48,580 nucleotides of DNA, from assembly GCA_043718505.1 (NCBI GenBank), contig JAYSVN010000029.1, positions 1-48,580 on the forward strand. The letters run 5' to 3'. Of this stretch, positions 1-48,580 are shown one piece after another. Under the pieces are notes generated by a model that was not told the origin of the DNA, did not search any database, and saw only the letters and a list, made by a program, of their open reading frames with translations. Origin of the DNA: Minisyncoccota bacterium (GTDB taxonomy: Bacteria; Patescibacteriota; Minisyncoccia; Phycocordibacterales; UBA9973). Positions within the stretch are counted from its first letter, which is position 1, and every line of letters begins with the position of its first letter. Position numbers and translations under genes: made by a program.

Positions 1-359
1 TCTTCTTCCGCAAACTTTAATGCATTCATAGCTGAATCAATTACTCCTTGCTCCATAGCATTAAGTTTCCTTAATGACTCAAACTTTCCACCGAATGAAT
101 TGGCGCGAACCATAAGATCACCGATAATCGTTTTAAGATCATCCTGATCAGCATTTACCATCGCTTCTATATCCTCAAGTTTGGCGTCCATAATCTTCTG
201 AATAGCTTGATCCTGAAGATTCTTATTGTCCGCCACCATTTCGAGCATATCGCTATAATCGTGACCGATTTTAGCTTTTAGCTTGGCTTTTACCTCTTCG
301 GTTTTACCTTGTTCTTCGAAAATCCAATCTGAATTTCCACTTTTTTTGTTAGTGCTCAT
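1..359 (-). CDS. hypothetical protein, partial (start codon at 357-359, runs off the left edge)
   Basis: Open frame on the minus strand from the ATG at 357-359. I translated it by hand as MSTNKKSGNSDWIFEEQGKTEEVKAKLKAKIGHDYSDMLEMVADNKNLQDQAIQKIM... It is charged, helical and low-complexity; I recognise no family. Confidence 0.45.
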   Translation of the reverse strand, partial: MSTNKKSGNSDWIFEEQGKTEEVKAKLKAKIGHDYSDMLEMVADNKNLQDQAIQKIMDAKLEDIEAMVNADQDDLKTIIGDLMVRANSFGGKFESLRKLNAMEQGVIDSAMNALKFAEE

Positions 360-474
360 TTTTGTCTATTTTTTGGTTTTCAATGTTCAATTTTTTAGCC
401 TCTTTATTTGAGGGTCTTTTGGCTAAATTAGCATATATATACTGTATTGTCAAGGCTATTGCTGCTTTATAGGA

Positions 475-505
475 AATAAAAAAATACCCCGAAAAAATCG
501 GGGCT
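475..505 (-). terminator. rho-independent terminator (CCCCG-AAAAAAT-CGGGG hairpin, then a T-run on the minus strand)
   Basis: Stem CCCCG (487-491) pairs with CGGGG (499-503). A plus-strand A-run precedes it, which is a T-run on the minus strand, downstream of the 535-1203 gene. Confidence 0.6.
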
Positions 506-534
506 TTAGTGCTATTATAACCTTATTTTACAAG

Positions 535-1203
535 CTATTTTGGAACTTCATCCATGACTCGAGCTCCATTACTATTGTGGGCATCTGTTTTACTGTCATC
601 ATCATGAATACTAACTGAAAAGCCATAGTGCTTCACCCTTCCACAAACAATGTCATCAATTTTCATAGTCATCCAACCTTCAGGAATCCTATGGGGTGGA
701 ATTCTTGAAGCTCCCCTGAACGGATTATCAATTTCAATGGCGATAAAGAATGCGAGTATCGACAGAAAAGTAAAACTTCCGATCGTAAACAGTGCAAGCT
801 TAATGTTCGGATACTGATAGATCGATGCCATACCAATAGTCACTGCAGAAATGAAAAACATGAGGGTATGGATAATGCGCGGCATTCTCCTGTCACGTTC
901 TTCCAGAAATATTCTGGCATTATACGTATCTATAGCTGACTTAATTCTGCTATTTTGTCTAATCATTCTGGACAAAATAGAACCTTGCAATGTACCATAC
1001 AAAATACTCGGCATGAAAAATATTATTTCACGCCTTGGTTCAATTACGGCAGTTGCGGGATCGGCAATTCCAAAGAATTGATAAATATTTTCCCGGAAAA
1101 GATACCAGATTGAGATAGTAACTAATGTGAGTCCTGTTGATTTTAAAAGAATGATTACGGTGCGTCCAGAAATATACTTTGCTTCTTGCGGTGTGATTTT
1201 CAT
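535..1203 (-). CDS. polytopic membrane protein of unknown function (DUF4239-like)
   Basis: The track ORF is 535-1395, but its N-terminal 64 aa overlap the end of the upstream gene. The internal Met at 1201-1203 (MKITPQEAKY...) is the plausible start. Several hydrophobic helices and an IDNPFRG segment. Confidence 0.5.
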   Translation of the reverse strand: MKITPQEAKYISGRTVIILLKSTGLTLVTISIWYLFRENIYQFFGIADPATAVIEPRREIIFFMPSILYGTLQGSILSRMIRQNSRIKSAIDTYNARIFLEERDRRMPRIIHTLMFFISAVTIGMASIYQYPNIKLALFTIGSFTFLSILAFFIAIEIDNPFRGASRIPPHRIPEGWMTMKIDDIVCGRVKHYGFSVSIHDDDSKTDAHNSNGARVMDEVPK

Positions 1204-1249
1204 ATTACATTTTTTTATGATTAAAGCATAATGTTTTTTTATTGTCAAT

Positions 1250-1278
1250 AAAAAAACGCCCCGTGAGGAGCGTTTCCA
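1250..1278 (-). terminator. rho-independent terminator
   Basis: Hairpin AAACGC-cccgtgaggag-GCGTTT flanked by a plus-strand A-run, lying just past the stop of the 1295-1939 gene on the minus strand. Confidence 0.5.
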
Positions 1279-1294
1279 ATACACTTTTTCTTTT

Positions 1295-1939
1295 TTACTT
1301 TTTCTTTTCGAGATCATTGACAATATCATCGATACCGCCACGAATCTTTTTAAGGAGACCAATTCCGCCTTTTTCAGCCTTATCAGCAAGCCCAAACAGT
1401 GACCTGCCGACTCTGCGAACTACTTTATCCATGCCATTTCCTGTACCGATAAACCCATCAACTCTTGATTCGTTCTTGAGCCAGATAGTGCTGTTTTCTT
1501 TTCCCGGAATAAAGCTGACGACATCGAGAGATTCCAATTTATTTCCTTGTATGACATGAGTATAGTCCATATTGTCACGCATGAGTAAATTATTGATGAA
1601 ACCACGGACATTTTTGACATCCATAATGATAATGAATGTGGCCGGTTTAAACGTTTCTCTGATCGCCTTGATCAGGATATTGTTATCCTTATCAGAATCA
1701 GAAAGTTCAGTCGAACTTGGTGGCTGCGGAAGTAAGGCCTGGACAATACCAAGTGCTGTTTTGCCAGCTTCACCGGTATGTTTGAACAGAAAAATGGCAG
1801 TATTTAGGCCATCGCCAGCATCGTCATCAAAGAACAGAATTCTTTTTGCCAATTCATTTAATTTTTTCTGATTGGCTTCGCTGAGCGATTCGGACGCTAT
1901 TCTTGAAGTTGGTGCGGTAATAATAAAGATTTTCTTCAT
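1295..1939 (-). CDS. hypothetical protein (214 aa)
   Basis: Long ORF with a poly-Lys C-terminus and a KHTGEAGKT segment. I recognise no family. Confidence 0.5.
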   Translation of the reverse strand: MKKIFIITAPTSRIASESLSEANQKKLNELAKRILFFDDDAGDGLNTAIFLFKHTGEAGKTALGIVQALLPQPPSSTELSDSDKDNNILIKAIRETFKPATFIIIMDVKNVRGFINNLLMRDNMDYTHVIQGNKLESLDVVSFIPGKENSTIWLKNESRVDGFIGTGNGMDKVVRRVGRSLFGLADKAEKGGIGLLKKIRGGIDDIVNDLEKKK

Positions 1940-2031
1940 GTTTATTTGGTTTTGGGATTAGAACTATGTTTAGAATATTGCTTGTACTTTACATCAAAAA
2001 GAAATATTGTCAAATAGCTTGGCGCTCGTAC

Positions 2032-2060
2032 AAAAAAACCGCATTGCTGCGGAATTTTTC
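2032..2060 (-). terminator. rho-independent terminator of the helicase gene
   Basis: CCGCA-ttgc-TGCGG hairpin (2039-2052) with a plus-strand A-run at 2032-2038, i.e. a T-run on the minus strand after the stop at 2078. Confidence 0.55.
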
Positions 2061-2077
2061 ATATTTGTCTTTAATTT

Positions 2078-3535
2078 TTATTTACTGAAATTTCTCTTTG
2101 GTCCGCCTGATCTACTCGGTGAAGATCCGGGTTTTGAAAACCTGCTACTCGATGAACTTCGCTTTGCATAACCGCTGGATTTTGAAAATGAGCGCTGTGG
2201 GCGTTGTGCACCGCCTGAACGTTGCGAACCAAACGATTGCGCACCGAAAGGACGCGATCCTGATACACCATGGTGCACTGGCGGGCGTGATGAGTCGCCG
2301 CGCGAGGAGCGAAATCCGCCTGGTCGTGAAGAACCACTGCGGGATGATCCTGATCTTGGATTACTGCCTTGATAATTTGAAGGTGCTGCTGAAACACCTG
2401 GCAAATCACTCGGCAATGGTGTCATCTTAATTGGTTTGCGAATAAGACGCTCAATATCTTTAATATCTTTTCGCTCTTCAGGCGTAGCAAAAGAAATCGC
2501 ATGACCGGCAGCACCTGCACGGGCAGTTCGGCCGATGCGGTGAACATAATCTTCTGACTGGCTCGGTAAATCAAAGTTGATGACGAGTTCAATATTTTTG
2601 ACATCGATTCCGCGCGCCACAATATCAGTCGCAACTAGCACGCGATACTTACCTGCTTTAAATCCTTCAAGTGCGGCTTTGCGTTGATTGAGTGAACGGT
2701 TTGAGTGAATTTCAGCAGCGGTGTGACCCATATGCATGACTTTGTAGGCAACTTTAGTTGCGCCGTGTTTAGTACGAGTAAAAATAATTGCCGAGCCCTT
2801 GTAATCAGTGAGAACTTTTTCAAGCAAGCGTAATTTGTCATCGCGCCGTACTACAAAAATTTCCTGCGTAACATTTGCGGCAGTAGTTCCTTGTGGTGCA
2901 ATTTCAATTTGCAAAGGAATTTTCATAGCTTTTGTTGCAATAGTCAAAATTTCAGCCGAAAGAGTTGCCGAAAAAAGCATTGTTTGACGCTCAGTCGGAA
3001 TTGCGGCAAGAATTTGTTTGATCGAAGGCAAAAATCCCATGTCGAGCATGCGATCAGCTTCGTCGAGTACAAGGAATTTTACCTTACTGAGGTTTACGTT
3101 TTTATTTTCCATGTGATCGATGAGACGACCAGGAGTTGCTATGACAACCATTGGATGACGCTTGAGTGCAGCAATTTGTGGACGCATCGGTGCACCACCA
3201 ATGAGTACAACAGGACGAACACCGAGTGGCGTACCAACTTTTGAAAATGTTTCTTCGACTTGGAGTGCTAGTTCACGTGTTGGAACAACAATAAGCGCCA
3301 TACCGGTGCCGGAAAGAAGACCCTGAATAACAGGTATGCCAAAAGCCAGGGTTTTACCTGTTCCTGTCTGTGCAATACCGACAATATCTTTACCTGCGAG
3401 CGCAGGCGCAATTGCCTGTTCTTGAATTGGAGTCGGAGTCGTATATGCGATTTTATCTAAGATCGTAAGGAGGTTGGGCGCGATGCCAAGATTCCGAAAC
3501 GTTGGGCCATTAGCGCCCGGGGTTGGTATATTCAT
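2078..3535 (-). CDS. DEAD-box ATP-dependent RNA helicase with an RGG/SR-rich C-terminal tail
   Basis: Q-motif region TPIQ, Walker A AQTGTGKT, DEAD (VLDEADRMLDMGF), SAT, ARGID and HRIGRTARAG motifs. The C-terminal ~90 aa are low complexity (SRSGSSRPGGFRSSRGDSSRP...). Confidence 0.93.
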   Translation of the reverse strand: MNIPTPGANGPTFRNLGIAPNLLTILDKIAYTTPTPIQEQAIAPALAGKDIVGIAQTGTGKTLAFGIPVIQGLLSGTGMALIVVPTRELALQVEETFSKVGTPLGVRPVVLIGGAPMRPQIAALKRHPMVVIATPGRLIDHMENKNVNLSKVKFLVLDEADRMLDMGFLPSIKQILAAIPTERQTMLFSATLSAEILTIATKAMKIPLQIEIAPQGTTAANVTQEIFVVRRDDKLRLLEKVLTDYKGSAIIFTRTKHGATKVAYKVMHMGHTAAEIHSNRSLNQRKAALEGFKAGKYRVLVATDIVARGIDVKNIELVINFDLPSQSEDYVHRIGRTARAGAAGHAISFATPEERKDIKDIERLIRKPIKMTPLPSDLPGVSAAPSNYQGSNPRSGSSRSGSSRPGGFRSSRGDSSRPPVHHGVSGSRPFGAQSFGSQRSGGAQRPQRSFSKSSGYAKRSSSSSRFSKPGSSPSRSGGPKRNFSK

Positions 3536-3641
3536 TACTTAGGTTGTGAATATACCATGGTTTGGGTTATTTAGCAATTTTTAAGTGTTTTTAATATTTA
3601 ATTAAGATTTTATTAATAGCAATCCCGGTACTATATTAGCT

Positions 3642-4328
3642 ATGACATCAAAATGGATACAATTAAAACCCCAGGCTATCGCCCTTAGACTCGAGGGTAC
3701 ATCCATAAGAGAAATCGAAAAATTGCTTGGAATTGCTCGATCGACTTTAAGTGGGTGGCTAAAAGAAGTAATTATTCCAGAGGAGAATAGACAAAAACTC
3801 AGAACACCCATATGGAAAAATTTGGAAAAGGGGCGGGTAAATGCAATTGCTTGGCATAATATGCAGAAACAGAATCGTTTACTGGCAGCTAAAACTGAAG
3901 CTGACAGACTGCTGCTATTGATTGATTTTACAAATATTATTATTGCAAAGTTATTTTTATCTTCTTTATATCTAGGTGAAGGGAGCAAGAAAAGTATTGC
4001 AACTTCTATGGGTAACAGCGACCCACTTATTCTTAAATTTTTTATTGAATCACTTGTTCATTTATATAAAGTAGATAGAAATACTATTAGGTTTGATTTA
4101 CACCTTCGAGCAGACCAGGATGGTGATACATTGAAAATATATTGGGCTAATCAGTTAAATCTGCCAGTTCAAAACTGTAGGACAATTTCTTACGACAAAA
4201 GAACAGTTGGCAAAACAACATACCCAGATTATAAAGGAGTATGTTTAGTACGCGGTGGCTCAGTTGCGATTCAAAGAGAATTAGTATATCTTAGTAGAGG
4301 ATTTATAAAGAAATTCTTGCGCGGTTAG
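3642..4328 (+). CDS. HTH + LAGLIDADG-like (homing-endonuclease-like) protein, paralog A
   Basis: N-terminal resolvase/sigma-r4-type HTH (LRLEGTSIREIEKLLGIARSTLSGWLK). A degenerate LAGLIDADG motif LYLGEGSK follows, then NSDP...YW.N and a G.VRGGSV block that resemble the I-CreI-type core. It is clearly homologous to ORF 33864-34469. The stop codon (4326-4328) lies inside the 5' end of tRNA-Val. Confidence 0.6.
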   Translation: MTSKWIQLKPQAIALRLEGTSIREIEKLLGIARSTLSGWLKEVIIPEENRQKLRTPIWKNLEKGRVNAIAWHNMQKQNRLLAAKTEADRLLLLIDFTNIIIAKLFLSSLYLGEGSKKSIATSMGNSDPLILKFFIESLVHLYKVDRNTIRFDLHLRADQDGDTLKIYWANQLNLPVQNCRTISYDKRTVGKTTYPDYKGVCLVRGGSVAIQRELVYLSRGFIKKFLRG

Positions 4329-4392
4329 CTCAGTTGGTACGAGCGCGCCGTTGACGTCGGCGAGGTCGCAAGTTCGATCCTTGCACCGCGCA
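4319..4392 (+). tRNA. tRNA-Val (anticodon GAC)
   Basis: Hand-folded cloverleaf. Acceptor GCGCGGT/ACCGCGC, D-arm GCTC..GAGC, anticodon stem CGCCG/CGGCG with loop TTGACGT, T-arm GCAAG-TTCGATC-CTTGC, discriminator A. No CCA is encoded. Confidence 0.85.
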
Positions 4393-4422
4393 CACTACAA
4401 TACTGCTTCTGGATTCAAGAAG

Positions 4423-5457
4423 TTACTTCTTCTCCTCCCCCAAAAACTTAATCAAAGAATCAGAAACTGCTTTCACCTCTTTGTCATCAAACATTGAAAC
4501 TGACAGCACGTGCTTGCTCAATTTTTTGAAAGCTTTTACTTCATTGGCAATTATTTTTGGATCAACAAGGTCAGTTTTGGTTAGAATAATGACTTCTTCT
4601 TTATGTTCAAGGCCTTTACCAAAAGTTTCAAGTTCATTACGAATGGCTTTATAAGCTTCGAGCATTCCAGTGCTGCCTTTTTTATTACTTTCATTTACTT
4701 CAACATTTTCTTCGCCATGGCCTAAATAATTTTCAAAAGAAATTAAATGGGCAATCATTTTTGTTTTTGTAATATGTCGCAAAAATTTTGTACCAAGACC
4801 TTTACCTTCTGATGCTCCTTCAATAAGCCCCGGAATATCGGCAATGATGTGTCCGTAAAAATCACCAAGGTTCGGATCAAGCGTAGTAAAAGCGTAATCG
4901 CCGACTTTGGCACGCGCACTTGTGAGCGCATTGAGCAAACTCGATTTGCCGGCATTTGGAAAACCCACCAGGCCAATGTCCGCATACAGCGAAAGTTCAA
5001 TTTTAAAACGCGCCTCTTCACCTTCCCTTCCCGCTGTTGCCCAGCGAGGCGACTGATTGGTCGAACTTTTGAAATGTTCATTGCCTTTACCGCCTGAACC
5101 ACCGGCTAGAATTTTGGCACGATCACCTGTTTCAACTAATTCATACGTACTGCCGGTATTGAGGTTGGTAATAGTAGAACCCACCGGCAATTTCATAATA
5201 TAGTCTTCACCATCACCGCCCTTGCGACTTGAACCTTCACCATCTTCACCACGTCCGGCTTTAATTTTTCTTTTTGATTTATAGTCAGCCAGCACAAAAA
5301 CATCACGAATAGCTTCCGCGATGACGTCTCCGCCTTTGCCTCCGTCGCCGCCATTCGGGCCGCCACGATCGATAAATTTTTCCTGGCGCCAACGAACAAC
5401 CCCGTCGCCACCGCGACCAGCCATTGCTTCTATTTCAATTTCATCAATAAGTGCCAT
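4423..5457 (-). CDS. obg: GTPase Obg/CgtA
   Basis: Obg fold Gly-rich N-domain (GGDGGKGG, GGSGGKGN), then the G-domain GFPNAGKSSLLNAL and DIPGLIEGAS. Confidence 0.93.
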   Translation of the reverse strand: MALIDEIEIEAMAGRGGDGVVRWRQEKFIDRGGPNGGDGGKGGDVIAEAIRDVFVLADYKSKRKIKAGRGEDGEGSSRKGGDGEDYIMKLPVGSTITNLNTGSTYELVETGDRAKILAGGSGGKGNEHFKSSTNQSPRWATAGREGEEARFKIELSLYADIGLVGFPNAGKSSLLNALTSARAKVGDYAFTTLDPNLGDFYGHIIADIPGLIEGASEGKGLGTKFLRHITKTKMIAHLISFENYLGHGEENVEVNESNKKGSTGMLEAYKAIRNELETFGKGLEHKEEVIILTKTDLVDPKIIANEVKAFKKLSKHVLSVSMFDDKEVKAVSDSLIKFLGEEKK

Positions 5458-5499
5458 GGGGATTTTTTTGTTAGTGCAGCTATTTGCTACCGCACTACT

Positions 5500-6447
5500 C
5501 TACGATTCTAAAGCGATTTTGGCAAGGTTAATGGCACCTTCCTGGGTTTTGGCAAAAGCCAGAAATCGGCCATTATGACAAAAAGTTGCATCAGGCACGC
5601 CGGAAACATTGGCTAGCTCACTATCTGAAAGTCCGGCCCAGGCCTCAGGAAATGATTTCCTTTTTTCAAATGAGCTCTCTGAAATCGGAACCGTTTCGGC
5701 ACTCCACGTTCCACCATTATTCGGATAGACGAAAAATTTTATTTCAGGCAAAGCAGAAAGCGTATGGATAAAATTAATGCGTTCATAGTCTTTGGCAAAA
5801 ATAATGAGTGACTTATTGTTGCTGGCGTTATAGGTTTCGGTAATTTCTCTGGCCGCATCCAGACTCGCTCTTTGTACGATAATGTATCTCTCAAGAAAAG
5901 CTTTGGCTTTTGAAACTGCTACTGTGAATCGTTCATTCATAAGAGCTTCATTACCCTTTTCCTCCCATGTTGGTTTTTCAATCATGGCAAAAAGCCAGAC
6001 CGGCGCCGAAAAAACTCCTTCGATCAAATTTTTGGAAATATCAAAACCATTATCATTGGCATCAATTGCGCAAACAAGCTCATTTTCTATTTTTTGCCAC
6101 AAGGCTTCGTCGTCTCCACAAACCTGTTTGCCGAAATGTTTCCAGACTAAACCAAATGATGCATACGGAACACCATTATCACGTTTACCAGCTCCGCCTT
6201 TTTGGTGATGGTCAAAACGGTTACATGCTGGATCATATTCACCTCCGACATCGACGACATAGTCGCCCGTCGCAATTTCATCGGGATGGCGGGAGCGAAT
6301 AACCTTAATTACTTGCTCAGAACTATTTGCTTTTTGCTCTGCTTCTCCGAGCATCATCAAAAGTGTCGCCACTGCAAAAACATCATCTGCATGAAAAGAA
6401 GCGCTGTGGGTTACGATTTTTATTTCTTTTGTATCATTGTCGTTCAT
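5500..6447 (-). CDS. MYG1/UPF0160 family metal-dependent hydrolase
   Basis: N-terminal HSASFHADDVFA signature typical of UPF0160/MYG1. Confidence 0.75.
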   Translation of the reverse strand: MNDNDTKEIKIVTHSASFHADDVFAVATLLMMLGEAEQKANSSEQVIKVIRSRHPDEIATGDYVVDVGGEYDPACNRFDHHQKGGAGKRDNGVPYASFGLVWKHFGKQVCGDDEALWQKIENELVCAIDANDNGFDISKNLIEGVFSAPVWLFAMIEKPTWEEKGNEALMNERFTVAVSKAKAFLERYIIVQRASLDAAREITETYNASNNKSLIIFAKDYERINFIHTLSALPEIKFFVYPNNGGTWSAETVPISESSFEKRKSFPEAWAGLSDSELANVSGVPDATFCHNGRFLAFAKTQEGAINLAKIALES

Positions 6448-6513
6448 TTTTACTATTTTAATTACGCTTTAGAAAAAATTCATTACTTCTTCATAATATC
6501 ATGCTCTCCTCTT

Positions 6514-7137
6514 CTATTCCTCCCAGACATCTTTTTCCAAAATCTCTCTCTTGGTTTCGTATAGCTCAATAATAAACTGAAGGATGCGCTGGAGGATAAC
6601 AAAAGCAACCAGGAATGCCAGGAAAAGAAGCATGAATTTTCTGATATCGTGGCTGATTTTGAAAGCCGCAATTGAGAAAATGTAACCGAGACCAAGCGCC
6701 AAAAAAGCCCAGACTACCGAAGAAACAACTTCGGCTCTAAAATACGTCGTGCGGCGAACCTTGGTAAAGCCCGAATAAATGAGCACGAGATTATTGAGTC
6801 CGAAAATAAATTTTGAAATAAAGACAGACCAAAACGGTTTTTCTCTAAATTTCGGTAATAAAGTTCTGACTTTGCGAACGACAAAACGAAAAAATCGGCT
6901 GTTGGCATATTTACGGCGAAGAAAACGGCCCACTCTATAACCAATCAATGTTTTTGACAAACCGCCGGCAATGGCCACTAAGTAGGCTTCGGCAAAAGAA
7001 AAAGCACCAATATGAGCTAAAATTCCCGTAATAATAAGCGTAAATTCACCTTCGATCAGGACACCTAAAAAAACAATAAAATAGCCAGCGAGCTGGTGGT
7101 TTTGGGCAAAATTGGTAATAGCATCAAAACTAAGCAT
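6514..7137 (-). CDS. DedA/VTT-domain family membrane protein
   Basis: Polytopic membrane protein carrying the DedA-like GEFTLIITG segment. Confidence 0.6.
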   Translation of the reverse strand: MLSFDAITNFAQNHQLAGYFIVFLGVLIEGEFTLIITGILAHIGAFSFAEAYLVAIAGGLSKTLIGYRVGRFLRRKYANSRFFRFVVRKVRTLLPKFREKPFWSVFISKFIFGLNNLVLIYSGFTKVRRTTYFRAEVVSSVVWAFLALGLGYIFSIAAFKISHDIRKFMLLFLAFLVAFVILQRILQFIIELYETKREILEKDVWEE

Positions 7138-7148
7138 ATTATTCTATA

Positions 7149-7490
7149 TTATTTATCGCCAAAAGCTTTATTGAGAATCCAATTTAAAATTGAAATAATG
7201 AGAGCTCCCCATATTGCAGCAGTAATACTATCCACAGTAAATCCGGCAACAAGTGTCGCCACAAACCAGAGTATCACTCCGTTTATAACCAGAGAAAAAA
7301 GTCCGAGCGTAATAATATTTATAGGCAAAGTGAGTAGCGTGACAATAGGCTTTACAACAGTATTTATAAAACCAAGAATAGCCGCCACGAGAATTGCCGC
7401 CAAAAAGCCACTCACATGAATGCCACTCACAATATATGGAGTCGCAAGGACGGCAAGTGTCAATATTAACCAATGAACGATGATTTTCAT
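7149..7490 (-). CDS. small membrane protein, YvlD/DUF360 (holin-superfamily-IV-like)
   Basis: 113 aa with 3-4 TM helices and the MKIIVHWLILTLAVLATPYIVSGIH start typical of DUF360. Confidence 0.6.
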   Translation of the reverse strand: MKIIVHWLILTLAVLATPYIVSGIHVSGFLAAILVAAILGFINTVVKPIVTLLTLPINIITLGLFSLVINGVILWFVATLVAGFTVDSITAAIWGALIISILNWILNKAFGDK

Positions 7491-7503
7491 ATGTGTAAAA
7501 AAT

Positions 7504-7953
7504 TTAAAAAAGTGATTCGACGACTTCCTTAACTAACATGCCATCAGCTTTGCCTTTCAGGTCTTTCATAAGAGTTCCCGTAAGCTGGCCGGCCTTGCTT
7601 TTGTCAGTAACATTGAGCTCTTCTTTTTTTACCCTGGCCAGAATTTCAATTTCTTCGCGATCCATCATTTTTGGTAAAAAAGTTTCGATAACAGCAAGCT
7701 GAGCTTCTTCTTCGGCCGCCAAATCTTCACGGCCGCCAGTTCTATATTGAGAAATAGAATCCCGGCGCTGCTTGGCCAGACGCATCATAACAGTTTGAGC
7801 TTCATCATCAGCGAGCGTATCCTGTGGAGTTTTACCTTTAGCAACCAATTCATTTGTAAAAGCGCTCGACATGCCGCGCAAAGTATCAAGACGAACAGAA
7901 TCCTTGGCTTTCATGGCTTCTTTTATGCCTTCTTTGATTTTATCCTGTATCAT
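7504..7953 (-). CDS. GatB/YqeY domain protein
   Basis: 149 aa with the YqeY-like pattern (KAKDSVRLDTLR ... ARVKKEELNVTDKSKAGQL). Confidence 0.75.
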   Translation of the reverse strand: MIQDKIKEGIKEAMKAKDSVRLDTLRGMSSAFTNELVAKGKTPQDTLADDEAQTVMMRLAKQRRDSISQYRTGGREDLAAEEEAQLAVIETFLPKMMDREEIEILARVKKEELNVTDKSKAGQLTGTLMKDLKGKADGMLVKEVVESLF

Positions 7954-8029
7954 ATAGCCATTTTACCATATAAGCATACGGATCTGAAGATTTTATCAAA
8001 GAATAATAAAAACGTGTTAAAATGCGCTT

Positions 8030-8758
8030 ATGCCCGAGAAAAAACCCTACAAACTCCTCTTTTTTGATACTGAAACAACCGGTAGTCGTGAAGACGACCG
8101 CCTCATTCAAATTGCCTATATGTATGAAGGCCAGACAGCCTCCGAGCTTTTTAAGGCGCCCTTGCCTATTCAAATTGATGCTATGGCTGTGCATCATATA
8201 ACTAATAAAATGATTGAAGACAAGCCGCCATTTTTATACTCTGCAACGCATAAATATCTGCACGATCTGGCTCATGATGAAAATACTATTTTTGTGGCCC
8301 ACAATGCGCCGTTTGATCTCGCAATGCTCAAGCGTGAAGGTATTATTCCGATGAAATCAATTTGTACCCTCAAAGTTATTCGCGCCATTGATGAAGCCAG
8401 TAAAATTCCTTCATATAAATTGCAGTACTTGCGCTATCTTCTCGATATCGATATTGAAGCTACGGCACACGATGCTATGGGTGATGTTTTGGTTTTGGAA
8501 AAAATATATCGCCATCTTGAAAGTGAAATGTGTAAAAAGCATTCAATTGAAAATGATGCCGCTATCGAAATGATGATGGAAATTTCCGGTAAGCCGTCCC
8601 TCCTGAAACATATTAATTTCGGCAAACATAAAGGCAAAACAATTGACGAAGTCGCACGTACCGATAAAGGCTATTTGGAATGGCTCTACAATGAAAAAAA
8701 GAAAAATCCTGCCGACGAAACTGACTGGCTGTATACGCTTGAATATTATCTTAAATGA
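8030..8758 (+). CDS. DEDDh 3'-5' exonuclease (DnaQ/epsilon-like) with a C-terminal extension
   Basis: Exo I FDTETTG, Exo II HNAPFD, Exo III HDAMGD. The C-terminal ~70 aa resemble the exodeoxyribonuclease-X/DUF3820-like tail. Confidence 0.85.
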   Translation: MPEKKPYKLLFFDTETTGSREDDRLIQIAYMYEGQTASELFKAPLPIQIDAMAVHHITNKMIEDKPPFLYSATHKYLHDLAHDENTIFVAHNAPFDLAMLKREGIIPMKSICTLKVIRAIDEASKIPSYKLQYLRYLLDIDIEATAHDAMGDVLVLEKIYRHLESEMCKKHSIENDAAIEMMMEISGKPSLLKHINFGKHKGKTIDEVARTDKGYLEWLYNEKKKNPADETDWLYTLEYYLK

Positions 8759-8794
8759 TTAATTATTTAAGATAAAAAATTCATAAAAGAAAAA

Positions 8795-8812
8795 CCCCGG
8801 AAATTTCCGGGG
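8795..8812. terminator. bidirectional rho-independent terminator between convergent genes
   Basis: Perfect palindrome CCCCGGAAATTTCCGGGG with an A-run before and T-containing sequence after. Confidence 0.65.
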
Positions 8813-8840
8813 CTAATTGTTTAACATTTAAAATTGCGTA

Positions 8841-10712
8841 TTACTCAACTGTGACCGCTTTCGCTAAACCGCGAGGCTGGTCAACATCTTTACCGAGCAT
8901 ATGAGCAGTATGGTACGCCAGCAACTGAAGTGGGATTGATGCCGTAATTGCGTACAGATAATCCTTCGTCTTTGGTAATTCAATAACGTGGTCAGCCATT
9001 TCTTTTACGGTTTCATCGCCTTCAGTACACAATGCAATAATTTTTCCCTTACGAGATTTTATTTGACTCATTGCATTGAGCACTTTGTCGTACGTATCAG
9101 ACTCTTTAGTTGCAATCACAACAGTTGGCATATTCTCATCGATGAGTGCGATGATACCGTGCTTGATTTCAGCAGCGCATAATCCTTCCGCATGAATGTA
9201 CGATATCTCTTTAAGCTTCAGCGCTCCTTCGAGAGCAACCGGATATCCATAACCTCGGCCCATGTAGAGAAAATTCGGGCAATGCAGATATTGTTTGGCT
9301 ATAGCTTTGATTTCCTCAGTTTTATCAAGTAACATTTTCACTTGCTGAGGAAGACTGAGCATTGCGGCAACATGTCCCTGCATTTCCTTTTTCGTAATGA
9401 GACCTTTTTTGTAACCGATACTGAGTGCCATCATTGCAAATACTGAAACTTGAGCAGTGAAAGCTTTTGTCGAAGCCACACCAATTTCAACTCCGGCATG
9501 CGTGTAGCAACCAGCTTTGGTCAGTCTCGATAATTCTGATCCGACAACGTTGCAAATACCGAATACGTCACCAACTTTAGGTCTGGCCGTAATGAGCGCA
9601 CCGTTTGTATCAGCTGTTTGACCGGACTGAGAGACACCGATAATGACATCATCTTCATGAATAATCGGATTACGATATCTGAATTCAGATGCTGTTTCCA
9701 CCACGGTAGCAACTTTGGCAAAATCTTCAAGAAGATATTTGCCGACCATTGCTGCATGATACGACGTACCACAGCCAAGCAAAACGAAACGTCTGGCATT
9801 CAGAAATCTTTTGAAATCATCCTGAATTCCGCCAAGAACAATCTTTGACGACTTCTGGCGAATTCGGCCACGCATTGTGTCTTCGAGGCTCCTCGTCTGC
9901 TCATGAATTTCCTTGAGCATAAAGTGATCAAAACCACCTTTTTCAATCTGTTCAAGTGTCATCGTGATTTCATCCAAATAAGGAGTAATTTCACGCTGCT
10001 CAAGATCAGTGATTTTAGGAAGTTCATCAAGAATGATTGTTGCAATCTGACCGTCATCAAGATTAATTACTTTTTCAGAGTAACCAATTATTGGCCCTTC
10101 ACTTGAAGCAACTATGTATTCTTTGTAATCCATAGTGAGACCGATAACAACCGGACTCGACATTCGCGCAGCAACCAAAAGATTTGGGTAGTCTGCGTGT
10201 AGAACAACGATTGCATATGCCCCGACAATTTCATGAAGAGCAGCCCTGACCGCATCAGTGAGACTGAATGAAGGATTTTCCTTCATTATATCTGTGATAA
10301 GGAGCGGCAGAACTTCAGTGTCGGTATCACTTTTGAAAGTGTAACCTTTACGCTCAAGTAACTTCTTGAGTGCGCGATAATTTTCAATCTGACCGTTATG
10401 GACAAGAGAGATTTTATTATCAGCTGAAAGATGCGGATGCGCATTTATAACACTTGGCACACCATGTGTTGCCCAACGTGTATGACCAATACCCGCCGTT
10501 CCGTTGAGATCCACGTTGAGATTTGCATCTTGCCCGGCGATAGCCTCATTCAATTTATCAATATTACCTAACGCTTTTATTGTCGTTAGTTTTCCGTTTT
10601 TCTGGATAGTGAGACCCGCGCTATCGTAGCCGCGGTATTCAAGGGCTTTCAGTCCCTTAAGAATAACTAGCATAGCTTCTCTATGACCAATGTAAGCAGT
10701 GATTCCACACAT
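8841..10712 (-). CDS. glmS: glutamine--fructose-6-phosphate aminotransferase
   Basis: The Ntn Cys at MCGITAYIG, a glutaminase domain, then two SIS domains. It ends ...AKAVTVE. Confidence 0.95.
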   Translation of the reverse strand: MCGITAYIGHREAMLVILKGLKALEYRGYDSAGLTIQKNGKLTTIKALGNIDKLNEAIAGQDANLNVDLNGTAGIGHTRWATHGVPSVINAHPHLSADNKISLVHNGQIENYRALKKLLERKGYTFKSDTDTEVLPLLITDIMKENPSFSLTDAVRAALHEIVGAYAIVVLHADYPNLLVAARMSSPVVIGLTMDYKEYIVASSEGPIIGYSEKVINLDDGQIATIILDELPKITDLEQREITPYLDEITMTLEQIEKGGFDHFMLKEIHEQTRSLEDTMRGRIRQKSSKIVLGGIQDDFKRFLNARRFVLLGCGTSYHAAMVGKYLLEDFAKVATVVETASEFRYRNPIIHEDDVIIGVSQSGQTADTNGALITARPKVGDVFGICNVVGSELSRLTKAGCYTHAGVEIGVASTKAFTAQVSVFAMMALSIGYKKGLITKKEMQGHVAAMLSLPQQVKMLLDKTEEIKAIAKQYLHCPNFLYMGRGYGYPVALEGALKLKEISYIHAEGLCAAEIKHGIIALIDENMPTVVIATKESDTYDKVLNAMSQIKSRKGKIIALCTEGDETVKEMADHVIELPKTKDYLYAITASIPLQLLAYHTAHMLGKDVDQPRGLAKAVTVE

Positions 10713-10843
10713 TCTATTTAGTTTTTAATTGTTTTTAGGATAGTTTTGCTTAGTTATACTACTATATATTTATTTGTAAAGGGTTTAGGGAAGAGCTTGA
10801 CTTTTATAGTTTTAGGTGATATAATAAAGAAAAAGCTAAAACT

Positions 10844-11059
10844 ATGGACACTATAGCAATGATCTTTCGAAACATTTTTGATGCAGCATTTGGTAATAGG
10901 CAGCGCACAACGGTAACAATTTGCGCACTTGTTATCCTTTACTTCCTTTTTCATCCTGCTTTCTTTCAGGCATGCCTCCAATTAGTAATAATCCTCGCGA
11001 TTGTTCTATACGTAATTAAGGTAATGTTTTTTGGAACGAAAAGTAGCGGAAAAAAATGA
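10844..11059 (+). CDS. small hydrophobic hypothetical protein (71 aa)
   Basis: ORF in an otherwise empty gap; two hydrophobic helices; ends at the shared terminator. Confidence 0.25.
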   Translation: MDTIAMIFRNIFDAAFGNRQRTTVTICALVILYFLFHPAFFQACLQLVIILAIVLYVIKVMFFGTKSSGKK

Positions 11060-11075
11060 GGTACACAATTAAATA

Positions 11076-11108
11076 AAAAGCCTTGAGAAAATTCTCAGGG
11101 CTTTTTTA
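11076..11108. terminator. bidirectional terminator downstream of dnaK
   Basis: GCCTTGAGA-aaat-TCTCAGGGC hairpin flanked by an A-run and a T-run. Confidence 0.65.
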
Positions 11109-11150
11109 TTTTTACTAATTTAATTTGATGATAATGTATTGTGAGTGAAA

Positions 11151-13067
11151 TTATTTCTGTTCGCTTTCTGTCTTTGGAGTTTCAGTCGTACTTTCAGCTT
11201 TCGGTTCACTTGTGCTGTCTGCTTGCTGAGCACCTTCCGGAGCTTGCTCGCCTGTCGGCGCTGAACTAGCTTTGGCCATTTCCTCTCCAATTTTTGTAAG
11301 CGAATCAGAAAGTGCAGTTGTTGCAGTCTTTATAGCTGCCATATCAGTTCCCTCTTTAGCTGTTTTTAGTTCAGCTATTTTGCTTTCAACAAGTGACTTT
11401 GTTTCAGGTGTTGCTTTGTCGCCATAATCTTTGAGACTTTTCTCGGCAGTGAAAAGCATTTGTTCAGCCATGTTTTTTGCATCGACGAGTTCTTTCTTTT
11501 GCGCGTCTTCGGTAGCATGTGTTTCGGCTTCTTTTTTCATGCGTTCAATATCAGCATCAGTGAGACCAGAACGAGCTTCGATTCGAATCGATTGCTCTTT
11601 GCCTGAAGCTTTATCTTTTGCCTTCACCTGGAGAATTCCGTTGGCATCAACATCAAACATGACTTCGATTTGAGGCATGCCGCGTTGAGATGGTGGTATG
11701 CCATCGAGAATAAATCGGCCCAGTGATTTGTTGTCGGCAGCCATAGGTCGCTCGCCTTGGACAATATGAATTTCGACTTGGGTTTGATTGTCGGCTGCGG
11801 TTGAAAATACTTGCGACTTAGAAGTCGGAATAGTCATGTTGCGTTCAACAAGCTTGGTCGCAACACCGCCTAGTGTTTCGATACCAAGTGAAAGAGGAAT
11901 GACATCGAGCAAGAGAACATCTTTAACATCACCCTGCAAGACACCGGCTTGCACAGCTGCACCGAGCGCTACAACTTCATCCGGATTGATCGAGCGATTT
12001 GGATCTTTGCCGAAAAACTTCTTCACTTCTTCAATCATCTTCGGCATGCGAGTCTGGCCACCAACAAGAATAATTTCATTGATGTCAGCGATTTTGAAAG
12101 GTGACGCTTCCATAGCACGCTTGGTAATCATCATGGCGCGAGCGATAAAGTCATCAGCAATTTCCTCAAGCTTGGCACGAGTCATTTTCATGAGCAAGTG
12201 CTGAGGGCCTTCGGCAGTTGAAGTGATGAATGGAATATTGATTTCAGTTTCATTGGTCGTCGAAAGTTCGATCTTGGCTTTTTCTGCCGCTTCATCGAGA
12301 CGCTGTAGTGCAAGCGGATCTTTTGAAACGTCCACGCCTGACTCCTTCTTATATTCATCCGCGATGTAGCGAATAATTTTTTTATCGATATCACGTCCGC
12401 CGAGGTGGTGGTCACCGTCGGTTGATTTTACTTCGATCACGTCGTTGCCAACTTCGAGCACAGAAACGTCGAACGTACCGCCGCCAAAGTCGAAGACCAC
12501 AATTTTTTCATCTTTTTTTGTTGAAAAACCGTATGCCAGAGCGGCAGCCGTTGGCTCGTTGATGATACGCATGACTTCAAGACCGGCAATGGCGCCAGCA
12601 TCTTTTGTAGCTTTGCGTTGCGCGTCGTTGAAGTAGGCCGGAACTGTAATGACGGCCTGGGTAATTTTCTCTCCGAGCTTGGCTTCAGCATCAGTTTTGA
12701 GTTTACCGAGAATCATCGCCGAAATTTCTTCCGGGCGATATGCTGCGCCGCCAATATTGGCTTTGACACCGCCATCATCGGAACGTTCAATTTTGTAGCT
12801 TGCGGTTTCTTTGTCTGAATTGAGTTCAGGATCTTCGAAGCGATGACCCATGAAGCGCTTGATGCCGTAGATAGTGTTTTGCGGATTGGTGACGGCCTGG
12901 CGCTTGGCGAGCTGACCGACGAGTCGCTCACCTGTTTTTGAAATTGCCACAACAGACGGCGTGGTGCGCTGACCTTCAGCATTTTCAATTATTTTCGGCT
13001 GACCGCCTTCGATGATGGCGATAGCTGAGTTTGTAGTTCCTAAGTCGATTCCGATTATTTTTGACAT
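11151..13067 (-). CDS. dnaK: molecular chaperone DnaK (Hsp70)
   Basis: [18 protein letters not shown] and the remaining Hsp70 signatures across the full length; 638 aa with an acidic C-terminus. Confidence 0.97.
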
Positions 13068-13097
13068 ATGATTTTTAATTAATTAATTTATAAAAGA

Positions 13098-13553
13098 TTA
13101 TGTGTTACTAATTGCAAAGACTAAAAAAGTAATGATTGCACTAGTAAAAATAATTAATCCCGCCCATTGGAAGAAAATTTGTATATTTCTTACTGTAAAC
13201 CACTTAATTTTCCAGATGGGTTTTCGTCCCACACTTGTATAATTATTTGATGGATTTATGCCCTTTGCCATAGTTTCATTTATATGTTTTTGCTCTATTC
13301 CACATATTCGTATTACCAATAGACATGAGACCCCGATAGCGAAAGCTGCACTAGCAAACATTATCCATGACCAATGCAAAATATCAGACCGTAGTATATT
13401 TTCAGAATTTTTAACAAAACCAAAAGAAAAGCCTATCGCACCCAAAGAAATCGTAAAAATCCAGTGATCTATAAAATCTGAAATTTTTTGCATAACTGAA
13501 CCTTGTTCTCTAAAATTCTGGTGCCATCTATTTTCTAATTCTTGATTTAGCAT
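13098..13553 (-). CDS. hypothetical membrane protein
   Basis: 151 aa with three predicted TM helices; no family recognised. Confidence 0.4.
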   Translation of the reverse strand: MLNQELENRWHQNFREQGSVMQKISDFIDHWIFTISLGAIGFSFGFVKNSENILRSDILHWSWIMFASAAFAIGVSCLLVIRICGIEQKHINETMAKGINPSNNYTSVGRKPIWKIKWFTVRNIQIFFQWAGLIIFTSAIITFLVFAISNT

Positions 13554-13590
13554 AATTTGTATTTAATTTATAACTTTTCCGCGTCTACAC

Positions 13591-13872
13591 TTACTTCTTC
13601 TCACTTCCCGCTTTAAAATCCGCTGACTGAAATGGGCTTGGAATTTCTGGAGCAGTCATATCTATTTCGCCAAACTGCTTTTCATAATTTGCTATCTGTT
13701 CAGAAAAAAACAGGGCAATACTTTTGGCGACCTTCGGCGTGGTGGCGTATGGATCGAGGTTGTTGCCTGATGTCATGCAAAACATGACGGCTTCTTTATT
13801 AAATGCGCCGAGTGCGCCGTCACAGAATTTTTTTGGCAATTGGTTAAAGTCTACTTTTGTTGGGTCTACCAT
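13591..13872 (-). CDS. DUF3467-like small protein
   Basis: 93 aa ending ...YEKQFGEI, the characteristic DUF3467 C-terminal pattern. Confidence 0.45.
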   Translation of the reverse strand: MVDPTKVDFNQLPKKFCDGALGAFNKEAVMFCMTSGNNLDPYATTPKVAKSIALFFSEQIANYEKQFGEIDMTAPEIPSPFQSADFKAGSEKK

Positions 13873-14038
13873 ATGATTTTTAAATAAATTATTTTAATAA
13901 ATTTTTATTAATAACTAATAATTTCTCAAATATGCGTTTGTGTAGCCAAATTATATACTTACCCATTTATTTTGACAAGCTTTTCGTGACCACCAATTCC
14001 TTGTCAAATACAATATAACATAATAAAATGAAGCTGTA

Positions 14039-14596
14039 ATGAAGAAAAACAACCCCCAATCTGCCATTTTAAAGGTCCTGGGTCGCAAAAAAGCCCTATC
14101 TTTGGACAAACTCAAGTCTGAGTCGGAAACTGCTCTCTTGGGCGATTTTAAAGGCCAATATAAGGGCACCACCAAGCCTTCATATGCGGTTGGACGGGCA
14201 ATAAAGGCCATGATCGATACTGGTCTAGCGGAAGTGCTTTCGGCTGGGCAAAGTGACTTTGTGCGCATCACAGCTGCCGGTCGCGAGAAGCTTTACCGAG
14301 ATGAACTTTCGAGCACGAGCATGCCAATTTCTCGCACCTGGGACGGCAAGTGGCGCCTCGTTATGATTGACCTACCGGAAGATCGCAAAAACGAGCGCGA
14401 GGCTTTGCGCTACTTACTCAAGAAAGCCGGTTTTGAACTTTTGAAAAATTCGGTCTGGGTTTCCCCTTTTCCTTTTGAGCAATTTTTTACCAATATTAAA
14501 AAAGATCTGGGCCTAACGACGGAGATGATGATTGTGGTGACGGATACGATTGATACTGAAACTGAGAAAGTGCTTTTTGAGGTTTTTGGGAAATAA
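14039..14596 (+). CDS. PaaX-family-like transcriptional regulator
   Basis: N-terminal wHTH-like region and a C-terminal WDGKWRLVMIDLPEDRKNEREALRYLLKKAGFELLKNSVWVSP block resembling PaaX_C. Confidence 0.5.
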   Translation: MKKNNPQSAILKVLGRKKALSLDKLKSESETALLGDFKGQYKGTTKPSYAVGRAIKAMIDTGLAEVLSAGQSDFVRITAAGREKLYRDELSSTSMPISRTWDGKWRLVMIDLPEDRKNEREALRYLLKKAGFELLKNSVWVSPFPFEQFFTNIKKDLGLTTEMMIVVTDTIDTETEKVLFEVFGK

Positions 14597-14613
14597 AAAT
14601 AGCAACCTGTAAA

Positions 14614-14868
14614 TTACTTTGGGTGAACGTTTTTGTAAGTGTTTTCAGATCTACGCTCAATGGTGTCAATGTGATTACCAGAAATCCTCAGGGTAAAGAT
14701 TACTCGGAAAGATCCCTTGCGAACACGAAAAATATCTTTGGTTCCCGCAAGCTTTTTTACATCCAGTCCTGCTAAATTATCAACTTCAATCTTATCCACC
14801 AATGCAGACAAATATTTATGTTCCCTTGGCGAAACCTTTGCCAAAAGTTTTTTGATTGCATCCGGCAT
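14614..14868 (-). CDS. type II toxin, RelE/ParE family
   Basis: 84 aa; the FRVRKGSFRVIFTLRISGNHIDTIERRSENTYK region matches the RelE/ParE core (R..G.YR(V/I)I(F/Y)....I.I..I.HR). Confidence 0.7.
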   Translation of the reverse strand: MPDAIKKLLAKVSPREHKYLSALVDKIEVDNLAGLDVKKLAGTKDIFRVRKGSFRVIFTLRISGNHIDTIERRSENTYKNVHPK

Positions 14869-14871
14869 ATA

Positions 14872-15120
14872 TTACTTTTTGAGAGATTTTCTAAGGATAG
14901 CAGCTAATTTTTTTGCCGAGATTCCTCCGCCCGGCATAGATCTAAAATCCCCAATAGTCTCCCAAACCTCTTCCACGGGTTCGAGACGAAATACCGGTCG
15001 TGAGCGTTTAACTACGAGAAAACTTGCACCTTTTTCTAGGGCATCAATATATTTTTTAGCATTAAGACGAAATTCTTTGAACGGAACAATTTGTTCTTTT
15101 GTAGTCATTTTTCTTTTCAT
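14872..15120 (-). CDS. type II antitoxin, Phd/YefM family
   Basis: 82 aa encoded directly upstream of the toxin with a 3-nt gap. KEFRLNAKKYIDALEKGASFLVVKRSRPVFRLEPVEE matches the Phd/YefM fold pattern. Confidence 0.65.
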   Translation of the reverse strand: MKRKMTTKEQIVPFKEFRLNAKKYIDALEKGASFLVVKRSRPVFRLEPVEEVWETIGDFRSMPGGGISAKKLAAILRKSLKK

Positions 15121-15274
15121 TCTTAAAGTTTATCTTTAGTTAAACTTTAAGTCAATTAGTTTTAAGCTGCCCTTTTGCCGAGGCTACCCATAGCCTACCA
15201 TTACGGTATGAAATATTGTTTAAGAAATAATAAACTTTTTTGACTTTATTGCCCTGTGCGCTACTATTAAGTAT

Positions 15275-15556
15275 ATGTTTAAAGAAAATAATGAAGAAAA
15301 TTTAGTGGGTCCACGCGCGGGTGAAGGTGAGATACTTAAGTCAGATACAATGCAGTCTGAAGACGGACAGCCGCTATGGATGGCATTGCTTGATGATATT
15401 CATGCGATAACTCTTAAGCCAGAAGAAGTGAACGAAGCTAAGAATAAACTTTCAAAGCTTATGGGTGAACGCGAAGCTGACGTAAAAGCTTGTATGAATA
15501 TGCCAATTATTGAATGCAGGAAGTCATTGCTGAATATTGAAGAGGAAGTTGTTTAA
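15275..15556 (+). CDS. hypothetical acidic protein (93 aa)
   Basis: ORF only; its 3' end overlaps the grpE stop by 4 nt in convergent orientation. Confidence 0.3.
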   Translation: MFKENNEENLVGPRAGEGEILKSDTMQSEDGQPLWMALLDDIHAITLKPEEVNEAKNKLSKLMGEREADVKACMNMPIIECRKSLLNIEEEVV

Positions 15557-16134
15557 TTCCGATATTCAAATACATTTACTCTGGCCGGTCGGAAAATCTT
15601 GTCGCCATTTTTATATCCTTTTTGAATAACCTGGACCACGGTATGGTCTTTTGATTGTTCGTCGGTTGTTATCGCACTCATAGCTTCATGCATATTCGGA
15701 TCAACAGAATCACCAACTGTAACGGCAATTTCTTCAATTCCCTGCTCGCTGAGCACTTTGAGTAATTGCTGATGAATGTACTCCACACCTGTACGCCAAT
15801 TTTTGTCGACTTTTTCCCAGGCTTCTTTATTTGAGAAAGCCATATCGTATGCGTCGAGAACAGGCAAAAGTTCTTCGGCAAAATGTTCTTTGGCCATAGT
15901 TTCAATACGGCGATTGTGCTCAATTTCGCCTTTTTTATAGTTCATGAAATCGGCTCGCTCGCGTTGCCAGCTGGTCAGATATTCCTGCTTTTCTTTTTCG
16001 GCTTCGCGAAGTTGCTTGCGGAGTTTTTTGAGTGTGGCCTTGATGTCCTCTTCGCCGTCGGCATTGTATTCAAATTCAACGATGTCCTCATCGTCTTCGG
16101 GTGGAATATTATTTTTGAGTTCGTCGTCAGTCAT
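15553..16134 (-). CDS. grpE: nucleotide exchange factor GrpE
   Basis: Acidic N-terminus, coiled-coil, then the GrpE C-terminal beta domain (...KGYKNGDKIFRPARVNVFEY). Confidence 0.9.
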   Translation of the reverse strand: MTDDELKNNIPPEDDEDIVEFEYNADGEEDIKATLKKLRKQLREAEKEKQEYLTSWQRERADFMNYKKGEIEHNRRIETMAKEHFAEELLPVLDAYDMAFSNKEAWEKVDKNWRTGVEYIHQQLLKVLSEQGIEEIAVTVGDSVDPNMHEAMSAITTDEQSKDHTVVQVIQKGYKNGDKIFRPARVNVFEYRN

Positions 16135-16147
16135 GAGGCAATTATAC

Positions 16148-16882
16148 TTACATTGAGATTTGTTTCAACGTCACCTCTCGATCACTATCACTACGGGCCG
16201 CGGCTTTTAATTTTGCAGCATCTGTCACCCATGTCGTTCCGTTCCAATATTCCAGATTTTGAAAATTAGTTTTATATAAAGCTTTTTCGCCGTAGACGGT
16301 GCCGAGATAATAGTGGGTCTTGCCTAATTGCTTTGCGGATTGGTTACGTTGAATCATGAGCCACATACCGAGAGATTGAAAAGCATATGATAGATCATAA
16401 AAAGAAAACCAGAAGTGGCCCATCGTATTGTCACTATTTTCAATGACATAGGCAATTTTTTCGCCGTTCTTATTTCTATATACTGCAACAGCCGAATTAA
16501 GATCAGCACTTAAAATATGGATCAGTCTCTCGCGACTCATAACATCTTTGCCGTGCCGCTCTTCAAAATAGCGCAGACAAAATGCAATAGCTTCTTCATC
16601 CGCTAATAATGCCTGGGCAGAAATGGTATCAACAGTAAACATATTTTCAAATTTTTTCCAAATGCGGCGATTCTCGCTTGATTGTGAAAACGTAGCAAGC
16701 GGCACCCTGGCACTTCTTGCTAAATAAAATCTGTTCTTTATGCCAATACTTCCTGAATATGGCAGGAAGCCAAGATTATATATTTCCGACAGAGAATCTC
16801 CCTGCTCAAGATCCAGCAGGATTTTATAGCCAAATGAATACGTTTTATATGAATGGCAAAATTCTTCATTAAATATTTTCAT
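16148..16882 (-). CDS. arginyltransferase-family (Bpt/ATE C-terminal domain) protein
   Basis: C-terminal HYYLGTVYGEKALYKTNFQNLEYWNGTTW matches the ATE_C pattern (YlGY...YK..F.P.E.L..G.W). Confidence 0.5.
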   Translation of the reverse strand: MKIFNEEFCHSYKTYSFGYKILLDLEQGDSLSEIYNLGFLPYSGSIGIKNRFYLARSARVPLATFSQSSENRRIWKKFENMFTVDTISAQALLADEEAIAFCLRYFEERHGKDVMSRERLIHILSADLNSAVAVYRNKNGEKIAYVIENSDNTMGHFWFSFYDLSYAFQSLGMWLMIQRNQSAKQLGKTHYYLGTVYGEKALYKTNFQNLEYWNGTTWVTDAAKLKAAARSDSDREVTLKQISM

Positions 16883-16906
16883 ATGCTTTAATTATGTTCA
16901 AATTGC

Positions 16907-17608
16907 TTAATCATTTTCATACTGTTTTCGCAAATTTTCCAAATCAGATATTGTATTGACCGGATACCATGTTTGCATGTCGACTACTTTGAGTGGATAT
17001 GAACCAAGATTTTCTAAAAACATTTGTGGTAAACCGAATTCGCCGTCGTTTATTTCAACCGGTTTAAAATCAAAAATGGCTGAATCTAGTACGTAGGTTC
17101 CGGTAGCAATATCAGCGCCATCACGTTTTTCGTCTTCTGTTTGGCTTTTTCGAAAACCCAAAAAATTTTGCTGCTGATCTCTCTCTACAGCATAGTATGC
17201 CGGCATTATTTTTTTACAGACACCTAGTGCCCTATTCTCAGCGATAAGTCTTTGGAGGCTTTCTTTGTCGACAATATCGTCGCCACTGAGAATAAGGAAG
17301 TGTTCACTCTTTATATGTGGCTTTGCCGAGAGCAAAGCTCCGAACGTACCTTTTATATCCCCTTGTACAGCAAAAATTAATTCTTTCTTCAGATTTTTTT
17401 CATGAAAATATGCTTGTAGGTATGACTGGAGTAATTCTTTAAGATGATCGACTACAACAATCACCCGGTCAATTTCTTCAGGCAAAGCTTCAAGTACAAA
17501 ATCTATAATTTTTCTGGTTGAAGTAACTTCGAGAAGTGGCTTTGGAGTAGTTTCAGTATGTGGTCTTAGTCTTTTCCCTTTTCCTGCGGCAAAAATGATT
17601 GCGTCCAT
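16907..17608 (-). CDS. sugar-phosphate nucleotidyltransferase (NTP_transferase family)
   Basis: MDAIIFAAGKGKRLRP...PKPLL and ILSGDDIV motifs. Confidence 0.8.
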   Translation of the reverse strand: MDAIIFAAGKGKRLRPHTETTPKPLLEVTSTRKIIDFVLEALPEEIDRVIVVVDHLKELLQSYLQAYFHEKNLKKELIFAVQGDIKGTFGALLSAKPHIKSEHFLILSGDDIVDKESLQRLIAENRALGVCKKIMPAYYAVERDQQQNFLGFRKSQTEDEKRDGADIATGTYVLDSAIFDFKPVEINDGEFGLPQMFLENLGSYPLKVVDMQTWYPVNTISDLENLRKQYEND

Positions 17609-17627
17609 AATGTATAGTATACCTAAA

Positions 17628-17657
17628 TAAAAAACCGGCCCAAATATGCCGGTTTTA
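17628..17657 (-). terminator. rho-independent terminator after the NUDIX gene
   Basis: ACCGGC-ccaaatat-GCCGGT hairpin with a plus-strand A-run upstream, i.e. a T-run on the minus strand. Confidence 0.55.
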
Positions 17658-17672
17658 ATGCAATCCTAATAA

Positions 17673-18266
17673 TTAAACCTCAATGAGCGGAGAATTAACT
17701 GCTTGTGAAATCGAAACTTTGTCTGAAAGTCTGGCAATAATAGTTTCTTTTTCCTTTGACTGCCTCCAGCGCAAATAGTGACAAATCATTCTTAAATAAC
17801 CAAGGCCGATTGTGTTTTTTTCCTCATCTCGAGTAAGCGAGATAATTTCTTCATGTGAAAAATACTTATACTCAGTAAGTTCCTCCGATGGTTTTGGTTC
17901 GCCTTTATATTTTTTGGCACGAAACAAAAATACAACACCGTTAGTCTCTGGTACACCAATGACTATTTGCATAAAAGTAGCAACCAACTCTAAGTCTTTT
18001 TCAAAGAAATGAATACCGGTTTCTTCTGCCATTTCAGTACAGGCGGCATGGCAAGGATGTTCACCTCGCTCAATACTTCCACCAGGGAGCATATATCGGT
18101 ACTTGCCATCAGTTTGGCTTGCATAGCCGCTCAAACCAAGAAGAATTTCACCTTTCTCATTTTCGTATATAAGATTAGCTCCATTCAACTTCTTAACATT
18201 TTCTTTATATGTTCTTCGGGCTTCTACCTTTCCGTTTTTGCCGTCAAGTAATTCTTTAGTCTCCAT
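17673..18266 (-). CDS. NUDIX hydrolase
   Basis: Nudix box LPGGSIERGEHPCHAACTEMAEETGI. Confidence 0.85.
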   Translation of the reverse strand: METKELLDGKNGKVEARRTYKENVKKLNGANLIYENEKGEILLGLSGYASQTDGKYRYMLPGGSIERGEHPCHAACTEMAEETGIHFFEKDLELVATFMQIVIGVPETNGVVFLFRAKKYKGEPKPSEELTEYKYFSHEEIISLTRDEEKNTIGLGYLRMICHYLRWRQSKEKETIIARLSDKVSISQAVNSPLIEV

Positions 18267-18304
18267 ATTATGTAGTTTTATTTAGTGCTTTACTTTGACT
18301 GTAA

Positions 18305-19534
18305 CTATTTTAAAGGAAAAAGTCTATAGATATCCCCATTATTATCATCGGAAATATAGGCCGCATTGTCCTTACCAAAGGCTATGGCCACCGGGCGGCC
18401 AAGTTTTGAGCCATCTTTTGTCAGCCAGCCAGTTATAAAGTCTTCAGTTTTTACATAATTGCCCGAAGCGTCGAAAATAATACGGGCAATTTTGTAACCA
18501 GTTGGTTCGGTACGATTCCATGATCCATGGAATGCGATTAGCATATTGCCGGCATAGTCTTTCCAGGTATCCGGTACAAAAGCAATACCGAGCGGCGCTG
18601 AATGAGCCGGAAGATCAATAAAGGCCGGTGTTTCAAAAGGTTCTGAGCATGGATTTCTAATGTAGGTTTTTTTATCAAAATCTGAATCATGAATATTCTT
18701 ACCATAACAATTCGGCCAGCCATAATTTTTGGTTGGTTCGATAATATTAATTTCATCCGGCGGAATATCATCACCCAAACTATCACGTCCCATTTCGCTG
18801 GCAAAAACTTTGCCGCCAGGAGAGACTGTCATAAAAACCGCATTACGAAGTCCACGAGCATACTCTGAAACTTTGGCCGTAGGAATGTCGTAGGCCATGA
18901 TTCGCCCGCGCATAGTATCAGATTCGATGCAGACATTGCATGAGGAACCGACGGAAATGAGAAGTGTTTTATTATCAGTACCCGGCAAAAACTGAAGCGT
19001 TCTTGTAGAATGATTGTCGGTCGCAGTTGATGAAAGAGTTAGTAGTTTTTTACTATTTGAAACTGTACTGGTTACAGGATCATAATCGTAACTTGAGAGT
19101 CGGCTGCGCTCGGCAACATATAGTGTGCATGTATCTGCGCAATCCATTGCAAGTCCGTGCGGTTTGGAAAGACCGGTAACTAATGTTTTGATTGTTTCAG
19201 CGGTGCCATCTTTATTCGTATCTTCAAGCGAGACAATTTTGCCTTCACTTGTTTGCGATACCAGCATTCTGTCTTTTGAATCAAAAGTAATTACTCTGGC
19301 GCCCTTTATATTTTTGGCAAATATTTGCATAGCAAAATCTTTCGGAATTGAAAGTTTGGCAATGAGAGGATCTTTTGTCGGATTTTGATTTGTTTGATCT
19401 GATATGCCGTCAGGTGTCTCTGAAGGTGGAATACCTATGCCGCCTATTTTATTTTTTATAACATAAGCACCGGCAGCTACGATACAGATAAATATAATTC
19501 CAATAATGAGCCTTTTATTTGTGTGCTTCTTCAT
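18305..19534 (-). CDS. PQQ-dependent sugar dehydrogenase-like (soluble aldose/sorbosone dehydrogenase family) with an N-terminal membrane anchor
   Basis: N-terminal TM helix, beta-propeller-like repeats, NYGWPNCYG and HSAPLGIAF motifs typical of the GSDH/YliI family. Confidence 0.7.
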   Translation of the reverse strand: MKKHTNKRLIIGIIFICIVAAGAYVIKNKIGGIGIPPSETPDGISDQTNQNPTKDPLIAKLSIPKDFAMQIFAKNIKGARVITFDSKDRMLVSQTSEGKIVSLEDTNKDGTAETIKTLVTGLSKPHGLAMDCADTCTLYVAERSRLSSYDYDPVTSTVSNSKKLLTLSSTATDNHSTRTLQFLPGTDNKTLLISVGSSCNVCIESDTMRGRIMAYDIPTAKVSEYARGLRNAVFMTVSPGGKVFASEMGRDSLGDDIPPDEINIIEPTKNYGWPNCYGKNIHDSDFDKKTYIRNPCSEPFETPAFIDLPAHSAPLGIAFVPDTWKDYAGNMLIAFHGSWNRTEPTGYKIARIIFDASGNYVKTEDFITGWLTKDGSKLGRPVAIAFGKDNAAYISDDNNGDIYRLFPLK

Positions 19535-19593
19535 ACTATTAGTATAGTCTATATAAATAAAAAACGCCCCGGCTTGCGCCGTGGTGTTTTTTA

Positions 19594-19670
19594 TGAGGCA
19601 TAGAAGTTATATCAATATTGCTATAGATTGACTTTCCTTTACAGTACGGTCTTCTGATTTCTATGCCTCA
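19594..19670. repeat. 12-bp perfect inverted repeat (TGAGGCATAGAA / TTCTATGCCTCA) around a 53-nt spacer
   Basis: Read directly at 19594-19605 and 19659-19670. It sits in the 245-nt gap between the HI0933 gene terminator and the start of the PQQ-dehydrogenase gene. Confidence 0.5.
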
Positions 19671-19779
19671 TTTTCAATCTATACCTGTTGCGTGTACCGC
19701 GCAAGCGTAAATTGTAAAAAACAATATTTTTTATATTTTGTAAAGTGAAGCCAAAATAGTTAGCTATGCATGGAGTTAT

Positions 19780-21102
19780 CTAAGCATGTTTGCCGGCCAC
19801 AAAGCCTGTTGTCCAGGCGAGTTGGAGTGAATAGCCGCCGGATGGACGATTGATGTGCAGCAAGTCTCCGGTAATAAAAAGATTTGAGAAGATTTTTGAG
19901 CGCATGGTTTTGAGATCAATTTCCGGAAGCGCTACGCCACCATCCGCCACAACTGCCCTGTCGTAGCCCATAAGATCAGTAATGGTAACTGGTAAAGCTT
20001 TGAGTATCCGGGTAATTTCTTTTCGTTCTTCTTTCGTAATACTGTGAACTTTTTTGGCTGTATCAAAAGAAAAAAGAGACATAATAGCATCTGCGGTACC
20101 GGCTGGTGTAATTTCTTTGAAAATATTTTTAAAATCTTTATTTTTATTCATATCAAAATTTTTTGTAATGCGATCGTCGAGCGCACCGAGATCCGTATCG
20201 GGAAAAGCATCAATGGTAGCTGTTACAGTGCCGGAATAGAGAAGGTCTGCCACTTGAGCGGCAAGATTTAAAATGAGCGGTCCAGAAAGCCCAAAGTGAG
20301 TAAAGAGAACCTTGCCTGTTTTATTAAACTGTTTTTTACCTTCAAGATAAAAAGTAATTTTCATAAAAGAGAGCGATGTGCCGGAAAGTGATTTAACCCA
20401 CGCTTCTTCGGCTGCGAGAGGCACGATTGTCGGCGTTGGCGACTTAACGGTATGGCCGATATCACGTAGCCATTCAAAACCATCACCGGTTGAACCAGTT
20501 TCAGGATGCGACATGCCACCTGTGGCGAGAATATATGATTTGGCGCGAAAAGTTCCCTGCTTGGTTTCGAGACCGATGATTTTTACGCTGTCAGATTTTG
20601 CTTCGTTATTTTTTTCTTCTGAATTTTTCAGGTCTGCTTTTTTTCCGTCTTCATACAATATTTTTTCAACCGGGCAGGATAATTTAACCAGCACCTTTTG
20701 GTCCTTAATGTATTTCTCCATAACTTTGTAAACATCCATAGCTTTTTCAGTTTTGGGAAAAGCACGAAGGCGTGCCTGTACTACAAGCGGCAAGCCACGG
20801 GATTCAAAGAAAGTAAACGTATCTTTTACCCCAAATTGCGAAAACGGCGAATACAGAAAATCTGCGGCTACGCCGTAGTTCTTGAGGAGTTTATGGACAT
20901 CATATTCGGCATTGGTGATATTGCATCTTTTGCCGCCGGTAATTTTCAATTTTTCACCTAGGGTTTTATTTTTTTCCAGAATCAAAACTTTCTTGCCGGC
21001 TTCTGCAGCCGTACCAGCTGCCATCAGCCCTGCTGCACCGCCACCAATGACGATGACATCAAAGACTTCGTCTTGTAATTTCATAGGGCAAATATAGCAC
21101 AC
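19780..21102 (-). CDS. HI0933/YhiN-family FAD-dependent oxidoreductase (aminoacetone-oxidase-like flavoprotein)
   Basis: N-terminal Rossmann motif DVIVIGGGAAGLMAA, a long insert domain, then the C-terminal GGYSLQLAWTTGFVAG typical of HI0933. Confidence 0.8.
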   Translation of the reverse strand: MCYICPMKLQDEVFDVIVIGGGAAGLMAAGTAAEAGKKVLILEKNKTLGEKLKITGGKRCNITNAEYDVHKLLKNYGVAADFLYSPFSQFGVKDTFTFFESRGLPLVVQARLRAFPKTEKAMDVYKVMEKYIKDQKVLVKLSCPVEKILYEDGKKADLKNSEEKNNEAKSDSVKIIGLETKQGTFRAKSYILATGGMSHPETGSTGDGFEWLRDIGHTVKSPTPTIVPLAAEEAWVKSLSGTSLSFMKITFYLEGKKQFNKTGKVLFTHFGLSGPLILNLAAQVADLLYSGTVTATIDAFPDTDLGALDDRITKNFDMNKNKDFKNIFKEITPAGTADAIMSLFSFDTAKKVHSITKEERKEITRILKALPVTITDLMGYDRAVVADGGVALPEIDLKTMRSKIFSNLFITGDLLHINRPSGGYSLQLAWTTGFVAGKHA

Positions 21103-21138
21103 AATGATGTGTATGTTTGCCCGAGTTATTGATAATTA

Positions 21139-21166
21139 TTGACAAATCCTATTTTAGTAATATAAT
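21139..21166 (+). promoter_or_regulatory. sigma70-like promoter (TTGACA-16-TATAAT) for the 21187 gene
   Basis: Perfect -35 at 21139-21144 and perfect -10 at 21161-21166, about 20 nt upstream of the ATG. Confidence 0.5.
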
Positions 21167-21186
21167 ATAGAAAATTAAAATATAAT

Positions 21187-21732
21187 ATGGCGACAAAATT
21201 CCCACGTATTCAATTCGAAAAATACGGCGAGTACGTATCTGCTGTAATTCACGTAAGTGAAAAAGAGACTACCCTTGCCCTTCCGTCACGAAGCTCTCTG
21301 GCATTTAAGCTCAAACAGTTAGTGGGTGAACAAAAAATCTCGAGATTTAATTTTATTGAATTTATTAAGCTGGCAATTATAGAAAAGATGATTGACCGGG
21401 TTTTGACTGAGGAAGATGATGACCCTATTTCTGAAATGTTTAGAGAGTATATGGGTGAATTCATGCTGGAGAAGGCAATGAATAATCCATATTCTGAGAG
21501 ACCTTGTATCAGGAAGAAAAAACTTGATAGCCAGTTTGAATGGTTTTTCTCGAGCCAGAACAGTTACTCAAATCCTTTCAGAACAAAGACTGAGGGAGAA
21601 GGAGAACTACTAGACTTGCTTGCTGAGAAAGACTCCGTCTCTGATGAAATTCAAGAGATGTACAAATTACTCTATATTTCAAAAGAGATCCCTGGAAAAG
21701 TGAAAAACTACAAAGAAGGTTGGCTGAATTGA
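21187..21732 (+). CDS. hypothetical protein (181 aa)
   Basis: ORF with its own strong promoter and terminator; no family recognised. Confidence 0.5.
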   Translation: MATKFPRIQFEKYGEYVSAVIHVSEKETTLALPSRSSLAFKLKQLVGEQKISRFNFIEFIKLAIIEKMIDRVLTEEDDDPISEMFREYMGEFMLEKAMNNPYSERPCIRKKKLDSQFEWFFSSQNSYSNPFRTKTEGEGELLDLLAEKDSVSDEIQEMYKLLYISKEIPGKVKNYKEGWLN

Positions 21733-21737
21733 GTAAG

Positions 21738-21764
21738 AGTCCGCAATATGCGGACTTTTTTTAT
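21738..21764 (+). terminator. rho-independent terminator
   Basis: GTCCGCA-ata-TGCGGAC hairpin followed by TTTTTTT. Confidence 0.7.
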
Positions 21765-21776
21765 GCCACACTCCCC

Positions 21777-23054
21777 TTATGCTACACTCCCGCCGAATGG
21801 AATAGCGAATTGATCAAAAAAACTATTTCGATTGGTTGTTGTACTTCTGGCCACACTACTGGTTACTCCGTCGCGGGCTAATAGTGCTTTGGCTGTCGTG
21901 CCAAGATGGACAGTATATTTGCCGAAGAATTGATCGATAGTATCCATTGCACTGTGTACCAATTCAAATTTCTCAGTATTGTCTGTATCACCAAAGAGAT
22001 CTTTCTGAAGTGGCAGAGGAGATAGATCATAGACAGTTATACCTGTGGCACGGTAATCTTCATTTTTCTTAAACATTTCGGAAAATCGCGCTTTGGCAAT
22101 TGAAAGAAACGCTTCCGGACTATTGGTGGCATGCGGTACAACGCACTCTATTGAATGGTATTTAAAGTCCTGACGCTTCACAAACATTACTGCTCTTTTG
22201 CCGCGCAGACCTTCGCTTCGCATTTTGGCGCAAGCATTTTCAATATTTTTCGAAAGTTCAGCAAAAACATAAATTGCGCTACGGGATGGCGGAGTGAATG
22301 TTCCTGTTTTTGAAATTGATTTTTGATCTGAGGCTTCTTCTCTAGTATGAACATTGAGTAGTGAGTTACCGCGAAGCTCATGCCAAAGTTCGATGAATGG
22401 TTTGGAAAGCGTGGCGTCAATCCATTTTTCTGAAAGCTCAGAGAATTGCAATGCTGTCTTTACTCCAGTTTTCTCTAAAAAAATAGCTGTGCGACGACCA
22501 ATACCCCAAACATCACCTACTGCTACTTTGGCCAGATGCTCATTCTTGTTTGTTTGAGTAATAACCGTCAGACCGTGTGGCTTCTTATAGTTTGAAGCAA
22601 GCTTGGCTAAAACCTTTGTTGGTCCCACACCGACAGAAACGCTGATATTGAGACTATCTGCTATTTCCTTTTGAATTTTCCTGGCTATTTCAATTGGGTT
22701 TAATTTTGTTGAGGTATAAAGATCAGTCAGATCAGCAAAACATTCATCAACTGAATATTCTTCAACGCGAGGGGCGTACCTGCTGACAATGTTAATCATT
22801 CTTTTTGAAAAAATAGTGATTGCATTGTAGTCAGATTCTACAACAGCAACTTGAGGAAATTGCTTACGTACTTGGTGAAGTGGCATGGCACGAGTAATAC
22901 CGAGAGCTTTCGCTTCATAGCTCGCTGCAGTGACTATGCCGCGTTCTAGTCCGGTAACTATTGGACGACCTTCAAGTTCGGGATGCAGGGCAGCTGTGCA
23001 TGCGGCAAAGAAAGCATCACCATCGATATGTAGAAATGTACGTTCTTTTTTCAT
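21777..23054 (-). CDS. dinB: Y-family DNA polymerase IV (DinB-like)
   Basis: N-terminal FLHIDGDAFFAACT, SVDECFADLT and the rest of the Y-family catalytic core. It lies immediately downstream of lexA on the same strand. Confidence 0.88.
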   Translation of the reverse strand: MKKERTFLHIDGDAFFAACTAALHPELEGRPIVTGLERGIVTAASYEAKALGITRAMPLHQVRKQFPQVAVVESDYNAITIFSKRMINIVSRYAPRVEEYSVDECFADLTDLYTSTKLNPIEIARKIQKEIADSLNISVSVGVGPTKVLAKLASNYKKPHGLTVITQTNKNEHLAKVAVGDVWGIGRRTAIFLEKTGVKTALQFSELSEKWIDATLSKPFIELWHELRGNSLLNVHTREEASDQKSISKTGTFTPPSRSAIYVFAELSKNIENACAKMRSEGLRGKRAVMFVKRQDFKYHSIECVVPHATNSPEAFLSIAKARFSEMFKKNEDYRATGITVYDLSPLPLQKDLFGDTDNTEKFELVHSAMDTIDQFFGKYTVHLGTTAKALLARDGVTSSVARSTTTNRNSFFDQFAIPFGGSVA

Positions 23055-23243
23055 ATATCTTTTATAAATTACTTTTGTTAATTACCTCTCCCAAATTGAT
23101 TCGTTATTTTTGTAACATTCTTCGGCAAAAATTCCACAAACTTTGTCTCATACTTTCACTGACAGTTTTTCTTCCTAATCTTGCTCGCACTTCTTTTTTA
23201 TCTCTTATATTCCCCACCATGTATGTGTAGTACATATATTTAT

Positions 23244-23813
23244 TTAATATTTTCTAATAACTGCTTTGACGACCGCTTCAATTTCGAGATCTTCGGTTGG
23301 CCGGAAAGGTTTGTACTTAGTATTGGCTGCTTCTAAGTAATATCCTTGTTTGTCTTGTCGTAAATATTTCATGGTATATCCGCCATCAAGTCGGGCGATA
23401 ACAATTTCACCGAGTTTGGCTTCGCGCCGACGTTCAACTATGACAACGTCACCTTCTTTGATTCCGGCGTCTTTCATTGAGTCACCTTTTACGGTGAGCA
23501 TAAAAGTTGCTTCTGGTTTTTCAATAAGCCATTCATCGAGTGAAAGCACATCGGCCATATCTTCTTCGGCCTGAGTTGGAAATCCGGCTTCAATTAATCC
23601 GAGCTTGCGGACACCTTGGAACATACTGCCTGGCACAAGTGAGCCATTAGCGCTTTTACCAAGAATGCCGAGATCTATCAGTTTGTCGGCTAGTCTGACA
23701 GCAGCTTGGCTCGAAGCGTAGCCGGCAATTTTGGCGAGCTCTCTATATGAGGGCATGCGTTTCTCTTTTTTGAAAAAGCGCTCTAATTTAGTTTTTACCC
23801 CTGTTATATCCAT
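23244..23813 (-). CDS. lexA: LexA repressor (S24 peptidase family)
   Basis: N-terminal wHTH, then the C-terminal S24 domain with GDSM (Ser) and the downstream Lys. Its own operator lies upstream. Confidence 0.9.
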   Translation of the reverse strand: MDITGVKTKLERFFKKEKRMPSYRELAKIAGYASSQAAVRLADKLIDLGILGKSANGSLVPGSMFQGVRKLGLIEAGFPTQAEEDMADVLSLDEWLIEKPEATFMLTVKGDSMKDAGIKEGDVVIVERRREAKLGEIVIARLDGGYTMKYLRQDKQGYYLEAANTKYKPFRPTEDLEIEAVVKAVIRKY

Positions 23814-23826
23814 GTTTAGAGTATAT

Positions 23827-23844
23827 GTGAACGATTGTTCACAT
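23827..23844 (-). promoter_or_regulatory. LexA box (Cheo-type GAAC-N4-GTTC inside the palindrome TGTGAACGATTGTTCACA)
   Basis: Palindrome read 14-31 nt upstream of the lexA start. It matches the Gram-positive type SOS box CGAACRNRYGTTYC. Confidence 0.7.
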
Positions 23845-23888
23845 GCAAGTTTTTACCTGTGGAAAACTCGGAAAATAAGTCGCTAAAT

Positions 23889-23915
23889 AAAAAATCCCGA
23901 TAGTACATCGGGACT
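23889..23915 (-). terminator. rho-independent terminator after gmk
   Basis: TCCCGAT-agtac-ATCGGGA hairpin with a plus-strand A-run upstream. Confidence 0.6.
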
Positions 23916-23935
23916 TAGGTGTGTTTTAGAATTTT

Positions 23936-24544
23936 TTAAATCGCCTTTCGAAATTGTGATCTGCCGAGAAAATCCTGAAGATTTTGATAGGTGGCTTCGG
24001 GGCTGCCGTTAACTGAATCAAGAATTAGATCAAAGTCATTTTCGTGCTCTTCTGCAAATTTGTATTCCCTTTCGGCCTTAGCGTTTCGCTCAGCGCGGGC
24101 TGCTGGCTGTTCGGAAGCCCTGGACTCAAGTTGAGCTTTTCTTTGATCATTACTCGTTCTAAGATAAATGAGGAAAACTTTTTCTCCAAACATTTTCTTA
24201 ATGTTAACCGCCCCAAACACTTCAACATCAAGTAGGGCGATTTTTCCCATTGCAGCAATACGATCGATTTCAGATTTGAGAGTACCGTAGTAAATACCTT
24301 TATAAACTTCTTGCCATTCAACAAAACGATCTTCTTTGATCATTTCCAGAATTTTTTTCTTGTTATAAAAAAGGTAATCGACACCGTGCCGTTCATTTTC
24401 TCTTTTGTCCCGGTTAGTTGCTGAAATAGAAGAATCGAAACGATCATCTTTACCCAGCATATTTTTAACCAGAGTTGTTTTACCGGATCCTGAGGGCCCG
24501 GTTACAACCACAAATTTTTTACCAGATAAGATATCTTTTTTCAT
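23936..24544 (-). CDS. gmk: guanylate kinase
   Basis: P-loop GPSGSGKTT, the ISATNR motif, YYG and the lid region. Confidence 0.88.
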   Translation of the reverse strand: MKKDILSGKKFVVVTGPSGSGKTTLVKNMLGKDDRFDSSISATNRDKRENERHGVDYLFYNKKKILEMIKEDRFVEWQEVYKGIYYGTLKSEIDRIAAMGKIALLDVEVFGAVNIKKMFGEKVFLIYLRTSNDQRKAQLESRASEQPAARAERNAKAEREYKFAEEHENDFDLILDSVNGSPEATYQNLQDFLGRSQFRKAI

Positions 24545-24647
24545 TTTTTATTTTTATATCATTATTTTTTTATACATTATTTAGGAGTAACAATAGCATA
24601 ATAATTTTCATTGTCAAAGAAGAGGCTTTTTGCTAGGATTGGCCTAC

Positions 24648-25892
24648 ATGACACGCATACTTTCAATTGAAACTTCATGCGACGAAACTGCGCTTTCTGT
24701 AATCGATGCAGACGGCGGCACACTCTCGCCGAAGTTCACGGTGCTCGGTAACGCACTCGCAACTCAAGCCGAACTCCATGCACAATATGGCGGCGTTTTT
24801 CCTATGGTAGCAAAACGCGAGCATGGCAAAGTTATTACTGAACTTCTCGGTCGCGTTCTGACTGAGGCCAATGTTTTATCTTTGGGTGAAATAAGTGCGG
24901 TGCGGCGCAAGGAGGCACTTGCCGAGCTTCACCGCGAACTTGAGGCTAAAGAAAATCTGGCTTTCTTTTTTGAAAAATATGGCGTACCGAATATTGATCT
25001 TATTTGTGTGACATCAGGTCCGGGGCTTGAACCTGCACTTTGGGTTGGTATTAGTTTTGCCAAAGCGCTTTCTATTGCCTGGCAAAAACCGATTATGCCA
25101 GTTAATCACATGGAGGGACACATTGCTTCTATTCTTTTACAGAAGGATGGGGAGAAAAAAACGGACAATCAGCTGACTATCAAAAATGAAATTCCCCATT
25201 ACAAAATACCGACAATACACTTCCCGGCTATTGCTCTTCTGGTTTCAGGCGGACATACAGAAATTCATGAAGTAAAGGCTTGGAATAAGTACAGGTTGCT
25301 CGGTGCAACAAAAGATGATGCCGTTGGTGAAGCTTTTGATAAAACAGCCAGACTGCTTGGTTTACCCTATCCTGGTGGTCCGAAGATTTCTGCTTTGGCA
25401 AAAGAGGCACGTGACAATAATGAGACAGGCGCAAGTGTTGGCCAAAAAATTGAACTGCCTCGCCCGATGATTCATTCGCATGATTTTAACTTTTCTTTTT
25501 CAGGACTTAAGACTGCTGTGCTTTACCTTACGCGAGATATCGGCGAGAAGAAAATGGATGACAAAACCAAACGCATTATTGCCCGAGAATTTGAAGATGC
25601 GGCGATTGAAGTTATCGTCAAAAAAACTATTTTGGCCGCTGAACAAATTGGCGCTGAAAGTATTATTGTTGGCGGCGGTGTCGCGGCTAATAAGCGTCTG
25701 CGCGAAGTATTGACTGATGAAGCTAAAAAGAAATTAGGCGATATTGAAGTATTTTTTCCCGAGAGAGATCTGGCGACAGATAATTCAATTATGATTGCTA
25801 TGGCCGGCTACTTTACATATTTAAAAAATAACAAGCGCGGTTTTGATATTAAAAAAATTAAAGCTAAAGGTAATTTAAAAATTGAGCAATAA
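24648..25892 (+). CDS. tsaD: tRNA N6-adenosine threonylcarbamoyltransferase TsaD (Kae1/YgjD family)
   Basis: ILSIETSCDETA, the HMEGH metal site and GGVAAN. I chose the Met at 24648; the track ORF starts 18 nt earlier. Confidence 0.88.
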   Translation: MTRILSIETSCDETALSVIDADGGTLSPKFTVLGNALATQAELHAQYGGVFPMVAKREHGKVITELLGRVLTEANVLSLGEISAVRRKEALAELHRELEAKENLAFFFEKYGVPNIDLICVTSGPGLEPALWVGISFAKALSIAWQKPIMPVNHMEGHIASILLQKDGEKKTDNQLTIKNEIPHYKIPTIHFPAIALLVSGGHTEIHEVKAWNKYRLLGATKDDAVGEAFDKTARLLGLPYPGGPKISALAKEARDNNETGASVGQKIELPRPMIHSHDFNFSFSGLKTAVLYLTRDIGEKKMDDKTKRIIAREFEDAAIEVIVKKTILAAEQIGAESIIVGGGVAANKRLREVLTDEAKKKLGDIEVFFPERDLATDNSIMIAMAGYFTYLKNNKRGFDIKKIKAKGNLKIEQ

Positions 25893-25925
25893 AAAAACGG
25901 AAGAAAATTTCTTCCGTTCAACTTT
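25892..25925. terminator. bidirectional rho-independent terminator
   Basis: ACGGAAGAAA/TTTCTTCCGT palindrome flanked by A- and T-runs. Confidence 0.7.
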
Positions 25926-25931
25926 TTCTCT

Positions 25932-26546
25932 TCAGTCGGGTATGATATTCATTGAGATACCAACTTTTGCAATGAGCATCTTTTGCGACTGGTCAGCTCC
26001 ATTGTCATCTTTATAAAAGAACTTGACTCCGCCAGCTTCAACAAAAACCCCAAGCCCGTATCGACTATCACCAATTCCAGTAACCTGAAAATTTACTTTT
26101 CCAGTAACCCCCAGATAAAATACACCTTTATTATGGCCATCAAGAGGCCAGCCCAGATCAAGATTTATTCCTGTTCCTGCAAAATATCCTCCTGAATGCT
26201 CATTGAGCACAGCACCGGTTTTGCCAACGACTACTGGGATATCGTAATGTCTATATACACTATCTACATTTGTTGGCATATCGAATCTGACTTTTGAATA
26301 AACCCCGAAGCCAAGATACCCCCAGCCGCCGCGATCATCTTCTGCTGCAATATAACGGTACATATTACCACTGAAGTTTGTTATTTGACGTTCTACACTA
26401 TGATCACTCCATGAGTTACCGGCAGATAAATCAATAGCAAAAGTGGGATTTTCTTGATCATCTTGCCCACGTGCAAATGGCACTCCAACAAGAAGGACAT
26501 TCATTCCAAATAGAAATAAAGTAATCCATATATGCTTGTTTTTCAT
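25932..26546 (-). CDS. secreted/outer-surface beta-rich hypothetical protein
   Basis: Signal peptide (MKNKHIWITLFLFGMNVLLVGVPFARG) followed by Gly/aromatic-rich, beta-strand-like sequence. Confidence 0.45.
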   Translation of the reverse strand: MKNKHIWITLFLFGMNVLLVGVPFARGQDDQENPTFAIDLSAGNSWSDHSVERQITNFSGNMYRYIAAEDDRGGWGYLGFGVYSKVRFDMPTNVDSVYRHYDIPVVVGKTGAVLNEHSGGYFAGTGINLDLGWPLDGHNKGVFYLGVTGKVNFQVTGIGDSRYGLGVFVEAGGVKFFYKDDNGADQSQKMLIAKVGISMNIIPD

Positions 26547-26636
26547 TATGTTGTTTTTAGTTTATTTTCCTCTATTGTACATAAAATAAGACTTTTGTCA
26601 ATACTTCCCAAAATCCCAGCATGTCATAATAGAAAA

Positions 26637-28130
26637 ATGGAAGCTATGTCGAGTCCTGAGGATATTGTCATTCACATCGAAGGCTACGAGCCGGGTGAAG
26701 GTGACAAAGCACTCATCAAAAAAGCATACGACTTTTCTCGCCGTGCACACGAGGGTCAGTTGCGCGCATCCGGTGATCCTTACTTCATTCACGTTATTGC
26801 TACTGCCAAAAACCTCGCCCGCTACGGCATGGACTCAACTACTATTGCCGCCGGTCTTCTTCACGACACAATTGAAGACGGTAAAGCAACTGAAGATGAA
26901 ATTAAAACGCAGTTCGGGGAGGATATTTTCTTTTTGGTTGAAGGTGTAACTAAACTTGGTAAGGTGAAGTACCGCGGCCGTGAGCGACACGCTGAATCCT
27001 TACGTAAATTTTTTGTGGCAATGGCTGCCGACTTTCGTGTGCTCATGATTAAGCTGGCGGACCGTCTCCACAATCTCCAGACACTTGAACATATTCGCAA
27101 AGAAAAACGTCAGCGTATTGCACTTGAGTCAATCGACATTTATGCTCCTCTCGCCCATCGTCTCGGTATCGGAAAATTGAAAGGTGAAATTGAAGATGCG
27201 GCTTTTCCTTTTGCTTATCCGAAAGAATATGAAGAAATCGAGAAGTTTATGAATGAAAAAAAGGAAATTTCTGAACAACACATTGCCGCTGTGCAAAGTT
27301 CGCTTACTCGCGAGCTTGAACGCCAAGGTATCAGAATTGTTAAGATGAGCCATCGCATTAAGCATAAATATTCGCTTTGGAAAAAACTGCAGCGTTACAA
27401 ACATGATCCAGAAAAAATTTACGACATTATGGCACTTCGCGTGATAGTGAGTAGTATTGAAAATTGTTATCGTACCCTCGGCATCGTTCACATGTTTTGG
27501 AAACCGGTGCCGGATCGGATTAAAGATTACATTGCCCTGCCGAAACTCAACGGCTATCAATCACTGCATACAACTATATTTACCGGCGACGGCGGTATTG
27601 TTGAAATCCAAATTCGCACAGCGGAAATGCATGGTATAGCTGAATACGGTATCGCCTCCCACTTTGCCTACAAAGAAATTGGTGATGATGGTAAAGTTTC
27701 GCGTTCATCGAGTAAATACGCCTGGGTTGATGAATTTCGGGAGCTTTCCCGTGCTGTTCATGAATCCGGTCAGTTTTTGCAAAATCTCAAAATGGATTTT
27801 TTCAAGGATCGTATTTTCGTTTTTACCCCGAAAGGCGACGTTTTGGATTTGCCGGAAGATGCTTGTCCGATAGATTTTGCTTACGCCGTGCATTCTGATA
27901 TCGGCAATCACGTCTCCGGTGCAAAAGTTAACGGGAAGATGATTCCGCTTTCTACTAAATTGCAGGTAAATGACATCGTTGAAATTATTACCAAAAACGA
28001 ATCGCATCCGACATCGAAGTGGCTCGATTACGCCAAAACAACCCTCGCGCGCAAGCACATCAAGGCATACGTTGATGATCATTCACTTCTCAATAAATAT
28101 TTGTGGAATAGATTTAAGACGGCAAAATAA
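26637..28130 (+). CDS. rel: (p)ppGpp synthetase/hydrolase, Rel/SpoT homolog lacking the extreme C-terminal regulatory domains
   Basis: HD domain (HDTIEDG), synthetase domain (YQSLHTTI) and a TGS domain. The ORF ends about 60 aa after TGS, so the CC/ACT(RRM) region is absent. I chose the Met at 26637. Confidence 0.88.
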   Translation: MEAMSSPEDIVIHIEGYEPGEGDKALIKKAYDFSRRAHEGQLRASGDPYFIHVIATAKNLARYGMDSTTIAAGLLHDTIEDGKATEDEIKTQFGEDIFFLVEGVTKLGKVKYRGRERHAESLRKFFVAMAADFRVLMIKLADRLHNLQTLEHIRKEKRQRIALESIDIYAPLAHRLGIGKLKGEIEDAAFPFAYPKEYEEIEKFMNEKKEISEQHIAAVQSSLTRELERQGIRIVKMSHRIKHKYSLWKKLQRYKHDPEKIYDIMALRVIVSSIENCYRTLGIVHMFWKPVPDRIKDYIALPKLNGYQSLHTTIFTGDGGIVEIQIRTAEMHGIAEYGIASHFAYKEIGDDGKVSRSSSKYAWVDEFRELSRAVHESGQFLQNLKMDFFKDRIFVFTPKGDVLDLPEDACPIDFAYAVHSDIGNHVSGAKVNGKMIPLSTKLQVNDIVEIITKNESHPTSKWLDYAKTTLARKHIKAYVDDHSLLNKYLWNRFKTAK

Positions 28131-28141
28131 TTACCAAAAAA

Positions 28142-29182
28142 TTAAATCGAAAAATCCTTCAAGCTATAGAGGTCTGCTTCTTTCTCTTCTTCCGCTCTTT
28201 TTATTTCTTCTTCTGAACGATCGTCCATTGGTTCAAATGGCACATCGCCCGCCGGCGTTTCAGCAGTAATTTCAGTCGTATCGGGATTGGCCGAAACAAA
28301 TCGCTCAAGCATTTCTGATGTTTCCCTCGGTGCATCGGAATGTTTAATCATGCTAAGAATATGGTGCAGATCTTCAGGTGTAAAGAAATCAATCATAATT
28401 TTACCGCCGACATCTTTTTGTTCAATATGAACACGCGTGCCGAGAGCGTCCTGAAAGCGCTCTTCGATTTCCATAATTTCCGGATTTGGCAAAAGCTCTC
28501 GTTTGCGTGCTTTTTCAACAGCGATTCGGCGCGCAATCCTTTCGGCTTCACGCACGGAAATTCGCTTGATTATTATTTCTTTAAATAATACAAGCTGCTC
28601 ATCGGGACGATCATTGAGCATCATGAGCGGACGCGTATGCCCTTCAGAAATTTTTCCTTCCGACAAAGCATTCAAAATATCCTGGGGCAACATGAGAATA
28701 CGGACAGTGTTGGAAACATACTCACGGCTCTTGCCAACTTTTTTTCCAACCTGGACGAAAGTAAATTTAAATTCATCAATGAGTCGCTGAAAGGCGCGGG
28801 CTCTCTCAACTGCATTAAGATCCTCACGCTGGACGTTTTCAATAATTGCCAGTTCGAGCTTCGTCATCGGCGTATCACCCATTCGGATAAGACATGGTAC
28901 TTCGCGAATACCAGCCAATTTTGAGGCACGCAAGCGACGCTCACCGGCAATGAGTTCATATTCGGTTACTAGGCCGCTGTCAGTTTCCCTTTCATTGCGC
29001 GAAACAGTGAGTGGCTGCAGGAGTCCATACTGGCGAATTGAATCAGCCAAATCCTTTAGTGCTGCCTCTTCGAATTCACGACGAGGCTGGTATGGATTTG
29101 GTACGATTTTATCAACTTCGATAAAGAAAACTGAACTGGACTGATTTTGCATGCAGTAAGTATATACAATTTTATAGAGCAC
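28142..29182 (-). CDS. parB: ParB/Spo0J-family partition protein
   Basis: ParB N-domain with GERRLRA, an HTH, and an acidic C-terminus. The start may be the Met at 29152. Confidence 0.85.
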   Translation of the reverse strand: MLYKIVYTYCMQNQSSSVFFIEVDKIVPNPYQPRREFEEAALKDLADSIRQYGLLQPLTVSRNERETDSGLVTEYELIAGERRLRASKLAGIREVPCLIRMGDTPMTKLELAIIENVQREDLNAVERARAFQRLIDEFKFTFVQVGKKVGKSREYVSNTVRILMLPQDILNALSEGKISEGHTRPLMMLNDRPDEQLVLFKEIIIKRISVREAERIARRIAVEKARKRELLPNPEIMEIEERFQDALGTRVHIEQKDVGGKIMIDFFTPEDLHHILSMIKHSDAPRETSEMLERFVSANPDTTEITAETPAGDVPFEPMDDRSEEEIKRAEEEKEADLYSLKDFSI

Positions 29183-29288
29183 AGCTAGATGAAATAAAAT
29201 TTAAAAAATGTTAAAAATCTGTGCAATAACTAGAAAAAAAGGTGGAAAACTGGTAGTATGCGCAGAAGCTATACAGGATAGCAAAAAT

Positions 29289-29370
29289 GCCGGAGTGGCG
29301 AAATTGGTAACCGCAATCGACTCAAAATCGATCGTCGCAAGACTTGGGAGTTCGAGTCTCCCCTCCGGCA
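29289..29370 (+). tRNA. tRNA-Leu (anticodon CAA)
   Basis: Hand-folded type II tRNA. Acceptor GCCGGAG/CTCCGGC, anticodon loop CTCAAAA, long variable arm, T-arm GGGAG-TTCGAGT-CTCCC. Confidence 0.85.
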
Positions 29371-29417
29371 CATTGACTAATCTCTAGAAAGAATCTATAG
29401 TCTCAGAAAACAAGATA

Positions 29418-29864
29418 ATGGAAAAATTCTTTCTAAGTATAACCGCTCAGAAAATCCGGCGACTTAACAAAGTAGAGAAAATCTGGTTGGGTGATCATTT
29501 CTCGGAACAAACATTGACACCTAATCTCTCTCGAAGACCAATGAAGGTCAGGTTAAAACACTTTGAATTCGGTAAAAATATCATGACTAGTAAGCTGGCT
29601 CAACTTATTTTAAAAGCTGCAAATAAGCCAAGTTTTTGCCTTGATATTGAAACCAGCTCGTTCGGCTTTTATCCGATCTTTGCTCTCATCCATATTCCAA
29701 AAGGCAGTGGCCTGAATTGTGAAGTCATTAAATGGACAGATGGGTTAATGCCGGAAGAAACACACAAAATTCTGCTCAGGAAAACGTATTCTATAGCCAA
29801 TAAATTCAAACGGACTTTAGCGGGGCTAGAAAAGCTATACGAGCTAAGCCATTACGAATACTAA
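29418..29864 (+). CDS. hypothetical protein (148 aa) with a possible DEDD Exo-I-like motif
   Basis: ORF between two tRNA-Leu genes with its own terminator. The segment FCLDIETSSFGFYPIFALIHI resembles the Exo I motif of DEDDy exonucleases, but no Exo II/III motifs follow. Confidence 0.4.
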   Translation: MEKFFLSITAQKIRRLNKVEKIWLGDHFSEQTLTPNLSRRPMKVRLKHFEFGKNIMTSKLAQLILKAANKPSFCLDIETSSFGFYPIFALIHIPKGSGLNCEVIKWTDGLMPEETHKILLRKTYSIANKFKRTLAGLEKLYELSHYEY

Positions 29865-29887
29865 ACCCGCTTAGGCGGGTTTTTTTA
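29864..29887 (+). terminator. rho-independent terminator
   Basis: AAACCCGC-ttag-GCGGGTTT followed by TTTTT. Confidence 0.75.
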
Positions 29888-29934
29888 TACCGGTTTTGTA
29901 AAAATGCTTTCAAAATGTATAGTTAGGGCCATGC

Positions 29935-30016
29935 CGTGGTGGCGAAATTGGCAGACGCACTACGTTCAGGTCGTAGCGAGAGCAATCTCGTGGGAGTTCA
30001 AGTCTCCCCCACGGCA
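29935..30016 (+). tRNA. tRNA-Leu (anticodon CAG)
   Basis: Acceptor GCCGTGG/CCACGGC, anticodon stem CTACG/CGTAG with loop TTCAGGT, long variable arm, T-arm GGGAG-TTCAAGT-CTCCC. Confidence 0.85.
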
Positions 30017-30023
30017 CATAGTT

Positions 30024-30935
30024 ATGCAAACAGGAATTAAAGAAAAAATCAGCGCAGCGCCAGTCGGCAAAACAAAAAGTGTAAAACAAAAGCCACTCGT
30101 CATGGCTATTGTCGGACCAACAGCAATCGGTAAATCGGCATATGCAATCGGTCTCGCCAAAAAGGTAAACGGTGAAATTATTTCAGCTGATTCACGACAG
30201 GTATATAAAGGCCTTGATATAGGATCGGGAAAAATTGCTAAAAAAGAAATGGGTGATATTCCGCACCACATGCTCGACGTGGCAAAACCTTCCCAGATTT
30301 TTTCAGCGCATGATTTTAAAACTGGGGCCGGAAAACATATTGAAGATATTCTCGCTCGGGGCAAAACACCAATTATAGTTGGCGGTACTGGTTTTTATGT
30401 TGATACACTTTTTGGTACCTGGAATTTACCTGATGTGCCGCCAAACATTGCTTTGCGAAAGAAACTAGAGAAAGAAAGTGCCGAAAAACTTTTCAAAACG
30501 GTTGAAAAAATTGATCCTGCACGCGCCAAAATGCTTGATCCAAGAAACAAGGCTCGGCTCATTCGTTCGATTGAAATTGCAAAAGCAATCGGCAAAGTAC
30601 CAAAAATTACAAAGAAAAAACTGCCCTACCAGGTTGTCTGGATTGGTTTGAAATCTAGCCGTGATGTTTTGCGTAAAAAAATAGCCGCTCGCACCAAAAA
30701 ACAACTATACCAGGGCATGATTGAAGAAGTCGCCGAACTTCACCAAAACGGTTTAAGTTGGAAACGCCTCCATGCGCTTGGGCTTGAACAAAGGCTGTGC
30801 GCAATGTATTTGCAGGGTAAAATTACCAAAGCAGAACTGGAAAAAATGTTACTCGATAAAATTTATCAATATGCTATTCGTCAAATGCGCTGGTTTGGCA
30901 GGAATAAAGAAATTGGGTGGGTTGAGGTGAAATAA
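30024..30935 (+). CDS. miaA: tRNA dimethylallyltransferase
   Basis: P-loop GPTAIGKS and the SADSRQVYKGLDIGSGK motif. The track ORF begins inside tRNA-Leu(CAG); I moved the start to the Met at 30024. Confidence 0.88.
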   Translation: MQTGIKEKISAAPVGKTKSVKQKPLVMAIVGPTAIGKSAYAIGLAKKVNGEIISADSRQVYKGLDIGSGKIAKKEMGDIPHHMLDVAKPSQIFSAHDFKTGAGKHIEDILARGKTPIIVGGTGFYVDTLFGTWNLPDVPPNIALRKKLEKESAEKLFKTVEKIDPARAKMLDPRNKARLIRSIEIAKAIGKVPKITKKKLPYQVVWIGLKSSRDVLRKKIAARTKKQLYQGMIEEVAELHQNGLSWKRLHALGLEQRLCAMYLQGKITKAELEKMLLDKIYQYAIRQMRWFGRNKEIGWVEVK

Positions 30936-31000
30936 AAACTAATAGATTACCCCCGTAAGATTATGGTTGGATATCCCAATTTGTGACATCCAAATACTTG

Positions 31001-31071
31001 CGGGCCCACGAGGATTCGAACCTCGGTCGCTCGTTTTGGAGACGAGCATTCTACCACTGAACTATAGGCCC
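31001..31071 (-). tRNA. tRNA-Trp (anticodon CCA)
   Basis: Reverse complement folds as GGGCCTA / D-arm / CTCGT-CTCCAAA-ACGAG / T-arm CGAGG-TTCGAAT-CCTCG / TGGGCCC-G. Confidence 0.8.
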
Positions 31072-31113
31072 GTAGCCCTATTTATAACTTTCTCGAGCCA
31101 TTTTGGCAATGAT

Positions 31114-32639
31114 TTAGTATCCCGGGAAATAATCCGTTATTATTTTCTTTTTCTCAATACCCATTTTCCCAAGCATACTTTCATAATTCTCAACCATAGC
31201 ATCAGGTCCCGACAGATAAAATGTTCGCTCAGAAAAATCAGGAATAATACGCCTAATCATTTCGGGAGTAATACGTCCGGTCTCGCCCTGCCAATCTTTA
31301 TTCGGCTCTGAAACAATATACGTAGTTTTGAGTCCGATTTCATTTTTTACTTTTTCAAATAGATCCTGATAGGCAAAATCTTTTTCAGTGACGGCCTGAT
31401 AGAAAAGATGAATATTCCTTTTTTCGTGTTTATCCGCTAAATATTTAATCATGCTGCGATATGGCGTAACACCAATGCCTCCTGCAATGAAGACTAATTT
31501 TTCAGCAGTATTTTTTGGTAAAACAAAATCGCCGGCTAAATGTGAGGATATAAATTGATCTTTTTCTTTTATATTGAATAGTTTCTTCTTAAACGTACTC
31601 CCCTTATCCTGATCTATTTTTGTAGAAAGATGAATTTCTTTTTCCGTTGGCGATGAGGCAATAGTGAAGAATCTCCTATTACCTCTTGTGTCTGGTTTAT
31701 CATGAGGCAATGTCCATTCCAGATACTGTCCTGGTTTAAAAAAAAGTTTCTGGTCGGGTAAAAAAGCAAAGTCATATATTTTACTTGAAAGCTGTTTGCG
31801 CTCCAGAAAGCGAAGTTTTAATTTTAATTTATAACTAGCTAGGTAAGAAAAAATGTTACCGATAATGAGTGACATTTCGGGCGTCGCATAAACTGTGCCG
31901 ATACGCAATTGTGAAGAAAAAAGTGCGCCGACAATTATTCCGTAGATAATTTGATTTTTCTTTGTTGGCGGTGTAGTGAGAGGTTCGGTAAACATAATGA
32001 GACCGAAGAAAATGAGCTGCCAGGAAAAAATTATTTCTTTTATAAACGCGGCGGCGCTAACATTACTCGGTAAAACATAAACAAAAATTGCCACAACTAT
32101 ACTTGCCAGGGAAAATGCCAAAACCATGGCTCCTCGACGAAGCTTTCTGACGATAAGGAGACCGATTACAAGAGTAAAAATATTGAGTACAGGATTGGCC
32201 ATCCACCAAATAACTGCCCCGCTACCGATTAAACCAATAATAACTGCCGTAACTGCGGCGGGATTAAAAATGTGCTTTCGCTTAATCGCTAACACATATT
32301 TCGAAAGCATAGCAATAACAGCTGCACCGGCTAGAATGAGAGCATTGTGAACACTGGTCGCCGGCTGAAGTAAAAAGAAAAGAATGAAGCCGGTTATCCA
32401 AACTGATTCAACGTTGCGAGGAGCCTTCCAAAGTTTAGAAAAAATAACATTTGAGAAATTAGCAAAAAATAAAATAATCACTATCGACAAAATAAGCGCC
32501 AGGCCGGAAAAGCTAAATTGCCTGGCAAATCCAAGTACAAATGCTATCAAAGCCAGCAGAGATAGCCCGTACAGAACTAGTCTGTACATGGTTATACTAT
32601 TGAGAAATTTGTCGATGCGATTTATTGAGGTTGTCATGA
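31114..32639 (-). CDS. membrane-embedded oxidoreductase: polytopic TM domain fused to an FNR-like FAD/NAD(P)-binding domain
   Basis: About 270 aa of TM helices, including a KHIFNPAA segment. The C-terminal FNR module follows, with RRFFTIASSP (the RxYS FAD motif) and IAGGIGVTPYRSM (NAD(P) GGxGxxP). Start set at MTTSINR (32637-32639). Confidence 0.7.
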
Positions 32640-32641
32640 TG

Positions 32642-32815
32642 TGGGCAATTGAGGAATCGAACCTCACTCCGAGAAATAATACTTCCCGTTCGGCTAAAGC
32701 CGACCACGCTGCCCGTAACCCCGCCGAAGCGGGGCTCGAGCGTTGCGCCGCAATAATATTGAAGCGTTGAGCTCTTGACCTACGTCGTCTTACGACGACA
32801 TTGCAGGCCCGTTTG
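32642..32815 (-). ncRNA. unassigned structured RNA element with a tRNA-like 3' end (T-arm and acceptor 3' strand) and GNRA/UUCG-capped hairpins
   Basis: On the minus strand the segment ends ...TGAGG-TTCGATT-CCTCA-ATTGCCC-A, a canonical T-arm plus 3' acceptor strand. It is preceded by the hairpins CGTCGTC-GTAA-GACGACG, CCCCGC-TTCG-GCGGGG and TCGGC-TTTA-GCCGA. I could not find a proper 5' acceptor strand, D-arm or a sensible anticodon. The boundaries are approximate. Confidence 0.35.
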
Positions 32816-32943
32816 TATTCTTCACTTTATCAATGAAGATTAAGTGAAGTTAAAAAGAACAAAGTAAAAAGGAAAAATCCCTTTTACTTACATATTTTAC
32901 TTTAAAACACAATTATTGGAAAGTAAATAGGCCGATATGCATA

Positions 32944-32975
32944 CGAAAAAATCCCGCTTTCGCGGAATTTTTTCT
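32944..32975 (-). terminator. rho-independent terminator after rpmG
   Basis: CCGC-tttc-GCGG hairpin with a plus-strand AAAAAA upstream (a T-run on the minus strand). Confidence 0.5.
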
Positions 32976-32989
32976 TAATAATTTCTTGA

Positions 32990-33151
32990 TTACTTCTTAA
33001 CTTCTTTGTGCATTGTGGTTTTTTTGCACCACTTGCAATACTTTTTGAGCTCGATCTTTTTAGTAACGAGTTTCTTATTTTTGCTAGACCAATAGTTGAC
33101 GTGTTTGCACGTCCCGCAGGCCAATTTGATGAGTCTGTCTTGTGATCCCAT
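32990..33151 (-). CDS. rpmG: 50S ribosomal protein L33
   Basis: I translated this by hand; at 53 aa it was below the track's size cut-off. MGSQDRLIKLACGTCKHVNYWSSKNKKLVTKKIELKKYCKWCKKTTMHKEVKK carries both bL33 CxxC zinc knuckles and the KNKK/KLELKKYC pattern. The 106-aa track ORF 32902-33222 is an out-of-frame overlap. Confidence 0.85.
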   Translation of the reverse strand: MGSQDRLIKLACGTCKHVNYWSSKNKKLVTKKIELKKYCKWCKKTTMHKEVKK

Positions 33152-33241
33152 AGTTCGGCCATAGTACTATAAAAGTTTGATTTCCGCAAGAAATAGGCTT
33201 TGGGAGCAAAATAAACGCTCATGGTATAATTTCAACCATAT

Positions 33242-33799
33242 ATGGATACAACAACTTTCGGTTTTCGCGAAGTAGTGGTCATCGTTCATGCTTTGTCTGC
33301 TGCTGTAGGCATCGGCACGGTTCTGGCGACTGACTACCTTTTTATGAAGTTTCTCCGCGACCACAGGGTTACGCAGGACGAAGTTAAGATAATGAGAAGT
33401 CTTTCAGAAATGATCTGGATTGCTCTTGGCGCACTTATTCTTTCGGGAATATATTTGGCAGCAACACAGTCCGGCATTCTTGAATCACCAAAATTCCTGC
33501 TCAAAATCACAGTTGTCGGTATGACTTTCTTGAATGGTCTTTTGCTCAATATTTTTGTCACACCAAAGCTTCATAAAATCGCTTTCCATGAAGCACACAC
33601 TCAGCCGGGTGACGAGCCGGACCATGTCCGCAAAATTGCCGTTATTGCCGGCGGTGTTTCAGTTTTTTCCTGGCTATTGGCTTTTATTTTAGGATCGATT
33701 GATGTCATTCCCTTTTCACTTGGTATCGGCATCACAGTCTATTTTGCGATTTTGATTGTTATTGTTATAGGAGCTAGTTTTACGAAGAAGAAAAGATAG
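33242..33799 (+). CDS. hypothetical polytopic membrane protein
   Basis: 185 aa with 5-6 hydrophobic helices; ends KKKR. Confidence 0.5.
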   Translation: MDTTTFGFREVVVIVHALSAAVGIGTVLATDYLFMKFLRDHRVTQDEVKIMRSLSEMIWIALGALILSGIYLAATQSGILESPKFLLKITVVGMTFLNGLLLNIFVTPKLHKIAFHEAHTQPGDEPDHVRKIAVIAGGVSVFSWLLAFILGSIDVIPFSLGIGITVYFAILIVIVIGASFTKKKR

Positions 33800-33863
33800 G
33801 GTATTTACATTTATTTTATTTAAAATAAAGATTTCCTTTATCTCTGTTTGGTATAATTACTGG

Positions 33864-34469
33864 ATGCCGAGATTAGACCAGAAATTATATCCTCAAATAA
33901 AAGCTCTTTACGAGAGTGGTTTTCCAATGACTAGAATTGCTAAGCATTACAACGTAACACTTGATACTGTTACATATGCCATGAGAAAGGGTAAAATTCC
34001 TCGTAGAAATATGAAAGAGGTACAAGCACTTAGGTTTAAACAAAAAATTCCATCATTCACAATCAACAAACCCAAGACGCAGGCTGAAAAAAATATCATT
34101 ACTACGGGTGTAGCTTTATATTGGGCTGAAGGCTATAAAACAAACAGGGCCAAAGGTATAGATTTTGCAAATAGTGATCCATCAATGATTTTGGTATTTA
34201 TGAAATTTCTTCGTACCTGTTATGAATTAGATGAAAGTCGATTGAGGGCCTCATTGTATGCCTATAGTGACCAAAACATTAATGAGCTTACAGATTATTG
34301 GAGTAATGTAACTGCTATTCAGAAATCACAGTTCATAAAGCCATATATTCGGACTGATTTTAAAATATATGGCAGAAAAATGAAGTACGGCCTTGTTCAT
34401 GTTCGATATAATGACAAAAAGCTACTTTTTGATATAATGGGGCGCATCGAGGTTTTGAGACGAGAATAA
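33864..34469 (+). CDS. HTH + LAGLIDADG-like (homing-endonuclease-like) protein, paralog B
   Basis: N-terminal HTH (ESGFPMTRIAKHYNVTLDTVTYAMRKGK), the motif LYWAEGYK, NSDP...YW.N, and a KYGLVHVRYNDKKL block. It aligns with ORF 3642-4328 along the whole core. Its stop codon is 1 nt before tRNA-Tyr. Confidence 0.6.
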   Translation: MPRLDQKLYPQIKALYESGFPMTRIAKHYNVTLDTVTYAMRKGKIPRRNMKEVQALRFKQKIPSFTINKPKTQAEKNIITTGVALYWAEGYKTNRAKGIDFANSDPSMILVFMKFLRTCYELDESRLRASLYAYSDQNINELTDYWSNVTAIQKSQFIKPYIRTDFKIYGRKMKYGLVHVRYNDKKLLFDIMGRIEVLRRE

Positions 34470-34470
34470 T

Positions 34471-34554
34471 GCGCCGGTGGCGGAGTGGTCAATCGCATTT
34501 GGCTGTAAACCAAACGTCCTCGCGACTACGAAGGTTCGAATCCTTCCCGGCGCA
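34471..34554 (+). tRNA. tRNA-Tyr (anticodon GTA)
   Basis: Type II tRNA. Acceptor GCGCCGG/CCGGCGC, anticodon stem TTTGG/CCAAA with loop CTGTAAA, 15-nt variable arm, T-arm GAAGG-TTCGAAT-CCTTC. Confidence 0.85.
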
Positions 34555-34583
34555 CAAATAAACTGAACTTTAAAAACTGAAAA

Positions 34584-35111
34584 ATGGAAGAGGAAGAAAA
34601 CACTAAATTTCCCGCTATTACTGAAAATATATTAGCCATGTGCAAACTGGATCAGGACATGAGAGAAAGAACCCTCGATACATCTTTTACCGACGAGGAT
34701 GTACAGATCGATAGAGATAACACAACAAATATGCAGATTATTGTTAATTCAATAGGATGGCCTACAATTTCAAAAGTCGGCAAAACTGCCTAAGATGCAG
34801 CCTGGCTTTTGGTTCAATATGCTGACCACGATATTGATTTTCAAAAGCAATGTTTACAGCTTATGAAAGAAGCCGCTCCTGGTGAAGTTACTTTATTTAC
34901 AATTGCGTACCTTGAAGACCGCGTTCGAGTTAACTTGAAGCAAAATCAACTGTATGGAACTCAATGTAATGAAATTGAAGGAAGGTTTGTTCCCCGACCT
35001 ATTGAGGATCTTCAGAATGTTAATAAGAGGAGAAAGGCTATGGGGCTCGGCACACTTGAAGAAGGCATCGCTCATATGTACAAAAAGTATAATAAAAAAA
35101 CACCCGATTAA
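34584..35111 (+). pseudogene. hypothetical protein interrupted by a single in-frame TAA (34791-34793): two same-frame ORFs, 34584-34793 and 34809-35111
   Basis: The two track ORFs are in the same frame (225 nt apart) with exactly one stop between them. The continuous conceptual protein is ...SKVGKTA*DAAWLLVQYADHDIDFQ... A strong terminator closes the locus. Confidence 0.45.
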
Positions 35112-35130
35112 AGGTGTTTTTTATTTTATC
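35093..35130. terminator. bidirectional rho-independent terminator
   Basis: ACACC-cgattaaa-GGTGT hairpin flanked by an A7 run and a T6 run, between convergent genes. Confidence 0.7.
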
Positions 35131-35135
35131 ACTTA

Positions 35136-37823
35136 TTACATACTCATCTCCACCTTCTCTTTTCTCATCCTCGGTCTTGTCGTCTTTCTTTTGCCTTCGA
35201 TTACGAGATCGCCTTTTCTTTCGTCAACCGTTACCGTATCACCTTCACTGGTCGTACCGGCAATAATGAACGAAGCAATCGGATTGAGAATCTTAGTCTG
35301 AATCAGACGGTTGAGCGGTCTTGCGCCGTAGTGCGGATTGTAGCCTTCTTTGGCGAGATAGTTGAGCGCGGCTTCAGAAATCTCAAGTGTGATCCCCTTG
35401 TCGAGCATACGAATTTTGAGAGCCTCGATACGGAGTTTAACAATTTCCTTAATTTTATCAGCAGGCAAAATGTCAAAGACAATGGTTTCGTCCAAACGAT
35501 TAAGAAATTCCGGTCGGAAAAATTCTTTTAAAGAGTCCATGACTTTCTCTTTTGTCTGAACATAATTTTCACCGTCGCTAGCGTTTGAGAAGCCAATACT
35601 TTCCATTTTCTGGATAAATTCAGAACCGATGTTTGAGGTCAGAACAATAATACAATTCTTGAAGTTTACCTTGCGGCCTTTGGCGTCTGTAAGTTGACCA
35701 TCGTCGAGTACTTGGAGAAGCAAGTTGAAAACTTCAGGATGAGCTTTTTCAACTTCATCAAAAAGCACAACCGAATACGGGCGATGACGAATAGCTTCGG
35801 TAAGCTGACCAGATTCATCGTAGCCAACGTAACCTGGCGGTGAACCGATAAGCTTGGAAATACTGTGACGCTCCATGTATTCGGACATATCGACGCGAAT
35901 GAGTGCCTTGTCGTCGTTAAACATAAACTGTGCAAGAGTCTTGGTCAGTTCAGTTTTTCCAACACCGGTCGGACCGAGGAAAAGGAATGAGCCAATCGGC
36001 CGATTCGGATCTGAAATACCGGCGCGGGAACGGCGAACGACATCAGCGATTTTCTTAATCGCTTCTTCTTGTCCAACGACACGCTTGTGCAGCTCATCTT
36101 CCATACGATTAAGTTTGGTACGTTCAGATTCGAGCATTTTTGAAAGCGGAATCCCTGTCCATTGAGCAACGACAGCAGCGATGTCTTCGGCATTAATTTC
36201 TTCTTTCAAGACACGGCGGTTTTTTTGCAATTTTTGCAACTTCAAAAGTTTGTCATCAAGCTCTTTGCGTAGCGCCGGAATACGTCCGTAGCGAATTTCT
36301 GCAGCACGACCAAGGTCAGCGCGCATTTCAGCATTTTCGGCTTCAATGCGAAGTGAATCAAGTTCTTTTTTGAAAGCGCGAATATCCGTCAAAATTGACT
36401 TCTCATTTTTCCATTTAAGTTCAAGCTCACTCGTGCCTTCGCGGAGGTTAGCAATTTCAGATTCCAAATCATGAATGCGCTTGCGGGCAATTTTGGCTTC
36501 ATCACCGCCAAGGTCAGCTTCACGCTTGAGTGCTTCGCGTTCAATTTCAAAACGCATAATTTTACGATGGGCTTCTTCAAGAGGAGCAGGTTTATTTTCA
36601 AGTGCAATACGCAAAGACGATGAAGCTTCATCGATTAGGTCCACCGCTTTGTCTGGCAGATAGCGATTTGTAATGTAGCGAGTGGAAAGATTAACAGCTG
36701 CCAGAATTGCGTCATCAGTAATATGAACACCATGATAGAGCTCATACTTTTCTTTGAGGCCGCGCAAAATCGCAATTGTATCTTCGAGTGATGGCTCATC
36801 TACAAATACTGGCTGGAAACGTCGGGCCAGTGCCGGATCTTTTTCAATATGTTTTTGGTATTCCTTAATTGTTGTTGCACCAATAGCGCGAAGTTCACCG
36901 CGTGCAAGAGACGGTTTGAGCAGGTTTGCAGCATCAGCACCGCCTTCAACACCACCGGCACCAACGATACTGTGAATTTCATCGATAAAGAGAATAACGC
37001 CACCGTTAGCCCTTTCAATTTCTTTTAAAATATTCTTCAAACGCTCTTCAAATTCACCGCGGTACTTGGTACCGGCAATGAGCGCACCAAGATCGAGCGA
37101 AACAATTTCTTTATCTTTGAGTGATTCAGGAACATCACTTTTGATAATGCGCTGAGCCAGACCTTCAACAACAGCTGTTTTTCCTGTTCCTGCTTCCCCG
37201 ATCAAAATAGGATTATTTTTTGTGCGACGCGACAAAATCTGCATGATACGCATTATTTCAGTATCACGGCCGATCACTGGATCTAGTTTATCTTCACGGG
37301 CGAGTTTGGTGAGGTTGCGGGTAAACTTATTGAGCATGCGGAATTTCTTCGGTGAATGAGCGTCAGTAATGTGTGCATTCTTTAATTCTTCAACGATTTG
37401 AAGTACAGCATCTTTGGAAATTCGGAAGCGGCCAAGCAGTTCACGTGCTTCGCCGGCAATGTCGATAAGCGCTACAAAAAGATGTTCGGTCGAAACAAAT
37501 TCATCTTTGAGCGACTGGGCGATTTTGACTGAATGATCAATAACCTGAGCAAGATCAGGCGTAAAGTACATTTGGTATGAAGGCGAAACAGTATTCTGGC
37601 TTTCAGGCGCTTCAATTGCTTCAACAACAGAATCCGTCAAAAGCATCGAATCAATATCGAGTTTCTCCAGGATCGAAATAACCATTGATTCTTCCTGTAA
37701 TAAAAGTGCAGTGAGTAAGTGCAACGAATTAACATGGTTTTGGCCGCGTTCAATTGCCAGCTCATGGGCTTTTCTAATAGCTTCCTTGGCTTTAGTTGTA
37801 AATTGATTAAATGGTGGTTGCAT
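35136..37823 (-). CDS. clpB: ATP-dependent chaperone ClpB
   Basis: 895 aa. Clp N-domain, NBD1 Walker A GEAGTGKT, a long coiled-coil M-domain, NBD2 GPTGVGKTE, and the sensor-2 C-terminal domain. Confidence 0.95.
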
Positions 37824-37836
37824 ATATTTTTAAAAA

Positions 37837-39141
37837 TTAATTTTTATGTGCGTGCGACCAGGTTTGCCATTGGTCAATTGCGGTCCGTAAAACAGTTATC
37901 GCTTCTCTAATATCGGTGACGTTTGTGTCTCGGCCAAATGACAATCTGATTGTCCCGTCGAGCGGATTTCCTCCTATAGAAAGTATAACATGTGAGTCAA
38001 TTGAACTGTCATCTTCTTTTGCTGTACTGCAGGCACTTCTAGATGAAGCATATATTTTTTTGGCCGATAAAGCGAGGACTAGATAATCGCTTTCAATTCC
38101 TGCAATTGAGAAGGCTAAATTATTTGGCAATCTATTTGTCGGATGGCCTAAAAGTTTTGCCTCAGGAATTTGCCTGGCAAATTCGATCTTCCCTGCTTCC
38201 AAAATTTTCACGAGGCGGGCATTTTCTTTTTCGCGCATTTTAACTGCATCTTCCATGGCCTTGGCAAAACCAACAATAAGTGACGTGGCTTCGGTCCCTC
38301 CACGACGGTCTTTTTCCTGTCCGCCGCCCGGCATCGGAGAAAGAAACGGGGCAGTATTTTTGACATACAGAAGGGCAATACCTCTTGGTCCATATATTTT
38401 ACCTGAGCTAATGGTCATAAAATCAACTCCGGGTTTAACTACTCTACTAGGTAAATAATGAAAAGATTGTGAAGCATCAGTATGGAGAAGTGGAAATTCA
38501 TCTACTTCCTCAATTTTTATTGCTGCGTCTTTCATCTTTATTTCTTTTTTATAATGTCTTAAGGTCTTTGCGATTGCATCCAAGGGTTCAATCGTTCCGA
38601 TTTCATTATTGGCATTCATAATAGAAACGACAACAGTATTTTTTTGGAGTGCACTTTTTAATTCTAACAAATTAATTACTCCATATTCATCAACACCGAT
38701 ACGGCTGACCAAAACACCGTCCTCTTCCAAAATATCAGCCAGTTCCATAATAGACGGATGTTCAATGTTCGAAATAATAATATGCGGAACTTCACCCGGA
38801 TATATTTTTCGCCAAGCTTCAAGCGCACCCCGGATAGCAAGTGTATTCGATTCAGTGGCGCTTGCCGTAAAAACAATTTCTGAAGGTCTGGCTTCAATTA
38901 GTTCAGCAATTTGGCTACGGGCGTTTTCGACGGCTTTTTTGGCCTCCACGCTCTTTCCGTGTATGCCGCCGGGGTTGGCAAAAAGACCTCTTACAGAGGC
39001 CATGGCGGCCTCTACAGAAGCCGAAATGGGTGTGGCTGAAGCATAATCTAGGTATATTTCTCTATTATTTACTCGCTTGCTAGCCAACTGAGCCTTATTT
39101 TTCATAGGTTTTTTCAATTTCATGTCATTGCCAAAAGGCAA
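37837..39141 (-). CDS. cysteine desulfurase (class V aminotransferase, IscS/NifS-like)
   Basis: Class-V fold with the PLP-Lys region SSGKIYGPRGIALLY and the active-site Cys segment SSRSACS. The N-terminal start is ambiguous (MPFGN.. / MKLKK.. / MKNKAQ..). Confidence 0.85.
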   Translation of the reverse strand: MPFGNDMKLKKPMKNKAQLASKRVNNREIYLDYASATPISASVEAAMASVRGLFANPGGIHGKSVEAKKAVENARSQIAELIEARPSEIVFTASATESNTLAIRGALEAWRKIYPGEVPHIIISNIEHPSIMELADILEEDGVLVSRIGVDEYGVINLLELKSALQKNTVVVSIMNANNEIGTIEPLDAIAKTLRHYKKEIKMKDAAIKIEEVDEFPLLHTDASQSFHYLPSRVVKPGVDFMTISSGKIYGPRGIALLYVKNTAPFLSPMPGGGQEKDRRGGTEATSLIVGFAKAMEDAVKMREKENARLVKILEAGKIEFARQIPEAKLLGHPTNRLPNNLAFSIAGIESDYLVLALSAKKIYASSRSACSTAKEDDSSIDSHVILSIGGNPLDGTIRLSFGRDTNVTDIREAITVLRTAIDQWQTWSHAHKN

Positions 39142-39165
39142 CTTAGAGTATATAATTGTTGCCTG

Positions 39166-39645
39166 ATGAGCACAAATGCTATATACATTGCGCTGCCTTG
39201 GATAGTCGGCGGTGCAGCACTTATTTCACTTGCAAGCCTCATAGGGGTTATCTTGCTCTTTGCTCGCATAAAAAAAATTATGAACGGAAAAACCGGACGT
39301 GATTTGGAAGAAGGTATCATTTCAATAGATAAAAAACTCACCGTCATTGAAGCAAATGAAGAGCTCCTGGCTGAAGGAATTGAAAATGTCGACAAGCGTT
39401 TACGCTCTTCAATCAGGTCAGTTGAAATGTCAAGATTTAATCCATTTGAAGATCAGGGCGGCAATCATAGTTTTGCAATTTCAATGGTTAATGAAAAAGG
39501 CGATGGTGTCGTGCTCTCAAGTTTATATTCGCGTGAGCGCATGAGTGTTTTTGCCAAACACATTAAGAAAGGTGAATCTGATATTGATCTTACAGATGAA
39601 GAACAAAATGTGCTGACCAAAGGATTGCAATCGATCAAAGAATAA
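39166..39645 (+). CDS. DUF4446-family membrane-anchored protein
   Basis: N-terminal TM helix, then RFNPFEDQGGNHSFAISMVNEKGDGVVLSSLYSRERMSVFAK, the DUF4446 signature. Confidence 0.6.
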   Translation: MSTNAIYIALPWIVGGAALISLASLIGVILLFARIKKIMNGKTGRDLEEGIISIDKKLTVIEANEELLAEGIENVDKRLRSSIRSVEMSRFNPFEDQGGNHSFAISMVNEKGDGVVLSSLYSRERMSVFAKHIKKGESDIDLTDEEQNVLTKGLQSIKE

Positions 39646-39651
39646 TTACAC

Positions 39652-41163
39652 ATGAAAGAAACACAAACAAAACGACCGCCGGTGGTCGTGGTAATGGGCC
39701 ATATCGACCATGGCAAATCCACGCTCCTCGACTATATACGCAAGGCTAATGTAACCGCTCTCGAAGCGGGCGGTATTACGCAACATATTTCTGCATATGT
39801 AGTTGAGCATCCACATGGAAAAGCAGACGGCAAAGACGGCATGGAAAAAATTACTTTCCTCGACACTCCCGGTCACGCAGCTTTTACTCGCATCCGCGAA
39901 CGTGGCGCAAAAGTAGCTGACATTGCCATCCTTGTTGTTTCAGCCGAAGACTCAGTCAAAACACAGACACTTGAAGCTTTGCAAACTATTAAAGAAAGCA
40001 ATACACCTTACATTGTCGCCATCAACAAGATTGATCGTCCTGGTGCCAATGCTGAAAAAACCAAAATTGATCTTTCTGAGGCCGGCGTCTACCTCGAAGG
40101 CTACGGCGGTGATATTCCCTACGCAGAAATTTCTGCCAAGGTTGGTACTGGTATTCCTCACTTGCTTGAACTCATTCTCCTGGTAGCAGAAGTCACTGGT
40201 TTTACTTACTCTCCTGAAAAACAATCTGAAGGAATTGTTATAGAATCTAAGCTTGATCCAAAGCGTGGTATTTCAGCTAGTCTTATTACTAAAGACGGCA
40301 CGCTCAAAAAAGGTGACTTTATTTTAGTCGGTGAAGCAATTTGTGGCACACGTATAATGGAGAATTATCTTGGTAAAGCGATTGATGAAGCACCGGCCAG
40401 CACCCCAGTTTCTCTTGTTGGTTTTGATGAACTTCCACCTGTCGGCGGCGTATTCACAAGTTATGCTTCAAAAAAAGAAGCTGAGTTTGCCCGTGATGAA
40501 AAAACAAAAGGTCCCCGCAATTTGGATCAGCAAGTGCTAGGTACACCGAATGCTAACACCAAAATTATTCCTCTTGTTTTGCGCGCTGACACAGCCGGCA
40601 GTCTTGATGCAATTGAAAAGGAATTGGAAAAAATTGTGACAGATGAAATTACTTTCAAAATCACCGCCAAGGGTATCGGTGCAATTAATGAATTTGATAT
40701 GAAGCTTGCTGCGGCTGACCCTAGTGTTCTGGTTGTTGGTTTCCATGTCAAAGTTGATCCGAACGCCGAAGAGTTACACCAGAAAAATGGCAGCTTCCTT
40801 GAAGTCTTCGACATTATTTACAAATTGACCGAACGCTTAGCGACAATTCTTGAAGAACGCCGTCCGCGTAAAGAAATTGAAGAAGTTATTGGCAGTATAA
40901 AAATCCTGAAAACATTTTCACGTACCAAAGAACGCCAAGTCGTTGGCGGCCGAATTCTTGCCGGCAAATGTACCGATCGCTCGCATATTCGTATTTTGCG
41001 TCGTGATGAAGAAATCAGCCGCGGCCATATTGTCGGTTTACAGGTTTCCAAGATTAGTGCCAAAGAAGCTCTTGAGGGTACAGAGTGCGGTGTACTTGTT
41101 GAAAGTAAAATTGAAATTGCGCCAGGTGATACATTTGAATGTATAACGACAACCACGAAGTAA
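39652..41163 (+). CDS. infB: translation initiation factor IF-2 (short form, begins at the G domain)
   Basis: GHIDHGKSTLLD, DTPGH, NKID, then the beta-barrel and C-terminal domains. Only 503 aa, with no N-terminal extension. Confidence 0.92.
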   Translation: MKETQTKRPPVVVVMGHIDHGKSTLLDYIRKANVTALEAGGITQHISAYVVEHPHGKADGKDGMEKITFLDTPGHAAFTRIRERGAKVADIAILVVSAEDSVKTQTLEALQTIKESNTPYIVAINKIDRPGANAEKTKIDLSEAGVYLEGYGGDIPYAEISAKVGTGIPHLLELILLVAEVTGFTYSPEKQSEGIVIESKLDPKRGISASLITKDGTLKKGDFILVGEAICGTRIMENYLGKAIDEAPASTPVSLVGFDELPPVGGVFTSYASKKEAEFARDEKTKGPRNLDQQVLGTPNANTKIIPLVLRADTAGSLDAIEKELEKIVTDEITFKITAKGIGAINEFDMKLAAADPSVLVVGFHVKVDPNAEELHQKNGSFLEVFDIIYKLTERLATILEERRPRKEIEEVIGSIKILKTFSRTKERQVVGGRILAGKCTDRSHIRILRRDEEISRGHIVGLQVSKISAKEALEGTECGVLVESKIEIAPGDTFECITTTTK

Positions 41164-41164
41164 T

Positions 41165-41518
41165 ATGCCGAGTAATCCAAAAGACATTCGAGGTTCAAAG
41201 AGAGAAAAACTGGCTGAAGCTATCCGCGAGCAGGCAGCTGTTTTTATTGAGCGCGAAGCCAATCCGACTTCCCTTATTACAGTGACACGTGTTGAGGTTG
41301 ATGACAGATTGAAAAAAGGCATTATTTTTGTTACCGTTATGCCAGACTCAAAGAAAGAAGAAGCTTTGTCTTTCTTGCGTCGTATTCGCAGCGACCTGCA
41401 GCACCACCTGCAAAAGTCCGGCCGAATTCCCCGTCCGCCAATGCTCGACATTGTTGATGATGTAGGAGAAAAGCATAGACAGAATATCGAGAGAATTATT
41501 AAGGAAGTTGGGTTGTAG
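41165..41518 (+). CDS. rbfA: ribosome-binding factor A
   Basis: 117 aa in the classic position after infB; it shows the KH-like RbfA pattern (ITVTRVEVDDRLKKGIIFVTV). Confidence 0.85.
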   Translation: MPSNPKDIRGSKREKLAEAIREQAAVFIEREANPTSLITVTRVEVDDRLKKGIIFVTVMPDSKKEEALSFLRRIRSDLQHHLQKSGRIPRPPMLDIVDDVGEKHRQNIERIIKEVGL

Positions 41519-41561
41519 GATTTTGACGCGTTTTTACAATTCATATTTTTGTTTTCGCTAC

Positions 41562-41633
41562 GGCCACGTAGCCAAGTGGTAAGGCAGTTCTCTGCAAAAG
41601 AACTATACGCCGGTTCGATTCCGACCGTGGCCT
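41562..41633 (+). tRNA. tRNA-Cys (anticodon GCA)
   Basis: Acceptor GGCCACG/CGTGGCC, anticodon stem GTTCT/AGAAC with loop CTGCAAA. The T-arm has one mismatch and the T-loop is TTCGATT. Confidence 0.75.
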
Positions 41634-41637
41634 CATT

Positions 41638-41719
41638 GCCCGAGTGATGAAATTGGTAGACATAGTCGACTTAAAATCGGCGGCCGTAAGGCATGTGGGT
41701 TCGATTCCCACCTCGGGCA
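41638..41719 (+). tRNA. tRNA-Leu (anticodon TAA)
   Basis: Acceptor GCCCGAG/CTCGGGC, anticodon loop CTTAAAA, long variable arm, T-arm GTGGG-TTCGATT-CCCAC. Confidence 0.85.
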
Positions 41720-41839
41720 CGAGTAATGTTCTAGAACAGTATTCATTGCAAACGCCATTGCAATAAGTAATTTTTAATTTATAATTTCTTTATTGTTTCT
41801 TAATATTATTCCGATTAAGAAATATTCGTAAAATAATAC

Positions 41840-41912
41840 GCGCCCATAGCTCAGTTGGTAGAGCAACTCCCTCTTAAGGAGATGGTCGCAGGTTCGAATC
41901 CTGCTGGGCGCA
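41840..41912 (+). tRNA. tRNA-Lys (anticodon CTT)
   Basis: Acceptor GCGCCCA/TGGGCGC, D-arm GCTCAGTTGGTAGAGC, anticodon loop CTCTTAA, T-arm GCAGG-TTCGAAT-CCTGC. Confidence 0.85.
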
Positions 41913-41946
41913 CAGTGAGTAAGCAGTTGCATACCACTTTATATAA

Positions 41947-42031
41947 GCCGGAGTGGCGAAATTGGCTAGACGCAACTGCCTTAGGAGCAGTCGGGAGCAA
42001 TCCTGTGGAGGTTCAAGTCCTCTCTCCGGCA
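41947..42031 (+). tRNA. tRNA-Leu (anticodon TAG)
   Basis: Acceptor GCCGGAG/CTCCGGC, anticodon stem ACTGC/GCAGT with loop CTTAGGA, long variable arm, T-arm GGAGG-TTCAAGT-CCTCT. Confidence 0.85.
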
Positions 42032-42085
42032 CAAAATTTTTATCTATAATTTTAGTAATAGACGCAGCATCAAAGCGTATGTCAC

Positions 42086-42114
42086 TTGACTTTTCTCAGT
42101 TTTTCTGATATAAA
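42086..42114 (+). promoter_or_regulatory. sigma70-like promoter (TTGACT-17-TATAAA) for the SPFH operon
   Basis: Read directly: -35 at 42086-42091 and -10 at 42109-42114, about 25 nt upstream of the ATG at 42140. Confidence 0.45.
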
Positions 42115-42139
42115 ACAGAAAAGTTAAAAACTAAACAAA

Positions 42140-43216
42140 ATGGAAAGTAACACAGTTTGGGACTGGGTTCTTAATATAGGAACAGTCATAGGATTTCTGC
42201 TTTTGCTCTTCTTCTTATGTGCACACTTTGATATTTTCTTCGCTGGTTCAGCCAGAGAAAATAGAGCGGTATTTGTCATGAAAGGAAGTAGAAAAGGTGG
42301 TCAGTATGTACGCACTATCCTGGTATCTAAGGAAAATAGTATTAAGGATAATGGTGAAGTGGGGTACGACACAGGCGGGAGTAAGCCGTTTACAATTTTA
42401 GGTAGACCATATCTTGGTTTGCCTTTTGTCCATTTTCTTGATGAACAGAAAATGGTGTGGGAGCAATTCAACGAAGAGGATAACAAGACTGACTACCGAG
42501 ACGAGGACACAAAATATCTTTTTATTAGTCAGACTAACTATGCGGTAACAGTAAGGGATGCTGAAGACAAAGAAAATTTTCCTATTGATTTAGTTATGGG
42601 TGTTATTGCCTATCCGGTTAATGCCTATACAGCAAGATTTGGTGTTACCGATTGGCAAAAGCAGTTTCGTGATCTCATAACACAATCGGTGAATAATGTT
42701 GTTGGCGAATTTACTTTCAATGATTTGAAAAGTGAAATTGATGATCTAGCTAAAACTAGTTTTGGTCAAAGAGTCATGGACGATCTTGAGCGTCTTGAAA
42801 CTGGTAAAAAGTTTTCTGATCTTACTGGTCATGAAATCGTGCGCATCGCAATTAGAAAGATCGACCCGGATGATTCGCGAAAGGAAAACCGTGAAGCTTT
42901 ATCTGCCAAATCTCTTGCCAAACTTAAGGCCGAAGGTGTTATTGAAGAAGCAAAGGGTCTCGCCCAAGCTGAAGTTGAAAAAGCAAAGGGCTCTGCTGAA
43001 GCAAGAGGAATTAAAGCTAATGCAGAAGCTAATGCAACTGTTGTTGAAGGAAATGCTAAGGTTGAGGTTGCAGGAAAAATGTATGCCGTTGAAGCTAAGG
43101 ATGAAAAAACAGTTAGCGTTGCCAGGTCCAAGGCCATTGAGAACCACAAAGGTACTTTGGCTTACGGGGTGAACGCATCAGTCCTTTTACAAGAAGAAAA
43201 GGAGGCAAAACCATGA
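42140..43216 (+). CDS. SPFH/band-7 (flotillin-like) membrane protein with an Ala/Glu/Lys-rich coiled-coil C-terminus
   Basis: N-terminal TM helix, then a band-7-like core (...VRIAIRKIDPDD...), then the flotillin-type repeat EAKGLAQAEVEKAKGSAEARGIKANAEANA. Confidence 0.6.
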   Translation: MESNTVWDWVLNIGTVIGFLLLLFFLCAHFDIFFAGSARENRAVFVMKGSRKGGQYVRTILVSKENSIKDNGEVGYDTGGSKPFTILGRPYLGLPFVHFLDEQKMVWEQFNEEDNKTDYRDEDTKYLFISQTNYAVTVRDAEDKENFPIDLVMGVIAYPVNAYTARFGVTDWQKQFRDLITQSVNNVVGEFTFNDLKSEIDDLAKTSFGQRVMDDLERLETGKKFSDLTGHEIVRIAIRKIDPDDSRKENREALSAKSLAKLKAEGVIEEAKGLAQAEVEKAKGSAEARGIKANAEANATVVEGNAKVEVAGKMYAVEAKDEKTVSVARSKAIENHKGTLAYGVNASVLLQEEKEAKP

Positions 43217-43659
43217 AGCTCTGGTATATTCTTTTACCGATGTGCATTCTATTATTCACTGTGATGTTTTTTGTGCAGAATTCAGGAAAACTTGGTACTG
43301 TCAAAACTGCCGCAGGCAAAGTCATTACCAAATGGAAAATAAAACCTCCATCATGGCAAAATATCAAGAGAATTCTAACTTTGCTTGTAATTGCTTTCTT
43401 TATCTGGCAATGGTGGCCGAAAAAGCAGTATCAAACATTGTACTTCAAAAAAGGTCAGGATTACAAAACAGTTTATCTTGATCTGCGACCCTTTCATTGG
43501 GAAGTGCAGGGTGGTGTTCTTTGCGGTTTTAATGGTAAGGGAGAACGTATGAGACTAGGCGACTGGTATCAGAACTTCTACGGTCCCGAATACAGAGTAA
43601 TGAAACTCAAGGTTGAGTCCGGGGATGATGTTGTTATGACGCTTACGTACAAAGATTGA
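43213..43659 (+). CDS. small membrane protein co-transcribed with the SPFH gene (148 aa)
   Basis: Its start overlaps the SPFH stop (ATGA). Two TM helices and a Trp-rich segment. It is not obviously NfeD-like. Confidence 0.5.
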   Translation: MKLWYILLPMCILLFTVMFFVQNSGKLGTVKTAAGKVITKWKIKPPSWQNIKRILTLLVIAFFIWQWWPKKQYQTLYFKKGQDYKTVYLDLRPFHWEVQGGVLCGFNGKGERMRLGDWYQNFYGPEYRVMKLKVESGDDVVMTLTYKD

Positions 43660-43688
43660 TATAGTTCTCAAAATTAAACAGTAAAATC

Positions 43689-43727
43689 AAAACGCTCCGA
43701 GTTGTACACTCGAAGCGTTTTTTATTT
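43689..43727. terminator. bidirectional rho-independent terminator
   Basis: Nested hairpin AAACGCT-CCGAGT-tgtaca-CTCGA-AGCGTTT followed by TTTTT. It also terminates the convergent pilin operon. Confidence 0.75.
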
Positions 43728-43748
43728 ACGCATTTTTCTTTCTTCGCA

Positions 43749-44069
43749 CTAGAATGGCGATTCGCAATTATCTGCACCCGATAGGCCCCATGAGCCGCAG
43801 ACAAGATTAATTATCCCGCCAGCGGCAATCATGATGAACATGCCAATGATCCCCCACATTATGTGTTTTCCACCGGTCGCCCGGGCGTCACTGCTTTCGC
43901 TGTCTTTGATGAATTCAAAAACACCGTACAGAAACACAATTAGAGCTACCGCAAAACCGAGCTTAATAGCCGGATTCAAGATAATCACTTCAACTTTTAT
44001 AATGAATTTCTTGAGTGGCGTTAAATCTGCTGCGGCTTGGGCAATATGAGGCATCCAGAAATTAAACAT
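43749..44069 (-). CDS. pilin-like small membrane protein P5 (T4SS-pilin/TrbC-VirB2-like), N-terminally degenerate
   Basis: Core GFAVALIVFLYGVFEFIKDSESSDARATGGKHIMWGIIGMFIMIAAGGIINLV is homologous to P3/P4. C-terminal Cys pair (C...C). There is no signal peptide, only the relic AQAAAD of a cleavage-site region, and no SD; it starts 9 nt after the P4 stop. Confidence 0.45.
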   Translation of the reverse strand: MFNFWMPHIAQAAADLTPLKKFIIKVEVIILNPAIKLGFAVALIVFLYGVFEFIKDSESSDARATGGKHIMWGIIGMFIMIAAGGIINLVCGSWGLSGADNCESPF

Positions 44070-44078
44070 AGGAGGAAA

Positions 44079-44462
44079 CTAGATACAGACTGAACCGTTG
44101 ATGATTGTACCCGGAGCTACGCCTGGAGGACATGGCAAGCTTGAAGCACCTGTGCCAGGACCAACACCTGTAGTATTGGCAATGAACTTTACAAGGCCCC
44201 AAACAGCGACGATAGCGAAAAGTCCGACAACACCCCAGATCATCATTTGGCGACCCTTTGCCTTTGCTTCTTCATCACCTGCAATAACGTATCTCACGAT
44301 ACCCCAGATAAACATAAGCATAGCAATAGCGACCAAAAGAGTCGTAAGCTTGCCGACAAGCGTCGAGCCGGTATCGAGAAGGGTTCCTGCATTTGCGGCT
44401 TGAGCTAGTGCCAAACCTGGAAACAAGAATACAGAGAGAAATAATACTGCTAATTTTTTCAT
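44079..44462 (-). CDS. pilin-like secreted membrane protein P4 (T4SS-pilin/TrbC-VirB2-like)
   Basis: Signal peptide with ALA-QA, two hydrophobic helices separated by a short charged loop (FIWGIVRYVIAGDEEAKAKGRQMMIWGVVGLFAIVAVWGLVKFI), and a C-terminal Cys pair LPCPPGVAPGTIINGSVCI. Confidence 0.6.
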   Translation of the reverse strand: MKKLAVLFLSVFLFPGLALAQAANAGTLLDTGSTLVGKLTTLLVAIAMLMFIWGIVRYVIAGDEEAKAKGRQMMIWGVVGLFAIVAVWGLVKFIANTTGVGPGTGASSLPCPPGVAPGTIINGSVCI

Positions 44463-44531
44463 AATTTTTTCTTAAACTTCTATTCGACCGTTATTTATTA
44501 ATATTTGTAGCGGTAAACCGCCGACAAAAGC

Positions 44532-44559
44532 ATTATACCACTCCAGCTCCTTTGTCTAA
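44532..44559 (-). promoter_or_regulatory. extended -10 promoter (TTAGAC-N16-TGGTATAAT) upstream of pilin P4
   Basis: Read on the minus strand: -35 at 44554-44559, TG at 44539-44540, -10 at 44532-44537. It lies about 70 nt upstream of the P4 ATG. Confidence 0.45.
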
Positions 44560-44586
44560 TGGGTAAATAGTGGAAAAGGGATTGTA

Positions 44587-45105
44587 TTATTCCGGAAATT
44601 GTGGTGGAAATTCAGTATTGATTTCAAAGGTATTTGAGATAATGGCAACCAGCCCCCAAACCGCAACCATGACAAAAAGGCCGATAACACCATAGACCAT
44701 AAATGATCTGCCACGCTCTCTGTCCTCGGAGCCGTCCGGTGAAATAACATATCTAACTACTCCCCAGATGAATACAAGCATTGCTATTGAAAAAAGAAGC
44801 GGCATCAGGGAGTTTGAAATCGTACAAGTGATATAGTCAAAGATTTGAGGAATATCACCAAAATTCTTTGGGCAAGAAACAGTGTTTGATGTCTGGGTTG
44901 TAGCCGGATTTTGATTGGCTAAAGTTTGAAAATCGTAAATATTGCCGCTATCATCTACAGAACCGCCATCTCGTGTTCCGGATGTGTCTCCAAATGTTCC
45001 GCGTATAGGCTGCGCAAAAGTCAATGTCGGTAATGAAAACGCGGCCAATAGTAAGATAACGAAGACTTTTTGCAGGATTTTATAATTACTTAAGATTTTT
45101 TTCAT
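44587..45105 (-). CDS. pilin-like secreted membrane protein P3 (T4SS-pilin/TrbC-VirB2-like)
   Basis: Signal peptide, an N-terminal Cys pair (SCPKNFGDIPQIFDYITC), and the core FIWGVVRYVISPDGSEDRERGRSFMVYGVIGLFVMVAVWGLVAII, about 65% identical to P4. Confidence 0.6.
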   Translation of the reverse strand: MKKILSNYKILQKVFVILLLAAFSLPTLTFAQPIRGTFGDTSGTRDGGSVDDSGNIYDFQTLANQNPATTQTSNTVSCPKNFGDIPQIFDYITCTISNSLMPLLFSIAMLVFIWGVVRYVISPDGSEDRERGRSFMVYGVIGLFVMVAVWGLVAIISNTFEINTEFPPQFPE

Positions 45106-45132
45106 ATTATTTTTATATCATTACACTTATTA

Positions 45133-45570
45133 TTACATGAGACTATTTACCGTGCCCTGAATAGCGTCGGCTATAACTTTGGCACCCAGAATAATAATTG
45201 CTCCGATGACAACGTAGAGTAATGTTTCTTTGGCCTTGGTAATTTTGGTTTCATTTCCTCTGGCTGTGGCAAATAGATAGCCGGCATATATGATCATGAC
45301 TGCCACGATCGGCGTAGCGATTATTCGGACAATTTCTAGAAGTGCAACGATAAGATCAGGCAAATTATCGAAACTACGAACTGGGTTCGGAATACTGAAA
45401 ACAAAAGAAGACGAGTCCCCCGTACTAGGCACACATGCCCCAGATGTCGGATCTATTGTTCCTCCTGTACATTGGCTGGGATCTCCGTGACCTGTTCCGT
45501 GTACTATAAAAGGTGTCACAGTGAGTAAGGTGCAAATTGAGAGAAGGCAGAATAAAAGAGTTTTTTTCAT
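45133..45570 (-). CDS. pilin-like secreted membrane protein P2 (T4SS-pilin/TrbC-VirB2-like)
   Basis: Start reset to MKKTLLF (45568-45570); the track ORF extends into P1. Signal peptide, Cys pair QCTGGTIDPTSGAC, helices PIVAVMIIYAGYLFATARG ... LLYVVIGAIIILGAKVI. Confidence 0.6.
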   Translation of the reverse strand: MKKTLLFCLLSICTLLTVTPFIVHGTGHGDPSQCTGGTIDPTSGACVPSTGDSSSFVFSIPNPVRSFDNLPDLIVALLEIVRIIATPIVAVMIIYAGYLFATARGNETKITKAKETLLYVVIGAIIILGAKVIADAIQGTVNSLM

Positions 45571-45589
45571 TGGCTTTAGTATATAGCAA

Positions 45590-46003
45590 TTAAGGAGTGA
45601 TGACTGGGGAAAACGTCGGTTCATTGTATCCAAGTGTCTTGAGAATAATACCGACAATTACCCAGGCGGCTAAGCAGAAAAAGATACCGATTAGAAGTTT
45701 CCTAAACATTTTATTGGCATCAGTACGTTTACCTGGATTGTCACCGCTTGTCATATAGAGAAATCCTCCGTATATGAATATAACAACTGCAATCGGCAAT
45801 ACCATGTACTTCAATATAAACTCTATAACACCACTAATGAGTGCCATGAGTTCAGTAAAGCCGCAGGGACTTTCCGGCGTACCTTCACATGGTATGAGCG
45901 AGTCGGCTCGTGCCGTCTGTACTAAAGAAAAAAACATGAAGGTGCTTAGCCAAAAATATTTTTGTATTTGTTTTTTTACTTTGCTAAAAAAATGTAATTT
46001 CAT
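45590..46003 (-). CDS. pilin-like secreted membrane protein P1 (T4SS-pilin/TrbC-VirB2-like)
   Basis: Signal peptide, PCEGTPESPCG Cys pair, then PIAVVIFIYGGFLYMTSGDNPGKRTDANKMFRKLLIGIFFCLAAWVIVGIIL. This is the P-C-x-C plus two-helix layout I associate with CPR/Gram-positive T4SS pilins. Confidence 0.6.
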   Translation of the reverse strand: MKLHFFSKVKKQIQKYFWLSTFMFFSLVQTARADSLIPCEGTPESPCGFTELMALISGVIEFILKYMVLPIAVVIFIYGGFLYMTSGDNPGKRTDANKMFRKLLIGIFFCLAAWVIVGIILKTLGYNEPTFSPVITP

Positions 46004-46017
46004 GTATTGATGTTTTT

Positions 46018-47343
46018 CTATTGCTCACTGGTAAGATAAGCATTAATTTTTGAGCTCGCAGTGTTAAGTGCTCCTGTTGAGTTGGATTTACCTGACTGTA
46101 TATCACTTACCATAGCCTGAAAAACACTATCGGTAAAACTGGTATTTGGATCAATCCAGGCTTTGGAAATAAGGGCTGATTGATAGAGGAGTGGATAGTA
46201 TGTATTTGTCGGATCGTTCGGTACCATGTCCCGACGAACAGGGGCAACGGTATAGCCTGTTTTTGAAAGCGTACTGAGTAAGGTCGCTGCTTTCAACGGT
46301 ACAGTCATATCTTTGGCGACATAGTACGCCAGGCCGGTATTTTTACTTTGTTTGGAAATAGCTACGCCGTAGAGTTGTCCTACAGTAGATTTTGTACCGT
46401 TAGCATTGGCTTGGGGTATAGGAGCAATATCAAAATTTAAGTTAGGATTTGTCCGACGCAAACTTGAAAGTTCACTACCCAGGCCGACGTAGTATGCCAA
46501 GTCACCTGAGAGAAAACGATCCCGATCACTTGAAAATGTTTTGTTCCAGGAATAAATTGTTCGGTTTGATGGATTGGCAAACTGAGTATAATAGTCGAGC
46601 GCAACCGAAGCCGCACTTTGCGTTGATGTTCCTTGCGTTCCCAAATCAAGCACTAATTTCCCATTTCCATTCACATGCATGATCGGATCTCCTGCCTGCA
46701 AAAAGAGGAGTGAAAGAATTTCTTTGGCATGACGAATATTGGTGTATTCACCGAGCGCTACTGCACTGCGCGTAATATTAAAATCATTACTGACAATTGA
46801 TATTTTTTTGGCCAGTTCAGGAAATTCCTTCCATTCCTTTGGCGCTGTCGCAATTCCGACGCTGGCAAAAATATCTTTATTCCAGAAGCCAACCAGCGGA
46901 TCAACAAAAAGTGGCTGAGCCAAAACTCCGGTCTGCGTAAGATAGGTATTGGCTATATCCATATATGTTAACGTATAGGTCGTGACCGGATAACTGGCAT
47001 AAGGAATTTCATACATTTTGTCTCTCTGTCGCCAGAAAATGTCAGGCGTAACCATAAAGAGGTCCGGGCCAGTACCCGAGGCAAAAGCTTCAACTAAATC
47101 ACTTTCATATGTAGCCGGGTTTTTTTGAACATAAATAATGCTAAATGTTTGATTTTGAACTGTGGTTTCGGCAATAAACTGGCTCATTGACTGCAAGTCC
47201 ATTGTGCCCCACATAAATACGGTTCCGGTTGGCGTTGTGACTTTTGATGAACCGAGTTTAACGTAGCCGCCAAATACTGCCACTCCGAAGAGAATGAAAA
47301 AACCGAAAACAAAAAGGACAATTGTTTGAAAGCTCAACTTCAT
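46018..47343 (-). CDS. extracellular solute-binding protein (ABC transporter SBP family-1-like) with an N-terminal TM anchor
   Basis: N-terminal TM helix, then TVFMWGTMD...ESDLVEAFASGTGPDLFMVTPDIFW...EIPYAS matching the SBP_bac_1 N-lobe. No permease or ATPase genes are adjacent in this window. Confidence 0.5.
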   Translation of the reverse strand: MKLSFQTIVLFVFGFFILFGVAVFGGYVKLGSSKVTTPTGTVFMWGTMDLQSMSQFIAETTVQNQTFSIIYVQKNPATYESDLVEAFASGTGPDLFMVTPDIFWRQRDKMYEIPYASYPVTTYTLTYMDIANTYLTQTGVLAQPLFVDPLVGFWNKDIFASVGIATAPKEWKEFPELAKKISIVSNDFNITRSAVALGEYTNIRHAKEILSLLFLQAGDPIMHVNGNGKLVLDLGTQGTSTQSAASVALDYYTQFANPSNRTIYSWNKTFSSDRDRFLSGDLAYYVGLGSELSSLRRTNPNLNFDIAPIPQANANGTKSTVGQLYGVAISKQSKNTGLAYYVAKDMTVPLKAATLLSTLSKTGYTVAPVRRDMVPNDPTNTYYPLLYQSALISKAWIDPNTSFTDSVFQAMVSDIQSGKSNSTGALNTASSKINAYLTSEQ

Positions 47344-47918
47344 GACAATGTAAAAATTATACCATAGTGGTGCGCGCCGGCTTCGAAGTTTTTTACTTTT
47401 TTGAAACCATTAGAAACTAAAAGACTTTCGGCATTCGCAGATGTAATGACGTGATCAGGCGCCGGGCCCATACCGCCAAATGATTCGCTCCAATCAATAA
47501 GCAGGACTTTACCGGAAGTCTTGAGTATGCGCTTTACTTCATCAAGAAAACCCTTTCGATCTTCAACCTGAAAAAGGACATTTGAAATAATGGCGCAGTC
47601 TACAGTTTGGTCGTGAATTTTGGTACCGCCTTTTTTTTCTATATTGCCCCAAATATAATCAATATTAGTGAGGTGCTCTTTTTTGGCCGCGTCCTGAATA
47701 TGCTGAAGTAAGTCTCGCTGAACTTCAATGCAGTAGACTTTTCCGTCTCCGCCATTAATTTTTTTAGCTGCGGCAATCGTATAAAAACCACTACCGGCGC
47801 CGAGATCAGCGATCACGAGGTTTGTGGTGAGTTCTAATTGGTCTAAATTATTGGAAGGATCTGCGAACATAGTTTTTATTGTATCAGTTAGTTTATTAAA
47901 TGTGTGATTCTCGAGCAC
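47340..47918 (-). CDS. class I SAM-dependent methyltransferase
   Basis: Motif I VIADLGAGSGFYT, then the CIEVQ and LLIDW acidic post-I/II positions. Confidence 0.8.
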   Translation of the reverse strand: MLENHTFNKLTDTIKTMFADPSNNLDQLELTTNLVIADLGAGSGFYTIAAAKKINGGDGKVYCIEVQRDLLQHIQDAAKKEHLTNIDYIWGNIEKKGGTKIHDQTVDCAIISNVLFQVEDRKGFLDEVKRILKTSGKVLLIDWSESFGGMGPAPDHVITSANAESLLVSNGFKKVKNFEAGAHHYGIIFTLS

Positions 47919-48005
47919 GGAAATTTTTTACTAAAAATTTCCTCTTCCTCGTGCCGTCGCACTGCGGGGTCTCTCGAATCCCACATTTCAACAAAAACTG
48001 ACACA

Positions 48006-48580
48006 TTACATAACTGCAAGAGAGGCGATTTGGTCTCCCGGTCTTAATTTCATAATAGTAACACCTTGTGTTTGTCTGCCGAGTGACGGAATGGATTCGA
48101 GTGAGGTACGAATAATTTGGCCTTTTTTCGAAACTGCAATTAATTCTTCTTCGTCGCGAATGAGACGGCCGATAATCAATTTCCCTGTTTTAGCTGTTAC
48201 TTTTGCAGTTTTAATACCGGAGCCACCGCGCTTCTGGGTTTTGTATTCGCCGATTTTGGTTTTCTTGCCGAGGCCATTTTCTGACATTGTAAGGAAGGCT
48301 GCGCTACCTACACCGCCATCTTTGCCTTTTTCTTCATTCTTTCTGATGACACCCACACCGACAACAGTATCCCCTTTGCCAACTTTAATAGCGCGAACAC
48401 CACCGGCTGTGCGACCCATTTCGCGAACATCTGATTCTTTAAATCTGATTGACTGCCCTGCTGCCGTGCCAAGAATAACATCGTCACCTTTTTCCACAAG
48501 AACAGCAGACTTGAGCGCATCGCCCTTGTCGAGTCGGATAGCGATGATACCTGAGCGGCGAACATCTTTGAAACTTTCTG
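48006..48580 (-). CDS. gyrA: DNA gyrase subunit A, C-terminal beta-pinwheel domain (partial; continues beyond the right edge)
   Basis: Repeated GyrA C-terminal-domain blades with a GyrA-box-like QKRGGSGIK. The ORF is open to the window edge. Confidence 0.75.
   Translation of the reverse strand, partial: ESFKDVRRSGIIAIRLDKGDALKSAVLVEKGDDVILGTAAGQSIRFKESDVREMGRTAGGVRAIKVGKGDTVVGVGVIRKNEEKGKDGGVGSAAFLTMSENGLGKKTKIGEYKTQKRGGSGIKTAKVTAKTGKLIIGRLIRDEEELIAVSKKGQIIRTSLESIPSLGRQTQGVTIMKLRPGDQIASLAVM

What the first reader, a model, noticed from the sequence alone, without database searches (positions are those of the whole stretch)
3642..4392. HTH + LAGLIDADG-like protein whose stop codon lies inside tRNA-Val (paralog A of a tRNA-associated family)
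The 228-aa ORF has an N-terminal resolvase/sigma-r4-like HTH, then a shortened LAGLIDADG-type motif (LYLGEGSK) and later blocks (DLHLRADQ..., YKGVCLVRGGSVAIQ) that resemble the I-CreI-type homing-endonuclease core. Its reading frame runs 10 nt into the acceptor stem of tRNA-Val(GAC), so ORF and tRNA are almost certainly one transcript. A clear paralog (33864-34469) has the same spatial relationship with tRNA-Tyr 30 kb away. Homing-endonuclease-like genes placed systematically at the 5' flank of intact, intron-less tRNA genes are not a standard arrangement. They could be domesticated intron or free-standing endonucleases, tRNA-targeting selfish elements, or proteins involved in tRNA 5' processing.
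Basis: partly seen in the sequence, partly recalled or inferred. Interest (0 to 1): 0.7.

Follow-up and report, generated by a model that had tools for sequence, protein, structure and literature searches.

The report
Homing-endonuclease-like genes lodged before tRNAs
A gene for a DNA-binding, homing-endonuclease-like protein sits between a tRNA gene and its promoter and ends inside the tRNA, and this layout recurs across hundreds of ultra-small (Patescibacteria/CPR) bacteria, most likely as an undescribed selfish DNA element that lives in tRNA leaders.

Summary
ORF 3642-4328 (228 aa) ends with a TAG that is nucleotides 8-10 of tRNA-Val(GAC) (4319-4393). A 25%-identical paralog (33864-34469) ends 1 nt before tRNA-Tyr. 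This is not coincidence: 77 of 80 homolog loci from Patescibacteria have tRNA-Val(GAC) within -35 to +17 nt of the stop, and at least 67 of 80 paralog loci have tRNA-Tyr there. More distant paralogs precede tRNA-Trp, Gly(GCC), Thr(GGT) and Ser(CGA).

Best reading (about 0.55): a free-standing LAGLIDADG homing-endonuclease family that lives in tRNA 5' leaders. Cleavage activity and target are untested. I found no published description.

The parts
3629..3637 (+). -10-like element (TACTAT / TATATT) of the promoter that drives ORF A, 4-7 nt before the ATG. No Shine-Dalgarno sequence is present.
   Evidence: Read from the sequence. In 49 of 54 homolog loci with a sigma-70-like site, the -10 hexamer ends exactly 6 nt before the ATG. 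GGTACTAT is shared with the tRNA-Val promoter of the HEG-less relative L161.
3642..4328 (+). ORF A, 228 aa: an HTH + long helix + single LAGLIDADG-like domain protein (the tRNA-Val-linked subfamily).
   Evidence: There are 518 homologs at about 50% identity, all from Patescibacteria. dN/dS is 0.05-0.13.
3657..3758 (+). N-terminal three-helix HTH (residues 6-39).
3780..3920 (+). Long single helix (residues 47-93) linking the HTH to the nuclease-like domain.
   Evidence: AlphaFold model with pLDDT above 90. The helix is shorter in family B.
3936..4322 (+). LAGLIDADG-like domain (residues 99-227). Order of elements: helix, strand, helix, strand, inserted helix and strand, strand, helix.
3966..3989 (+). 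Motif L-Y-L-G-E-G-S-K (residues 109-116). E113 is the candidate catalytic acid and K116 is invariant.
   Evidence: Invariant columns Y110, G112, E113, G114 and K116. The motif is kept in every subfamily. The equivalent Glu of B aligns with I-DmoI E117 (the I-DmoI sequence was checked).
4319..4393 (+). tRNA-Val(GAC). Its nucleotides 8-10 (TAG, 4326-4328) serve as the stop codon of ORF A.
   Evidence: The same overlap occurs in 45 of 80 loci.
33849..33857 (+). Extended -10 (TGGTATAAT) of ORF B, ending 6 nt before the ATG.
   Evidence: Sequence.
33864..34469 (+). ORF B, 201 aa: the paralog (tRNA-Tyr-linked subfamily), with motif LYWAEGYK at residues 85-92.
34411..34438 (+). Promoter-like site inside the 3' end of ORF B (ATGACA-16-TGATATAAT, 11 of 12 matches). 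It may be tRNA-Tyr's own promoter.
   Evidence: In family B, 10 of 56 loci have a site of at least 10/12 in this position, against 3 in a mid-ORF control.
34471..34555 (+). tRNA-Tyr(GTA), intron-less, starting 1 nt after the stop of ORF B.

Best explanation
ORF A and its paralog B belong to a large Patescibacteria-specific family of free-standing homing-endonuclease genes. Each protein has an N-terminal HTH and one divergent LAGLIDADG domain, so it would have to work as a homodimer.

Each subfamily has colonised the 5' leader of one particular tRNA gene: Val-GAC, Tyr-GTA, Trp-CCA, Gly-GCC, Thr-GGT or Ser-CGA. The gene sits between the tRNA's promoter and tRNA nucleotide +1. It is transcribed from that promoter as a leaderless mRNA fused to the tRNA. 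RNase P then cuts the tRNA away. The insertion therefore costs the tRNA little, much as an intron or intein spares its host gene.

The protein is proposed to cut alleles of that tRNA gene in other genomes, so that the gene is copied in during repair. Where the tRNA carries a group I intron at position 35/36, endonuclease and intron could help each other ('collaborative homing').

Shown here: the fold similarity, the conserved Glu, the fixed position, the promoter geometry, purifying selection, presence/absence polymorphism and tRNA-fragment scars. Inferred: DNA cleavage, its target, dimerisation, co-transcription and homing.

For: 2. Active-site-like residues are kept. The Glu of LYxxEGxK is invariant in A, in B and in all other subfamilies and aligns with catalytic E117 of I-DmoI. 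WhiA, the domesticated relative, has lost these residues (my own knowledge).

3. Site specificity. 77 of 80 A loci abut tRNA-Val(GAC) and at least 67 of 80 B loci abut tRNA-Tyr. Other subfamilies abut Trp, Gly, Thr and Ser tRNAs.

4. The gene is optional. In the window's own clade (Obg 76-83% identical), L161/162, L163, L164, L166 and L167 keep tRNA-Val between Obg and the DEAD-box helicase gene (DEAD) but have no family member. The window and L001/L165 have one. Occupancy of the other tRNAs is patchy: Gly-GCC 3/12, Trp 4/23, Ser-CGA 1/14.

5. Scars.
- L147 has a perfect 36-nt repeat of tRNA-Tyr nucleotides 1-36 on both sides of the ORF.
- L164, L166, L167 and L163 have tRNA-Val 5' fragments or pseudo-tRNAs exactly where the ORF sits in the window.
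- L141 has tRNA fragments around the ORF.
- Broken copies occur in L066, L133 and L160.

6. The gene evolves faster than its neighbours: 57% identity against 80-84% for Obg and DEAD between the window and L001. Selection is still purifying, with dN/dS 0.05-0.2.

7. Expression anatomy. The -10 box ends 6 nt before the ATG in 49 of 54 loci. Thr-linked copies start right after the 3' end of tRNA-Tyr.

8. Precedents. T4 SegB is a free-standing endonuclease in a tRNA cluster that recognises TpsiC-arm DNA (PMC2330249). F-CphI shows collaborative homing (PMC6083498).

9. Introns. Group I introns at 35/36 occur in 6 of about 70 tRNA-Tyr genes next to the ORF, against 1 of 95 complete genomes in PMC13011429 (Fisher p=0.04, different data sets).
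Against: - No nuclease activity or target is shown.
- The strand order departs from the canonical alpha-beta-beta-alpha-beta-beta-alpha by an insertion.
- Nearly all copies are intact, and the family-A tree partly follows taxonomy. That pattern also fits a vertically inherited host gene.
- Most adjacent tRNAs have no intron. If the target were the anticodon arm, the host's own tRNA gene would be cleavable, and no protective polymorphism was found.
- In HEG+ genomes the tRNA is inverted relative to most HEG-less relatives, so the empty and occupied sites are not related by a simple insertion.
Confidence: 0.55

Rival explanations
1. Domesticated DNA-binding protein. A WhiA-like transcription factor built from a nuclease fold binds its own promoter or the tRNA gene and regulates the tRNA operon. 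It no longer moves.
For: - The promoter spacer of family A is conserved at the nucleotide level (ATTCG[A/T]ACCACTGA between -35 and -10) although the proteins are only about 50% identical. That would fit an operator.
- dN/dS is about 0.1.
- Almost all copies are intact.
- The tree partly tracks taxonomy.
Against: - The gene is absent from five of seven related lineages that keep the same tRNA at the same locus, so it is dispensable.
- It is hard to see why at least six separate tRNA species would each need a private regulator in genomes this reduced.
- The catalytic-type Glu is invariant, unlike WhiA.
- The window's own promoter lacks the conserved spacer motif.
- Autoregulation and homing are not exclusive: I-TevI does both (my own knowledge).
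Confidence: 0.2
2. RNA-level helper. The protein acts like a LAGLIDADG maturase, binding its own ORF-tRNA precursor to aid 5' processing, folding or group I intron splicing of the cognate tRNA.
For: - ORF and tRNA are probably one transcript.
- Some downstream tRNA-Tyr and tRNA-Thr genes carry group I introns.
- LAGLIDADG maturases are known in organelles (my own knowledge).
Against: - About 90% of the adjacent tRNAs are intron-less, including both in the window.
- HEG-less relatives have near-identical tRNA-Val genes.
- Patescibacteria tRNA introns self-splice in vitro without protein (PMC13011429).
- The HTH plus saddle-like fold and the DNA-level scars point to DNA, not RNA.
Confidence: 0.1
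3. Coincidental or artefactual adjacency. An ordinary small regulator gene happens to lie next to a tRNA in a compact genome, or the ORF is not a real gene.
For: Patescibacteria genomes are compact and overlapping genes are common (my own knowledge).
Against: - The same tRNA species lies within -35 to +17 nt in 77 of 80 independent genomes, although the flanking genes differ.
- There are 2,440 representatives at E<=1e-10.
- Selection is purifying.
Confidence: 0.02

Closest known systems
Single- and double-motif LAGLIDADG homing endonucleases (I-DmoI, I-CreI, I-MsoI, I-CeuI, and LAGLIDADG enzymes encoded in rRNA insertions of CPR bacteria)
   Different: No match to any Pfam LAGLIDADG model. There is a roughly 40-residue insertion between the last two core strands, and an added N-terminal HTH plus long helix. 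The gene lies in the 5' leader of a tRNA gene, not inside an intron or intein. The rRNA-intron enzymes of CPR are a different, Pfam-recognisable set (PMC13011429 and its reference 33).
WhiA (sporulation / cell-division transcription factor)
   Different: WhiA has two degenerate LAGLIDADG domains, a C-terminal HTH and no catalytic acids, and it is a conserved housekeeping gene (my own knowledge). Here there is one domain, an N-terminal HTH, an invariant Glu, and the gene is optional.
Phage T4 SegB
   Same: It is a free-standing homing endonuclease gene located among tRNA genes. It recognises tRNA-gene DNA (the TpsiC stem-loop motif) and drags neighbouring tRNA genes along when it moves (PMC2330249).
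   Different: SegB is a GIY-YIG enzyme from a phage. It is not fused to a tRNA leader, has no tRNA-species-specific subfamilies and is not found in cellular genomes.
F-CphI / psbA intron 'collaborative homing' in cyanophage S-PM2
   Same: A free-standing endonuclease gene lies next to a gene whose group I intron interrupts the endonuclease's target (PMC6083498). The same layout is seen here in L099, L101, L103, L122, L136 and L147 (tRNA-Tyr) and in L107 and L154 (tRNA-Thr).
   Different: F-CphI is an Endo VII-type enzyme targeting a protein-coding gene in a phage. Here most adjacent tRNAs, including both in the window, have no intron.
Mitochondrial 'tRNA punctuation' of polycistronic transcripts
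   Same: mRNAs abut tRNAs with no spacer, are leaderless, and would be released by RNase P and RNase Z (my own knowledge). Thr-linked copies start right after tRNA-Tyr and end at tRNA-Thr.
   Different: This is a processing analogy only. It has not been shown experimentally here, and in many copies the stop codon lies inside the tRNA.

Membership tests
LAGLIDADG endonuclease superfamily | Core domain fold (helix packed on a four-stranded antiparallel sheet, alpha-beta-beta-alpha-beta-beta-alpha) | tested here: met
LAGLIDADG endonuclease superfamily | Motif helix ending in a conserved acidic residue (metal ligand) followed by Gly | tested here: met
   E113-G114 (A) and E89-G90 (B) are invariant and present in all subfamilies. 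hhalign pairs B E89 with I-DmoI E117, at E=0.011 and low probability.
LAGLIDADG endonuclease superfamily | Sequence match to curated models (Pfam LAGLIDADG_1/2/3, LAGLIDADG_WhiA; NCBIfam) | tested here: not met
   No such hit at E<=1 in any of 66 members. A PDB profile search finds only HTH proteins.
LAGLIDADG endonuclease superfamily | Two motif helices at a dimer or pseudo-dimer interface | not tested
   Only one domain per chain, so a homodimer would be required. No multimer prediction was available.
LAGLIDADG endonuclease superfamily | Mg-dependent cleavage of an 18-22 bp site leaving 4-nt 3' overhangs | not testable with these tools
   Needs enzymology.
Free-standing homing endonuclease gene (mobile element) | Optional gene at a fixed site: present or absent among related genomes | tested here: met
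   The window and L001/L165 have it. L161/162, L163, L164, L166 and L167 lack it at the Obg-tRNA-Val-DEAD locus. Occupancy of Trp, Gly and Ser tRNAs is patchy.
Free-standing homing endonuclease gene (mobile element) | Enzyme cuts the allele lacking the gene, and the gene is copied in by repair | not testable with these tools
   Indirect evidence only: tRNA 5'-half duplications flanking or replacing the ORF.
Free-standing homing endonuclease gene (mobile element) | Horizontal spread (gene tree conflicts with host tree) | tested here: inconclusive
   The NJ tree is star-like and partly follows taxonomy. The gene diverges faster than its neighbours (57% against 80-84%). No host marker tree was available.
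Collaborative homing (F-CphI type) | Free-standing endonuclease gene next to a target gene interrupted by a group I intron | tested here: not met
   Not met in the window: both tRNAs are intron-less. Met in a minority of related loci: 6 of about 70 tRNA-Tyr and 3-4 tRNA-Thr.
WhiA | Two degenerate LAGLIDADG domains plus a C-terminal HTH, with the catalytic acids lost | tested here: not met
   One domain, an N-terminal HTH and a conserved Glu.
T4 SegB-like (GIY-YIG) tRNA-cluster endonucleases | GIY-YIG catalytic domain | tested here: not met
   No GIY-YIG hit in Pfam or PHROGs and no phage homolog.

The most novel reading that the evidence does not exclude
tRNA 5' leaders are a third 'self-erasing' niche for homing endonuclease genes, alongside introns and inteins. 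The gene is inserted between the tRNA promoter and +1, translated from a leaderless mRNA whose stop codon is supplied by the tRNA itself, and removed from the tRNA precursor by RNase P. Each subfamily recognises the near-palindromic anticodon arm of one tRNA gene, cutting around position 35/36, the same site that Patescibacteria group I introns occupy. This would tie the origin and spread of those tRNA introns to this family.
Probability: 0.3. Interest if true: 0.85.

Novelty: new variant of a known kind. Interest (0 to 1): 0.74.

Why it matters
- It would add a large family of candidate site-specific DNA enzymes that no domain library recognises: 2,440 clusters at 50% identity with E<=1e-10.
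- It would show that selfish endonuclease genes can hide in the leader of a tRNA, using tRNA processing instead of splicing to stay harmless.
- It would explain hundreds of 'hypothetical proteins' whose predicted C-termini are really translated tRNA sequence.
- It gives a testable link to the unusually frequent tRNA group I introns of Patescibacteria, most of which lack endonuclease genes of their own (PMC13011429).
- If each subfamily reads one tRNA gene, the family is a natural set of related enzymes with different, known targets. That is useful for studying how LAGLIDADG specificity evolves and for enzyme engineering.

Tried and rejected
- Sequence libraries gave nothing beyond the HTH: Pfam, NCBIfam, PHROGs, PADLOC, and PDB phmmer and profile searches.
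- Foldseek against the PDB gave only weak OmpA-like and IspF hits with TM<0.3. I rejected these as noise caused by the long helix.
- tblastn against 50,697 phage records found no match, so this is not a phage-borne family in that collection.
- I looked for a third paralog in the window and found none. The ORF 29418-29864 between two tRNA-Leu genes is unrelated.
- I tested whether HEG+ genomes protect themselves through D-arm polymorphisms in the tRNA. The window and L001 do have odd D-loops. However, many HEG+ loci have the canonical D-arm, because their read-through tails spell AVSSVGRA. Rejected.
- I looked for 5'-half repeats around the ORF in all loci. Only L147 has one.
- I considered that the ORF might lie inside a tRNA intron. 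Rejected for the window, because the downstream tRNAs are complete cloverleaves. The 5'-exon repeat in L147 leaves that history open for some relatives.
- I asked whether the conserved promoter spacer of family A is a relic of an inverted T-arm (ATTCGAACC-CTGA). This is suggestive but unproven, and the motif is absent from the window's own promoter.
- Synteny outside the closest relatives is not conserved, so empty sites could only be recovered by anchoring on Obg.

Full report
**1. The observation**

ORF A occupies 3642-4328 on the + strand (228 aa). ARAGORN places tRNA-Val(GAC) at 4319-4393 and Rfam confirms a tRNA at 4319-4392. The paralog runs 33864-34469 (201 aa) and ends 1 nt before tRNA-Tyr(GTA) at 34471-34555. 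The two proteins are homologous (BLASTP E=4e-11, 25% identity). tblastn finds no third copy in the window.

**2. The adjacency is conserved, not chance**

ORF A has 518 homologs of about 230 aa at roughly 50% identity. All come from Patescibacteria/CPR metagenomes and none has a Pfam domain. Several have C-terminal tails such as AVSSVGRA, which is simply the translation of a tRNA D-arm.

I fetched 80 loci from species-representative genomes. In 77 of them tRNA-Val(GAC) lies on the same strand directly after the gene.

| Distance from stop to tRNA +1 | Loci |
|---|---|
| -10 nt | 45 |
| -35 nt (stop is then U33-G34-A35 of the anticodon loop) | 9 |
| -21 to -23 nt | 4 |
| 0 to +17 nt | 19 |

Of the three exceptions, L069 has a tRNA that only Rfam detects, L061 ends at the contig edge, and L054 appears to be a true exception.

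Family B has 439 homologs. In 80 metagenome loci, 61 have tRNA-Tyr(GTA) directly downstream. Most of the rest have a tRNA-Tyr that ARAGORN missed. Six carry a roughly 200-nt group I intron at position 35/36 (L099, L101, L103, L122, L136, L147). Three have an unusual D-arm (L115, L120, L123).

An HMM scan of all loci found more distant paralogs in the same position before other tRNAs:

- tRNA-Trp(CCA): L066, L106, L127, L134
- tRNA-Gly(GCC): L005, L019, L055
- tRNA-Thr(GGT): L142, L158, and L107, L154, L156 where the tRNA-Thr carries an intron
- tRNA-Ser(CGA): L031

An exhaustive profile search counts 2,440 cluster representatives at E<=1e-10 and 5,249 at E<=1e-3. Some of the weakest may be HTH-only matches.

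**3. What the protein is**

Pfam, NCBIfam, PHROGs, PADLOC and PDB sequence searches recognise only the N-terminal HTH. AlphaFold2 models built with family alignments are confident: A has pLDDT 95.8 and B has 94.0. Both show an HTH, a long helix and a C-terminal alpha/beta domain.

hhalign aligns B's ALYWAEGYKT with I-DmoI 112-GLYVAEGDKT-121. The pairing is weak statistically (E=0.011), but it agrees with the structural matches. It places the invariant Glu (E113 in A, E89 in B) on I-DmoI E117, the catalytic acid of its second motif (its role is my own knowledge).

The LYxxEGxK, NSDP and FWS motifs are kept in every subfamily.

The order of secondary-structure elements differs from the textbook fold by an inserted helix and strand before the last core strand. 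I therefore call this a divergent single LAGLIDADG-like domain. With one domain per chain, it would need to dimerise, which I did not test.

**4. How it is expressed**

In family A the 60 nt before the start codon have the consensus tTTGa.tATTcGaACcActGAtgaTATaAT.tATAc|ATG. A sigma-70-like promoter scoring at least 9/12 is present in 54 of 77 loci. Its -10 hexamer ends exactly 6 nt before the ATG in 49 of those 54. There is no room for a ribosome-binding site, so the mRNA should be leaderless (inference).

Family B shows the same geometry in the largest group of loci. The window's ORF B has TGGTATAAT followed by 6 nt and then ATG. The Thr-linked subfamily starts immediately after the 3' end of tRNA-Tyr (..CACCCA|ATG). 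The window's ORF A has a weaker version: GGTACTATATT, then 4-7 nt, then ATG.

Promoter-like sites just before the tRNA, inside the ORF, are uncommon in A: 19 of 77 at 9/12 or better, against 6 of 77 in a mid-ORF control. None is found in the window's ORF A. Co-transcription of ORF A and tRNA-Val is therefore the likely route. ORF B in the window has a strong internal site at 34411-34438, so tRNA-Tyr may also be made independently.

When the stop lies inside the tRNA, RNase P cleavage at +1 would leave an mRNA without a stop codon. Whether this limits expression is unknown.

**5. The gene is optional and leaves scars**

Synteny is not conserved across the 80 loci, apart from L001. I therefore anchored on the neighbouring Obg gene and fetched loci from the window's closest relatives.

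| Locus | Obg identity to window | Family member |
|---|---|---|
| Window | 100% | Present |
| L001/L165 | 80% | Present (57% identical to the window's ORF A; DEAD 84%) |
| L161/L162 | 83% | Absent |
| L164 | 80% | Absent |
| L163 | 78% | Absent |
| L166 | 76% | Absent |
| L167 | 76% | Absent |

The five lineages without the gene all keep tRNA-Val(GAC) between Obg and the DEAD-box helicase gene (DEAD). hmmsearch finds no family member in them at E<=1.

Four of those five HEG-less alleles carry degenerate copies of the tRNA's 5' part immediately upstream of the intact gene:

- L164, L166 and L167 have fragments of 38, 35 and 34 nt, all beginning GCGCGGTTAGCT.
- L163 has two tandem pseudo-tRNA units of about 57 nt, in the position and orientation that the ORF has in the window.

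An exact 11-nt 5'-end duplicate within 150 nt upstream occurs in only 6 of 359 tRNAs in all loci. Three of those are these tRNA-Val genes; the chance expectation is about 0.01.

In L147 the ORF is bracketed by a perfect 36-nt direct repeat equal to tRNA-Tyr nucleotides 1-36. The upstream copy abuts the ATG. The downstream copy is the real 5' exon, followed by the intron. The L164 fragment also ends in the anticodon loop. L141 has tRNA fragments on both sides. L066, L133 and L160 hold frameshifted or interrupted copies, although assembly error cannot be excluded for these.

Occupancy of the other tRNA species is patchy. Intact copies are under purifying selection, with dN/dS 0.05-0.2. The family-A tree is star-like and partly follows taxonomy.

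**6. Interpretation**

The evidence in favour of a free-standing homing-endonuclease family specialised on tRNA genes is:

- a nuclease-type fold with the acidic residue conserved;
- strict site specificity, with separate subfamilies for different tRNA species;
- dispensability among close relatives;
- occasional broken copies;
- break-and-repair-like tRNA fragment duplications.

Its residence in the tRNA leader would make it nearly harmless, because tRNA processing removes it from the tRNA.

Two candidate targets remain.

- *The anticodon arm.* It is a 17-bp near-palindrome that suits a homodimer. Its centre is position 35, where the L147 and L164 repeats end and where Patescibacteria group I introns sit (PMC13011429).
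- *The promoter/leader-tRNA junction.* The insertion itself disrupts this site, which would explain self-immunity in the intron-less majority.

I could not decide between them.

The layout with an intron in the adjacent tRNA matches 'collaborative homing' (PMC6083498). Introns are somewhat more frequent next to the ORF than in published complete genomes: 6 of about 70 against 1 of 95 (p=0.04). The two data sets are different, so this is weak evidence.

The main rival is a WhiA-like domesticated regulator. It is favoured by the conserved promoter spacer (a possible operator), the intactness of the copies and the partly vertical tree. A homing enzyme can also autoregulate, so the two readings overlap. 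A maturase or tRNA-processing role is least likely, because HEG-less relatives carry near-identical tRNAs and most adjacent tRNAs have no intron.

**7. Comparison with the literature**

Full-text searches found no description of this arrangement. The recent survey of Patescibacteria tRNA introns reports the Tyr 35/36 and Thr 36/37 introns. It notes that most tRNA introns lack endonuclease genes, but it looked only inside introns.

The closest precedents are T4 SegB, a GIY-YIG enzyme in a phage tRNA cluster that recognises T-arm DNA (PMC2330249), and F-CphI. I rate this a new variant of a known kind: a Pfam-invisible LAGLIDADG-like family in a new genomic niche, in cellular genomes, at phylum scale.

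Noticed in passing
L016, L060, L077, L084, L092 and others, 41-60 nt before the start codon; L161 5421-5429; none in the window: A DnaA-box-like motif (TGTGNATAA / TTATNCACA) sits just upstream of the -35 in 12 of 79 family-A and 11 of 71 family-B loci. The background rate is one per 17.8 kb. It also occurs upstream of HEG-less tRNA-Val promoters, so it may be a feature of tRNA promoters in these bacteria.
   Followed up: partly
Family-A loci, -32 to -18 relative to the ATG (for example L007 3969-3983): The promoter spacer ATTCG(A/T)ACCACTGA is conserved at the nucleotide level and resembles the reverse complement of a tRNA T-arm (GGATTCGAACCTCTGA). Its function is unknown: operator, homing half-site or tRNA relic. 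The window's own promoter lacks it.
   Followed up: partly
L003 328-344, L027 2734-2752, L032 3516-3532, L041 3599-3614, L043 3363-3379, L111 1883-1898, L153 3743-3760: The last 16-24 nt of a tRNA are repeated 80-250 nt downstream on the same strand. They look like attachment-site scars of very small insertions.
   Followed up: no
window 32641-32714 (-): ARAGORN calls a tRNA-Asn with the anticodon ATT. Rfam's tRNA model does not match it, and it overlaps the 5' end of ORF 31114..32667. It is probably a false call.
   Followed up: partly
window 29418-29864 (+) and 29904-30017: A 148-aa ORF with no Pfam hit fills the spacer between tRNA-Leu(CAA) and tRNA-Leu(CAG). It is unrelated to the family studied here. 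The longest reading of the MiaA-like ORF (29904..30935) starts inside tRNA-Leu(CAG), and that tRNA is missed by Rfam at gathering score.
   Followed up: partly
L161 5042-5395, L164 5021-5389, L166 5083-5430, L168 4875-5225 (all - strand): Relatives that lack the endonuclease-like gene share a conserved 115-122-aa ORF without any Pfam hit between Obg and tRNA-Val. The window has no counterpart.
   Followed up: partly
L107 34-927, L138, L154 1074-1913, L158 2728-3579, L141 2-853: The tRNA-Thr-linked subfamily has a second HTH at its N-terminus (about 280 aa). It exactly fills the gap between tRNA-Tyr and tRNA-Thr, with no spacer on either side.
   Followed up: partly
L012 678-803, L032 (upstream of tRNA-Glu at 3032, - strand), L128 1776-1900: An 11-13-nt exact copy of a tRNA's 5' end lies 71-126 nt upstream of the intact tRNA-Ser(CGA), tRNA-Glu(TTC) and tRNA-Thr(GGT). 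These may be remnants of lost insertions.
   Followed up: no
L167 7209-8981: An HTH gene, an Endonuclease_7 gene and a LexA/N6_N4-methylase gene lie next to tRNA-Ser and tRNA-Glu. This is another mobile-looking patch beside tRNA genes.
   Followed up: no
L136 1744-1859: Rfam match to LOOT RNA (RF03000; 49.8 bits against a gathering score of 46.4), downstream of intron-containing tRNA genes.
   Followed up: no

Follow-up and report, generated by a model that had tools for sequence, protein, structure and literature searches.

The window analysed here, a 48,580-nt stretch of a Minisyncoccota genome, contains an open reading frame (ORF) whose stop codon is separated by exactly 1 nt from a tRNA-Tyr(GTA) gene (Table 1), which Rfam also calls, at 34471-34554 (RF00005, 63.8 bits). 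The first-pass annotation had described the interval 33864-34554 as an ORF ending 1 nt 5′ of the tRNA; the junction is as it described, whereas the end coordinate takes in the tRNA itself. A paralog elsewhere in the window overlaps tRNA-Val(GAC) by 10 nt, its stop codon TAG being positions 8-10 of the tRNA, and the identical −10 overlap recurs in 34 of 73 Val-type loci.

Table 1. Coordinates of the two ORF-tRNA units and of the elements within the Tyr-type unit.
Feature	Position	Strand	Remarks
P1, promoter of the ORF-tRNA unit	33836..33857	+	read from sequence
ORF, Tyr-type member of the HTH + LAGLIDADG-like family	33864..34469	+	ATG start, 201 aa
N-terminal three-helix HTH DNA-binding module	33879..33989	+	residues ~6-42
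C-terminal alpha/beta domain, LAGLIDADG-like fold	34047..34466	+	residues 62-201
P2, promoter-like site in the last codons of the ORF	34411..34438	+	ATGACA-16 nt-TATAAT, upstream TG
Stop codon of the ORF	34467-34469	+	TAA
tRNA-Tyr(GTA), partner gene	34471..34555	+	ARAGORN
Paralog, Val-type member	3642..4328	+	228 aa
tRNA-Val(GAC), partner of the Val-type paralog	4319..4393	+	ARAGORN; Rfam

The promoter upstream of the Tyr-type ORF, P1, has an extended −10 element, TGgTATAAT (TG at 33849-33850, TATAAT at 33852-33857), and its pattern is found once in the window. As the −10 hexamer ends 6 nt before the ATG, transcription is predicted to start at or adjacent to the A of the start codon and to yield a leaderless mRNA; the ORF would thus take up the whole pre-tRNA leader, between transcription start and RNase P site. 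The same distance of exactly 6 nt recurs in 14 of 22 Tyr-type loci and in 58 of 76 Val-type ones. A leaderless start is not special to the unit, as promoters of this kind are widespread in the genome: 13 of the 40 long ORFs of the window, about one-third, share the geometry, and we discarded the idea of a special adaptation.

The second promoter-like site, P2, scores 11 of 12 matches and ends 33 nt 5′ of tRNA-Tyr, a position from which it could drive the tRNA independently of P1. It is kept at −31 to −36 in the nearest relatives (L001-L004 and L007) and at −44 in L005, and another clade carries a different embedded promoter-like site at −18 to −20. P2 is not conserved across the family, so its function remains putative. 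The idea that P2 imposes a family-wide constraint on the DKKLL motif of the protein was dropped, given that GAC encodes Asp184 in 35% of copies vs. 26% at other Asp codons and that P2 is clade-specific.

The two proteins of the window are clearly paralogous, as the first-pass annotation had proposed from shared motifs: BLASTP aligns them with E = 4e-11 (25% identity over 166 columns), and in the profile comparison that it had recommended, a profile built from Val-type sequences only aligns with the Tyr-type ORF at an hhalign probability of 96.5% (E = 7e-10, 160 columns). A Tyr-type ORF from another genome matches the same Val-only profile at 49.5 bits (E = 1e-14). All of the claimed motifs are present in both proteins: LYWAEGYK/LYLGEGSK, NSDP, DQ, YWSN/YWAN and KYGLVHVR/YKGVCLVR.

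From these two junctions the first-pass annotation had ventured that placement before a tRNA gene is a rule rather than chance, and the wider family bears this out: across well over 100 independent loci, each subfamily keeps to a position 5′ of one particular tRNA, far in excess of chance expectation. Loci for these counts were fetched by protein alone, as the best 80 matches of each type, a retrieval that biases against decayed copies. An intact tRNA-Tyr follows 65 of 80 Tyr-type copies, starting −90 to +43 nt from the stop codon, and an intron-split tRNA-Tyr follows nine further copies, so that tRNA-Tyr lies 3′ of the ORF in 74 of 76 informative loci; tRNA-Val(GAC) lies 3′ of 73 of 80 Val-type copies. 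Rarer relatives reside 5′ of tRNA-Thr(GGT), tRNA-Trp, tRNA-Gly(GCC) and tRNA-Ile(TAT). Of 64 Tyr loci, 36 have the stop codon of the ORF inside the tRNA, as do 65 of 73 Val loci, which leaves no terminator or spacer between ORF and tRNA. At locus L047, the ORF takes up an entire inter-tRNA spacer: it begins directly after tRNA-Tyr and stops 10 nt short of tRNA-Thr.

The family to which these ORFs belong is very large, mainly from the ultra-small Patescibacteria, undescribed and unnamed: it comprises at least ~2,500 sequence clusters (50% identity, E <= 1e-10), at present annotated as hypothetical. The Tyr-type ORF has at least 439 homologs, none of them named and almost none with a Pfam domain; the Val-type ORF has at least 518. 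More than half of the family ORFs extend into the tRNA gene and are treated inconsistently by gene callers, a matter of relevance for annotation; for example, P0005 and P0008, which we had considered as close paralogs on a single contig, are one gene annotated with two different starts.

The AlphaFold model of the Tyr-type protein (pLDDT 94.6) places a C-terminal domain with the alpha-beta-beta-alpha-beta-beta-alpha core of the LAGLIDADG superfamily behind the N-terminal helix-turn-helix (HTH) module. The first helix of the core (residues 73-89) ends in Glu89-Gly90 and is followed by Lys92 and Asn103-Ser104-Asp105-Pro106. All 159 copies compared, drawn from every subfamily, have Tyr86, Glu89-Gly90, Trp146 and Gly176, and Lys92 and the Asn-Ser-Asp-Pro motif are nearly invariant. 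Glu89 is the last residue of the first helix, the site of the catalytic acid in LAGLIDADG enzymes; judged by its position in the model, and not by side-chain superposition, Glu89 is probably equivalent to the catalytic Asp/Glu. Some members (P0354, P0331, P0335 and P0266) carry two such domains in tandem, with the motifs retained in both halves, and two-domain relatives occur in high-GC bacteria. The number of HTH modules also varies among members (one or two), and the HTH is weakly similar to phage “HNH endonuclease” PHROGs.

The resemblance to LAGLIDADG proteins is one of fold. We abandoned assignment by sequence, as searches of Pfam, NCBIfam, PHROGs and PDB sequences and an hhalign comparison with I-CreI gave only HTH matches. 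No LAGLIDADG Pfam family matched at E <= 1 for either window protein or for any of 41 members; a family profile (A1) matched only HTH proteins among PDB sequences; and hhalign against I-CreI gave a probability of 0.1%. A Foldseek search of the PDB returned nothing significant, the best matches being OmpA/YfiB-like with TM scores of 0.3-0.4.

The ORF is present at some tRNA genes and absent from the same genes of close relatives. In a sample of relatives anchored on ClpB, and hence chosen independently of the ORF, L163 carries the ORF at tRNA-Tyr, whereas the site is empty in L162, L164, L166/167, L168, L169 and L170; the window and L001 are filled at tRNA-Tyr too. On the ClpB tree, genomes with and without the ORF are intermingled: filled L163 is nearest to empty L162, and both outgroups are empty. 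An empty site consists of the promoter, ~10 nt and the tRNA, with the promoter/tRNA junction of L162/L164 reading …CCTGTATAGTATTTGGCGTA|TGCGTCGGTGGCGGAGTGGTCAA…, and a filled site holds a single ORF between conserved genes, running from the transcription start to tRNA +1 and leaving the tRNA intact. Occurrence at other tRNA genes is likewise sporadic (3 of 25 at Thr(GGT), 1 of 27 at Trp), and at tRNA-Trp the site of L030 is filled by ~700 nt where those of its relatives are empty.

In filled L163 and L001, P1 shows homology to the promoter that precedes tRNA-Tyr at empty sites (z 2.1-5.7); for the window's own P1, homology to the empty-site tRNA-Tyr promoter is not detectable (z 0.0-0.7). No convincing flanking repeat or partial tRNA duplicate was found around the ORF of the window. 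ATGC microhomology at both ends was likewise discounted: it is seen in the window and L163, is missing in L001, and is in part due to the start codon. A resistant tRNA variant in ORF-bearing genomes was also rejected: the tRNAs of filled L163 and empty L164 are nearly identical, so a target within the tRNA would lack protection.

Divergence of the ORF follows that of its host. Identity of the ORF correlates with that of ClpB (Pearson 0.59, 23 loci, no strong outliers), and the window shares 65% and 51% ORF identity with L001 and L163, respectively, as compared with 74% and 49% for the neighbouring membrane protein. No near-identical ORFs in divergent hosts, of the kind that recent horizontal transfer would leave, were found among these 23 loci and in the comparison of the window with L001 and L163; nor was a phylogeny discordant with the host found in this small sample, in which ORF divergence tracks both host and neighbouring gene.

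The anatomy of the unit, its tie to particular tRNA genes, its LAGLIDADG-like fold, the invariant acidic residue and the variable presence of the ORF among relatives lead us to give an even chance to the interpretation that the ORF is a free-standing, homing-endonuclease-like cassette resident in tRNA leaders; the parallel divergence of ORF and host and the near-identity of the filled and empty tRNAs weigh against it. It would be a bare coding sequence, bringing no regulatory elements of its own, set between a tRNA promoter and tRNA +1, with one tRNA for each subfamily. The tRNA promoter would start transcription at the AUG to give a leaderless mRNA; the ORF would be translated; and RNase P would cut at the tRNA 5′ end and free a normal tRNA, which would make the insertion cheap for the host. 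Leader removal would in this way be the counterpart of splicing for endonuclease genes borne by introns and inteins. The protein, presumably dimeric through its LAGLIDADG-like domain and with an HTH that may lengthen the recognised site, would recognise and cut the empty promoter/tRNA junction in genomes that lack the cassette, and repair would copy the cassette in. Embedded 3′ promoters and the place before an essential tRNA may make imprecise deletion costly. The come-and-go distribution is consistent with a selfish gene that settles where it does no harm, in the leader of a tRNA.

A bolder version is possible, and we hold it only tentatively: the family may be an active, previously unrecognised homing element, in which a bare endonuclease coding sequence homes between tRNA promoter and tRNA, has been retargeted to at least six tRNA genes and is perhaps the missing trans-acting endonuclease for the ORF-less group I tRNA introns of Patescibacteria.

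The main rival is that the protein is a domesticated, non-catalytic DNA-binding regulator, similar to WhiA, that adjusts transcription of the ORF-tRNA unit by binding to the promoter of its own gene or to the tRNA gene; ORF and tRNA would then be tightly linked because the ORF is an autoregulated gene of the tRNA leader. We consider this unlikely, though it accounts for several observations. The Val-type promoters share a 17-nt spacer, ATTCGnACCAcTGAT, that is conserved among hosts whose proteins are only ~50% identical and that resembles an operator; ORF divergence runs parallel to host divergence; and the ORFs are intact, with residues strongly conserved over hundreds of lineages. However, the ORF is missing at the same tRNA in most close relatives and is therefore dispensable, and no conserved spacer was found among the Tyr-type promoters of the loci compared. 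We had also considered the Val-type spacer as an inverted copy of the D-arm of the partner tRNA; the likeness is reduced to TCAGTGGTA and shows no covariation with the tRNA. Feedback through sensing of the partner tRNA at cognate codons is not general either: by hand count, Tyr makes up ~7% of the Tyr-type protein (14/201) and Val only ~4% of the Val-type (10/228), and without enrichment in the Val type simple tRNA-sensing feedback is unsupported.

The protein itself also speaks against a regulator of this kind. WhiA is a broadly conserved bacterial transcription factor derived from LAGLIDADG proteins, with two degenerate domains followed by a C-terminal HTH; it is not known to carry the catalytic acids, or a Glu-Gly at the catalytic position of its domains. 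The present family differs in domain order and number, with an N-terminal HTH and a single domain, in its invariant Glu-Gly at that position and in its sporadic occurrence among relatives; WhiA Pfam models matched neither of the window proteins nor any of the 41 members.

Group I introns in the partner tRNAs bring in another alternative. At least 9 of 76 ORF-linked tRNA-Tyr genes contain an ORF-less group I intron of 190-280 nt at position 35/36, which matches RF00028 at 51-101 bits and begins ~36 nt 3′ of the ORF. The link to intron-encoded LAGLIDADG proteins that the first-pass annotation had in mind found no support, as the ORF is never intronic and lies outside the tRNA, whose introns are themselves devoid of ORFs. 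The protein might nevertheless serve these introns in trans, as in collaborative homing: it would cut intron-less tRNA genes at or near the insertion site, or aid intron folding, and the intron would shield the host copy. Such trans homing is established for free-standing phage endonucleases (PMC2988022), and most tRNA introns of Patescibacteria lack endonuclease genes (PMC13011429). We nevertheless judge this alternative improbable: ~88% of the ORF-linked tRNA-Tyr genes and 73 of 73 ORF-linked tRNA-Val genes are intron-less and would be either self-targets or partners with no intron to serve; the loci with introns are also the most divergent (L068-L080), which may point to an effect of lineage; and the one tRNA-Tyr intron listed among 95 complete genomes (PMC13011429) is a figure not like-for-like with the present loci.

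It is very doubtful that the unit is a minimal transposon or integrative element, with the HTH protein as a transposase or recombinase aimed at tRNA 5′ ends. The unit is discrete, has one ORF and is present or absent at tRNA genes, and its N-terminal HTH is weakly similar to those of resolvases and of IS1, IS630, IS3 and Sleeping Beauty transposases. However, there are no terminal inverted repeats or convincing target duplications beside it, and its boundaries are the start and stop codons; the LAGLIDADG-like domain is the only other domain, no DDE/RNase-H or recombinase domain having been found; and copies within a genome are distant (25% identity), unlike the near-identical copies of transposons. 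Equally hard to credit is a cis-encoded RNA-binding factor for the processing, folding or protection of the partner pre-tRNA: LAGLIDADG proteins can evolve RNA-binding maturase functions and each subfamily is strictly paired with one tRNA, yet the ORF is dispensable in close relatives with nearly the same tRNA, its HTH modules are of DNA-binding types, and domain searches detected no RNA-binding domain.

If the homing interpretation is true, the tRNA 5′ leader would join self-splicing introns and inteins as a third “phenotypically silent” home for homing endonuclease genes, and free-standing genes of the homing type would be abundant not just in phages but also in cellular genomes, those of the bacteria that are most reduced. 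A family now annotated as hypothetical would gain a name and a testable function, and would provide compact, naturally diversified DNA-recognition scaffolds (HTH plus LAGLIDADG-like domain) with guessable targets, i.e. promoter/tRNA junctions. It also bears on how tRNA introns, mostly without endonuclease genes of their own, spread among Patescibacteria (PMC13011429).

The closest known kin by fold are the homodimeric single-motif LAGLIDADG enzymes I-CreI, I-CeuI, I-MsoI and I-Vdi141I and the endonuclease domains of inteins. The family differs from them in its motif, LYW(A/G)EG.K instead of LAGLIDADG, with no match to any model at the sequence level; in its predicted structure, which has a short first beta-hairpin and an extra helix between strands 3 and 4; and in its fused N-terminal HTH, its location outside introns and inteins, and its putative activity. 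The tandem two-domain members may mirror the route from homodimer to monomer among LAGLIDADG enzymes.

In genomic habit, the family resembles free-standing endonuclease genes of T-even phages (segB, segG, segA and mobE), each likewise a single ORF between conserved genes that is present or absent among relatives. The segB gene of T4 lies between tRNA genes and its product cuts the tRNA region, and an endonuclease gene is more likely to be retained where, as in segG and others, it contains the promoter of an essential neighbour (PMC2988022), a parallel to the P2 site. The phage enzymes are of the GIY-YIG or HNH type, whereas the present family has a LAGLIDADG-like fold and resides in cellular genomes; its place is exact, with the promoter on one side and tRNA +1 on the other, where the phage genes are loosely intergenic, and it has subfamilies for at least six tRNAs. 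Collaborative homing, as in F-CphI/psbA and mobE/nrdB (PMC2988022), shares with it a free-standing endonuclease-like gene that adjoins, in some genomes, a gene with an ORF-less group I intron; in our case most partner tRNAs are intron-less, and the putative cut need not lie at the intron insertion site. Elements that integrate at tRNA genes, and insertion sequences, differ from the family, which has no integrase or transposase domain and no convincing flanking repeats and lies on the 5′ side of the tRNA. Finally, tRNA-punctuated transcripts of the mitochondrial model and tRNA-linked mRNAs likewise have mRNA ends set by flanking tRNA processing sites and stop codons often supplied by, or overlapping, the tRNA; here, in contrast, the arrangement is on a bacterial chromosome and concerns a lone accessory ORF rather than the whole genome, with RNase P the presumed agent of processing.

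The two HTH + LAGLIDADG-like ORFs of the window, the Tyr-type and the Val-type, are paralogous, as the first-pass annotation had proposed: every motif it quoted was found in both proteins, which align with each other (BLASTP E = 4e-11); the Tyr-type ORF matches a Val-only profile (hhalign probability 96.5%, E = 7e-10), and so does an independent Tyr-type ORF from another genome (E = 1e-14). The two proteins align significantly, so the failure to align that would have spoken against kinship did not occur. The stop of the Tyr-type ORF is separated from tRNA-Tyr(GTA) by 1 nt.

The suggestion that such ORF-then-tRNA junctions follow a rule rather than chance holds across the family, whose unnamed relatives (more than 439 Tyr-type and more than 518 Val-type) come nearly all from Patescibacteria MAGs. 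Among the 80 best-matching Tyr-type loci, fetched by the Tyr-type protein alone, tRNA-Tyr lies 3′ of the ORF in 74: an intact tRNA-Tyr(GTA) starts −90 to +43 nt from the ORF stop in 65, and the gene is intron-split in 9; four run off the contig end, one (L047) precedes tRNA-Thr(GGT) and one is undecided. Among the 80 best-matching metagenomic Val-type loci, fetched by the Val-type protein, tRNA-Val(GAC) follows the ORF in 73, three run off the contig end, and four, probably from one organism, have decayed tRNA-like sequence. More distant members in the same fetched loci lie directly 5′ of tRNA-Thr(GGT) (L009, L047, L076), tRNA-Trp (L030), tRNA-Gly(GCC) (L115, L118, L134, L139) and tRNA-Ile(TAT) (L135). 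The ORF stop codon falls within the tRNA at 36/64 Tyr and 65/73 Val loci, often built from tRNA nucleotides (T8-A9-G10, or U35-A36-A37 of the Tyr anticodon loop), and neither a terminator nor a spacer was found between ORF and tRNA in Tyr-type or Val-type loci.

Coordinates of features in the window and in comparison loci (L numbers)
Feature	Position	Strand	Remarks
Tyr-type ORF	33864-34469	+	201 aa; stop TAA 34467-34469
tRNA-Tyr(GTA)	34471-34555	+	confirmed by Rfam
Val-type paralog ORF	3642-4328	+	228 aa; stop TAG = tRNA-Val nucleotides 8-10
tRNA-Val(GAC)	4319-4393	+	10-nt overlap with Val-type ORF
Extended −10, TGgTATAAT	33849-33857	+	ends 6 nt before Tyr-type ATG
Embedded promoter-like site	34411-34438	+	inside last ORF codons; 11/12 matches with TG; 33 nt before tRNA
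Leaderless-looking ORF starts, examples	21187, 8030, 39652	+	
Val-type conserved spacer	~35 nt upstream of ORF start, e.g. L092 1651-1663		
Intron-split tRNA-Tyr	L022, L026, L055, L068, L075, L076, L078, L079, L080		e.g. L076 3601-3828; L075 3615-3868
tRNA-Asn, unnatural anticodon ATT	32641-32714	−	doubtful or divergent; ARAGORN call, not reported by Rfam tRNA model at gathering score
tRNA-Leu(CAG)	29933-30017	+	as tRNA-Asn

At L096, L097, L098 and L100 (L097 2277-2438, 3196-3275), the Val-type ORF is closely preceded by an intact tRNA-Ile and tRNA-Val(GAC), and what comes right after it is a decayed tRNA-Val-like sequence; the pattern suggests duplication of the partner tRNA followed by decay of the copy next to the ORF. 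In the intron-split tRNA-Tyr(GTA) genes, which ARAGORN misses, an ORF-less group I intron about 190-280 nt long sits at position 35/36 of the anticodon loop; it was recognized ~36 nt past the first tRNA base in 8/80 Tyr-type loci (RF00028, 51-101 bits); the ninth case, L022, is under the Rfam gathering score and was judged by eye. With at least 9/76 partner tRNA-Tyr genes intron-bearing, a link between the family ORF and the ORF-less tRNA introns of Patescibacteria (PMC13011429) is intriguing, but it is not general because most partner tRNAs are intron-less; the survey of these introns sought endonuclease genes inside introns only (PMC13011429).

The promoter −10 ends 6 nt before the ATG in 14/22 Tyr-type and 58/76 Val-type loci (a further 11 Val-type at 7 nt), usually with a good −35, and from this position the ORF mRNA should be leaderless. 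A leaderless start was rejected as a cassette-specific trait, since about one-third of long window ORFs look leaderless too: a −10-like hexamer lies 5-8 nt before the first ATG in 13/40 ORFs of ≥150 aa vs. 2.4% of random positions, and leaderless mRNAs appear common in this organism. The cassette is distinguished instead by an ORF that spans everything from transcription start to tRNA +1. Inside the Tyr-type ORF, the strong embedded promoter-like site is kept in the nearest relatives and is not universal, another clade having a different one. In L047, the ORF (2709-3676), of Tyr type and with two HTH modules, has its ATG directly behind the last base of tRNA-Tyr and stops 10 nt short of tRNA-Thr(GGT), occupying the whole inter-tRNA spacer; this cassette has changed its partner tRNA.

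A sample independent of the ORF, obtained by searching relatives of the neighbouring ClpB and reading their contigs, allows filled and empty sites to be compared. tRNA-Tyr lies beside ClpB in 7/7 distinct genomes whose contig reaches there; the ORF occurs in L163 only, and is absent from L162, L164, L166/167 and L168 (ClpB ~90% identical to that of the window) and from L169 and L170 (76%). Two further carriers are the window itself and L001, a locus fetched via the ORF. An empty site consists, in order, of membrane-protein gene, promoter CTTAACTTTTTCCnAAAATCCTGTATAGTAT, ~10 nt and tRNA. In L163 and L001, the promoter preceding the ORF shows homology to this one (z 2.1-5.7); the sequence just 5′ of the tRNA in filled sites shows none. 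Therefore, the filled and empty sites differ by the coding sequence itself, which sits in a tRNA leader a few nucleotides long. Filled genomes are mixed in among empty ones (filled L163 is closest to empty L162; the window is closest to L001, both filled), both outgroups of the ClpB comparison are empty, and this shallow clade has undergone at least two gains or losses. Rarer subfamilies are sporadic (Thr(GGT) 3/25, Trp 1/27), and L030 has a ~700-nt filled site at tRNA-Trp vs. its empty relatives. ORF identity follows ClpB identity (r = 0.59, 23 loci, no strong outliers), and the window ORF is 65% and 51% identical to those of L001 and L163 (neighbouring membrane protein, 74% and 49%), which counts against recent horizontal transfer.

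L030, with its second family ORF before tRNA-Trp, carries an extra partial tRNA-Thr(GGT), the 3′ two-thirds, after the intact gene (3866-3925). The spacer between tRNA-Tyr and convergent clpB is variable too, since it holds two short adjacent ORFs in the window (69 and 100 aa; 34584-35111, + strand), one 123-aa gene in L162, an opposite-strand 168-aa gene in L166 and nothing in L163. In L168, ~540 nt upstream of the empty tRNA-Tyr (5352-5894) are without a called gene, and neither the family ORF nor the membrane-protein gene has left a detectable trace there.

Sequence libraries recognized only a weak N-terminal HTH (resolvase/transposase/YlxM-like) in the family protein. Tyr86, Glu89, Gly90, Trp146 and Gly176 are invariant in 159/159 distinct family ORFs of every subfamily, and Lys92 and Asn-Ser-Asp-Pro 103-106 nearly so. 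Glu89-Gly90 ends the first long helix, presumably the position of the LAGLIDADG catalytic acid. Tandem two-domain members, resembling monomeric double-motif LAGLIDADG enzymes, keep the motifs in both halves, and some members have two HTH modules, matching the modular style of homing endonucleases; together, these traits speak more for a functioning active site than for a scaffold alone. The C-terminal domain family comprises 4,386 clusters (50% identity) at E ≤ 1e-3 and 2,559 at E ≤ 1e-10. P0354, P0331, P0335 and P0266 combine two C-terminal domains with one or two HTH modules in a single chain; their Arg/Ala-rich sequences point to hosts that are probably high-GC non-Patescibacteria.

We consider it about an even chance that the family is a free-standing selfish gene of homing-endonuclease type whose niche is the pre-tRNA leader; nuclease activity, target and homing are all putative, and the evidence for the fold is moderate. 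This reading is the most economical because it accounts for one bare ORF, a fold resembling that of endonucleases in which an acidic residue is invariant, modular HTHs, exact placement at a highly conserved RNA gene, presence and absence among relatives, and embedded promoters for an essential neighbour. Its main rival, a domesticated WhiA-like DNA-binding regulator, seems unlikely. It would suit the Val-type spacer conserved between −35 and −10, ATTCG(T/A)ACCA(C/T)TGAT (L081-L160), a possible operator that persists in hosts whose proteins are only ~50% identical, as well as an ORF divergence parallel to that of the host; the dispensability of the gene in close relatives and its invariant Glu-Gly speak against it. 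This spacer is missing from the Val-type promoter of the window (3610-3641), and origin of the spacer as a tRNA D-loop copy was rejected: its reverse complement is similar, yet shows no covariation with the partner tRNA. A transposon or an RNA chaperone finds little support.

In the searchable literature we found neither the family nor any ORFs residing in tRNA leaders described; the protein family and its precisely defined niche are new here, whereas the kind, a free-standing homing-endonuclease-like gene, is already known. For intron-borne endonuclease genes, splicing makes the insertion harmless; we propose that removal of the leader by RNase P would play that role here. The free-standing endonuclease genes of phage T4 are direct precedents for the selfish-gene reading: segB, located between tRNA genes, has the tRNA region as its target, and in segG and others, embedded promoters of essential genes are thought to promote retention (PMC2988022).

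Follow-up and report, generated by a model that had tools for sequence, protein, structure and literature searches.

Analysis of the window, i.e. the whole 48,580-nt stretch of DNA from a Minisyncoccota bacterium, revealed five consecutive minus-strand genes encoding pilin-like proteins (P1-P5), preceded by the genes of a membrane-anchored solute-binding-fold protein (SBP) and a methyltransferase. The positions of these genes and of the accompanying signals are given in Table 1. The locus is chromosomal and comes from an ultra-small Patescibacterium of the Parcubacteria type; its relatives bear titles such as Paceibacterota, Nomurabacteria and Kaiserbacteria. A second, independent gene call, available for an identical 6.5-kb public contig, yielded the same five genes. 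Hydropathy analysis showed two strong hydrophobic segments with a short charged loop between them in each product, which bears out the hairpin layout of the five ORFs proposed in an earlier, sequence-only reading of this DNA. The longest ORF of P2 extends to position 45657 via a TTG codon.

Table 1. Features of the pilin-like gene array and its surroundings (positions counted from the first nucleotide of the window)
Feature	Position	Strand	Size	Basis or location
Class I SAM-dependent methyltransferase	47340-47918	minus	192 aa	Pfam Methyltransf_31/11/25 and UbiE-like matches
Extended -10 promoter-like box TGGTATAAT	47356-47364	minus		12 nt 5′ of the SBP start, within the 3′ end of the methyltransferase gene
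Membrane-anchored solute-binding-fold protein (SBP)	46018-47343	minus	441 aa	homologs, profile, AF2 model, Foldseek
Five pilin-like genes, P1-P5	43749-46003	minus		ORF scan of the window
P1, pilin-like	45590-46003	minus	137 aa	PF18895, 43.7 bits; ortholog alignment
P2, pilin-like	45133-45570	minus	145 aa (from MKKT)	PF18895, 37.7 bits; PF04956, 30.6 bits
P3, pilin-like	44587-45105	minus	172 aa	PF18895, 37.8 bits
Internal extended -10 promoter-like box TGGTATAAT	44532-44540	minus		in the 124-nt P3-P4 gap
Leader element GTCGGCGG-loop-CCGCTAC	44507-44525	minus	5-6 bp hairpin	alignment and RNAalifold, 8 loci
P4, pilin-like	44079-44462	minus	127 aa	PF18895, 45.6 bits (highest of the five)
P5, pilin-like	43749-44069	minus	106 aa	PF18895, 25.9 bits
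Intrinsic terminator	43689-43721	minus	14-bp stem, then T run	28 nt 3′ of the P5 stop

All five proteins match the T4SS_pilin model of Pfam (PF18895) with E values of 7e-12 to 1e-5, far beyond chance. The whole-protein scores of P1-P4 lie above the gathering cutoff of this model (26.6 bits), and that of P5 (E 1e-5) is 0.7 bit below it; precomputed PF18895 calls exist for identical proteins, in which P5 is labelled 'weak'. P5 groups with P1-P4 by BLAST (family 0) and matches the NF045849 model with an E value of 4.6e-6. The score of P2 also exceeds the cutoff of the TrbC/VirB2 model PF04956 (27.9 bits), and this protein matches DUF6112 as well (24.5 bits). P1 (14.6 bits) and P5 (11.3 bits) stay under the PF04956 cutoff, and this profile matched neither P3 nor P4. 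The earlier assignment to TrbC/VirB2-type pilins is supported at the level of the related family PF18895. With NF045849, P1-P5 score 19.9-30.4 bits (E 2e-7 to 4e-4), under the 40-bit cutoff, in alignments spanning nearly the entire 80-residue model; judged by these scores, they are relatives of this family and not members of it.

P3 and P4 share 58% identity over the 64-residue hairpin core, less than the approximately 65% estimated previously, and every other pair of paralogs shares 19-33%. Patescibacterial VirB2-like pilin arrays (Wang 2023; Quinonero-Coronel 2025) consist of at least two tandem PF18895/PF04956 genes with low paralog identity, and the locus comprises five tandem genes of this type, with low inter-paralog identity, on a Patescibacteria chromosome. 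Since VirB2-like arrays have already been published for Patescibacteria, this kind of array is already known.

The individual proteins have the following layout: (i) P1 contains a signal peptide, an N-tail with a conserved Cys pair (LIPCxGxxxxPCGF) and a 2-TM hairpin, plus a third Cys (C110) in TM2 that is kept in the orthologs; (ii) P2 has an N-tail Cys pair (C34/C46), which the alignment places in the window genome only and not in the orthologs, and two more Cys in its signal peptide; (iii) P3 has a long, low-complexity N-tail of variable length with a conserved Cys pair (VSCxxxF...DYxTC) at its end, retained in orthologs of 166-223 aa; (iv) P4 has a short N-tail, the hairpin and a C-tail with a conserved Cys pair (PC(P/A)PG...C); and (v) P5 opens with a mini-leader (MFNFWMPHIAQA) and an amphipathic stretch, has an NP motif where TM1 begins, and bears the Cys pair (V/I)CG...C-NPF in its C-tail. 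The C-terminal pair of P4 is retained in proteins P0002-P0008 and P0011-P0014, where 3-14 residues separate its two Cys. The AF2 model of P4 (pLDDT 75.5) contains helices at residues 25-60 and 64-98 and a small beta hairpin in the C-tail. At least two N-tail Cys are present in 43 of 50 P1-class proteins.

The claim of exactly one Cys pair per copy holds outside the membrane; it does not extend to C110 of P1 or to the signal peptide of P2. Orthologous arrays retain the pair in P1, P3, P4 and P5, and not in P2. Among 370 family members from related loci, 211 have no tail Cys at all; in the others the counts are mostly even (two in 85 proteins, four in 14, six in 7) and less often odd (one in 46, three in 4). 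The hairpin loop has a median length of 13 residues with 3 K+R, and the K+R density, calculated for 347 proteins, is 0.225 in the loops vs 0.057 and 0.044 in the tails. In sequence terms, the proteins have the PF18895 topology: a short basic loop joins two TM helices and lies opposite the tails, both of which are predicted to be extracytoplasmic. The position of the Cys pairs had been explained by a circular rearrangement between paralogs. This was rejected, because the hairpin cores align colinearly and the N-tail and C-tail Cys segments align locally no better than 500 shuffled controls (z -1.2 to +0.2).

A signal-like N-terminal hydrophobic segment, previously listed as part of the shared architecture, is present in P1-P4 and absent from P5, as had been noted. 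The further suggestion that P5 is a decaying copy did not hold. An ortholog of P5 was found in every close relative, with 65-71% identity, the highest conservation of the five (the lowest, 46-62%, is that of P3), and 51 of 54 members of the P5 class have no signal peptide. P5 indeed lacks an SD sequence, as do 43 of the 45 window genes; since only two of the 45 have an SD-like motif, its absence before P5 is uninformative and gives no sign of decay. By these comparisons, P5 belongs to an old class without a signal peptide and is not decaying.

The gene directly upstream of P1 encodes the SBP, in agreement with the orphan membrane-anchored solute-binding protein recognized earlier. It resembles MalE/oligosaccharide SBPs and has a TM helix near its N-terminus (residues 5-24). 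With hmmscan, the window copy by itself matched no SBP family; its homologs bear PF13416/PF01547 and are titled extracellular solute-binding protein. The family profile matched 476 PDB sequences, including the sugar SBP 4r9f at E 1e-19, and a Foldseek search with the AF2 model (pLDDT 92.4) retrieved sugar/oligosaccharide SBPs (E about 1e-21, TM-scores 0.65-0.8). As modelled, the SBP has a type II periplasmic-binding-protein fold and is related to sugar SBPs. It could play a role in ligand capture, sensing or adhesion. Neither the window nor the Pfam-annotated flanks of 10 related contigs contain genes for an ABC permease or ATPase. The conserved module begins with the methyltransferase gene, whose stop codon overlaps the SBP start (ATGA); NCBIfam produced generic methyltransferase matches only, all sub-threshold.

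The module, in the order methyltransferase, membrane-anchored MalE-like SBP, array, occurs 3′ of gyrA in about 60 Parcubacteria loci of many lineages. Of 50 complete arrays, 48 show the colinear order P1, P2, P3/P4, P5; the P1 class opens 40 of the 50 and the P5 class closes 41. The modal array size is five, and every close relative has five copies, with one-to-one orthologs of each of the five paralogs. No description of this order of paralog classes, or of the terminal class without a signal peptide, was found in the literature searched. Other PF18895 loci without an SBP gene are present in the same genomes.

These data bear on the view, taken in the sequence-only reading, that the locus is the most accessory-looking one of the window and may be a variable repertoire, with P5 perhaps decaying, and on its wider form, a fast-evolving set of interchangeable pilus subunits for antigenic or host-range variation. 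Features that agree with it are the low identity within the array (19-33%), the N-tails of P2 and P3, which vary in sequence and length between orthologs, and the duplication of the middle (P3/P4) class in some lineages; it has also been suggested that the versatility of paralogs may aid adaptation to different host strains (PMC12102498). However, the one-to-one orthologs of the paralogs share 46-71% identity, compared with 59-64% for the SBP in the same relatives, their order and position are fixed, as is their number in the close relatives, P5 is the best conserved, the array flanks are core genome, and no relatives were found on viral contigs. This explanation is therefore largely refuted and highly improbable. 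Comparison of the loci characterizes this one as an old, ordered, conserved chromosomal operon, neither variable nor accessory.

It may be asked whether the methyltransferase and SBP genes belong functionally to the array, or are unrelated housekeeping genes kept next to a T4SS pilin set by inherited synteny 3′ of gyrA. Since gyrA is also conserved beside the module (59 loci), inherited synteny could account for some of the adjacency; a Lactamase_B_3 gene is likewise conserved upstream in 48 loci, the methyltransferase has no specific family, and the pilin cluster of Southlakia epibionticum has no SBP gene. Against this, neighbouring genes of the module overlap by 4 nt or lie about 3 nt apart (the median is 3 nt both between the methyltransferase and SBP genes, adjacent in 54 loci, and between the SBP gene and the first pilin gene), vs 58 nt (median) from gyrA to the methyltransferase gene. 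The module survives insertions that part it from gyrA, with the methyltransferase-SBP link persisting, synteny downstream of it decays, and in all five cases traced from the SBP an array lay downstream. We therefore consider mere synteny doubtful, and retain a single operon in the reading favoured below.

Putative expression signals were found before the SBP gene, within the array and after P5. Of 55 related loci, 8 (six of them among the close relatives) also have the box seen upstream of the SBP gene, 17-33 nt 5′ of the start codon; it may function as a promoter. P1-P3 are tightly packed, in keeping with their earlier description as one unit. The extended -10 box previously assigned to P4-P5 was also found: TGnTATAAT is present at the equivalent site before P4 in all 8 close orthologous loci, and in most arrays the P4-like gene is preceded by a wider gap, typically of 80-350 nt. 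This box probably drives P4-P5. The leader hairpin lies close to the 5′ terminus predicted for the P4-P5 mRNA; in the 8 loci aligned its stem is invariant and its loop variable, with no covariation, and it might, e.g., stabilize the mRNA. The terminator downstream of P5 is a strong one that can fold on either strand and is common to the convergent gene 43213-43659.

We also searched for the machinery that would accompany pilins of this family. As reported earlier for VirB4 and VirD4, homologs of these proteins, and of VirB3, VirB6 and VirB8, are absent from the 48.6-kb window. In 1.2 Mb of sequence over 82 related loci, phmmer detected no VirB4, PrgJ, PcfC, VirB3, VirB6, VirB8 or PrgH/I/K/L, and a VirB11 query matched PilB-type ATPases only. 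T4SS genes are missing within 43 kb on one side of the array and, in orthologous contigs, within 10 kb on the other. Because no machinery gene was found nearby, the link to a T4SS rests on the family name and analogy. VirB4 is encoded in 2,417 of 3,035 Patescibacteria assemblies, and only 1,135 of 1,948 assemblies have their pilin genes close to virB4 (PMC12102498).

The Pfam name might be misleading, and the products might be small envelope or membrane-organizing proteins with a generic 2-TM hairpin and no tie to secretion. The hhalign comparison of the P2 and P4 family profiles with 7 alphaproteobacterial VirB2/TrbC proteins was weak (pairwise E 0.014 and 0.007, probability 3-6%; the P2 alignment is in the correct TM1-loop-TM2 register), PDB sequence searches with the pilin-like proteins returned only TraM of pKM101 (E 0.083) or nothing, designed helical channels are the best PDB matches, and Foldseek with the P4 hairpin model was uninformative, helical hairpins fitting many folds. 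On the other hand, P2 is above the curated TrbC/VirB2 threshold, all five proteins separately match the pilin-like model of an integrative and conjugative element (ICE) over its full length, and the T4SS cluster of S. epibionticum includes members of the family, which are essential together with it. We regard a misleading name as quite unlikely.

The closest counterparts of the locus are the arrays of other Patescibacteria. VirB2 arrays of 2-11 genes (441 in total) were described in 383 assemblies, with an average paralog identity of 25% and a maximum of 54% (PMC12102498). The six-gene array SEML1_0014-0019 of S. epibionticum ML1 is essential for epibiotic growth, which Tn-seq has shown for ML1 only (PMC10633639). 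Its products bear PF18895, with or without PF04956 and PF19607, as in the window array. These arrays, including the 'Sec-secreted array' of TM7x, share with ours the phylum, the Pfam signature, tandem divergent paralogs, a chromosomal location and no relaxase nearby. They differ in context: the ML1 array is situated inside a T4SS cluster, right after a VirB6-like gene, and has no SBP, whereas that of the window follows the methyltransferase and SBP genes in one operon.

Comparison with other systems reveals further similarities and differences. The TrbC/VirB2/TraA pilins (PF04956) likewise have a signal peptide, two hydrophobic helices and a short basic loop. However, VirB2 of Gram-negative bacteria is usually encoded by a single gene beside virB3/virB4, whereas the five genes of the window have no such neighbours, their host is a monoderm and their tails contain Cys loops. 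There is no evidence that P1-P5 are cyclized or acetylated. In solved conjugative pili, both pilin termini are located at the same end of the hairpin. The 'Mbov_0395 family pilin-like conjugal transfer protein' (NF045849) of Mycoplasma ICEs is also a pilin-like protein of a monoderm; unlike P1-P5, it has just one gene, located on a mobile element. The likeness to this family is consistent with the MPF_FATA ancestry published for patescibacterial VirB4. The tandem virB2-like arrays of Bartonella and Anaplasma, cited as an analogy (PMC12102498), are regarded as a means of antigenic or host-surface variation, whereas the paralogs of the window are old, ordered and individually conserved. PrgZ/TraC of enterococcal conjugative plasmids (annotated in pCF10 as 'peptide pheromone-binding protein TraC') is also an orphan SBP, on a T4SS-bearing element with no transporter of its own adjoining. 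It is an OppA-type peptide binder, whereas the SBP of the window is of the MalE/oligosaccharide type and translationally coupled to the pilin-like genes; a functional analogy between the two is conceivable. The archaeal Ced DNA-import pili, with the VirB2-like CedA1, are filaments on a cell without an outer membrane that serve import and not export, in a domain of life other than that of the window bacterium.

On balance, it is probable that P1-P5 are non-redundant subunits of a T4SS-type surface filament or conduit, produced from one operon with the SBP and the methyltransferase. We know of no Parcubacterium in which a filament has been shown to date. P1-P4 would be exported via their Sec signal peptides and P5 would insert without a canonical one, all five with the loop inside and both tails outside. 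The Cys pairs, which precede the hairpin in P1 and P3 and follow it in P4 and P5, may form disulfide-stapled loops at the same extracytoplasmic end of the hairpin. A patescibacterial T4SS encoded elsewhere (VirB4, VirB6 and partners) would extract the subunits from the membrane, and they would be assembled into a surface filament or conduit serving the epibiotic lifestyle, by analogy with VirB2/TraA and the S. epibionticum array. P4 and P5 are probably the major subunits, given their short tails and their own conserved, putatively strong promoter. P1-P3, presumably co-expressed with the SBP and with longer, more variable ectodomains, are likely to be minor, initiating or contact subunits.

The same hairpin proteins, with 10 TM helices in all, could instead constitute a hetero-oligomeric membrane channel or translocon that forms no filament and acts together with the SBP in a new, SBP-dependent uptake of host-derived glycans. 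The tight, group-wide operon with a sugar-type SBP, the distinct, ordered subunits of near-fixed number, and the lack of ABC permease/ATPase genes in any fetched locus and of T4SS genes nearby all agree with such a role. It is made unlikely by the relationship of the family to TrbC/VirB2 and ICE pilin-like proteins, by the presence of the same family inside a T4SS cluster in Saccharimonadia, by the operon having no energizing component, and by the PF18895 loci without an SBP in the same genomes.

A broader form of the filament or conduit reading would unite the methyltransferase, the MalE-like SBP and the ordered VirB2-like set in one apparatus, a heteromeric filament or channel derived from a T4SS pilus that captures or imports host material. 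We put this forward as a speculative idea of low probability. If the idea is true, the P5 class without a signal peptide and the modal number of five distinct subunits would reflect a defined hetero-oligomer, and not a single major pilin with spare copies. The number five is suggestive, since solved conjugative pili have a five-start or C5 architecture.

The five pilin-like genes (P1 to P5, in array order) form a genuine and conserved array of the VirB2-like pilin type already known from Patescibacteria. The sequence-only reading had located five minus-strand ORFs in this region; all five were confirmed at the positions given, and the same gene calls were obtained on the identical public contig. 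As that reading had proposed, each protein contains two strongly hydrophobic segments with a short charged loop between them. The assignment to a pilin family held for P1-P4, which score above the Pfam cutoff for PF18895 (T4SS_pilin; 26.6 bits); P5 falls slightly below this value. P2 also exceeds the cutoff for TrbC/VirB2 (PF04956), with 30.6 against 27.9 bits. All five proteins cover most of NF045849, a pilin-like model of Mycoplasma ICEs, in their alignments (scores below its cutoff), which fits the published MPF_FATA ancestry of patescibacterial T4SSs. The identity of P3 and P4, initially put at about 65%, is 58% over a 64-residue core, and the remaining pairs share 19-33%. An hmmsearch of the window with orthogroup models revealed no sixth copy. 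The features of the locus are listed in the table.

Features of the array locus and long pilin-like genes of related loci (positions in the window unless a locus is named)
Feature	Position	Strand	Description
Methyltransferase gene	47340-47918	-	class I, SAM-dependent
TGGTATAAT box	47364-47356	-	12 nt before SBP start
SBP gene	46018-47343	-	membrane-anchored solute-binding-fold protein
P1	45590-46003	-	signal-like N-terminal segment and two hydrophobic segments; PF18895 43.7 bits
P2	45133-45570	-	signal-like segment and hairpin; PF18895 37.7 bits
P3	44587-45105	-	signal-like segment and hairpin; PF18895 37.8 bits
TGGTATAAT box	44540-44532	-	inside the 124-nt P3-P4 gap
Leader element GTCGGCGG-loop-CCGCTAC	44507-44525	-	downstream of the P4 promoter box
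P4	44079-44462	-	signal-like segment and hairpin; PF18895 45.6 bits
P5	43749-44069	-	hairpin without signal-like segment; PF18895 25.9 bits
Terminator hairpin	43689-43721		after P5; 14-bp stem, folds on both strands
Long P1/P2-position gene, L017	7547-8707
Long P1/P2-position gene, L040	8004-9185
Long P1/P2-position gene, L053	8329-9840
Long P1/P2-position gene, L043	7628-9469

Pilin arrays are an already known kind of feature in Patescibacteria, as is evident from published arrays and from the cluster of Southlakia epibionticum ML1. VirB4 was reported in 2,417 of 3,035 patescibacterial assemblies and VirB2-like proteins (PF18895, PF04956) in 1,948, in 1,135 of these near virB4; the 441 arrays described each comprise 2-11 pilin genes, which are on average 25% and at most 54% identical (PMC12102498). 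The T4SS cluster of strain ML1 includes six such genes (SEML1_0014-0019), each essential by Tn-seq (PMC10633639), and a review drew attention to the ML1 array, which may be a pilus of a monoderm. We found the same PF18895/PF04956/PF19607 signature in SEML1_0014-0019. The array of the window is architecturally distinct in being detached from virB4, in its operonic arrangement with genes of a methyltransferase and a sugar-type solute-binding protein (SBP), and in having ordered paralog classes, the last of which is devoid of a signal peptide.

Homologs bear the titles Candidatus Pacebacteria or Paceibacterota, which places the organism among Parcubacteria-type Patescibacteria. Look-ups of P4 homologs revealed the same order of gyrA, methyltransferase, SBP (approximately 445 aa) and five size-matched small genes. 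When a single genome of each species was scanned with the P4-family alignment, 73 loci were obtained from Nomura-, Kaiser-, Wolfe-, Lloyd-, Campbell- and Zambryskii-bacteria and other Paceibacterota. When orthogroup HMMs were applied to every ORF of this set, the order methyltransferase, SBP, array was found in 54 loci, with median gaps of 58 nt (gyrA-methyltransferase), 3 nt (methyltransferase-SBP) and 3 nt (SBP-first pilin gene). Complete arrays are composed of 3-7 genes (mode 5), and 48 of 50 retain the order P1, P2, P3 or P4, P5; P1 leads 40 of the arrays and P5 closes 41, and copy number differs through duplication within the middle P3/P4 class. Starting from SBP homologs of only 37-43% identity, an array was found downstream in all five cases, in two of which unrelated genes separate gyrA from a contiguous methyltransferase-SBP-array module. 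Because synonymous sites would be saturated at the 46-74% identity of the orthologs, relative protein identity to the window protein served in place of dN/dS as the measure of conservation: 67-74% for the methyltransferase, 65-71% for P5, 59-64% for the SBP and 46-66% for P1-P4.

The array had been described as accessory-looking and as possibly a variable repertoire of filament or pilus subunits. Comparative genomics overturned this view, since the gene order of the module and of the paralogs within the array is conserved across the loci, and we consider such a repertoire highly improbable. A phage or other mobile origin was dropped, because the scan for P4 relatives detected none on viral contigs. 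On the best explanation, which is slightly more likely than not, P1-P5 serve as non-redundant subunits of a surface filament or conduit of the T4SS type.

Several variations of the module were observed. In loci L091 (2889-7462) and L092 (5968-7420), gyrA and the methyltransferase gene are separated by blocks of small genes unrelated to the module (SET-domain, HIT and several ORFs lacking annotation), which itself is intact. In some lineages, the gene at the P1 or P2 position encodes 270-613 aa, with a large N-terminal ectodomain and a C-terminal pilin module (table; also loci L060, L061, L066, L071, L072 and L074); in the sole example scanned, the 503-aa protein of L053, Pfam recognizes the pilin part only. 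The N-tail of P3 is very uneven in length (orthologs of close relatives have 166-223 aa), and that encoded in L006 (9244-9915) carries (L/M)PDGT-type repeats. Many MAGs with the module (L011, L012, L016, L021 and others; TPA assemblies) are titled "uncultured Candidatus Saccharibacteria bacterium"; either this label is unreliable or the module reaches beyond Parcubacteria.

P5, previously suspected to be a decaying copy, has an ortholog in every close relative and, by the identities given here, is better conserved than P1-P4 and the SBP and close to the methyltransferase. In the wider set, 51 of 54 P5-class proteins have no signal-peptide segment and 48 share an (I/L)(I/L)NP(I/L)I motif where TM1 begins. 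Approximately half of the class possesses a mini-leader, 7-16 residues long and with A-x-A as its last residues (MFNFWMPHIAQA in the window protein); the others begin directly at the next amphipathic segment. The missing RBS, also taken as a sign of decay, is uninformative, because an SD-like motif precedes only 2 of the 45 window genes.

The sequence-only reading had noted that VirB4 and VirD4 are missing from the window. We confirmed this, and T4SS genes as well as ABC-transporter membrane and ATPase genes are absent from all 48.6 kb. Phmmer searches of 82 loci (1.2 Mb) detected no VirB4, PrgJ, PcfC, VirB3, VirB6, VirB8 or PrgH/I/K/L, and a VirB11 query matched PilB-type ATPases only. Further PF18895 genes of the same MAGs were checked for VirB4; they likewise lie in housekeeping contexts, at two other conserved sites: dnaA-dnaN-PBP1-aaRS-RuvC-YebC-[2-3 pilin-like genes]-RuvB-PilB-type ATPase-TsaE-PolA and PhoD-like-[1 pilin-like gene]-DnaG-RpoD-UvrD-DsbA-like-BacA (seen in L041, L058, L059, L064, L070; L047, L068). 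An hhalign comparison with a VirB2/TrbC alignment built from plasmid records gave weak similarity. PDB profile searches matched the P4 family to designed channels and to TraM of pKM101 (E 0.083), with no match for the P2 family; Foldseek hits of the P4 model in PDB were generic helical hairpins, all with E > 1, which is uninformative for a two-helix protein. Given the absent T4SS genes and the weak VirB2 comparisons, we infer a putative pilus function from family membership and the ML1 precedent. That P1-P5 represent a misnamed family of membrane proteins is improbable.

The solute-binding protein reported upstream of P1 was confirmed: it is 441 aa long, has a TM helix at its N-terminus, is confidently assigned a MalE/oligosaccharide-SBP fold and belongs to a large patescibacterial family (at least 610 homologs). 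For the methyltransferase, the assignment does not go beyond that of a generic SAM enzyme of class I. We found no report of a link between an SBP and a VirB2 array in the literature searched; enterococcal PrgZ/TraC provide a precedent for an orphan SBP on a T4SS element. Two readings of this neighbourhood may be considered besides a filament or conduit. The genes may be a pilin set linked to the SBP and methyltransferase by synteny only, which is less likely. Alternatively, the products may form a membrane channel coupled to the SBP, which we regard as unlikely.

The claim of exactly one Cys pair per protein stood in part: TM2 of P1 contains a conserved third Cys, and the signal peptide of P2 contains two. 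Among close orthologs, the pairs of P1 (LIPCxGxxxxPCGF), P3 (VSCxxxF...DYxTC), P4 (C-terminal PC(P/A)PG...C, in which the two Cys are variably spaced) and P5 ((V/I)CG...C-NPF) are conserved, and that of P2 is confined to this genome. At least two N-tail Cys are present in 43 of 50 P1-class proteins, but tail Cys are absent from 211 of 370 family members; counts are mostly even across the family, which fits disulfides. The K+R density is 0.225 in the loops and 0.057 and 0.044 in the tails, and on this basis both tails are predicted to be extracytoplasmic. A circular rearrangement of the Cys module was not borne out, as tail segments are no more similar than shuffles and the hairpin cores are colinear. 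With this predicted topology, a Cys loop would be placed at one and the same outer end of the subunit, whether it precedes or follows the hairpin; the loops look like independent elaborations of two neighbouring termini and not a permutation. In the P4 model (pLDDT 75.5), residues 25-60 and 64-98 are helical and the C-tail contains a small hairpin.

Between 43600 and 48000, the minus strand carries only two TGGTATAAT boxes. The one in the P3-P4 gap, for which an extended -10 promoter of P4-P5 had been suggested, is retained as TGnTATAAT in 8 of 8 close loci, and most arrays have a larger gap before the P4-like gene. The leader hairpin has an invariant stem and a variable loop, with equivalent sites in L002, L005, L006 and L008-L011, and is confined to close relatives; since the invariant stem displays no covariation, a structured regulatory RNA is not claimed. 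The hairpin following P5 lies between convergent genes (P5 and the plus-strand gene 43213-43659) and probably terminates transcription in both directions. From the promoter boxes, the P3-P4 gap and the terminator, we infer two putative nested transcription units, SBP-P1-P2-P3(-P4-P5) and P4-P5. P4 and P5 would then be more strongly expressed and, judging by these signals, are probably the major subunits.

The T4SS and its pilin arrays are essential in the sole Patescibacteria species tested. In the large Parcubacteria branch, the pilin-like genes represent an ancient, ordered group of separate subunits, which corrects the view of such arrays as simply variable repertoires. The locus gives access to the identity of the major subunit, to a possible cooperation of SBP and filament in uptake or host recognition, and to the way in which a pilin lacking a signal peptide enters the membrane.

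The remainder of the window is occupied by housekeeping genes (ClpB, IscS-like, IF-2, DnaK, GrpE, GlmS, RelA/SpoT, ParB, MiaA, TsaD, DinB, Obg and the GyrA C-terminus) and ten tRNA calls; an Rfam scan detected tRNAs only. Eight tRNAs were confirmed by Rfam, including the cluster at 41562-42032. The ARAGORN calls tRNA-Leu(cag) (29933-30017) and tRNA-Asn(att) (32641-32714) overlap ORFs, have no Rfam support and are probably false positives. In many window genes, a TGnTATAAT or TATAAT box is located 6-20 nt before the start codon (e.g. 33864, 33242 and 8030 on the plus strand; 7953 and 47343 on the minus strand), which, together with the near-absence of SD motifs, suggests leaderless or very short-leader mRNAs. 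The 420-aa TsaD homolog (24630-25892) matches TsaD best within residues 195-390 only, and may thus have an extra N-terminal region of about 190 aa; L081 also encodes a 412-aa TsaD. Housekeeping genes also surround two further coding regions, 7149-7490 for a member of the Phage_holin_4_2 family (E 2e-31) and 535-1395 for a protein with a Bestrophin-like domain.
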